Assembly: GCF_000527095.1 (NCBI RefSeq)
Contig: NZ_AZUN01000001.1
Location: 2,876,569-2,908,568, forward strand
DNA from: Methylomicrobium lacus LW14
Lineage (GTDB): Bacteria > Pseudomonadota > Gammaproteobacteria > Methylococcales > Methylomonadaceae
Length of the DNA: 32,000 nucleotides
Direction: 5' to 3'
In this document: positions 1 through 32,000 of the stretch, one piece after another
Layout: every line of letters begins with the position of its first letter
How positions within the stretch are numbered: position 1 is the first letter of the stretch
The notes under the pieces: model-generated
The model's input: the letters and a program-made list of their open reading frames with translations, nothing else
Database searches by the model: none
Told to the model about the DNA's origin: nothing
Made by a program: the position numbers and the translations under genes

Positions 1-696
1 CAACGGACGCAAGGTGGCAAACACGCTGCCCAAGGGTCCGGGCTGACTCAAGATTTCCTGGTCATAGATGCGCACCCGATCAAAATCCACCGTGCCGCTG
101 TCGGTCTGTCGTTGCCCCATATTGTCCCAATCCGAATGAATCCGGATGCCCGGGCGATCGCTAGGAATCGCGGCGATGACCAATTTGCCGCCCGCCTCGG
201 TCAAGGCCGATACGATCAAATGATCGGAATCGCTGGCGCCGGAGCAAAAGCTTTTGGTGCCGTGCACCAGCCAGTCCTGGCCGTCGGCACTGATCTTGGC
301 GCGGGTGTCCAGAGGGTTCAGGGTGTTGCCCCAAAACCAGCTGTTTTTAACCGTTTCGCGGTAATAATGCGGCCATTGGTCGCCGAACAGCCGCAGCGTC
401 GCCAGCAGCAAATGCTGGAAACCGAACAGATGCCCGAGCGAGCTGTCGGCCCTGGAAATAATGCGCACGATCTGCAAGGTATCGTGCCAATCCAGGCCGT
501 GCCCGCCGTATTCGCCCGGGATGATCAGGTTTAATAGGCCGCTTTGACGCAGGCTGTCGCGCTCGTTTTTAGCGGTGCCGCCGCGCCGATCGCGTTCCAC
601 GGCGGTGGCGGCAAACTCCGCCGCCAATTGTTCGGCCTTGTCGAACAACGCCTGAGTCTTTGCCTGCGCCTGCTTGGGAGGATTCGCCTTGCTCAT
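1..696 (-). CDS. SfnB-family (acyl-CoA dehydrogenase-like) sulfur-acquisition oxidoreductase; N-terminal part only, C-terminus runs off the left edge
   Basis: My minus-strand translation from ATG 694-696 reads MSKANPPKQAQAKTQALFDKAEQLAAEFAATAVERDRRGGTAKNERDSLRQSGLLNLIIPGEYGGHGLDWHDTLQIVRIISRADSSLGHLFGFQHL..., typical of SfnB/DszC-like flavoproteins. The ORF track omits it because it has no stop in the window. Its ATG overlaps the sfnG stop (ATGA at 694-698). Confidence 0.8.
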   Translation of the reverse strand, partial: MSKANPPKQAQAKTQALFDKAEQLAAEFAATAVERDRRGGTAKNERDSLRQSGLLNLIIPGEYGGHGLDWHDTLQIVRIISRADSSLGHLFGFQHLLLATLRLFGDQWPHYYRETVKNSWFWGNTLNPLDTRAKISADGQDWLVHGTKSFCSGASDSDHLIVSALTEAGGKLVIAAIPSDRPGIRIHSDWDNMGQRQTDSGTVDFDRVRIYDQEILSQPGPLGSVFATLRPL

Positions 697-1802
697 CAGG
701 CGGCCACTTGGTCGGCTTGCCGCGCTTCCAGTTCGCGGACCAAAGGCAAAACCCGCTGCCCGAAATAGTCGACTTCTTCCTGGAAATGCAAAAAGCCGGT
801 CAGGATCAAGTCTACGCCGACTGCTTTCAACGCGACAATACGTTCGGCGATTTGCTCGGGCGTGCCGATCAGATTGGTCTTGAAGCCGTCGTTATATTGC
901 ACCAAGTCCTCGAATGTGGACTTGGCCCAGTTGCCCTCGCCTTCCGGGGACGCTTTTCCCGCCTGCTTGGCTTCATGTCCGAATGCATTGACCGCTTCCG
1001 TGTCGGCTTTTTCAATGATTTCATTCAGCACCGCCTGGGCTTCCGCCTCGGTGTCCCGGGCGATCACGAAGGCATTGACGCCGATCTTGACCGCATGGCC
1101 TTCCTTGGCCGCCTTGGCGCGAATATCGTCGACCTGCGCCTTGATGCCCTCCAGCGTATTGCCGTTGGTGAAATACCAATCCGAAACCCGGGCCGCCATA
1201 TCGCGCGCCGCCCTGGAACTGCCGCCCTGAAAGATCTCCGGATGCGGTTGTTGCAGGGGTTTCGGCTTCAGGGTGAAATGGTGGAAACGGTAGAAATCGC
1301 CGAAAAAGCTGAAATCGTCCTGCGTCCAAATGCCTTTCAGCGCGCGGATAAATTCTTCCGAACGGCGATAACGTTCGTCATGCTCCAGCCACGGCTCGCC
1401 GATCGCGGTAAATTCGGTTTTGAACCAGCCGCTGACGATATTGACGGCGATACGGCCGGCCGTCAGGTGGTCGATCGTCGCAATCTGCTTGGCGACGACG
1501 GCCGGATGCCAGGGTCCCGGCAAGATGGCCGCGATCACCCGCAGTTTCTGGGTGGCCGCCAACAGGGCATGAGTGAAAGAGACCGACTCGTGCTGATACT
1601 CCGCACCATAACCCGCGGTGAAACGGATCTGCGTGAGGGCGTAGTCGAAGCCGCTACGCTCGGCGATTTGCGCGAGCTTGCGGTTATAGTCGATATCCCA
1701 GCTGGTGCGTTGCTCGATTTTACTGACCAGCAGGCCGCCGCTGACATTGGGCACCCAGTAGGCGAATTTGATCGGGTTGTCGCTGTGATGTGATGGGCTC
1801 AT
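696..1802 (-). CDS. sfnG: FMNH2-dependent dimethylsulfone monooxygenase SfnG (LLM-class flavin monooxygenase)
   Basis: The 368-aa ORF contains IKFAYWVPNVSGGLLVSKIEQRTSWDIDYNRKLAQIAERSGF...EPWLEHDERYRRSEEFIRALKGIWTQ...IFQGGSSRAARDMAARVSDWYFTNGN. This matches my memory of Pseudomonas SfnG almost collinearly. A GAGGA Shine-Dalgarno sits upstream of ATG 1802. Confidence 0.9.
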   Translation of the reverse strand: MSPSHHSDNPIKFAYWVPNVSGGLLVSKIEQRTSWDIDYNRKLAQIAERSGFDYALTQIRFTAGYGAEYQHESVSFTHALLAATQKLRVIAAILPGPWHPAVVAKQIATIDHLTAGRIAVNIVSGWFKTEFTAIGEPWLEHDERYRRSEEFIRALKGIWTQDDFSFFGDFYRFHHFTLKPKPLQQPHPEIFQGGSSRAARDMAARVSDWYFTNGNTLEGIKAQVDDIRAKAAKEGHAVKIGVNAFVIARDTEAEAQAVLNEIIEKADTEAVNAFGHEAKQAGKASPEGEGNWAKSTFEDLVQYNDGFKTNLIGTPEQIAERIVALKAVGVDLILTGFLHFQEEVDYFGQRVLPLVRELEARQADQVAA

Positions 1803-1812
1803 GTGGATTTCC

Positions 1813-2355
1813 TCACGCGGCGTCGCTGGCCAGGGCGTTCAGCGGCGCGCCATTGAGTATGACCGTACCGGCCACCTCGACCGGCCGGGTCAGGGTATCG
1901 AGCACGGGGCAGTGCGCTTCCACAGCCGCCACCAGCTGGCTGATCGTTTCCGGGTCCGCAGGACTCTTCAATGTGGTTTCGAAGCTGATTTTCTGGAAAC
2001 CGGAGGGCACCTCTTGCAAGCCGAAGAGCCCGTTGAGATCCAGGTAGCCCTTGGCGCTCACCTCGACGGCCTCCAACGGGATGCCCAACACGGCGGCGTA
2101 GGCCGCATAGACGATTTCCTGGCAGGTGCCGAGCGCGGCCAGGATCAGCTCGACCGGGTTTGCCCCCGCGTCTCCCCCACCCAGCTCGGGGGGTTCGTCA
2201 ATGATCAGCGGCGGAAAATCCCGCACTTCGGCGGCGCAGCGCACGCCATCGAGCAGGCGGGTCTGCGCCTTGAAGACCAGGCGGGCGCCCGCCGGATTTT
2301 GTTGCAGGGCGGCAATGGTGTTCTCTAATGTGGCTTTCAAATCATTCTGTGACAT
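1813..2355 (-). CDS. OsmC-family (peroxiredoxin-like) protein
   Basis: I chose internal ATG 2355 (MSQNDLKATLENTIAALQQN...) because a GGAG Shine-Dalgarno precedes it. The upstream extension to 2529 is Arg/Gly-rich junk. The sequence ...GANPVELILAALGTCQEI...VEAHCPVLDTL carries the two OsmC/Ohr cysteine contexts. Confidence 0.8.
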   Translation of the reverse strand: MSQNDLKATLENTIAALQQNPAGARLVFKAQTRLLDGVRCAAEVRDFPPLIIDEPPELGGGDAGANPVELILAALGTCQEIVYAAYAAVLGIPLEAVEVSAKGYLDLNGLFGLQEVPSGFQKISFETTLKSPADPETISQLVAAVEAHCPVLDTLTRPVEVAGTVILNGAPLNALASDAA

Positions 2356-2468
2356 GTGAATCTCCGAAATATTGAGCTGGGGCTGTCGATTGAGAAGGCT
2401 GGCTTCGCGCCTATTCCTTCCCATCGAGGCGTGGCAAAGGTTGATAAATCGAAACGCTCTTGCAGGCT

Positions 2469-3650
2469 TTACTCGCCGCCTGCCTCGAACAGCTCCAGCG
2501 GCAATCCCACCAGCGCCTTGCCGATCCATTCGCGGGCGATGTTGTTCGACGGCCCCATGCCGATGCCGGCGCGGGCATCACGGAAGATGCGTTCGATCGG
2601 GCCTTTCTTGTAACCGTAACCGCCGCTGACATCCAGGGCGTTGCGTGCCGAGATATTGGCGACTTCCGCCGCATGCACCTTGAATTCGGTCAACGGCAGC
2701 AGGATTTGCCCTTGCGGCTGACCGGCGGCCTGCAATTGGTCCAATTGCCGCGCCAGATCGTGCTGCCAGGGGCGCAGGCTTTCGACCAACACCTTGGACT
2801 CGCCCAATTGCTGGCGCAGCACTTGGTAGTCGGACAGTTTGCGGTTGAAATCGCGGTGAATGGTGCCGGTCAGATGGTCTGAAGCTTTTTCCAATGCCGC
2901 CCTGGCCACACCGTGCCAGACAGAGCCCAGACCGACCAGATAGACCGGCGATACGCCGTGGTAAACGATGTCTTTGCCCTGGCCTTCGTCGCCCAGGCGA
3001 TCGATGCTTTTCACATTGACATCCTTATAGGTGATCGGCCCGCTGTGGTTGCCGCGCACCCCGAGCGCTTCCCAGGTGCCGTGCGTGATGCCGTCCAGTT
3101 TGGAATCGACGATGAAGAAGCTGATATCGGTAGGGCCTTTGGCGCCCGGCGAACGGGTTTGAAAAATATAGTAATCCGCTTGTCCGGCACTGGTGGTAAA
3201 TGACTTTTCCGCATTGAGCAGATAGTTATCGTCGTTGCCACGGGAAGCTTCGCTGAAGTTAAACCACCAGTGTCCGCCCGAGGCTTTTTCGCTGGTCGAA
3301 TAGGTGCCGATCAAACCGTCGCGGGCAGGCTTCAACCAACGTTCTTTTTGGTCGTGGTTGCCGAATAAGTTGATGGTCTGCGCCGCACCGGTGTGCATCA
3401 CATAGACCAGGCCGGTCGAAGCGCAGGCGCGGCCGATTTCTTCCGCCACGATCGAAAAGGCGACATGATCCAGACCCAGGCCGCCGTATTCCTTCGGAAT
3501 CAGCACGCCATTCCAACCCGCCCGGCCCAAGGCCTCAAGATTCTCCCGCGGGAAAACGCCCTGGTCGGTTTGTTCGGCATTAGGCCGGATGACTTCGTCA
3601 ACCAAGGTGCGAATTTCGGAACGGATTTTTTCGTAATCGTGTACAGACAT
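2469..3650 (-). CDS. Acyl-CoA dehydrogenase family protein (SfnA/DszC-like flavin-dependent oxygenase candidate)
   Basis: The 393-aa ORF has a strong AAGGAG Shine-Dalgarno before ATG 3650. ACAD-like blocks are present: IPKEYGGLGLD, IAEEIGRACASTGLVYVMH, SEKASGGH and YGYKKGPIERIFRDARAG. Confidence 0.8.
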   Translation of the reverse strand: MSVHDYEKIRSEIRTLVDEVIRPNAEQTDQGVFPRENLEALGRAGWNGVLIPKEYGGLGLDHVAFSIVAEEIGRACASTGLVYVMHTGAAQTINLFGNHDQKERWLKPARDGLIGTYSTSEKASGGHWWFNFSEASRGNDDNYLLNAEKSFTTSAGQADYYIFQTRSPGAKGPTDISFFIVDSKLDGITHGTWEALGVRGNHSGPITYKDVNVKSIDRLGDEGQGKDIVYHGVSPVYLVGLGSVWHGVARAALEKASDHLTGTIHRDFNRKLSDYQVLRQQLGESKVLVESLRPWQHDLARQLDQLQAAGQPQGQILLPLTEFKVHAAEVANISARNALDVSGGYGYKKGPIERIFRDARAGIGMGPSNNIAREWIGKALVGLPLELFEAGGE

Positions 3651-3660
3651 GATGCTCTCC

Positions 3661-4239
3661 TTAAGCTACTTCACATAATTGGGTTTGATCCGCGCGGATA
3701 AGCGCCGCGACAACGGCTTGGCGCGCTGCCGCATGGATGCGTTCATTGACGATGGCATCGCTAAAGCGTGATCCGTCATAGTTCTGTTCGGTGGCGTAGA
3801 TGCCGGAAGGGACGGTTTGCGCACCGAAGAAGCCGAATAGCGGCCGCAGTTGATGTTCGATAATCAGGGCATGCTTTTCCCCGCCGCCGGTGGCGCCGAG
3901 AATCACCGGCACGTCGTTCAGCGCCTTCACATCCAGAAAATCAAACACATGCTTGAATAGGCCGGTATAGGAACCTTTGTAAACCGGTGTGACCGCTACC
4001 AGGATGTCGGCCGACCCGATAGAATCCAGCACGGCTTTGCCACTATCGCTCAGCTCGCCCGGATGACGGGCTGGACCGAACACCGGGCCCAGATCAGCCA
4101 AGCTGTGAGTTATGACTTCAATACAAGCTTGCGGGTAAGCTTGCTGCTTGATGGCTTCCACGATTTGCTCGGCCAATGCGAGCGTCTTGGACGGCAGCCC
4201 TAGATTGCCCGAAACAACCACGACTTTTAATGTACTCAT
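3661..4239 (-). CDS. NAD(P)H-dependent FMN reductase (SsuE/MsuE/SfnF class)
   Basis: Internal ATG 4239 gives MSTLKVVVVSGNLGLPSKTLALAE...ADILVAVTPVYKGSYTGLFKHVFD...ILGATGGGEKHAL, a flavodoxin-like FMN reductase signature. It is the first gene of the minus-strand sfn operon. Confidence 0.8.
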   Translation of the reverse strand: MSTLKVVVVSGNLGLPSKTLALAEQIVEAIKQQAYPQACIEVITHSLADLGPVFGPARHPGELSDSGKAVLDSIGSADILVAVTPVYKGSYTGLFKHVFDFLDVKALNDVPVILGATGGGEKHALIIEHQLRPLFGFFGAQTVPSGIYATEQNYDGSRFSDAIVNERIHAAARQAVVAALIRADQTQLCEVA

Positions 4240-4306
4240 GTTGATTGCCTTTGTACGGTTGAAAAATCCCAATGCCTGCAAAGCATGGGTACTGTACTTA
4301 AGCTTT

Positions 4307-4322
4307 AGCACCGATTATGCCA
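4307..4322 (-). promoter_or_regulatory. Candidate sigma54 (-24/-12) promoter for the sfn operon
   Basis: The minus strand reads TGGCATaatcgGTGCT. The GG-N10-GC spacing is identical to the consensus TGGCAC-N5-TTGCW. It lies about 70-85 nt upstream of ATG 4239. Confidence 0.55.
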
Positions 4323-4398
4323 ACACGTAACCTATTGTTTTTTAAATGATTGCCGAGAGCCTTATCGATTTGAATGCCGATTTTGCAGCAGCGAATCA

Positions 4399-4428
4399 CA
4401 ACGATTGCCGCTACAGCGGCAATCGTTG
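4399..4428. promoter_or_regulatory. 14-bp perfect inverted repeat (CAACGATTGCCGCT-ac-AGCGGCAATCGTTG); candidate enhancer-binding-protein site shared by two divergent sigma54 promoters
   Basis: The palindrome is read directly from the sequence. Its centre lies roughly 90-120 nt from both predicted sigma54 start sites. A further GATTGCCG copy sits at 4348-4355. Confidence 0.5.
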
Positions 4429-4476
4429 CGGGACATGCAACCGGCAACCCCAGCGTTAAGGCTGTGCAAGATCATT

Positions 4477-4492
4477 TGGCACAATACCTGCT
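4477..4492 (+). promoter_or_regulatory. Candidate sigma54 (-24/-12) promoter for the amidohydrolase gene
   Basis: The plus strand reads TGGCACaatacCTGCT with exact consensus spacing, about 75 nt upstream of ATG 4565. Confidence 0.6.
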
Positions 4493-4564
4493 GCTTCTGT
4501 GGCTTGAACACCAGCCGAAGCGAAGATCGCTTCAACACATTAGCCAAATCCGAGAATTGACAAG

Positions 4565-5413
4565 ATGTCCAGACCGATAATCGACATGCGCAGCCGACCT
4601 GCGTTTCTGCATGATTTTTATGGCGCAACGCCGGCAACACCCGAATACGAAACCGCCAAATGGCTTAATCGCCGCTTGGGCTCTAAACAGGACGATCACT
4701 TTGTCCGCTCGCATACCCTGGATGGGTTTATCGAGGAAATTCGCGAGGTGGGTATCCGCCATGCGGTCGTCGTCGGCCGCGATACGCCCGACATCACAAT
4801 CTCCAACGAGACCATCCGGGACATTACCTCGCCGCACCCGGAACTGATCGGCATCGCCTCGGTAAACCCGCAGGCGCTGGATAGCCGTGCCATCGCCGAA
4901 GCCATTGAAAAGGCCGTGAACACACTGGGTTTGAAGGGAGTTAACATAGAACCCGGATTCGGCGCGCCGCCCATTCAGGCCGATGACCCGTTGCTCTACC
5001 CGATTTACGACGCCTGCGAGCAACTGGATGTACCGGTGTTTTTAATGTCAGGTCCGACCACGCCGAACCTGGAATATGCCAATCCGGTCGCCGTCGGCAA
5101 GGTGGCCAGGGCTTTTTCAGGTTTGCCTATTGTCTGCTACCACGGTTTTTATCCGTATGTGAACGAAATGATCGGCGTCGCGTTTCGCTATGAAAACGTT
5201 TACGTCGTCCCGGACATGTATATTTTTCTGCCGGGCGGAAGCCTGTATGTGGAAGCGGCCAACGGTTTTATGAAGGAGCAATTGCTGTTTGGCAGCTCGT
5301 ATCCGTTCCGGGCGATGGGGCAAACGCTCGATGACTTTATACGGCTCGGTTTACACGAGGAGGTGCTGGATCGGGTGTTGTATCAAAACGCGAAGCGTTT
5401 ATTGCGGATTTGA
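4565..5413 (+). CDS. Amidohydrolase-2 family (TIM-barrel metal-dependent hydrolase) protein
   Basis: The 282-aa ORF reads IDMRSRP...GIRHAVVVGRD...GLKGVNIEPGF...PVFLMSGP...IVCYHGFYPY...LLFGSSYPF. Length and block order fit amidohydrolase_2/ACMSD-like proteins. Confidence 0.75.
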   Translation: MSRPIIDMRSRPAFLHDFYGATPATPEYETAKWLNRRLGSKQDDHFVRSHTLDGFIEEIREVGIRHAVVVGRDTPDITISNETIRDITSPHPELIGIASVNPQALDSRAIAEAIEKAVNTLGLKGVNIEPGFGAPPIQADDPLLYPIYDACEQLDVPVFLMSGPTTPNLEYANPVAVGKVARAFSGLPIVCYHGFYPYVNEMIGVAFRYENVYVVPDMYIFLPGGSLYVEAANGFMKEQLLFGSSYPFRAMGQTLDDFIRLGLHEEVLDRVLYQNAKRLLRI

Positions 5414-5468
5414 CCGATAGGCCGGATTTGCCGAATAATCCCAGCGCGGATTATTCGGCATCTTTCCG

Positions 5469-6836
5469 TTAAAATTTGAAATTCGCGCCCGCCCCCAACG
5501 CCCATTCGCTGGCATTCACATGGTAATCGCCCAACGCCAGCGTGCTGCGGTCTGCGGTGCCTTCAAAGGCATAGGCCGCAAACGAATCCAGTCTGAACTT
5601 GGGTGTAAAGGCGTACCCCACACCGGCGGTGACGGTATGCTCCCAAACGACCGGGCCTAAAGTCGTTTGTACGACTTTAATCAAATCATTGCTGTTAAGC
5701 ACACCGGGAACACTGGTGTCCAAAGGCAGCGTCCCTACACCTGTAAAGCCGCCCACCGTGCCGTTCGGTTCGTCGCGCAGCAACTTTGAGGCATAACTGT
5801 AACCTGAGCGGAATTGCCAGTTGCCGAGGCTATATTGGCCACCCAACATGGCCAGGAATTGATCCTTGTAGACATCTTTATACAAAGACGATTTGGACCA
5901 GTTTTTCCAGGCGACGTCCGCCTCCAATAACAAGTTGGGCGTCGCATTGGCCGCGATACCCCAGGTAACCTCCAGCGGTTGTTCGAGCTTGACGTCCTGG
6001 TATGCCTGGCTGCCGCCCACGGTGGTCGACAAGACATTTTGATAGTGGTATTGCAGAGGGGTCTTGATCGAGGCACCCAGCTTCACATCCTGCGTGAGCT
6101 GATAGGTTGCGCCCAAGGCGCCGCGAATCGAAATATCATGTACGCTGGACGTCGTCCCGCCAAAATCGCCCGACAAGCCGGCGAGCCCCGTCGTATTGCC
6201 GGCAGTCCCGAATTGGCCCAAACCGAATCCCACCGTTAATGCGGCCCCTAACGACAAATCCGGCGTCACCTCATAAGCCGCCCCCACGTTGGCGCTAAAC
6301 GACAGTAACTCTACGTCCAACGGCAATGTCGCCGCGCCGCCGAGCCCGGCGCCACCCAGGCCGAGTCCGGCCCCGGCGTTGATCGGATGGGTGCGATAAT
6401 CCGCGCCCAAGCCGGAATCCACCCCGACGCCGGCACCAACCACAAAGCCGGGCAAGACTTCTCCGCTGAGCGCCACATCCGGCGCGATATAATTCTGCGC
6501 CAGACTGTGGGATCGGTTGGTGAAGCCGTTATTGCTTTGATAATTGTCCACATCCGGCTCGAGGATGGCGGCGCCTAAGCCAAAATTGAAGCCTTTAAAC
6601 TGAGTCAGAGTGGCCGGATTGCCAAACAACGCCGCGGAAACTTCTTGCGGCTTGGTATAAGCCGCGCCGGCCATACCGCCGGCAATGGGTTTTGCAGACA
6701 AATTCAGGTCAGTGCCGGTATTCAGCGCCAATACGCGAGGCGATGCCGCACTGGCTAGCGCCAATAACATCACCTGATTAAACCGCCATAGATTGATGCG
6801 TCTGTCATTTCCGAGAGGAATCGATGCTGTGTTCAT
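5469..6836 (-). CDS. Outer-membrane transport protein, FadL/OmpP1/TodX family
   Basis: I chose start ATG 6836 (MNTASIPLGNDRRINLWRFNQVMLLALASAASPRVLA = signal peptide). The N-terminal block GMAGAAYTKPQEVSAALFGNPATLTQFKG resembles the FadL hatch. The protein has Gly/aromatic-rich beta-strand periodicity and a C-terminal ...GAGANFKF. The track's longer ORF (to 6959) reads through a predicted promoter. Confidence 0.7.
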   Translation of the reverse strand: MNTASIPLGNDRRINLWRFNQVMLLALASAASPRVLALNTGTDLNLSAKPIAGGMAGAAYTKPQEVSAALFGNPATLTQFKGFNFGLGAAILEPDVDNYQSNNGFTNRSHSLAQNYIAPDVALSGEVLPGFVVGAGVGVDSGLGADYRTHPINAGAGLGLGGAGLGGAATLPLDVELLSFSANVGAAYEVTPDLSLGAALTVGFGLGQFGTAGNTTGLAGLSGDFGGTTSSVHDISIRGALGATYQLTQDVKLGASIKTPLQYHYQNVLSTTVGGSQAYQDVKLEQPLEVTWGIAANATPNLLLEADVAWKNWSKSSLYKDVYKDQFLAMLGGQYSLGNWQFRSGYSYASKLLRDEPNGTVGGFTGVGTLPLDTSVPGVLNSNDLIKVVQTTLGPVVWEHTVTAGVGYAFTPKFRLDSFAAYAFEGTADRSTLALGDYHVNASEWALGAGANFKF

Positions 6837-6938
6837 TGTTAAACTCCAATAAAATATTTTCAGGTATCGGCCACGTCCGTTTAGCTTGTCCGAATAGGGT
6901 TCATAAAGGACAAACACGTTCTGCCTGAAAGCCTCTAT

Positions 6939-6954
6939 TGCGAGCTTTGTGCCA
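6939..6954 (-). promoter_or_regulatory. Candidate sigma54 (-24/-12) promoter for the FadL-like gene
   Basis: The minus strand reads TGGCACaaagcTCGCA with exact GG-N10-GC spacing, about 100 nt upstream of ATG 6836. Confidence 0.55.
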
Positions 6955-7269
6955 AACATAACTCATTGTTTATAAATAACTATTTATAACATCTCGATTA
7001 TTAATGCCGCGCCAGCAGCAATGCTGTAGAAAAATTGCCGCTCTTGGCGCAACGCGCCATCCCCTGTCGCGCGGATTCTCCGCTGATACTAGAGAGCAAA
7101 CAGAGTTGACGCTAGCGATTGCCTGACAAATCCTTGGGTACCCGTTTTCCTTCAATAGCAAGAGGGCCCTTGCCCGGATCAATCGTCAGCAAAGCTACCC
7201 CCAAACCGGTAAAAAAGAGTAAAATACGGGGTTTTAAACCGCATTCGGCTTTTGCCCCGCGAGTATCCC

Positions 7270-8349
7270 ATGCATACAAAATACAAAACCGACGACCTGA
7301 GAATTTGTGAGACGAAGGAAGTCATCGCGCCCTATCAGGTGCATGATGAAATGCCGATTACCGACGAAGCGGCCGAAACCACCGCGAAAGCGCGTCAGGA
7401 AATTCATCACATTCTGACCGGCGAAGACGATCGGTTGCTGGTGATAGTCGGCCCTTGCTCGATCCATGACCCGGCCGCGGCGATCGATTATGCCAAGCGC
7501 TTGAAGGCGGTCAAGGACGAACTGGCGGAAGATTTGCAGCTCGTGATGCGGGTCTATTTCGAGAAACCGCGTACGACGGTCGGCTGGAAAGGTCTGATCA
7601 ACGATCCGGATATCGACTCCAGCTTCAACATCAACAAAGGCCTGCGCATTGCGCGCCGTTTGCTGCTCGATGTCGCGAATCTCGGCATGCCGGCCGCGAC
7701 CGAATACCTGGACCTGATTTCGCCGCAATACATTTCCGACCTGATTGCCTGGGGCGCGATCGGCGCGCGTACGACCGAAAGCCAGGGCCACCGCGAGCTG
7801 GCCTCCGGCGTGTCCTGCCCGATCGGTTTCAAGAATTCGACCGACGGCACGATCAAGATCGCGATCGATGCGATCGGCGCGGCGATGAGCCCGCATCACT
7901 TCCTGTCGATGACCAAGGGCGGGCATTCGGCGATTTTCTCGACCACCGGCAACGAAGATGTGCACATTATTTTGCGCGGCGGCAACAACCGGCCGAATTA
8001 TGACGCGGTCAGCGTCGAACAGGTCGCCGAAGGCCTGGTCAACGCCAAGCTCAGACCGAACATCATGATCGATTTCAGCCATGCGAACAGCCTGAAGCAA
8101 TGCCAGCGCCAGCTGATCGTCGGCGAGGATGTCGCCACTCAAATCGCCGGCGGCGATCACCGCATCATGGGCGTGATGGTCGAAAGCAATCTGGCCGCAG
8201 GCAAGCAGGACGTGGTGCCGGGCAAACCCTTGACCTATGGCCAAAGCATTACCGACGCCTGCCTCAGTTTCGAGGATACCGTGCCGCTGCTGCACAGCCT
8301 GGCGGAAGCCGTGCGCGAGCGCCGGTCGCTGGACAGCAAAGGAGCTTAA
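7270..8349 (+). CDS. 3-deoxy-7-phosphoheptulonate (DAHP) synthase, class I (AroF/G/H type)
   Basis: The sequence MHTKYKTDDLRI...DDRLLVIVGPCSIHDP...VMRVYFEKPRTTVGWKGLINDP...WGAIGARTTESQGHRELASG...IDFSHANS...GVMVESNL...YGQSITDAC is near-collinear with E. coli AroG as I remember it. The isozyme (feedback specificity) cannot be read from sequence. Confidence 0.92.
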   Translation: MHTKYKTDDLRICETKEVIAPYQVHDEMPITDEAAETTAKARQEIHHILTGEDDRLLVIVGPCSIHDPAAAIDYAKRLKAVKDELAEDLQLVMRVYFEKPRTTVGWKGLINDPDIDSSFNINKGLRIARRLLLDVANLGMPAATEYLDLISPQYISDLIAWGAIGARTTESQGHRELASGVSCPIGFKNSTDGTIKIAIDAIGAAMSPHHFLSMTKGGHSAIFSTTGNEDVHIILRGGNNRPNYDAVSVEQVAEGLVNAKLRPNIMIDFSHANSLKQCQRQLIVGEDVATQIAGGDHRIMGVMVESNLAAGKQDVVPGKPLTYGQSITDACLSFEDTVPLLHSLAEAVRERRSLDSKGA

Positions 8350-8352
8350 CCG

Positions 8353-9330
8353 ATGAATATTATTGTGAACGGCGCCGCGCGCGAGTGCGCGGAGCACAGC
8401 ACCGTCGCCGCCTTGATTGCCGCGTTGGAATTGAACGGCAAGAAAATCGCGGTCGAATTGAACCAGGAAATTCTGCCTTATGATCAATATGGCGAACAGG
8501 CATTGAAAGACGGCGACCATATCGAGATCGTACATGCGATCGGCGGCGGCCAGGACGACTCTTTTGTGATCGCCGGCAAATCCTACCGCTCGCGCCTGTT
8601 GGTCGGCACCGGCAAATACAAGGATCTCGAAGAAACCCGGCTCGCGACCGAAGCCTCGGGCGCCGAGATCGTGACCGTCGCGATCCGCCGCACCAACATC
8701 GGCCAGAATAAGGACGAGCCTAACCTGCTCGACGTGATCTCGCCGGACAAATACACGATCCTGCCGAACACCGCCGGCTGCTATAGCGCCGAAGAAGCGG
8801 TCCGCACCTGCCGACTGGCCCGGGAGCTCTTGGGCGGCCATAAACTGGTCAAGCTGGAAGTATTGGCCGATCAGCTGACGCTGTTCCCCGATGTCGCGCA
8901 GACCTATATCGCCGCCGAACAGCTGGTCAAGGAAGGCTTCGAGGTGATGGTTTACACCAATGACGACCCGATCGCCGCGAAACGGCTCGAAGAGATCGGC
9001 TGCGTCGCGGTGATGCCTTTGGCCGCGCCGATCGGCTCGGGCCTCGGTATTCGGAACCCCTATAACATCCTGACCATCGTCGAAAACGCGAAGGTGCCGA
9101 TTCTGGTCGATGCGGGCGTCGGCACCGCCTCGGATGCGGCGATGGCGATGGAACTCGGCTGCGACGGCGTGTTGATGAATACCGCGATTGCGGCCGCGAA
9201 AAATCCGGTGCTGATGGCGTCCGCGATGAAAAAAGGCATCGAGGCCGGGCGCGAAGCGTTTTTGGCCGGACGCATGCCGCGCAAACGCTTCGCTTCCGCG
9301 TCTTCGCCGATCGAAGGCTTATTTTTTTAA
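8353..9330 (+). CDS. thiG: In-frame fusion of sulfur-carrier ThiS (aa 1-66, ending GGG) and thiazole synthase ThiG (aa ~67-325)
   Basis: The ThiS-like part is MNIIVNG...[16 protein letters not shown]. It is followed without a stop by [25 protein letters not shown]...LPNTAGC...KLEVL...[14 protein letters not shown]...[11 protein letters not shown]...MNTAIA, which are canonical ThiG blocks. The junction codons at 8542-8553 are ggc ggc ggc cag. Confidence 0.9.
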
Positions 9331-9483
9331 GCCCGCATTTTCGAACGAAGCAAGGTACGCTCGACTGCATGGATGCAGGAGGTAGAGCAATGCAGGAGCA
9401 ATTGCCGAGTGCGTACCTTGCCAATACCCCAAATATCCGAAACCATCAGAAACGGTACGCACCGCGTATCCTACTATCCGTCC

Positions 9484-10170
9484 ATGTTGTCCGAAATTCA
9501 GTTTCCTCGCAAAATCAAAAGTTTCATTCGCCGCCAGGGGCGCCTGACCGCCGGTCAGCAGCTTGCCCTGGATAACCAGTGGCATGTTTACGGACTCGAT
9601 CCGAATATCGATTATGATTTTGCCGAGGTCTTCGGACGTAACGCGCCGCGCTGTATCGAAATCGGTTTCGGCAATGGCGAGAGCCTCGCGAAGATGGCGG
9701 CGGCGAATCCGGAAATCGATTATATCGGCATCGAAGTGCACCGGCCGGGCGTCGGCCACTTGTTGATGCTGCTGGCAGAGAAGAATCTGACCAATGTCAG
9801 GATCTATTGCCATGACGCGATCGAGATCCTCGAAAAACGGGTGCCGGACGACAGTTTAAGCGGCGTACATTTGTTTTTCCCCGACCCCTGGCCGAAGAAA
9901 AAACATCACAAAAGACGCATCGTGCAGCCCGGTTTTACCGAGCTATTGAGCAGAAAACTGAAGACGGGAGGCTATTTTCATGCCGCCAGCGACTGGCAGC
10001 ACTACGCGGAACAGATGCTGGCGGTGCTATCGGAACAAAAACGGCTAGCGAATGCCAGCCCCGGCGCCGCCTATTGTCCGCGCCCGGACTACCGGCCGCT
10101 GACCAAATTCGAGCAGCGCGGCATCAAATTGGGTCATGGGGTGTGGGATTTGATTTTCAGGAAACTCTGA
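9484..10170 (+). CDS. trmB: tRNA (guanine46-N7)-methyltransferase TrmB
   Basis: Internal ATG 9484 gives MLSEIQFPRKIKSFIRRQGRLTAGQQ...IEIGFGNGESL...DYIGIEVH...HLFFPDPWPKKKHHKRR...TKFEQRG, all TrmB hallmarks. Confidence 0.88.
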   Translation: MLSEIQFPRKIKSFIRRQGRLTAGQQLALDNQWHVYGLDPNIDYDFAEVFGRNAPRCIEIGFGNGESLAKMAAANPEIDYIGIEVHRPGVGHLLMLLAEKNLTNVRIYCHDAIEILEKRVPDDSLSGVHLFFPDPWPKKKHHKRRIVQPGFTELLSRKLKTGGYFHAASDWQHYAEQMLAVLSEQKRLANASPGAAYCPRPDYRPLTKFEQRGIKLGHGVWDLIFRKL

Positions 10171-10269
10171 GACTCTCTTCGAAATTCCCTTCGCCTTCCC
10201 CGCCCCAGAAGGGGTTAGGGAAAGTCAAACGGGGCAAACGTCAACAGGCATTACCGCCCGTGCAGACAG

Positions 10270-12210
10270 TCACTTGTTGTCGAACTGCAAGCCTTCCATC
10301 CGCATCAGCTTGATCATCATCGACAGCTCTTCGCGCCGCCTTCTGAGCTGTTTCAATTGCTCTTCAAGCGCGGTAATGCTTTCGGCGACGTTGCCTTTCG
10401 AGTCATTGATCTTTCTGAGCATCAACAGGCGTCCGTCGATCTGCTTTTTGTAATCCTTGATCTGATGCATCAGCGGCGTCATCACGTTACCGCTCCAGGT
10501 CGCCGCATCGTCGTGCGCCTGCTTAAGGATGTGCCGCGCCTTCGCGATTAACGTGCCATAGAGCTTGTTGATCACGATGCTTTGCTCGGTCATCGTTGTC
10601 TTGGCGCTGGCGCGGAAAGCCTCGCCCTCGGCAAAAACCTGCTCCAGCTCGAACTGATAGGTCGAGATCGAAAACAGCTGCGGCTCAATCTCGACAAAAC
10701 CGTATTCATCCTTGAATTTTTTGTGGATCGCCTTGACCAGGCGGCGGGTTTCATTGGTCAGGTCGACCGACTCCTGTAGCAAATCGCGCAATTCATCGAA
10801 CAACTTACGTATGTTTTGTTTCATGCTGTAAGTCGTCAGGCTCTTGGCCATGTCATCGCGGGTTCTGTTCACGATCTCGTCGATTCTTTCCTTAGCGAAC
10901 GAGTCGACCAGCATTTTTGCCTGCGTCAAAAACACCTGGCGGCTGGTCTGGAAATTCTCGACCGTCGCCATGTACTGGTTCTGCTTGTCACGCATTTCGG
11001 CCAGCAATTTGCCGGTCATGTCCTTGTTCTCGAAGTCGATTTTTTTGACTTCCTCGAGTTGGGAAATCGAATTGCTGTAAGACGAATCGGTCAGGCTCAA
11101 CGACTCATTGACCATGAAGCCGATGTCGCGAATGATCGCATTCATCAGGATCGTCCGGCGTTCCTTTAAAATATCGTTGGCCAGATAATTTTCGAGCGTC
11201 GCCAGCCGGCTTCTCTCGAGCAAATCCGTATCGTTTTTGACCTTGGCCAGCAAGGCCTGCTTGGCCGACACCGGGAAAATGGCCTTTTGATTGATTTTCA
11301 GGGTTTCGGCCGAAGCCTTGATCTGCGATTGAATCGCGCTTTCATAACCTTTTTCACCGGCCAGATCATCCCACATCGCGTCGATCTTGTTCATCACGAC
11401 CGCGACGCTTTGCTTGCTGCCGCTGCTGGCCTTGAATACATGGCTGCGCCACATTTCCAGATCGCTCTTGGTCACGCCGGTATCGGCGGCCAGCAAAAAC
11501 ACGATCGCCTGCGCGCTCGGCAACATGCTCAAGGTCAATTCCGGCTCGGTGCCGAGCGCGTTCAGGCCCGGCGTGTCAAGGATGGCCAGCCCTTCCTTCA
11601 ATAAAGCATGCGGAAAGCTGATCAGCGCATGCCGCCAGCACGGTATTTCCACTTTATCGGGATTCGCGTTGCCCTGCTCGGCGGCCTCGCGCTTGTTCCA
11701 TAAGCCCAGTTTTTCGGCAAGCTCGCGCTCGACCGGCTTTGTCGCCATCAGTTCCATGAAAGCTTCCTGCATTTGCGCAGGCGAATTGCAATCCAACGGA
11801 ATATGTTTCCAGCGCTTGGGCTGCTGTTTCAGTTCGACCAGGGAAATATCTTCCAGACGCGTTTCGATTGCTAACAAGCGGATATAGCTGCCGCCCGCCT
11901 CATCCCAAAACAATTCGGTCGGCGACATCGTGGTGCGGCCCGGCGACGAAGGCAATAGTCTCAGGCCGGTTTCGGCAAAGAATAGCGCATTAATCAGTTC
12001 GGTCTTGCCGCGCGAAAATTCAGCCGCAAACGCCAGCGTGATCCGATCGGACTTCAACCCGCTCAGGATGTTCAAAATCGTATTGTCGCTTTGCGTATCC
12101 TGCAAGCCATAGCGATGACGCCATTGCTGATACATGTCGATCGTTTGTATCAATTTTGCACGCCACTGCGAATATTCGCGCATTTGCTCTTTAAATTCCA
12201 GATTCCTCAT
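10270..12210 (-). CDS. Bacterial dynamin-like protein (dynamin-family GTPase)
   Basis: GTPase motifs are present: G1 EFSRGKTELINAL, G3 ILDTPGLNA and G4 VVMNKID, followed by a long coiled-coil-like stalk. I prefer ATG 12210 (MRNLEF...) to the TTG at 12231. Confidence 0.8.
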   Translation of the reverse strand: MRNLEFKEQMREYSQWRAKLIQTIDMYQQWRHRYGLQDTQSDNTILNILSGLKSDRITLAFAAEFSRGKTELINALFFAETGLRLLPSSPGRTTMSPTELFWDEAGGSYIRLLAIETRLEDISLVELKQQPKRWKHIPLDCNSPAQMQEAFMELMATKPVERELAEKLGLWNKREAAEQGNANPDKVEIPCWRHALISFPHALLKEGLAILDTPGLNALGTEPELTLSMLPSAQAIVFLLAADTGVTKSDLEMWRSHVFKASSGSKQSVAVVMNKIDAMWDDLAGEKGYESAIQSQIKASAETLKINQKAIFPVSAKQALLAKVKNDTDLLERSRLATLENYLANDILKERRTILMNAIIRDIGFMVNESLSLTDSSYSNSISQLEEVKKIDFENKDMTGKLLAEMRDKQNQYMATVENFQTSRQVFLTQAKMLVDSFAKERIDEIVNRTRDDMAKSLTTYSMKQNIRKLFDELRDLLQESVDLTNETRRLVKAIHKKFKDEYGFVEIEPQLFSISTYQFELEQVFAEGEAFRASAKTTMTEQSIVINKLYGTLIAKARHILKQAHDDAATWSGNVMTPLMHQIKDYKKQIDGRLLMLRKINDSKGNVAESITALEEQLKQLRRRREELSMMIKLMRMEGLQFDNK

Positions 12211-12414
12211 GGCAAGCCTTTTGTTTCTCAATATGCGTCTGTTAAGAGTCGAATGTCTGGATCAACAAGATGTTGAAATTCAAACTGTTAAGAAAACAAC
12301 TCGCGCAAACGGAAGCGCAAGCGCTTCCTCGGGAGAGTTTGCTTTAAAGTGTAGACCATATTTGATTTTGGCATAGTTGAATGCCCGGTTTTTTGCCATG
12401 CTCCGCAATTTTCG

Positions 12415-13059
12415 CTAAACCCCGTAGCGGTCGCGGTAGGCGGTGATGGCCTCCAGCACGCCGGGTCGTTCTCTGGCATTCTCGGTCAGATAGCCGATGA
12501 TGTTTGCCAGCGTGATAATCGACACGACCGGCATGCCGTAACGTTGCTCGACTTCGCTGATCGCGGAGCGTTCGTCCAGGCCTTTTTCCTGCCGGTCCAG
12601 CGCGATTACGACGCCGGCCGGCGTCGCCTGGGCGGCGCGAATGATCTCGACCGACTCCCGGACCGAGGTGCCGGCGGTGATCACGTCATCCAGGATCACC
12701 ACATTGCCTGCCAGCGGCGCGCCGACCAGCGTGCCGCCTTCGCCGTGATCCTTGCTTTCCTTGCGGTTGAACGCAAACGGAATGTCGCTGCCGGTCAGTT
12801 CCGCATAGGCGATCGAGGTGGTGCTGACCAGCGGGATGCCTTTATAAGCGGGCCCGTACAGGATGTCGGTCTTGATGCCGGACTGGATCAGCGCCTGCGC
12901 ATAGAAGCGTCCGAGGCGGCCCAGTTTCGCGCCGGTATTGAACAGGCCGGTATTGAAGAAGTAAGGACTGGTGCGGCCGGATTTCAATTGGAATTCGCCG
13001 AATCTGAGGACGCCGCATTCGAGCGCATAACGGATGAATTGTTGTTGATAGTCGTGCAT
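12415..13059 (-). CDS. pyrE: Orotate phosphoribosyltransferase
   Basis: The 214-aa ORF reads ...[17 protein letters not shown]...YKGIPL...KDHGEGG...[13 protein letters not shown], the PRPP-binding motif. Length is canonical for PyrE. Confidence 0.92.
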
Positions 13060-13092
13060 AACAGTGATAGCTCTAAGGGTAGGTGAAAAAAA

Positions 13093-14226
13093 TCAGGTGA
13101 TGAAATTCTGCAAAACCGTATCCAGAAAATCCCAGCCTTTTTCGGAGCAAACATAGCGGCCGTCCTGAAGGATCAGCAGATTTTGCCGGCAATTGTTCGA
13201 CAAGCCGGGTTCCAGCGCGGCGGGCGCAAGGCCGGTCGCCGCGGTAAACGCATCCAGCGTGAAGCCTTGCTTCAGACGCAGATGATTCATCACGTATTCG
13301 AGCGGCAACTCCTGCACCACGATCGCCTGTGCGCCGCCCTGCCCGTGCGTGTCTTGCAGATATTGCTCTGGTCCTCTCGGCTTGCTGGTACGGACGATGT
13401 TTGCCGGCAAGGCCAGCGAAATCTTGCCGTGCGCGCCGGCGCCGATGCCCAGATAATCGCCGAATTGCCAATAATTCAGATTATGCCGGCATTGCCTTCC
13501 GGGCCGGCTGTAAGCCGAAATTTCATACTGCGCATAGCCGTGCTCGGCCAATAGCGCCTGACAGGCTTTTTGGGTCGCGAAAATCAGCTCGTCATTGGGC
13601 AGCTTCGGCGGAAATTTATAAAAATAGGTATTCGGCTCCAGCGTCAGCTGATAAAACGAAATATGCGTCGGATTCAGCCTGATCGCGGTGCGAATATCGT
13701 TGACGCCGTTGTCCTTGCTCGCGCCCGGCAAGCCGAACATCAAATCCAGGTTCAGATTGTCGAAGCCGGACTTTTGCGCGATGTCGACCGCGCGCAGCGC
13801 CTCGCGCGCCGAATGCACCCGGCCCAGCGCCTGTAGAAAGGTGTCGTCGAAACTCTGGATGCCGATCGACAGGCGGTTGATGCCGAGCGCGCGAAACTCG
13901 GCGAATTTCTCGCTTTCGAAAGTGCCGGGATTCGCTTCGAGCGTGATCTCGATATCGTCTACCCATCGGATCTGTTCGGCAATGCCGCTCAACAGACGGT
14001 CGAAGGCTTCCGGCGAAAACAGGCTCGGCGTGCCGCCGCCGACAAAAATGCTGTGGAGTGGCCGGGTGATGCGATAGCGCCGAATATCCTCGGCCAGATC
14101 GCGCAATAAGGCATCGACATAAGCCGTCTCGGGCGCGCCCTCCTTGACCGCGTGGGAATTGAAATCGCAATAGGGACATTTTTTGATGCACCAGGGAATG
14201 TGCACGTAAAGGCTGAGCGGTGGCAA
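13093..14226 (-). CDS. hemW: Radical SAM heme chaperone HemW (YggW; coproporphyrinogen-III-oxidase-like)
   Basis: The sequence PPLSLYVHIPWCIKKCPYCDFNSH carries the CxxxCxxC radical SAM motif, and ...FVGGGTPS...SIGIQSF is also present. The start is TTG at 14226, because an in-frame TAG lies two codons upstream. Confidence 0.88.
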   Translation of the reverse strand: MPPLSLYVHIPWCIKKCPYCDFNSHAVKEGAPETAYVDALLRDLAEDIRRYRITRPLHSIFVGGGTPSLFSPEAFDRLLSGIAEQIRWVDDIEITLEANPGTFESEKFAEFRALGINRLSIGIQSFDDTFLQALGRVHSAREALRAVDIAQKSGFDNLNLDLMFGLPGASKDNGVNDIRTAIRLNPTHISFYQLTLEPNTYFYKFPPKLPNDELIFATQKACQALLAEHGYAQYEISAYSRPGRQCRHNLNYWQFGDYLGIGAGAHGKISLALPANIVRTSKPRGPEQYLQDTHGQGGAQAIVVQELPLEYVMNHLRLKQGFTLDAFTAATGLAPAALEPGLSNNCRQNLLILQDGRYVCSEKGWDFLDTVLQNFIT

Positions 14227-14323
14227 GGACTATCGGGACAAATGATTGGAGAAGCGCGCAGTTTATCATGTTCACCCTCCGTCAAGGCGAACATTCCGAA
14301 CGTTCCCGCAAACTCTTAAAAAT

Positions 14324-16049
14324 TTATTCTGCCCGTCTGCTCACTTCATCCAGCAACTTGATGAAATTGCGCTTGGGTTTGAAGCGGCTGCGCAATTCCG
14401 CCAGATAATCCATAAACTCGCGCTTTCGTTCGGGGCCGTTCAGAATGCTTTCGATCCTCCGCACGAGTTCGACGGCCTCGGCATAGGCGGCATTGTTGGT
14501 TTGTTCTACGATGGTCGGAATGATCTGCCGATACAGAGCCAGGGCATCGTCAGGACGCTCCTTTTCCAGTTTGCCGGCCAGTTCGATCAGCAAATTCCGA
14601 TCGCGGACGCCCGCATGCGCCGCCGTCCAGGCATCATCCAGGTTGTTTTCCCACAACGCGATTTGCAGCCGCACGGAATAATCGGGCATGCCGGGCTTCG
14701 TTTTCCAATAGCTTACGGCGGCGGCTCCTCCGGCAATGGCGTCGGCCAGTTTCGCCAGCGCGCGCTCCCGCTGTTCGGGCCAAACGCCGAGCCGTTCGGA
14801 GACCGCGTGCAGCTTTTTATAATGGTCCAGGATTGGCCGCTCTTCGAACTGCACCCAGGTCAACTGCAAGGCTTCTTCGTTGCGTTGGCTTTTGAGATAA
14901 GCCGCGACCAGAAAATCGCGCAATCGATTGTCGGTGGCGGCAGGGAAAGCGTGCAGACCGCGTTCCGCCCATTCGAGCGCCTTGTCATCCCGGCCGTTCG
15001 CGGCCCATATCCCGGCGATGGTCAGATAACGGTAAGCCGTACTCAGATCGCGCGCCTTGATCGCCACCAGTTCTTCCACGTTGCCGCTCGCTTCGGCCAG
15101 GAACTCCATGATGCGGGTAATACGGTAGCGCTGGAAATCATAAGGGCTGTCGCCGTCACGAAAACCGATCTTGGCCCATTCCGCCTCGGCCAACTCCCGG
15201 TAACGGCGGAGGCCCGCCTCGCCCAGAAGGTCGCGGTAGGCCATCGCATTGATATCGCCGTAATCATTGGCAGGCGAGATTTCCATCCGGAACAGCCGCT
15301 CCGCCAGCGCTTGCGGGTCCGGCTTCGCCAGCCGGCAGGCTTGCAGGTGCAAATCGCCCAACCGGCTCAGGATGCCGCCGACCTCGCCGTTGGAATCGTC
15401 TATGTTGTCGAGCGCTTTTGCTACGCGTCCGATCGCATATTCGGTCAACTCCATCAGCATAGGTGCATCCTCCGGCGTCGATAAGGTCGCTATCGCATCC
15501 ACAACCTGATCGAGCTCATCCGCAAAAGCCCCCGCATCACCCCAGTCCATAAAACCGCGAACCTGGGTCGCCTTCTCGATGGCCTCGCGATAGGCCTTGA
15601 CGGCATGAGCGCCGCCGGCAACGGACTCGGCCTTGAGCAATAGCGTCCGGTATAGGCGATCATCCTGTTCCGCCGCATCCATCAACCACGCGATCAATGT
15701 GTCCGGCGACTGGATCTCCAGATAGTCCCGAATCGTGCGCCACGGATCGGGACGCTGGCCGCTGCCGTCTTCGTGTTCGGCAAGCCAGGCCAGACCGACC
15801 GCCACGCAGTGTTTGCAGAAAAAACCGTCCGCCGCGTTCGGACAACTGCAATCGTGTCCAAGATAGTCCCCGGTCGTCCCGCAGTTCGACATGGTAGGTT
15901 TCGGTGCCATCGACGCGCGCGCTGACTTTACGGCCCGTCTCGCGCAGCGGCCCTACTTGGCCGTCCTCATAATACGCCTCGCCGCGCGCGAAAACCGCTG
16001 GGCCGGCCAGGTTTTTGAGGGCGTTGCGGGTAATAAGCTTTTCAAACAT
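14324..16049 (-). pseudogene. SWIM zinc-finger family protein, split by a +1 frameshift at a G4 run (C4 on plus strand, 15868-15871)
   Basis: The N-terminal frame (ATG 16049) gives MFEKLITRNALKNLAGPAVFARGEAYYEDGQVGPLRETGRKVSARVDGTETYHVELRDDR. The next frame continues DYLGHDCSCPNAADGFFCKHCVAV (SWIM CxC...CxH) and then about 500 aa of helical repeats. Skipping one G restores a single ORF of about 575 aa. Confidence 0.7.
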
Positions 16050-16245
16050 AGATAAATTATGAGGGGGGTAAGATAAAATCACTGGTAAGCCGTAGGTCGC
16101 CAATAAACCACGACGGTGTTTTGCATTCGTTAAGGCGCACTGCACGGATCATCCATTTTGTAGACGGCATCGCCATTGCGCCATAATTCATATTCGCTGA
16201 TATCGATAGCCCGCGTAGGTCCTTATCCGCATAGCATGCTGGAAT

Positions 16246-17934
16246 TCATTTGCAAATATACGGCACTACAAAACGAATGTCCTTGCCATTCTGCCGAATC
16301 AAATTCCTAAGACCCAAAGACTTGAATTTTGGGTCTTTATGCAACCCTTTTTTATAATTCTCTTCGATGCTCACCGCGTCTTTATCGTAAATGGTAAAGT
16401 CACCATCGGCCAACTTTTTCATCCGCTTGACAAAACCACGAGTCAACTCAAAACATTCAATTTTATCTTTTACAAAGCCTAAAGCTGTAGTAAAGCCTTG
16501 TCTGCTAACCAAAATAGACACCATGCTTTCTTTATTTTCCAGTTCATTCTCCGCAACCCTAAACGAAAATAATTCATCGGCAAAGAAAACCGTTTCAGGT
16601 CTGATTGACAACCGAAATAAGCGATCCCGGCGATTTTCCATCACCAAATCTCTGCCGTTTAGAAAAGCCGCCAGTTCCATCAATTCCGCCCGAATGGGCG
16701 AATGTTCGTCCACTTCCAGCCAGCCATGAGGATGAAAACCGATATTTTTTTCGAGCGATGCGAATTCGAATTCAAAACCACGCAAATGTGCCGCCAGGCC
16801 AAGAATCAACGCTAATTGACGGGGAGTTAATGCTAAATCCAGCGGTTTTTCCTTACCCAGCACACCCGCCATGACGGGTTTTTCTGGATTTCTTGGCAGG
16901 GTAATGCCGTATTTTTCCTTATCCGACAAATAGCTCGGAACAAAGCTGTCCGGCAGGGCCGATAACTCGGCGGCCAGCGCCGCATGATTGCCGGCAAATT
17001 CATCATACAACGCCTTGATGTACGGAATTTTGCCGTCGGTGGTTTCCCCCCGTTCGATGTCGGCAAGTGAAAGCCAAGTCAGCCGAGAATCGCTATTCAC
17101 GCGTTGCTGTAAAAACAAATAACCGTCAAGCGTCAGTTCGATATTAAAAATATCCAGATAATACTCGGTCAAGGCATGATTTGGTGCCGCGCCTTGAACT
17201 TGTCGATACGGTTGCAAACGACGCCAGAGCTCGAATTTGTAATGTGTATCAAACACCAAGCCAGCCTCTTCGCGCAATTCCCGCTTCAAGGTTTCCGGCA
17301 AGGCGTTTTTAATGAGGGGCGAATCAGGCGATTGTAGCGCTTTTAGTAATTCGGCCTTGTCGGCCACACCCCACACGTCATGCTGATTGGCGCGTCCGCC
17401 GATCAAACCATAATCACCCGCTGTTCTGTCGAAATTCTTTTTTGTATCTTCGCGTTGGTAGAACAGAATTTTGCCGTCCAGCTTGATGATACTCCAGGCT
17501 ACGTAACAGTACCGAATCGGCTGAGCTTGTTGACTGATTTGATGTTGAAAACGCGCCTGCTCAATCCAGCGCAACACGTCGCGTTGTTGCTCTTTGCGGC
17601 TGTTGTCGATATCCCGAGTATTCCAGAAATGAGGCGTAAAAAAACGTGATTCGCCGTCGCTCATCGCGGTCAAAACCGAAGTTGCCAGCAACTGGGCCGG
17701 AAAAGAGACGAAACTCCATTCGCCTTTCGCAAGATCATCGAGGTTCAAAACCGACAAAGTATCGAGCAGCCTTTCGCACCACATGACCGTATTCTCGGCG
17801 ACAGCCGGCTCGACCGCATGATGCTCGCTGATCGCCCGAATTAAACTGATCCTATCGACGCTGTAAAAATCGCCTTCCTCTTCCGCATAACGCGGCAATT
17901 CCCGAATAAGCGTTTTGATTAGGTTATCGGCCAT
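16246..17934 (-). CDS. Large (562 aa) uncharacterised protein with a central Nudix-like domain
   Basis: Residues about 140-300 have a Nudix-fold-like layout. The signature RELREEAGL (REUxEExGU) is at aa 218-226, and the GG of the box is at aa 179-180. An insertion of about 25 aa interrupts the box. I do not recognise the flanking N- and C-terminal regions. Confidence 0.6.
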   Translation of the reverse strand: MADNLIKTLIRELPRYAEEEGDFYSVDRISLIRAISEHHAVEPAVAENTVMWCERLLDTLSVLNLDDLAKGEWSFVSFPAQLLATSVLTAMSDGESRFFTPHFWNTRDIDNSRKEQQRDVLRWIEQARFQHQISQQAQPIRYCYVAWSIIKLDGKILFYQREDTKKNFDRTAGDYGLIGGRANQHDVWGVADKAELLKALQSPDSPLIKNALPETLKRELREEAGLVFDTHYKFELWRRLQPYRQVQGAAPNHALTEYYLDIFNIELTLDGYLFLQQRVNSDSRLTWLSLADIERGETTDGKIPYIKALYDEFAGNHAALAAELSALPDSFVPSYLSDKEKYGITLPRNPEKPVMAGVLGKEKPLDLALTPRQLALILGLAAHLRGFEFEFASLEKNIGFHPHGWLEVDEHSPIRAELMELAAFLNGRDLVMENRRDRLFRLSIRPETVFFADELFSFRVAENELENKESMVSILVSRQGFTTALGFVKDKIECFELTRGFVKRMKKLADGDFTIYDKDAVSIEENYKKGLHKDPKFKSLGLRNLIRQNGKDIRFVVPYICK

Positions 17935-17971
17935 GGAGATTTCGAGTTTGAAGATAAAGTTGATCTGGAAT

Positions 17972-18006
17972 TTCGATTTTTACCATTGCGACCATTCGAT
18001 TTTTAC
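17972..18006. repeat. Two exact 12-bp direct repeats (TTCGATTTTTAC) with 23-bp period
   Basis: Copies at 17972-17983 and 17995-18006 are read directly from the sequence. They span the vapC stop codon and the gap upstream of the Nudix-like gene. Confidence 0.5.
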
Positions 18007-18404
18007 TCTTCCCAATCTTCAAATGCCAATCCCTTGACCCGCCCGAATTCCCGAGTATTGTGCGTTATCAAAATGACTTCATGAGCCAACGCAATGGCGG
18101 CAATCATGAAATCATTGGCGCCGATGGGCTTTCCGATCGCGCTCAGCTCGCTGCGTATCTTGCCGTAAAATGCTGCCGCCTTATCATCGAAAGGCAAGGA
18201 TTGAAAATGGGCGCAGAAATTTTCGACTTTGGACAAACTGCCTACCGGGTTCTGGCTTTTCATCGCGCCGTAAAGAAGTTCCGCTTTAACCACCGAACAC
18301 AACACGACTTCCTGAGGCTGGCACATTTCCAGTCGCTGTTTTAACCGATCGGAACGCTTGTTCAGAAAAACGATGCAGGCGTTGGTATCCAATAAATATC
18401 TCAT
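18003..18404 (-). CDS. vapC: Type II toxin VapC (PIN-domain ribonuclease)
   Basis: The sequence MRYLLDTNACIVFL... (first PIN acidic residue), ...SVVKAELLYG..., ...GANDFMIAAIALAH...LITHNTREF shows the classic VapC layout in 133 aa. Confidence 0.88.
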   Translation of the reverse strand: MRYLLDTNACIVFLNKRSDRLKQRLEMCQPQEVVLCSVVKAELLYGAMKSQNPVGSLSKVENFCAHFQSLPFDDKAAAFYGKIRSELSAIGKPIGANDFMIAAIALAHEVILITHNTREFGRVKGLAFEDWEE

Positions 18405-18637
18405 GAAATGGGCCCGACTTCATCCAGGTCGGGTTGCTCGGGGCGTTCCAAAGGAGTATCGGCCAAACAGCCATAGCTTTCGTTAATGAACGCCAACCAA
18501 TTCTGCCGCTCGACGGTCTCCTTGCGCGGCTGAATAATCACTACCAACTCCACATCCTGATTGGCGTATTCGGAGGGCAGCGTTAGATGGAGTTGGGCGT
18601 TGTTTTCTATGTGTGTGGTGAATTGTAAAGTTTTCAT
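18401..18637 (-). CDS. VapB-type antitoxin candidate (AF2212/DUF104-like N-terminus)
   Basis: The 78-aa ORF starts at ATG 18637: MKTLQFTTHIENNAQLHLTLPSEYANQDVELVVIIQP...YGCLADTPLERPEQPDLDEV. Its stop overlaps the vapC start (ATGA at 18401-18404), the standard antitoxin-toxin arrangement. Confidence 0.65.
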   Translation of the reverse strand: MKTLQFTTHIENNAQLHLTLPSEYANQDVELVVIIQPRKETVERQNWLAFINESYGCLADTPLERPEQPDLDEVGPIS

Positions 18638-18642
18638 AATTT

Positions 18643-20013
18643 TTACTCTGGTGGAAAACTGCAATAGAAAATGTGCCTTGCCAATTCAAACATATAAGTA
18701 GTATCTTCGTATTTAAAGTCATAAAACTTTATTTCCAGAAGACTTTTTCTATTTCCAGTGCTAATAAAGGGGTTGGATGTACAAAGCCAGAACATTTGAT
18801 AAAGCAACTTAATGAATAATTGCTTATCATTCCGGACTGGCGAATTACTTAGCTGAATATTGTTAGCCAGTTCGTTAAAATAAAAAGCATCTTCAATTTT
18901 TATATCTTTTTTATGGCTTTCGTCTAGTACAATATTTTTTAAAGAAAGATATGTTTCACTAACAGGAATCGTTTTGGATTTAAAATCGTTCTCCGATAAT
19001 GCTTCCTTTTCAAATAGGCTTAGCAATATTTTTTCGTAGCCATGAAGATCCCCATTCCCGTAGTTAAACATAACAAGCATGTTTATCATAAACAAATAAG
19101 CAACCAGCTTTTCATTTATTTCGGAAAATAAGTTTGAATTATGCGTTATCCAATGCCGTGTATTTCGCATTATCCAAGCCAAAACTGCATCATTTTTCTC
19201 TTTATCCCGTTTTATAAACTTTGCAGAATCCCATTCATGAGAAAGGGTTCTGACAAAAAGCTTATACAAGGCGTGTTTGTTTTTAGGTTCTTGCAAAGGT
19301 AAAAACGCTTCTAATATTTCTAAATAACTGATTAAATCCTTAAACTCAGCGGGCTCGTTTTTATTTGTAAAATTTTTGAAATATAATTTACTGCTGTCTA
19401 GCTTCTTCGCATATTGACAACCTTCAATAATTCCGCGGCGCAGTTTAGAGTAAGAGTTGTGACTATTTTCTAAAATCCACTCATGTGCGTAAGAGTCTTC
19501 TGATTTAGGATATATATTGGGTTGTTTTATTTTAGCGCTTTCAAAAGCTTCAAGCGTGGAACTCAATTTATCGCCATTCTGTGAACAAAAAAGTATGTTT
19601 TGTTTTGGAAAGCCAAGTTCAATTACTAATTCCGAATAAATATGAAAGCCGGCATACGGCCTCACTTCCTTACACTTTTCCCCTAATAGCGCTTCATCTT
19701 CCGATTCGTCATTTGGCTTTTTATAGCCATGAAATTTTTCGAGCAACTCAAGGAGACAAGTACTAGGTTCCCCTGTATAAGCAGGCAAATCAATATCTAA
19801 AATGATGTAGTCGATCTTGTTCAAGTCGTTTCTAATGAAACGTAACCCATCATCCAAACTCGTTTCAATAAAAACTCCGAATTTTTCTAAGTTTGCTTTT
19901 AATTGCCGCTTGTTGTCTGAAAAACTCTGTTTATCAATAATGCCGGAAAATAGGTTACTTGCCGTAGTTATTGCAGAATTATCAAAGTCTTCTATCCACA
20001 GAAAATAACTCAT
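18643..20013 (-). CDS. Receiver (CheY-like) domain protein fused to an uncharacterised ~280-aa helical C-terminal domain with an RHxxxH motif; no recognisable DNA-binding domain
   Basis: Receiver landmarks are FLWIEDFD (acidic pair, aa 8-11), DYIILDIDLP (candidate phospho-Asp D73, 19795-19797), ILFCSQ (S144) and K170. The C-terminal part contains WIMRNTRHWITHNS (aa 280-293; DNA 19141-19170). GC is very low: the line at 19081-19140 hand-counts to 25%. Confidence 0.65.
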   Translation of the reverse strand: MSYFLWIEDFDNSAITTASNLFSGIIDKQSFSDNKRQLKANLEKFGVFIETSLDDGLRFIRNDLNKIDYIILDIDLPAYTGEPSTCLLELLEKFHGYKKPNDESEDEALLGEKCKEVRPYAGFHIYSELVIELGFPKQNILFCSQNGDKLSSTLEAFESAKIKQPNIYPKSEDSYAHEWILENSHNSYSKLRRGIIEGCQYAKKLDSSKLYFKNFTNKNEPAEFKDLISYLEILEAFLPLQEPKNKHALYKLFVRTLSHEWDSAKFIKRDKEKNDAVLAWIMRNTRHWITHNSNLFSEINEKLVAYLFMINMLVMFNYGNGDLHGYEKILLSLFEKEALSENDFKSKTIPVSETYLSLKNIVLDESHKKDIKIEDAFYFNELANNIQLSNSPVRNDKQLFIKLLYQMFWLCTSNPFISTGNRKSLLEIKFYDFKYEDTTYMFELARHIFYCSFPPE

Positions 20014-20027
20014 CTTCCACCCTGCCT

Positions 20028-21692
20028 TTACAGAAATTTGTTAAGAATGCCGAATTCGACCACAAAATCATCCTGCAGCGCGGGCTTGGTAAACCGACTC
20101 CCTGTTTTTCGTGCCAAGGCCGATAAAAACGCATGCCCCTTACGGCTACCCTTAATGATGGTGCGTTCGCTTCGCGTTGAAGGATTGCGGCAGCTCAACA
20201 CCCGACAACCCTCGCGCTCCGCCCACTCCAAAACCACCGGCTGCCGGGTTGGAGACGAATAGTATTTAAAGGCATTTACCAGGATTTCATTGAGCAGAAT
20301 CGTTAAAAACGACTCCTTGACCCAGAACTCCTTGAAGCGAATGTCCGCATCGTCAAAGCCCTTTATTTCCAGTTTAAAAAAATGTTGTTCCAGCCACGCC
20401 AGACGTTCCTCCAATCCAGCGGATTGCATCAATAACTGCGCGTAACTTTGCTCCCACTCGGCTTGCAACTGCTGCTCCAGCTCATAAAAGTCATCATACC
20501 AACTTTTGAAGCTCAGTTCCGGCGCACAAAGACCGTGAGCTTTCGCATAGGCCAGATAATGTTGCTGGATTTTCTCGGTGGCCGACGCGGAAAGCAGGTG
20601 CAACATGATCATATCCAGGGTTTTACCAAAGACAGACATAAGACTGCCGGTGCCACGATGATCCTGTTTCAGCCTTTCGTTGAGCACGTCCGGGTCGGTG
20701 GAAATGATGCTGAAAACATCCAGCAGACCGCGCATGGTCTGCGCGGCTTCGGTATACAGCTTGACCTGGTTTTCGTGGGTGGTGTTGTAGATGATGGCAT
20801 CCAGAGGGCTGCGGAATTTGTGGGCGAACATCGCCATGGTTTCTTCTAGTTCGCTTTCTTTTGCTTTCAAACTTTGATTTGTTTTATCAAGTTTAAGCTG
20901 TTGGAAAAGTACTTCACGAAAAGGCTCAAATAATATTCTTTCATGCTCAGTCACTTCTTTTAAAAAACCTTCGATGTGTTCCTCGGCCAATAAGTACTCA
21001 CCAGATCGAATAAATACGTTAAGCCGAAGCGATAAAATAAAGTATTTGTCAATCCAAAGAAAAGGATAATCTCCACTAAGACCATTACACAGTATATTAC
21101 CAATACCTTCTAAGTGCCGATATGTCAGTTCAGCATTTATATCATTTTCATCCAAAGCCATTTGGTCAGAAAAAACATCTAAGTACATATTTATTAAAGC
21201 TTCCCCTAAATTTTCTTCAAAGCCGCCATCGTTACCAAGCTCGTCTAAAAATGGACCTTCAGCCGCTTTTTTAAAATTAGAAATCGCCAATTCTTTATTG
21301 CTCGCAACGCCTTTCCCTGCTAAATACAATAAGCCGAGAAAAAATCGAGCCATTGCGGAATGGGGGCCTGTTTCATACCCCTTGCAGAACGTTAAGACAA
21401 AGCTCCAGCATTGTTGAATATTATTCTTCTCCCATAAGTCATATGGAACAACGATTTGAATGCCCGCATTCACAAGCCAATTCAAAGCATCTTGATTCCC
21501 CTTTTTGGCGGCTTCGACCATGTCTTCCATGCCATTCTCATAGCCTGGATATTCACGAATTAACTTTTCAATAGCCAGATTATATTGAAGCCCCCCATTA
21601 TTTAAAGACATTTCAAACTCATCAAGATCGAACCCGAAAACATCATTACTTAACGCTTTGTCTTTATTGCTTTTGTCTTGTGAGTTTTCCAT
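20028..21692 (-). CDS. Cytoplasmic sensor histidine kinase with Sel1/TPR-like N-terminal region
   Basis: The H-box is MAMFAHKFRSPLDAI (His291, DNA 20820-20822) and the N-box is LLNEILVNAFKY. A Sel1-like repeat, ARFFLGLLYLAGKGVASNKELAISNFKKAAEG, is at aa 115-146. I see no hydrophobic transmembrane segment. There is no clear DxGxG G1 box, and the position reads LSCRNPS. Confidence 0.75.
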   Translation of the reverse strand: MENSQDKSNKDKALSNDVFGFDLDEFEMSLNNGGLQYNLAIEKLIREYPGYENGMEDMVEAAKKGNQDALNWLVNAGIQIVVPYDLWEKNNIQQCWSFVLTFCKGYETGPHSAMARFFLGLLYLAGKGVASNKELAISNFKKAAEGPFLDELGNDGGFEENLGEALINMYLDVFSDQMALDENDINAELTYRHLEGIGNILCNGLSGDYPFLWIDKYFILSLRLNVFIRSGEYLLAEEHIEGFLKEVTEHERILFEPFREVLFQQLKLDKTNQSLKAKESELEETMAMFAHKFRSPLDAIIYNTTHENQVKLYTEAAQTMRGLLDVFSIISTDPDVLNERLKQDHRGTGSLMSVFGKTLDMIMLHLLSASATEKIQQHYLAYAKAHGLCAPELSFKSWYDDFYELEQQLQAEWEQSYAQLLMQSAGLEERLAWLEQHFFKLEIKGFDDADIRFKEFWVKESFLTILLNEILVNAFKYYSSPTRQPVVLEWAEREGCRVLSCRNPSTRSERTIIKGSRKGHAFLSALARKTGSRFTKPALQDDFVVEFGILNKFL

Positions 21693-21737
21693 GATTAATT
21701 CCTTTATTTTTCGTTTTAACTAACGCTTTAGATTTTT

Positions 21738-22175
21738 TCAACCGCGTTGATTGTTCAAATTTTCGACATTAATTGGTATCTGCAATTCTTTCCCAACATC
21801 CTGCAACATTTTAATTGCTGTCGGTCTATTGAAATGCGTGGTGATATACCAGCCTTGATAGAGTTTTTGAGTTTGATAGCCGTTAGCCGGTGTTCTGGCT
21901 AACAACGGTATGCCGGAAAGCCTTTTATTCAGTCGCGCGACTTTATCCAAGCCGAGCGTTGCCAGAGTTTGCACAAAGGTATCCGAGATCGTGGCCTGTT
22001 CGATAACTTTTTCGCCAATCCTTACCCTTAGCGTACCACTCGACTTGCGGGGAATCCGGCGTGAACGAATCCGGACAGGTTTCGCAACCGCTTTGCTTGG
22101 TTGCCTTTCCTCGAATCGTTTTAAACAAGCTCTCAATTCCATGTCCAGCATCTGTAATCGTTTGCAGTCATCCAT
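21738..22175 (-). CDS. Hypothetical 145-aa basic protein; first long ORF of the island operon
   Basis: This is an ORF-track entry with no family I can name (…RIRSRRIPRKSSGTLRVRIGEKVIEQATISDTFVQTL…GWYITTHFNRPTAIKMLQDVG). It is on the same strand as the kinase gene and 45 nt upstream of it. Confidence 0.45.
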   Translation of the reverse strand: MDDCKRLQMLDMELRACLKRFEERQPSKAVAKPVRIRSRRIPRKSSGTLRVRIGEKVIEQATISDTFVQTLATLGLDKVARLNKRLSGIPLLARTPANGYQTQKLYQGWYITTHFNRPTAIKMLQDVGKELQIPINVENLNNQRG

Positions 22176-22183
22176 TTTCGCTG

Positions 22184-22309
22184 CTACCGAAGCGAAATCC
22201 CTAAAAGGCTCGCCTCGGCACTTTCGATTTTGAGATCATCGGCAGCGTAGGTAATAGCGGCAAACAGTTCGTTGAATTTGCTGGTGACGGTTTCGGGCAA
22301 TCTGTTCAT
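22184..22309 (-). CDS. Possible 41-aa leader ORF (MNRLPETVTSKFNELFAAITYAADDLKIESAEASLLGISLR)
   Basis: I found this by hand translation, as it is below the ORF-track size cutoff. A GGAGAA sits 7 nt before ATG 22309, and the stop is 8 nt before the next ATG. No homology is recognised. Confidence 0.25.
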   Translation of the reverse strand: MNRLPETVTSKFNELFAAITYAADDLKIESAEASLLGISLR

Positions 22310-22576
22310 TGTGGTGTTCTCCAAGTTTTGTCCGGTTGTTGGCGGTAATGTATATCAACGCCATTGCATTTTTCTAATCGATACGTTACGGACCGTGGCT
22401 GTCGGCCGTGTCATTGTGCAGCCATGCCGTCTCAACATGAGATTTAGTATCGGGGAAACTTTGCGATTTGTAATGGGAGAACTGTGGGAGTTTTTCTGCG
22501 AGAAACAATCTCGACTTACAAGCGGAGACAATCCGTTTTCATGTTTGAAATGATTTTCGCAAATGCTTCTTTTTCA

Positions 22577-22604
22577 TTGACATCCACCTCTTACCCTCTA
22601 TAAT
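22577..22604 (+). promoter_or_regulatory. Consensus sigma70 promoter: TTGACA (22577-22582) - 16 nt - TATAAT (22599-22604)
   Basis: Both hexamers match the consensus perfectly. The promoter sits immediately upstream of the riboswitch. Confidence 0.6.
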
Positions 22605-22611
22605 CACCGCC

Positions 22612-22800
22612 TGCTTAAAGGTTCCATTGATGCAATTTCGTCAATGATTAAACGGGAAGCCGGTGAGGAAACTCCAAGGCCGGCGCTGCCCCCGCAACGG
22701 TAAATAAGTTAAGCATCATCAACAGCCACTGTGCGCGAGCATGGGAAGGCGATGATGCAGGGAAACCGCTTATGAGCCCGGAGACCGGCCTGAAAGTATC
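22612..22800 (+). promoter_or_regulatory. Cobalamin (B12) riboswitch aptamer
   Basis: Conserved core strings are present: AACGGGAAGCCGGTGAGGAAACTCC...GCGCTGCCCCCGCAACGGTAA, the B12 box AGCCACTG followed by ATGGGAAGGCG, and the 3' GAGCCCGGAGACCGGCC. It lies upstream of a TonB-dependent receptor, as is typical for btuB. Confidence 0.85.
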
Positions 22801-22915
22801 ACTCGGAACAGCGGAGGGCTGTCCGCGACACGATCACGGCGGTTTTCCCGCCTGCCTGTGCGTTCGTCCTCCGCTGTGTAACTCACCCAAATGCGCGGGC
22901 GGCGCAGAGGACAAC

Positions 22916-24781
22916 ATGCAAAAACTGCTTTTCGGTTCGCTATTGCTGGCGGGCTTCCCTACTCTTGCCCAGGCCGAGGACACCTCTCCCGGCGACTCCA
23001 ACGCTTTACCCGAAATGGTCGTGACCGCAACCCGGTCGGAAGTCGACAAAAATGAGCTCGCCACGGCCAGCACGATCTATACCCGCAAGGATATCGAACG
23101 GCTGCAGGCCAAGACCCTTCCCGAACTGCTGAAAGGCACCACCGGCATAGACCTGACGCAACAAGGCGGCGACGGCAAGACGACCAGCGTGTTCATGCGC
23201 GGCACCAACTCCGATCATGTCTTGGTGTTGATCGACGGCATCAAGGTCGGCTCTGCAACCTTGGGCACGACGGCGTTCGAGTTCATTCCGATCGATCAGA
23301 TCGAACGCGTGGAAATCATCCGCGGCCCGCAATCGAGCCTTTACGGTTCGGAAGCGATCGGCGGCGTGATCCAGATCTTTACCCGCAAAGGCGGCCAGAG
23401 CGAAAAACCCACGGTCACACTGGATGCCGGCGGCGGCAATTACGATACGATGCGAGCAGCGGGCACGGTCAGCGGCAAGTGGCAAAATTCCTGGTATAGC
23501 GTCGGCGCATCGCATTACAACACCCAGGGATTTAATACCCGCGAACCGGTGACCGGCTTTTTCGGCGTCGATCAGCCGGATGACGACGGCTATCACAACA
23601 CCGGCGTGAATGCGCGCCTCGGCCACCGCTTTGCGAATAATGCCGAAATTGACGCCTCCTTTATGCATTCGGAAGGCAGAAGTGATTTTGACGGCACCCA
23701 GCAGGACAAAGCCAAATTCATCAACGAGGTGGCATCACTCTCCGGCAGCCTGAACTTGTTCGACTTCTGGAAATCGACCGTACGTCTCGGCCATAGTTTT
23801 GACGACAATAATAATTTTGCACCCAACGGCGTCTTTGCGTCGCGTTTTTATACGCAGCGCTGGAATGGCACCTGGCTGAATGAATTTAACCTGACCGAAG
23901 ACCATCAACTGCTGCTCGGTTTTGATGGCCGCAATGATGAAGTCGACAGCACGCAAAAGTTTAGCGCCAGCTCCCGCTATGATTTCGGCGTTTTCGGCAA
24001 TTTGCATAGCCGGGTTTTCGAGGATCATTTCATCAATGCCTCGGTGCGCTGGGATAAAAATGAAGCCTTCGGCGACAATGTCACCGGCAACATCGGCTGG
24101 CGATATAACTCGCCGATCGGCATCAGCCCTTTTGCGAGCTTCGGCAAAGCCTTCAAGGCGCCGACTTTCAACGATCTTTATTGGCCAAACACGGGCTTTG
24201 CCTTCGGCAATACCAATTTAAAGCCCGAAGAATCGACGACGGCCGAAATCGGCGTCGCCGGCAACCATAAGCTTGTGCAATGGGAAGTCCGCGCGTATCA
24301 CACCAATATTGATGACCTGATCAATTGGGCGCCGGTGAATCCAACGAATCCCTCCTCGCCATGGACACCTCAAAATGTCAGTAAAGCGCAGATTGATGGC
24401 TTGGAGGGAGAAATCGGCACGCAAATTTTAGGCTGGAACGGCAAACTGAACATGACTTTGTTGGATCCGCAAAACCGGGAGACCAATAAACGCTTAAACC
24501 GCCGCTATCAAAAGAGTCTGTCGTTCGACCTGTCCCGCTCATTCGGGCCTGTCGATGTGGGCGGCATGCTTCTGCTGCAAGGCGACCGTTTCGATGATCC
24601 TGGCAATACGGTTCATGTCAATGGCTACGCCACGCTAGACTTACGCGCCGCCTATCATTTCGACAAAAACTGGATGATCAACGCCAAGGTCAATAATCTG
24701 CTGGATAAACAATACCAACTGGTGGATACTTATAATACGGCGGACCGCAACTTCTTCGTTTCTATCCATTATAATAACTGA
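22916..24781 (+). CDS. btuB: TonB-dependent vitamin B12 outer-membrane receptor BtuB
   Basis: I chose start ATG 22916 (MQKLLFGSLLLAGFPTLAQA signal peptide, AGAGGA Shine-Dalgarno). The TonB box is LPEMVVTATR. Plug motifs are present: FMRGTNSDHVLVLIDGIKV and IEIIRGPQSSLYGSEAIGGVI. A barrel of about 22 strands follows. The track's start at 22772 would translate the riboswitch. Confidence 0.88.
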   Translation: MQKLLFGSLLLAGFPTLAQAEDTSPGDSNALPEMVVTATRSEVDKNELATASTIYTRKDIERLQAKTLPELLKGTTGIDLTQQGGDGKTTSVFMRGTNSDHVLVLIDGIKVGSATLGTTAFEFIPIDQIERVEIIRGPQSSLYGSEAIGGVIQIFTRKGGQSEKPTVTLDAGGGNYDTMRAAGTVSGKWQNSWYSVGASHYNTQGFNTREPVTGFFGVDQPDDDGYHNTGVNARLGHRFANNAEIDASFMHSEGRSDFDGTQQDKAKFINEVASLSGSLNLFDFWKSTVRLGHSFDDNNNFAPNGVFASRFYTQRWNGTWLNEFNLTEDHQLLLGFDGRNDEVDSTQKFSASSRYDFGVFGNLHSRVFEDHFINASVRWDKNEAFGDNVTGNIGWRYNSPIGISPFASFGKAFKAPTFNDLYWPNTGFAFGNTNLKPEESTTAEIGVAGNHKLVQWEVRAYHTNIDDLINWAPVNPTNPSSPWTPQNVSKAQIDGLEGEIGTQILGWNGKLNMTLLDPQNRETNKRLNRRYQKSLSFDLSRSFGPVDVGGMLLLQGDRFDDPGNTVHVNGYATLDLRAAYHFDKNWMINAKVNNLLDKQYQLVDTYNTADRNFFVSIHYNN

Positions 24782-24830
24782 CCGCGCGCCGGGACCGGCG
24801 CATAACCCGAATCACCTTGGAGATAATCTC

Positions 24831-25400
24831 ATGACCACGACACAACGCCTGCAAACACGGTCTTGCCCTATCGCACTGATTGCGCTGATGGTGCTGACCC
24901 GCTTCCATCACTTCGGCGACATGCTGCATATGCCCGATGCCTCGCTGGCGGTATTTTTCTTTGCCGGCTTCTACCGGAAACCGTCCTTGTTTGCGTTTCT
25001 GTTGGTGCTGGCGGGAGTGATCGATTATCTCGCGATCGCAAACGGCACCAGCGCCTGGTGCGTGTCTCCCGCTTATGTGTTCCTGATTCCGACTTACGCG
25101 GTGATGTGGCTGGCTGGACGTTATTGCAGCCGCTATACGGTGCTCGATTTCGTCGGCGTATCATTGACCTTCGGCATGGTGATGCTTTCCGCCACGATAG
25201 CCTTCCTGATCTCGAACGGCAGCTTTTATCTGCTTTCAGGACGCTACGATCCGCTCTCTTGGAGTGAATATACCGCTCGCGTCGTTCAGTATTATCCGCC
25301 CTATGCCGGCTCGACCCTGCTTTATGCCGCAGTGGGATTCGCAATAATCAAAATCTTGATCAACATGCCGAAATTCCAAAGCCGTCAAAAAGCGCTTTGA
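24831..25400 (+). CDS. Six-helix inner-membrane protein, BtuM-like (solitary ECF S-component-type B12 transporter) candidate
   Basis: The 189-aa protein has about 6 hydrophobic segments and a GGAG Shine-Dalgarno. It lies 50 nt downstream of btuB in the same riboswitch-controlled unit. Cys77 (tgc 25059-25061) and the His26/His27 pair sit roughly where I recall the cobalt-ligand Cys and conserved His of Thiobacillus BtuM. Confidence 0.6.
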   Translation: MTTTQRLQTRSCPIALIALMVLTRFHHFGDMLHMPDASLAVFFFAGFYRKPSLFAFLLVLAGVIDYLAIANGTSAWCVSPAYVFLIPTYAVMWLAGRYCSRYTVLDFVGVSLTFGMVMLSATIAFLISNGSFYLLSGRYDPLSWSEYTARVVQYYPPYAGSTLLYAAVGFAIIKILINMPKFQSRQKAL

Positions 25401-25415
25401 TTCGCTGTACCGGTT

Positions 25416-25451
25416 CCCAGGGCGGATAAGCGCTAGCCTATCCATCCTGGG
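25416..25451. terminator. Imperfect hairpin between convergent btuM-like and cobU genes (CCCAGG...GGATA / TATCC...CCTGGG)
   Basis: Inverted repeats are read directly from the sequence. There is no clean U-tract on either strand, so this is only a weak bidirectional-terminator candidate. Confidence 0.3.
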
Positions 25452-25458
25452 GGTCACT

Positions 25459-25956
25459 TTATTTCATCTGCAACTTCAGTCCCGCCGTGCAGAAGAACAC
25501 CTGTTCGCAATGCGCCGCAATCAACTGCGCGGCCTTGCCGGACAGATCGACATACTGCCTGGCCAGCCGATTGTCAGGGATGATGCCGAGGCCGACCTCG
25601 TTATGCACCAGCACCATACTGCACGGCAATTGCATCACCGCATCCAGTTCTTCCAAGATTCCCGCCACCGAAACCCCGTGAAAGAGCTGATTGTTCAGCC
25701 ACATCGAAATGCATTCGACCAGCACCGGCCCTGGGCATTGTTGTAAAGCCGCCAGCAATTTGACCGGCTCCTCGATCGTGACGAACGCATCCTGCCTCCG
25801 CTCCTGATGCGCATCGATCCGCTTTCGCATTTCATCGTCGATAAACTCGGTCGTCGCCAGGTAGTAGGGTTTGCGGCCGCCCGTTTGTTCCAGAATGTAA
25901 GCTTCCGCCAGACGCGATTTGCCGCTTTTGACGCCGCCGGTAAATAAAGTCTTCAT
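25459..25956 (-). CDS. cobU: Bifunctional adenosylcobinamide kinase / adenosylcobinamide-phosphate guanylyltransferase
   Basis: The sequence begins MKTLFTGGVKSGKSRLAE (P-loop), followed by ...YLATTEFIDDEMRKRIDAHQERR...LVECISMWL...VLVHNEVGLGI. Its ATG 25954-25956 overlaps the cobQ stop (ATGA). Confidence 0.9.
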   Translation of the reverse strand: MKTLFTGGVKSGKSRLAEAYILEQTGGRKPYYLATTEFIDDEMRKRIDAHQERRQDAFVTIEEPVKLLAALQQCPGPVLVECISMWLNNQLFHGVSVAGILEELDAVMQLPCSMVLVHNEVGLGIIPDNRLARQYVDLSGKAAQLIAAHCEQVFFCTAGLKLQMK

Positions 25957-27347
25957 AACGTCGCCAAGATACGATCGATATCGACATGCGCGGCGACCAT
26001 CTCCGCGAAGCGCCGGATTTCTCCGTTGCGGTATTCCTGATAACAAAACCCCTGATAGGCCGGATGGATCGCCTTGAAATAGTCGGCGCGAAAGCCGTCG
26101 TGATCGAATACGCCGTGCACATGCGTTCCGGCGATGCGGCCTTGTTGATAAGACACCGGATAAGCTTGCAGGCGGCCGCAGTGGATTTCATAACCCGCTA
26201 TCGCCTCATGCGAAAACAGCCGGTAAGCGCCGCGCGCGAGTATCTTCGGGCTTTGATAGATCACCTCGTCATCGATCAGGCCCAGACCTTCCTCGACACC
26301 CGCGACCTCGTGTTCGAGCGCATCGGGATCGTGCAGCGTTTTGCACAGCATTTGATAGCCGCCGCAAAGCCCGAATATCGGCCCGGCAAATTTCTGTAAT
26401 TCCGCAAACAGCCCTTGCCGCTTCAGCCAATGCAAATCGCGGATCACGGTCTTGCTGCCCGGCAACAGCACCATGTCGAAGGCGGCCAGCGGGCGGTAGT
26501 CTCGAATCACCTCGACATCGATCTCCAGATCTGCGATCAACACGTCGAGATCGTTATAATTGCTGAGCCCCGGATAGGCGATCACCGCGATCCGGATCTT
26601 GACCGCGCCGAGGCGCTGACGGTAGTTCTGCAGCGACTGCGAGTCCTCCATGTCGATATTCAGCGACTGGAACGGCACGACGCCGAGCACCGGCACGCCG
26701 AAACGCTCCGCGATGATCTTCTCTCCCTCATCGAAAAAACGCCGGTCGCCGCGAAACTTGTTCACGATCACGCCGATCAGATTCGCCCGCATAATAGGGT
26801 CCATCAACTCCAGCGTGCCGTAGATCGATGCGAACACGCCGCCGCGCTCGATGTCGGCAACCAGAATGTTTTGCGTGTTGAAAGTCTTCGCGACAAAGGT
26901 GTTCGATAAATCCTTCTCCAGAAGATTCAGCTCGACCGGAGAGCCCGCGCCTTCGGCGATCACCAGTTCGAAGTCGTCTCTGAGGCCATTGAACGCTTTT
27001 TCGACCTCGCCCCGCAAGGCGCCGATATGGTCGTAGTAGTCGGCGATAGACTGATTCTGAAACACCTTGCCGTTCACGATCACCTGCACCGAACCGTTGC
27101 CGTGCGACTTCAACAGCACCGGATTGAAACGGCAGCTCGGCTCGACGCGCGCGGCTTCGGCCTGGAGACATTGCGCCCTGGAAATCTCGCCGCCTTCGAC
27201 GGTCACCGCCGAATTGTTCGAAACATTCTGCGCCTTGAACGGCGCGACCTTGATGCCGCGGTCGGCAAAAATCCGGCATAAAGCCATCACCAGCGTGGTT
27301 TTGCCGGCATCGGAACTGGTGCCGAAAACGGCCAAGGGTTTCATCAT
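25953..27347 (-). CDS. cobQ: Cobyric acid synthase
   Basis: I chose start MMKPLAVFGTSSDAGKTTLV at 27347, which overlaps the cobC stop as ATGA. The sequence continues ...APFKAQNVSNN...AEGAGSP.E.NL... and has a C-terminal glutamine amidotransferase block with GLCGGYQML. The track's extension to 27614 overlaps cobC and is Arg-rich junk. Confidence 0.9.
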   Translation of the reverse strand: MMKPLAVFGTSSDAGKTTLVMALCRIFADRGIKVAPFKAQNVSNNSAVTVEGGEISRAQCLQAEAARVEPSCRFNPVLLKSHGNGSVQVIVNGKVFQNQSIADYYDHIGALRGEVEKAFNGLRDDFELVIAEGAGSPVELNLLEKDLSNTFVAKTFNTQNILVADIERGGVFASIYGTLELMDPIMRANLIGVIVNKFRGDRRFFDEGEKIIAERFGVPVLGVVPFQSLNIDMEDSQSLQNYRQRLGAVKIRIAVIAYPGLSNYNDLDVLIADLEIDVEVIRDYRPLAAFDMVLLPGSKTVIRDLHWLKRQGLFAELQKFAGPIFGLCGGYQMLCKTLHDPDALEHEVAGVEEGLGLIDDEVIYQSPKILARGAYRLFSHEAIAGYEIHCGRLQAYPVSYQQGRIAGTHVHGVFDHDGFRADYFKAIHPAYQGFCYQEYRNGEIRRFAEMVAAHVDIDRILATL

Positions 27348-27907
27348 TTGTTCAGATAATCGATGTAGGTATAAGCATTTTGATGGCGCAGCTTGTGCAC
27401 AGAGCCCGGATCGATGCGCAATTGAAACGCATTCGCCAGCGGCAGGGTCAGCACATGCGCGAGCAAGGCGCGTATCGCGCCGGCATGGGTTACGATGACC
27501 GCCTGTTCTAACGGTTGTTGCAAGAGGTCCCGCCAGAAATCGCCGATGCGTTCGTATAAGTCGGTAAAGCTTTCGCCATTCGGCGGCGCGGACTCGACAA
27601 AATTTGCGCTCCAATGCCTCAGGATTTCGGGCTCGATCGCATCAAAACGCACCCCTTCCCAGGCTCCGAAATTCAGCTCAAGCAGGCGGTCATCGGTCGT
27701 CACCTTCACCGACAACCTTTCGGCCAGTTGCGTACAACGCCTCAGCGGACTGCTGAAGACCGGGCAGTCCTCGGTCAATTCCGGCAGTTTTTGTTGCAGC
27801 GCCGACAGGTCTTCGCTGAAGCTAGCGGCTAACGCCACATCGCTCTGTCCGTAACAAAGCCCCGCTTCGGTCGCGGTACGGGTATGGCGGATCAGATAGA
27901 TGTCCAT
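27344..27907 (-). CDS. cobC: Alpha-ribazole phosphatase (histidine phosphatase family)
   Basis: The sequence MDIYLIRHTRT (RHG-type motif)...SSPLRRC...FGAWEG...VTHAGAIRAL fits the family, and it has operon context between cobS and cobQ. Confidence 0.85.
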   Translation of the reverse strand: MDIYLIRHTRTATEAGLCYGQSDVALAASFSEDLSALQQKLPELTEDCPVFSSPLRRCTQLAERLSVKVTTDDRLLELNFGAWEGVRFDAIEPEILRHWSANFVESAPPNGESFTDLYERIGDFWRDLLQQPLEQAVIVTHAGAIRALLAHVLTLPLANAFQLRIDPGSVHKLRHQNAYTYIDYLNK

Positions 27908-28638
27908 AGGGCGCTGATACTCAGATAAAACACCGTCTCGGCGACCTGCTGGCAGGCGCCAAGGCAGTCACCGGTATAGCCGCCGATATGGCGGTCAAAA
28001 TAGCGCCCCAGCCAGAGCGTGGAAAGCACGACAGGAACGACCGCCAACAGACAATTGCCCGGCAAGAATATGAACGGCAACAGCGCCATAGCGGCCGCGA
28101 TAAAGAGATCGGCAATCCCGGGCTTGAACATCGCGATGCCGCTTTTGCTGTTTTCGGTCCGCGCGTAGGGGTAACGCCGCATCAACCCCAGCGGCATCAA
28201 GCGGCTGAAACTGTGCCCCGCGAGTAACGTCCACGGCACGATAACGGCAGGCATCGCCCCAAGCAGGCTGATCTTCAGCAGCAGCAACAGCAAGAGGCCG
28301 AGCGCGCCATAAACGCCGATCGCCGAGTCCTTCATGATCGCCAGGATGCGCTCTTTGCCGTAACCGCCGCCGAAACCGTCGCAGACATCGGCGAAACCGT
28401 CCTCGTGAAAGGCGCCGGTCACCCCAATGCCGGCGATCAATGCGATGATCACCGCCGCCGTTTGCGGCCAGAGCCCGGCGGCCAGATAAAATGCCGCCCC
28501 GGACAAAGCGCCGACCAACCAGCCGATCACCGGCAGATACACCGCCGCTTGCGGCAACTGTCGGTAATCGAGATTTTTCGGGCACGGAAGGCGAGTGTAA
28601 AAGCCGAGCGCCAAGAAGAACAGTTTTGGATGACGCAT
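27892..28638 (-). CDS. cobS: Adenosylcobinamide-GDP ribazoletransferase (cobalamin synthase)
   Basis: This is a polytopic membrane protein: MRHPKLFFLALGFYTRLP...GAFHEDGFADVCDGFGGG...GGYTGDCLGA. I prefer ATG 28638 to the GTG at 28656. It overlaps cobC by 16 nt. Confidence 0.88.
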   Translation of the reverse strand: MRHPKLFFLALGFYTRLPCPKNLDYRQLPQAAVYLPVIGWLVGALSGAAFYLAAGLWPQTAAVIIALIAGIGVTGAFHEDGFADVCDGFGGGYGKERILAIMKDSAIGVYGALGLLLLLLLKISLLGAMPAVIVPWTLLAGHSFSRLMPLGLMRRYPYARTENSKSGIAMFKPGIADLFIAAAMALLPFIFLPGNCLLAVVPVVLSTLWLGRYFDRHIGGYTGDCLGACQQVAETVFYLSISALWTSI

Positions 28639-28671
28639 GTCAGCCGCATCCGCCACAACGGGCCTGCATGT

Positions 28672-29505
28672 TTATTTGCCCCGTTTCCAGCGTCCGGCAA
28701 TAAAATCCAGCGCTTCCTTGATGTTCAGGTCGCGGGTCGCGCCGCCGGTGCGCACATAGAATTTTTGCGCGTTGCCCTGATCGATGAACACCGGCCGGTT
28801 CGCCGGCGAAACGATCAAGCGGCACACGTGCCTGTCGTCGATCACATGGAACAGCACATGCACGAAGGAACAAAGATCGGCGCCCAAATTCGCCGAAATG
28901 GCGGTCATCACCGCCTGTTCAAAGCCATCCTGATCCGGTTTCTTGAGCGTCTGAAAATCCTTTTCGAGGCCGATGATCTCGCCGTTATCGGCAACGCCGA
29001 TCAAGAGCGTCCCGCCCACATGACTGTTCAAAAATCCGGCCAGCGTTTTCAGAATCACGCCCTCCAGCGAACGATTGATGCGCGACTCCGCCATGTCCCA
29101 GCGCAACGTCGATTTAAACTCCAGATAGGGGCCTTCCCCCTGGCGAATGATCGAAGGCAAATCCTTATCCAGTTCCGCTTTCAAATAATCGATATGGACG
29201 ACGCGATTATGAATGAGCGTGTAGAAAGCCAAGGACAAGAGTCCGATCAACGCGCCGATTTCCGCATAAAAGGCCAACAGCATCAAATTGCCGTGCGAGA
29301 TCTTACCCGTCAGCATATCGCCGACCTGATTCAACATAAATTGGACTGACGAAAGCGGATCGGAGGATGACTCGCGGGCGCTGATATAATCATAGCTTGG
29401 CGCCAGAACAAAAACACCGATAACGGCGCCGGCCAGCGCCGCCAACAGATAAAGCTTCATTTGTTGACGCCAGATCGTGAATATCAGCAGGAAGAATCGT
29501 TTCAT
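28672..29505 (-). CDS. Membrane-anchored AlbA_2 / Schlafen-like (divergent AAA-4) domain protein
   Basis: Two N-terminal hydrophobic helices are present (LYLLAALAGAVIGVFVLAP and LMLLAFYAEIGALIGLLSLAFYTLI). The soluble domain then begins IIRQGEGPYLEFKSTLRWD...LKTLAGFLNSHVGGTLLIGVADNGEIIGL...RLIVSPANRPVFI...FYVRTGGATRDL, which is the AlbA_2 pattern as I know it. Confidence 0.6.
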   Translation of the reverse strand: MKRFFLLIFTIWRQQMKLYLLAALAGAVIGVFVLAPSYDYISARESSSDPLSSVQFMLNQVGDMLTGKISHGNLMLLAFYAEIGALIGLLSLAFYTLIHNRVVHIDYLKAELDKDLPSIIRQGEGPYLEFKSTLRWDMAESRINRSLEGVILKTLAGFLNSHVGGTLLIGVADNGEIIGLEKDFQTLKKPDQDGFEQAVMTAISANLGADLCSFVHVLFHVIDDRHVCRLIVSPANRPVFIDQGNAQKFYVRTGGATRDLNIKEALDFIAGRWKRGK

Positions 29506-29541
29506 GCGTTCAATGCGTGCGGGGTTCTGCCCAAAAGATAA

Positions 29542-30570
29542 TCAATCGCGATCCACTCCGGCTTCAGCAAACGTCGCCATCTCATTCAAAAAAACCACCG
29601 CCGATAACAGTAAAGGATAAGCCAGCGCGATGCCGGAACCTTCGCCGAGGCGCATGTCCAGATTCAGCAAAGGCCGAGCATGCAGGTGATCCAGTAAGGC
29701 CCGATGCCCCTGTTCACCTGACATATGGCTGAAAACGCAATAATCAAGCACGGCAGGGCGCAATCCGGCCGCCGCCAGCAACGCGCTGCCGGCGATGAAG
29801 CCGTCAACGAGGATCAGCATGCTCAGTTCGGCCGCCTTCAGATAAGCCCCCGTCATCATCGCGATTTCGAAGCCGCCGAATGTCGCCAGGACCTCGCTCG
29901 GGTCGGACAGTCCCGGATGCCGGGTTAACGCCTGCTGTAATATCGAGACTTTATGCCGTAACTGCGCATCATCGAGGCCCGTGCCCCGGCCGACGCAGTT
30001 CTCCAGCGGCAAACCGGTCAGACAATGCATGATCAACGCCGCAGACGAGGTATTGCCGATCCCCATTTCGCCGAAACCGATGCAATTGCAGCCCTGGTCC
30101 CGCTGCTTCAAGACTAGCTCGGCGCCCTTGGCGAGAGCCATCGCGCACTGTTCTCGGGTCATCGCCGGTTGTTCCAAAAAATTGGCGGTGCCCTTGCCGA
30201 TGCCGGCATCAATCAAGCCGGGCATTGCCGAAAGATCGGCATTGACGCCGGCATCGACGATCAGTAAATCGATTTGATGCTGCCTTGCAAACACATTGAT
30301 CGCCGCGCCGCCTGAGGCAAAATTGGCGACCATTTGCGCGGTGACCGCTTGCGGATAGGCGCTGACCCCGGCAGCGGCCACGCCATGATCGCCCGCGAAC
30401 ACGATGATGCAGGGCTTGGTCAGGGAAGGCGACAGGCTGTTTTGAATCAGGCCGATTTGCAGCGCCAAAGCTTCCAGTTGCCCCAAGGCGCCGAGCGGTT
30501 TGGTCTTTTGGTCGATTTTGGCCTGCAAGGCCGGCGCCAGCGCCTGCGACAAAGGTTGAATGTCAAACAT
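29542..30570 (-). CDS. cobT: Nicotinate-nucleotide--dimethylbenzimidazole phosphoribosyltransferase
   Basis: Start ATG 30570 gives MFDIQPL...[19 protein letters not shown]...VFAGDHGV...[14 protein letters not shown]...[12 protein letters not shown]. It overlaps the bluB stop by 8 nt. Confidence 0.9.
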
Positions 30571-31222
30571 TTGCGGCACGGCCATTCCAGTGGTTTTCGA
30601 ATAACAGATCGTCAAGCGGCATCCGCTGCGCCCAGCGCGCCTCTTCGAGCATCGGCTTGTCATAAAACCGTTCGACATGGCCCAGACACAAGATCGCGAC
30701 CGGATGACTGTCGTCAGGCATCGCCAGCAGTTGTTTAACATCTTCAGGCTCGAACAGCGAGACCCAGCCCATACCAAGCCCTTCCGCCCTGGCCGCGAGC
30801 CAGAGATTTTGAATCGCACAGGCCAGCGAGGCGAGGTCCATCTCGGGCAGCGTGCGACGGCCGAACACGGCTTTCTCGCGCCGGTCGCATAAGGCCGCGA
30901 CCAGCACGACCGCGCAGTCGAGAATGCCTTCGACCTTCAGCTTCATGAATTCGTCCTCGCGTTCGTGCAAGGCCTTGGCGGTGCGCTGCCGCTCCTGCTC
31001 GACCAGCGCATGAAGCCGTGCGCGCAAGTCATGTGCGGTGATCTGAATGAAACGCCACGGCTGCATGAAGCCGACGCTCGGGGCATGATGCGCCGCATCG
31101 AGCAGACGCCTGAGCAATTCGGGTTCGACCGGATCGGGCAGGAAATGACGCATGTCGCGGCGCTCGTAGATCGCACGATAGAGCGCGGCGCGCTCCGCGT
31201 CGGAATAACGGTGTTCTGTCAT
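30563..31222 (-). CDS. bluB: 5,6-dimethylbenzimidazole synthase BluB (nitroreductase fold)
   Basis: The sequence [26 protein letters not shown]...[17 protein letters not shown]...LKVEGI...[27 protein letters not shown]... matches the S. meliloti BluB blocks I recall. I chose ATG 31222; the alternative TTG at 31258 cannot be excluded. Confidence 0.88.
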
Positions 31223-31261
31223 GGGATCGATAAGAATCGAGCGTCGCGCTAGAGGCAATGC

Positions 31262-32000
31262 TCAAAGATGATAAGGATGCGCCGCCTCGAAGCCGTGCAC
31301 CTTCGCCTTGGTCGTAAAAACGGGCGGCGTCCAGCCTTCCTCTTCCTGACCGGCCAGGAAACTGGCGAGCCAGTTCGCCTGGCTGCGGATAGGCAGAATA
31401 AAGGCGTACAACTTGCCGTTCGGCAGTTCCGCGACGTCGCCGACCGCATAAATGTGCTCGTCGCTGGTCTTCAAACACTCGTCGACCTTGATGCCGCGGC
31501 CGACCGCAAGCCCCGCCTGTTCGGCCAGTTCGGTGCGCGGCTTGAAGCCGCAAGCCACGATCACCGCGTCGAATTCGGCCGCCGCCTCGGTCAATACGCA
31601 GACCTTGTCGCCTTCATTGGCGATGCTCTGCACCGACTGATTCAACAACACGTCGACGCCGGCATGATTCAGGTTTTCGAGCAGCGACAGCGAATCTTCC
31701 TCGACCAATTGCCGTTCCATCAGCCGGTCCATCGCATGGTACACCGTCACGCTGTCCCCCGAAACGGCCAGATCGGATGCGAGTTCGCAGCCTATCAGGC
31801 CGCCGCCGATGATCGCCCAGTCCGGCTGGCGATTTTGACCCAGGATGCCTTGGCGAAATTTGCGCAGCGTCTTTAAATCGGCCAGGCTATTCAGGCAAAA
31901 AAACAGTTCATGATACGCTCTTAAAGGCGGCGGAATGAAAGCCGCCGAGCCTTGCGCGATGATCAACTTGTCGTAGCTCAGCGATTTTTCCTGGCAGGCG
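31262..32000 (-). CDS. NAD(P)/FAD-dependent oxidoreductase (rubredoxin-reductase-like); C-terminal part only, N-terminus off the right edge
   Basis: The reading frame is open to position 32000 (…SLSYDKLIIAQGS…). The NAD-binding dinucleotide motif is WAIIGGGLIGCELASDL, followed by ...IYAVGDVAE. The stop lies 3 nt from the TTG and 39 nt from the ATG of bluB. Confidence 0.7.
   Translation of the reverse strand, partial: ACQEKSLSYDKLIIAQGSAAFIPPPLRAYHELFFCLNSLADLKTLRKFRQGILGQNRQPDWAIIGGGLIGCELASDLAVSGDSVTVYHAMDRLMERQLVEEDSLSLLENLNHAGVDVLLNQSVQSIANEGDKVCVLTEAAAEFDAVIVACGFKPRTELAEQAGLAVGRGIKVDECLKTSDEHIYAVGDVAELPNGKLYAFILPIRSQANWLASFLAGQEEEGWTPPVFTTKAKVHGFEAAHPYHL

Follow-up and report, generated by a model that had tools for sequence, protein, structure and literature searches.

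It is well known that response regulators can have enzymatic outputs, as in the PorX, CheB and RpfG types. In Detocs (Rousset et al. 2023, 10.1101/2023.01.24.525353), DtcA is a cytoplasmic histidine kinase whose sensor, at the N-terminus, is of TPR type and which has a phospho-accepting His, DtcB is a standalone receiver-only protein, and DtcC is a receiver fused to a cell-killing effector, which is a PNP in 80% of cases and otherwise an REase (PF18742), a TOPRIM (PF20469) or a transmembrane domain. The authors' MacSyFinder rule demands all three genes, and Detocs provides the precedent that a TPR-kinase and a receiver-effector pair can be an Abi system. A gene pair of the methanotroph Methylomicrobium lacus resembles Detocs in that a repeat-bearing (TPR or Sel1) cytoplasmic protein, predicted here to be a histidine kinase, is found beside a receiver that carries a potentially toxic enzymatic effector in place of a DNA-binding output. 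Modular parts and horizontally mobile genes are also shared.

The gene pair and its family

The pair was analysed in a stretch of 32,000 nucleotides (the window), to whose positions all coordinates refer; every feature described below lies on the minus strand. The kinase-like gene is upstream (20028-21692, an ORF of 554 aa) and is followed after a 14-nt gap by the receiver-effector gene (18643-20013, an ORF of 456 aa). GC content was 0.352 at 19-20 kb and 0.390 at 21-22 kb, with flanks of about 0.55-0.60, and the region of the gene pair is the GC minimum of the window. The ORFs and the GC profile agree with the original prediction for this DNA, which had placed two closely spaced co-directional genes in its lowest-GC part. 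The M. lacus locus is a low-GC island set among housekeeping genes. Neither protein was recognised as a kinase or a receiver by Pfam, NCBIfam or PADLOC models, and both calls are made because confident AlphaFold models show the two folds.

The pair belongs to a fairly large unannotated family (about 470 clusters at 50% identity), which is spread patchily over Methylococcales, Chromatiaceae, Beggiatoaceae, Nitrosomonas and Pseudanabaena. Several paralogous loci with differing sensors occur per MAG, and one copy of the cassette is plasmid-borne. The pair is horizontally acquired and is part of a horizontally moving cassette. A survey of homologues for conserved pairing, as had been proposed, found the two genes adjacent in 72 of 78 loci, which is every assessable locus, the other six being contig-edge or ORF-merge cases. 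Spacing between the genes is mostly +9 or -4 nt, and they are usually translationally coupled. Their sequences also co-evolve (Mantel r = 0.71, a value reached by none of 2000 permutations). The Detocs-like logic originally proposed was thus upheld, in that a soluble, repeat-bearing protein of kinase fold is strictly paired, and co-evolves, with a receiver carrying a non-transcriptional output.

As had been predicted, no standalone receiver of the DtcB kind was found in the window, nor in about 80 related loci, where the recurrent small genes encode PIN, DUF3368 or Uma2 proteins, antitoxins and a 187-aa protein. No PADLOC model was matched by the pair or by any of 63 receiver-effector family members. 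Membership of Detocs was rejected on the lack of DtcB, of a Dtc-type effector and of a PADLOC match.

The kinase-like protein and its sensor region

In its AF2 model (pLDDT 88.1), the 554-aa protein, for which at least 191 homologues were found, has a swappable ligand-binding N-terminus followed by the DHp-CA fold of histidine kinases. Almost all Foldseek matches of the model were to DHp-CA cores (HK853, ZraS, SrrB, WalK, DesK; probability 1.00, E 3e-3 to 3e-2), among them active kinase cores with bound ATP or ADP, while SEL1L and LceB were also matched. The core (aa 262-554, 20031-20909), delimited by alignments and by the fold match, contains both motifs that had been read from the sequence. 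The H-box His, H291 (codon 20820-20822), lies in MFAHKFRSPL, and its HKFRSPL is similar to the canonical histidine-kinase H-box HELRTPL. The N-box NEILVNAFKY includes E469 and N473 (20274-20288) as well as K476 and Y477, and all five residues are invariant in an alignment of 120 homologues. The protein was also correctly described as soluble and without a transmembrane helix, since no transmembrane segment was found (maximum Kyte-Doolittle score over 19 residues, 1.30).

A DHp hairpin with the H-box His and a Bergerat-fold CA domain are therefore present in the model. The canonical set of N, G1 and G2 boxes is incomplete: the N-box and the G2-like residues (G515 and G519, conserved in the alignment) are kept, and the G1 box DxGxG is replaced by an invariant N-P-[ST] (N503-P-S in M. 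lacus, 20184-20186), so that the canonical G1 Asp is absent. The ATP lid is very short, with about 11 residues from G1 to G2. Nor is there membership at profile level, as HisKA and HATPase_c were matched neither by the protein nor by the consensus or profile of the family in searches that covered Pfam, NCBIfam and, by profile, PDB sequences. On its modelled fold the protein would be a highly divergent sensor histidine kinase, for which ATP binding and autokinase activity are only predictions because the G1 Asp is missing and the lid is so short. Its architecture, with Sel1 repeats and a DHp-CA fold bearing an invariant H291, is analogous to that of DtcA; it differs from Detocs in a kinase core too divergent for the HisKA or HATPase HMMs and in its N-P-S G1 box.

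The altered G1 box, the short lid and the failure of even the family consensus to match HATPase_c would also suit a pseudokinase or phosphatase that does not bind ATP and restrains the receiver-effector by binding or dephosphorylation, the receiver-effector then becoming active when its partner is lost or through another phosphodonor, much as in toxin-antitoxin systems. Tight translational coupling, as seen in toxin-antitoxin pairs, and the lack of a buffer receiver fit such an arrangement as well. We nevertheless consider it distinctly improbable, because the phospho-accepting His, the Mg-binding Asn and Glu of the N-box and the G2-like glycines are invariant in a family with about 33% identity, a pattern that is difficult to account for unless nucleotide is bound and phosphoryl groups are transferred, and because the fold matches include active, nucleotide-bound cores.

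The sensor region of this putative kinase is a Sel1/TPR-like helical-repeat region at about aa 20-250 (20943-21635), assigned from its Sel1 match and from the SEL1L and LceB structural matches. Sel1 was below threshold in the M. lacus protein (E 8e-5) and strong in homologues (1.2e-44), in agreement with the repeats proposed from the sequence. This region is the variable module of the family, being replaced in homologues by longer Sel1 arrays, by TPR, or by N6_Mtase plus Methylase_S, and the kinase core is 65-75% identical between homologues with differing N-termini. It is the sensor that is swapped in this family and not, as in Detocs, the effector. At one locus (L034), three tandem kinases precede a single effector.

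The receiver-effector protein and its output domain

The AlphaFold model of the 456-aa protein (pLDDT 90.3) begins with a REC domain (aa 1-185, 19459-20013) of (beta-alpha)5 fold with a helical insert of about 55 aa after beta3. Foldseek matched it to the receivers of PorX, Sln1, Spo0A and NtrX (probability 0.9-0.97), and the best structural match was PorX, through the PorX receiver. Residues E8 and D9 of the acidic pocket, the phospho-acceptor D73 (codon 19795-19797), S144 and K170 are invariant or near-invariant, D9 and K170 being invariant in 63 diverse members, of which five matched Pfam Response_reg (best 2.3e-5). The fold, the acidic pocket, the beta3 Asp, the beta4 Ser/Thr and the beta5 Lys expected of a CheY-like REC domain are all found, so the CheY-like receiver of the original prediction was confirmed; as modelled, the protein is a receiver fold in which all phospho-acceptor residues are conserved.

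The approximately 270 aa beyond the receiver had been described as an unrecognised output. This held insofar as these residues matched neither an output domain in Pfam nor a fold in PDB or BFVD. It did not hold for the motif content, since a HEPN-type Rx4H motif is found at the canonical position. In the HEPN census (Anantharaman et al. 2013, PMC3710099), the motif is given as Rx4-6H, in which the R is followed by a polar residue, and is placed where helix 3 of a four-helix up-down bundle ends. In the effector, R286-[N/H]-W-x-x-H291 (19141-19158) is invariant across 63 diverse members, and R286 and H291 are among only five residues invariant family-wide. The motif forms the end of helix 274-291, ahead of a loop to helix 301-315 in the AlphaFold model, and thus has both the sequence and the position described in the census. 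Ahead of it come a conserved acidic residue and an insert that varies, and R255, H259 and E260 are conserved in the helix before the motif helix.

Among output families, only four, all of them HEPN, were weakly matched: HEPN_Swt1 (0.052), Abi_2 (0.056), Csx1/Csm6 (0.035) and ApeA (0.05). All were sub-threshold, and those to HEPN_Swt1 and Abi_2 fall exactly on the motif. Foldseek searches of PDB and BFVD gave no significant structural likeness to known HEPN domains, and no profile likeness was significant. Taken together, the motif, its position and the sub-threshold matches indicate that the HEPN-like helical domain (about aa 186-340, 18994-19458) is most likely a HEPN-type RNase, an activity predicted from sequence. 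It is followed by a confidently modelled C-terminal extension of helices and a beta-hairpin (aa 341-456, 18646-18993), in which Y405, W409 and R446 are conserved and for which there was no match in PDB or BFVD.

Like DtcC, the protein combines a receiver with a non-DNA-binding output. The effector was rightly predicted not to be PNP-like; being HEPN-like, it is none of the listed Dtc types (PNP, REase, TOPRIM or transmembrane). With the PorX, CheB and RpfG types it has in common an N-terminal receiver that would control a fused catalytic domain (here predicted) and not a DNA-binding domain, but its output is unrelated to the alkaline-phosphatase-like, methylesterase and HD-GYP folds, and the M. 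lacus pair behaves in the genome as a mobile cassette. Closer likeness is seen to the Abi2/Swt1 clade of HEPN domains, which includes the AbiD/AbiF abortive-infection RNases (PMC3710099). The shared features are an R-(polar)-x3-H at a helix end before a loop, a conserved acidic residue ahead of it and, separating helices 2 and 3, an insert that varies. Unlike members of that clade, the effector has no significant sequence or fold match and has an extra C-terminal extension of about 115 aa. Among the architectures in the census passages searched (PMC3710099), no receiver-HEPN fusion was found.

The wider cassette and its possible function

In the original prediction the pair was a two-gene module with a toxin-antitoxin pair and a Nudix-like giant as mere neighbours. 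Neither statement held: the pair is repeatedly accompanied, in the same co-directional cassette, by a 187-aa gene (up187), a 562-aa Nudix hydrolase and a slot in which the PIN toxin-antitoxin pair varies, and in the M. lacus clade the unit is therefore larger than two genes. These additional conserved genes are a further difference from Detocs. The end of the effector gene overlaps by 22 nt a small antitoxin-like gene (18401-18664; weak RelN-antitoxin match), which overlaps by 4 nt a VapC PIN-domain toxin gene (18003-18404; PIN 4e-16) that matched the NCBIfam tRNA(fMet)-specific VapC equivalog at 4e-43, above cut-off. The antitoxin-like gene shares the slot with the same VapC in 4-5 other loci, and PIN-type genes occupy the slot in 25 of 38 Nudix-bearing loci, the embedded pairs being rapidly exchanged. 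The Nudix gene (16246-17934) encodes further N- and C-terminal domains around a Nudix domain at about 17005-17517. NUDIX PF00293 was matched by 34 of 35 homologues (best 4e-7), and the M. lacus protein scored 19.1 bits against a cut-off of 21.1. Judged by the pattern GX5EX7REUXEEXGU, the box is intact in M. lacus (G179, G180, R181 ... R218, E219, E222, E223) with a long insert inside it, and G179, G180, R218, E219, E222 and E223 are invariant; box and Pfam matches together identify this protein and its homologues as Nudix hydrolases. Five loci were found by starting from the Nudix gene or the closest relative, and all of them have the pair upstream.

The operon-conserved Nudix hydrolase and PIN toxins could themselves be the real effectors, with the helical C-terminal domain acting as a non-nuclease binding output (a scaffold, or one releasing an inhibitor) that controls them and with the kinase and receiver serving only as a switch. 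This would accord with the absence of any nuclease from the significant profile and fold matches, with HEPN matches that are all sub-threshold, and with inactive HEPN-like domains that only bind RNA, as described in PMC3710099. We find it rather improbable. The family-wide invariance of effector R286 and H291 suggests catalysis rather than binding; moreover, among 47 loci with enough sequence the Nudix gene is on the same strand downstream of the pair in 28 and absent from 19, PIN genes are absent from many loci, and in the clades lacking them the pair stands alone and so needs an output of its own.

The predicted defence-island neighbourhood was borne out in part, since some loci adjoin Wadjet (with BrxR and TniQ), Lamassu, MADS, Mokosh, PD-T4-6 or PDC-S62, but recurrent neighbours are mostly housekeeping genes. 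Roughly 10 of 136 nearest neighbours were defence genes at E <= 1e-10, a raw count without background control, and the enrichment is only moderate. No homologue was found in phage genomes, which is neutral for a defence model. Observations counted against reading the cassette as defence were the modest flank enrichment and mostly housekeeping neighbours, the lack of a DtcB-like buffer that would account for how autoimmunity is avoided, a frameshift in up187, Foldseek results without a HEPN structure, sub-threshold HEPN matches, and the non-canonical G1 with its very short ATP lid.

Ordinary non-immune signalling would use the same enzymatic logic of kinase fold, receiver and HEPN-like motif. 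A cytoplasmic two-component pair would tune RNA turnover post-transcriptionally through a phospho-activated RNase and a Nudix RNA 5'-pyrophosphohydrolase, in answer to an endogenous or environmental cue and not to phage. The housekeeping neighbours, the constant position of the Chromatiaceae locus between phoR and ykuD/glgC, the moderate enrichment, and the precedent of enzymatic-output regulators, with PorX as top structural match, are in keeping with such a role. We judge it unlikely, however, because the low-GC insertion, the plasmid copy, the patchy cross-phylum distribution, several paralogues per genome that differ in their sensors, the exchange of sensors (methylase/TRD modules of restriction-modification type among them), embedded and rapidly exchanged PIN pairs, and nearby Wadjet and Lamassu are traits typical of conflict systems rather than core regulation.

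From architecture and context we infer a defence function, and regard as evenly balanced the proposal that a phosphorelay-switched RNase is the centre of a horizontally mobile cassette for conflict or anti-phage defence. The sensor repeats would recognise an infection-associated protein, and the methylase/TRD variants DNA instead; the kinase would autophosphorylate on its H291 and pass the phosphoryl group to receiver D73. HEPN RNases typically work as dimers (PMC13092281), and receivers, once phosphorylated, could dimerise and so place two HEPN-like domains side by side, their paired R286-x4-H291 motifs forming a composite metal-independent RNase site. The resulting RNA cleavage would arrest translation, giving abortive infection or growth arrest. 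In concept only, this resembles RNase L and the Ire1 KEN domain, where a signalling module likewise switches on a HEPN-family RNase through dimerisation (PMC3710099). Those proteins are eukaryotic and carry a Ser/Thr-kinase-like domain in the same polypeptide, whereas here a His-Asp phosphorelay would run between two proteins, and no homology is implied. More tentatively, and with the balance somewhat against it, the family may be an unrecognised immune two-component family, in which an HMM-invisible kinase with plug-in sensors (Sel1, TPR, or methylase plus specificity domain) switches on a receiver-HEPN RNase, and which in methanotrophs forms a fixed operon with a giant Nudix and an exchangeable PIN slot. 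If so, no His-Asp-phosphorelay-gated HEPN nuclease would have been described before it, and defensive two-component systems would gain a second, independent branch able to work without a buffer receiver.

The co-transcribed Nudix hydrolase and PIN (VapC-type) toxin-antitoxin genes might, speculatively, be accessory RNA- or nucleotide-directed modules, the former a second effector or an RNA 5'-end or nucleotide pyrophosphatase and the latter a stabiliser or back-up trigger. Equally speculatively, the 187-aa protein could be an accessory regulator that is dispensable or lost in this M. lacus strain. It had no Pfam match, no recognisable domain and no receiver features. In M. lacus the up187 gene (21738-22309), recognised from intact homologue ORFs, has lost one nucleotide from a G-run near 22195. 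The resulting frameshift separates the N-terminal 41 codons (22309-22187) from the remaining 145 aa (22175-21738), which lie in a different frame, and this cassette copy may thus be partly decayed. Homologues are intact ORFs of about 187-190 aa starting MNRLPETV, directly upstream of the kinase gene in 21 of 57 loci, and the closest relative carries an intact 190-aa up187 gene.

The pair and its homologues

Two open reading frames on the reverse strand make up the pair, one encoding a 554-aa kinase (20028-21692) and the other a 456-aa effector (18643-20013), with 14 nt between them. Entries from Methylomicrobium lacus match both proteins at 100% identity. GC content at the pair is 0.35-0.39, the minimum of the window, compared with approximately 0.55-0.60 elsewhere; these data agree with the original prediction of two adjacent co-directional genes in the lowest-GC part of the window. 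No hydrophobic segment capable of spanning a membrane was found in either protein, so the kinase lacks a transmembrane helix, as predicted.

At least 372 close homologues of the effector were found, and at 50% identity its family forms 466 clusters, almost all sharing one architecture. A set of 80 genomic loci was compiled, in 78 of which the effector gene was called. In 72 of these 78, the effector gene is immediately preceded, on its own strand, by a kinase-family gene, usually with a spacing of +9 or -4 nt between the kinase stop and the effector start; of the other six, five are truncated by the end of a contig and one reflects an ORF-calling merge. Loci that appeared to lack the kinase were rejected as such, since each either ends at a contig edge or holds a divergent kinase from the same cluster. 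Pairwise distances for the kinase core and the effector are correlated (r = 0.71), a value reached in none of 2000 permutations (maximum permuted r 0.22). These results establish obligate adjacency and co-evolution, and the survey thus upholds the pairing that had been expected of homologues. Several MAGs carry two loci, and the effector was found in no phage genome. Because the clades outside the Methylococcales (Chromatiaceae, Thiomargarita/Beggiatoa and Pseudanabaena) mostly carry the bare pair, the pair is regarded as the core and the other genes as accessories.

Fold and sensor modules of the kinase

Apart from a sub-threshold Sel1 repeat, the sole Pfam match of the kinase, and an NCBIfam kinase model at 0.014 around its H-box, searches of both proteins against Pfam, NCBIfam and PADLOC returned no kinase, receiver or defence match, and PADLOC gave no match to the kinase at all. 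The family consensus of the kinase core retrieved nothing relevant from Pfam. When the conserved core was made into a 37-sequence profile and run against all PDB sequences, it retrieved no kinase, only chance matches such as GLE1. An AlphaFold model built from 120 sequences (pLDDT 88.1) was then compared with known structures using Foldseek. Nearly all matches were DHp-CA histidine-kinase cores, including HK853, ZraS, SrrB, WalK, DesK, CusS and AdeS, at a probability of 1.00 and E values of 3e-3 to 3e-2, while the N-terminus of the model matched SEL1L and LceB. The Sel1/TPR-like character read from the N-terminal half is therefore borne out by the sub-threshold Pfam match and by the fold matches.

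In alignments reaching down to approximately 33% identity, H291 is invariant within MFAHKFRSPL, which is close to the canonical H-box HELRTPL. The N-box residues E469, N473, K476 and Y477 are likewise invariant, as are the G2-like G515 and G519. Where the G1 box DxGxG would be expected there is an invariant N503-P-[ST], and the distance from G1 to G2 is only about 11 residues. This atypical nucleotide pocket, with N-P-S in place of the G1 box, is the reason that standard domain models and HMMs miss the lineage entirely, and censuses of two-component systems would undercount such proteins. As modelled, the fold of the upstream protein is truly that of a kinase; its phospho-accepting histidine is conserved, its pocket is atypical, and its use of ATP is putative. 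The soluble histidine kinase that had been predicted is confirmed in its fold, H-box and N-box, with the qualification of its G1 box. The altered pocket would suit a pseudokinase or phosphatase working by toxin-antitoxin-like logic, a reading that must be set beside the invariant H291 and N-box and that we consider the least probable of the alternatives discussed here. A kinase that phosphorylates its partner is the reading preferred.

Kinase cores that are 65-75% identical are found in proteins with wholly different N-termini, which consist of Sel1 arrays of varied lengths, TPR arrays, or an N6-adenine DNA methylase with a type I specificity domain (TRD). The last arrangement occurs in at least 6 of the 120 kinase homologues listed (P0167, P0177, P0218, P0222, P0226 and P0239; residues 58-429 in P0218). 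These fusions suggest sensing of DNA sequence or modification, and with it a route from such sensing to an RNase output. One locus (L034, 25-6430) has three tandem kinase-family genes 5' of a single receiver-effector gene; their cores are approximately 33% identical to that of the window kinase and their N-termini have no Pfam match. This could be an arrangement of many sensors to one effector. A 789-aa member of the effector family, P0323, matches the family profile only from profile position 111 on, at residues 423-778, and has an N-terminal extension of approximately 420 aa with a weak Sel1 match; either a fusion of kinase/sensor and effector or an error in gene calling could account for this.

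Receiver and output domain of the effector

The AlphaFold model of the effector (pLDDT 90.3, pTM 0.90) assigns residues 1-185 to a (beta-alpha)5 receiver in which beta3 is followed by a helical insert, and Foldseek matched it to the receivers of PorX, Sln1, Spo0A and NtrX at probabilities of 0.9-0.97. E8, D9, D73, S144 and K170 are conserved in the family, D9 and K170 being invariant in 63 members that are 24-50% identical to the window protein. All phosphotransfer residues of the pair are thus conserved, and the CheY-like receiver assigned to the start of this gene is established by its fold and acidic pocket. Sequence profiles detect it poorly: Pfam Response_reg finds 5 of the 63 members (best 2.3e-5), and a profile HMM of the effector gave just two or three marginal receiver matches among PDB sequences.

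The remaining 270 or so residues are modelled as helical and had no match in Pfam, PDB or BFVD; Foldseek against PDB and BFVD retrieved the receiver only, and no HEPN structure. Only five residues are invariant across the 63 diverse members, namely D9, G122, K170, R286 and H291, and the last two form a motif, R286-[N/H]-W-x-x-H291, that fits the HEPN signature of Rx4-6H with a polar residue following R (PMC3710099). In the model the motif closes helix 274-291, where the chain enters the loop leading to helix 301-315; the preceding helix has E260, an acidic residue that is conserved, beside R255 and H259, and a poorly conserved insert (264-273) separates the two helices. Passages of the HEPN census describe the motif at the end of helix 3, an acidic residue in helix 2 and a variable insert between these helices (PMC3710099), and the modelled effector has this layout. 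In permissive scans HEPN families were the only recurring output-type families, each match being insignificant alone: HEPN_Swt1 in 4 of 63 members (best 0.052), Abi_2 at 0.056 on the family consensus, aligned exactly on the motif and the sole Pfam match of that consensus, and, in PADLOC, Csx1/Csm6 (0.035) and Cas13-ApeA (0.05). Abi2 and Swt1 are placed in one HEPN clade in the census passages (PMC3710099). Judged from motif and predicted layout, the output domain is probably an HEPN RNase. The original prediction that the output is not of winged-helix, LuxR, GGDEF, HD-GYP or CheB type agrees with the Pfam, PDB and BFVD searches.

We propose that a ligand would bind the repeat sensor of the kinase, that H291 would be autophosphorylated and its phosphoryl group passed to D73 of the effector, and that the receiver would then dimerise and join two HEPN-like domains, leading to RNA cleavage and growth arrest. 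HEPN RNases are typically dimeric in action (PMC13092281), and Detocs offers a precedent for a defensive His-Asp relay (10.1101/2023.01.24.525353). If confirmed, the pair would provide a simple model of phosphorylation-driven receiver dimerisation building a composite HEPN active site.

The likeness to Detocs lies in the logic of a His-Asp relay between a repeat-bearing kinase and a receiver-effector, and that part of the original prediction stands. The pair is not Detocs, however: it has no DtcB, its effector is not of the Dtc type, and no PADLOC model matches it. A DtcB-like stand-alone receiver was sought among the small genes and rejected, as these encode PIN, DUF3368, Uma2 or antitoxin proteins; the 187-aa protein of the cassette was also rejected as a receiver, having no receiver features and no Pfam match. 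The absence of a stand-alone receiver had been correctly noted. Closest in chemistry to the effector are the Abi2/Swt1 HEPN abortive-infection proteins. The searched passages of the HEPN census (PMC3710099) contain no receiver-HEPN fusion, and a literature search found no description of a kinase with a receiver-HEPN-like partner; passages of Kaur et al. (2020) had no bearing on this architecture. By analogy, the cassette may work like Detocs with an HEPN-like effector, as a candidate kinase-receiver defence. If this is confirmed, Detocs would cease to be the lone example of defensive two-component signalling, and the principle would be a broader one that includes a different effector chemistry, RNA cleavage versus ATP depletion.

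The larger cassette and its genomic context

The module had been described as one of two genes, but in the Methylococcales the conserved cassette is larger, with the co-directional order 187-aa gene, kinase, effector, small-gene slot and 562-aa Nudix protein (16246-22309, reverse strand, in the window). Of the 47 loci that have 5 kb or more of sequence downstream, 28 carry the Nudix gene; 34 of 35 homologues match PF00293, their box residues are invariant, and a profile HMM of the protein gave chance matches only (ERR-gamma) among PDB sequences. When four Nudix homologues, on long contigs outside the effector matches, and the kinase's closest relative were taken as starting points, all five loci reached had the pair upstream. 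The Nudix gene as an unrelated neighbour was therefore rejected, since every locus reached from the Nudix side holds the pair.

The slot between effector and Nudix genes (18003-18664) holds a PIN-type gene (PIN, DUF3368/PIN_4-like, or the window's own VapC) in 25 of 38 Nudix-bearing loci, a Uma2 nuclease in six and nothing in three. Its content differs even at 95% kinase identity, being VapBC in the window and a DUF3368 pair in the relative, and the slot acts as a hot-swap site for PIN-family toxin-antitoxin pairs or Uma2 nucleases. A fixed Nudix partner beside a rapidly exchanged PIN slot would offer a natural system in which to study the recruitment of accessory toxins to immune operons. These neighbours would also be the targets if the effector carried a non-catalytic output domain controlling the Nudix or PIN proteins; that reading must be weighed with the invariant R286 and H291 and the bare pairs of other clades, and we find it distinctly unlikely. 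An HEPN RNase is the preferred output. What the Nudix protein, the PIN toxin-antitoxin pair and the 187-aa protein contribute is a matter of speculation.

The 187-aa gene occurs in 21 of 57 loci, and its product has no domain recognisable by Pfam. In the window it is split by a 1-nt deletion near 22195 (a G-run of GGG instead of GGGG) into frameshifted reverse-strand fragments at 22187-22309 (41 codons) and 21738-22175 (145 aa), whereas more than 20 other loci and the closest relative have an intact ORF of approximately 187-190 aa; possible explanations of the split are a pseudogene, an error in the assembly and an internal restart. At two loci, one of a Nitrosomonas and one of a Methylococcaceae (L005:4865-7426 and L022:591-3200), genes for an RNase with an NYN domain and for a ThiF/E1-like protein that gives a weak JAB match lie directly 5' of the kinase, a set resembling the ubiquitin-like conjugation modules of some defence systems.

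Several loci indicate mobility. The cassette is carried on a 149-kb plasmid of Methylomonas, in whose annotation the 187-aa gene, kinase and effector are simply hypothetical proteins; it lies beside Tn7-like TniQ and Wadjet with BrxR at one locus (L082), and beside Lamassu LmuB and a group II intron at another (L084). On the Methylomonas plasmid (NZ_CP123898.1; L081, 96765-101315) the cassette has PRTRC-system genes on one side and phage-type Bet/exonuclease recombination genes on the other. The Nudix gene is apparently split there: genes for a sugar kinase and an SPFH-domain protein stand between one for a 354-aa 'NUDIX hydrolase' and one for a 237-aa 'NUDIX domain-containing protein'. Among the genes that most closely flank the loci (136 in all), there are matches to MADS, Mokosh, PD-T4-6 and PDC-S03, with about 10 genes at E <= 1e-10, a raw count without background control. 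Most of the recurrent neighbours have housekeeping roles (efflux pump, ABC transporter, PhoR, YkuD, GlgC and fumarase), and because only some loci adjoin defence genes the defence association is present but moderate. Stronger signals of a conflict system are the mobility, patchy phylogeny, paralogy, sensor swapping and embedded toxin-antitoxin genes. Housekeeping neighbours would suit a non-immune regulator of RNA turnover, which, set beside these signals, appears unlikely; we infer instead that the pair, or the cassette, is a candidate defence system. To our knowledge, the phage defences of its hosts, ecologically important methanotrophs, nitrifiers and giant sulfur bacteria, are barely explored.

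In the window the cassette is a low-GC insertion of approximately 6 kb, flanked on one side by housekeeping genes for TrmB, a HemW-like radical-SAM protein, a PRTase and a dynamin-like protein, and on the other by btuB under a cobalamin riboswitch. Neither a tRNA nor an integrase gene is present at its boundary, and a tRNA/integrase boundary was dropped when no tRNA was found. Adjoining the cassette, in DNA of normal GC content, is a gene for a DUF6880/SWIM zinc-finger protein (14324-15910, reverse strand; PADLOC candidate PDC-S62, E 7e-52), which is placed outside the cassette because homologues are absent from all 80 related loci. With this exception the flanks are housekeeping, and a large defence island in the window was rejected. 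The predicted defence-island setting thus applies to some related loci, near Wadjet, Lamassu, MADS or Mokosh, but not to the window or to most of the recurrent neighbours.

The bacterial dynamin-like protein (653 aa, 10270-12231, reverse strand; Dynamin_N 4.5e-11) is encoded a few kb from the cassette amid housekeeping genes, and no link to the cassette was seen. The riboswitch (22602-22807, forward strand; Rfam RF00174, 108.7 bits) lies 5' of a TonB-dependent receptor gene (22772-24781) that is followed by cobalamin biosynthesis-like genes. Right before it, at 22577-22604 on the forward strand, is a perfect 12/12 sigma-70 consensus (TTGACA, 16 nt, TATAAT).
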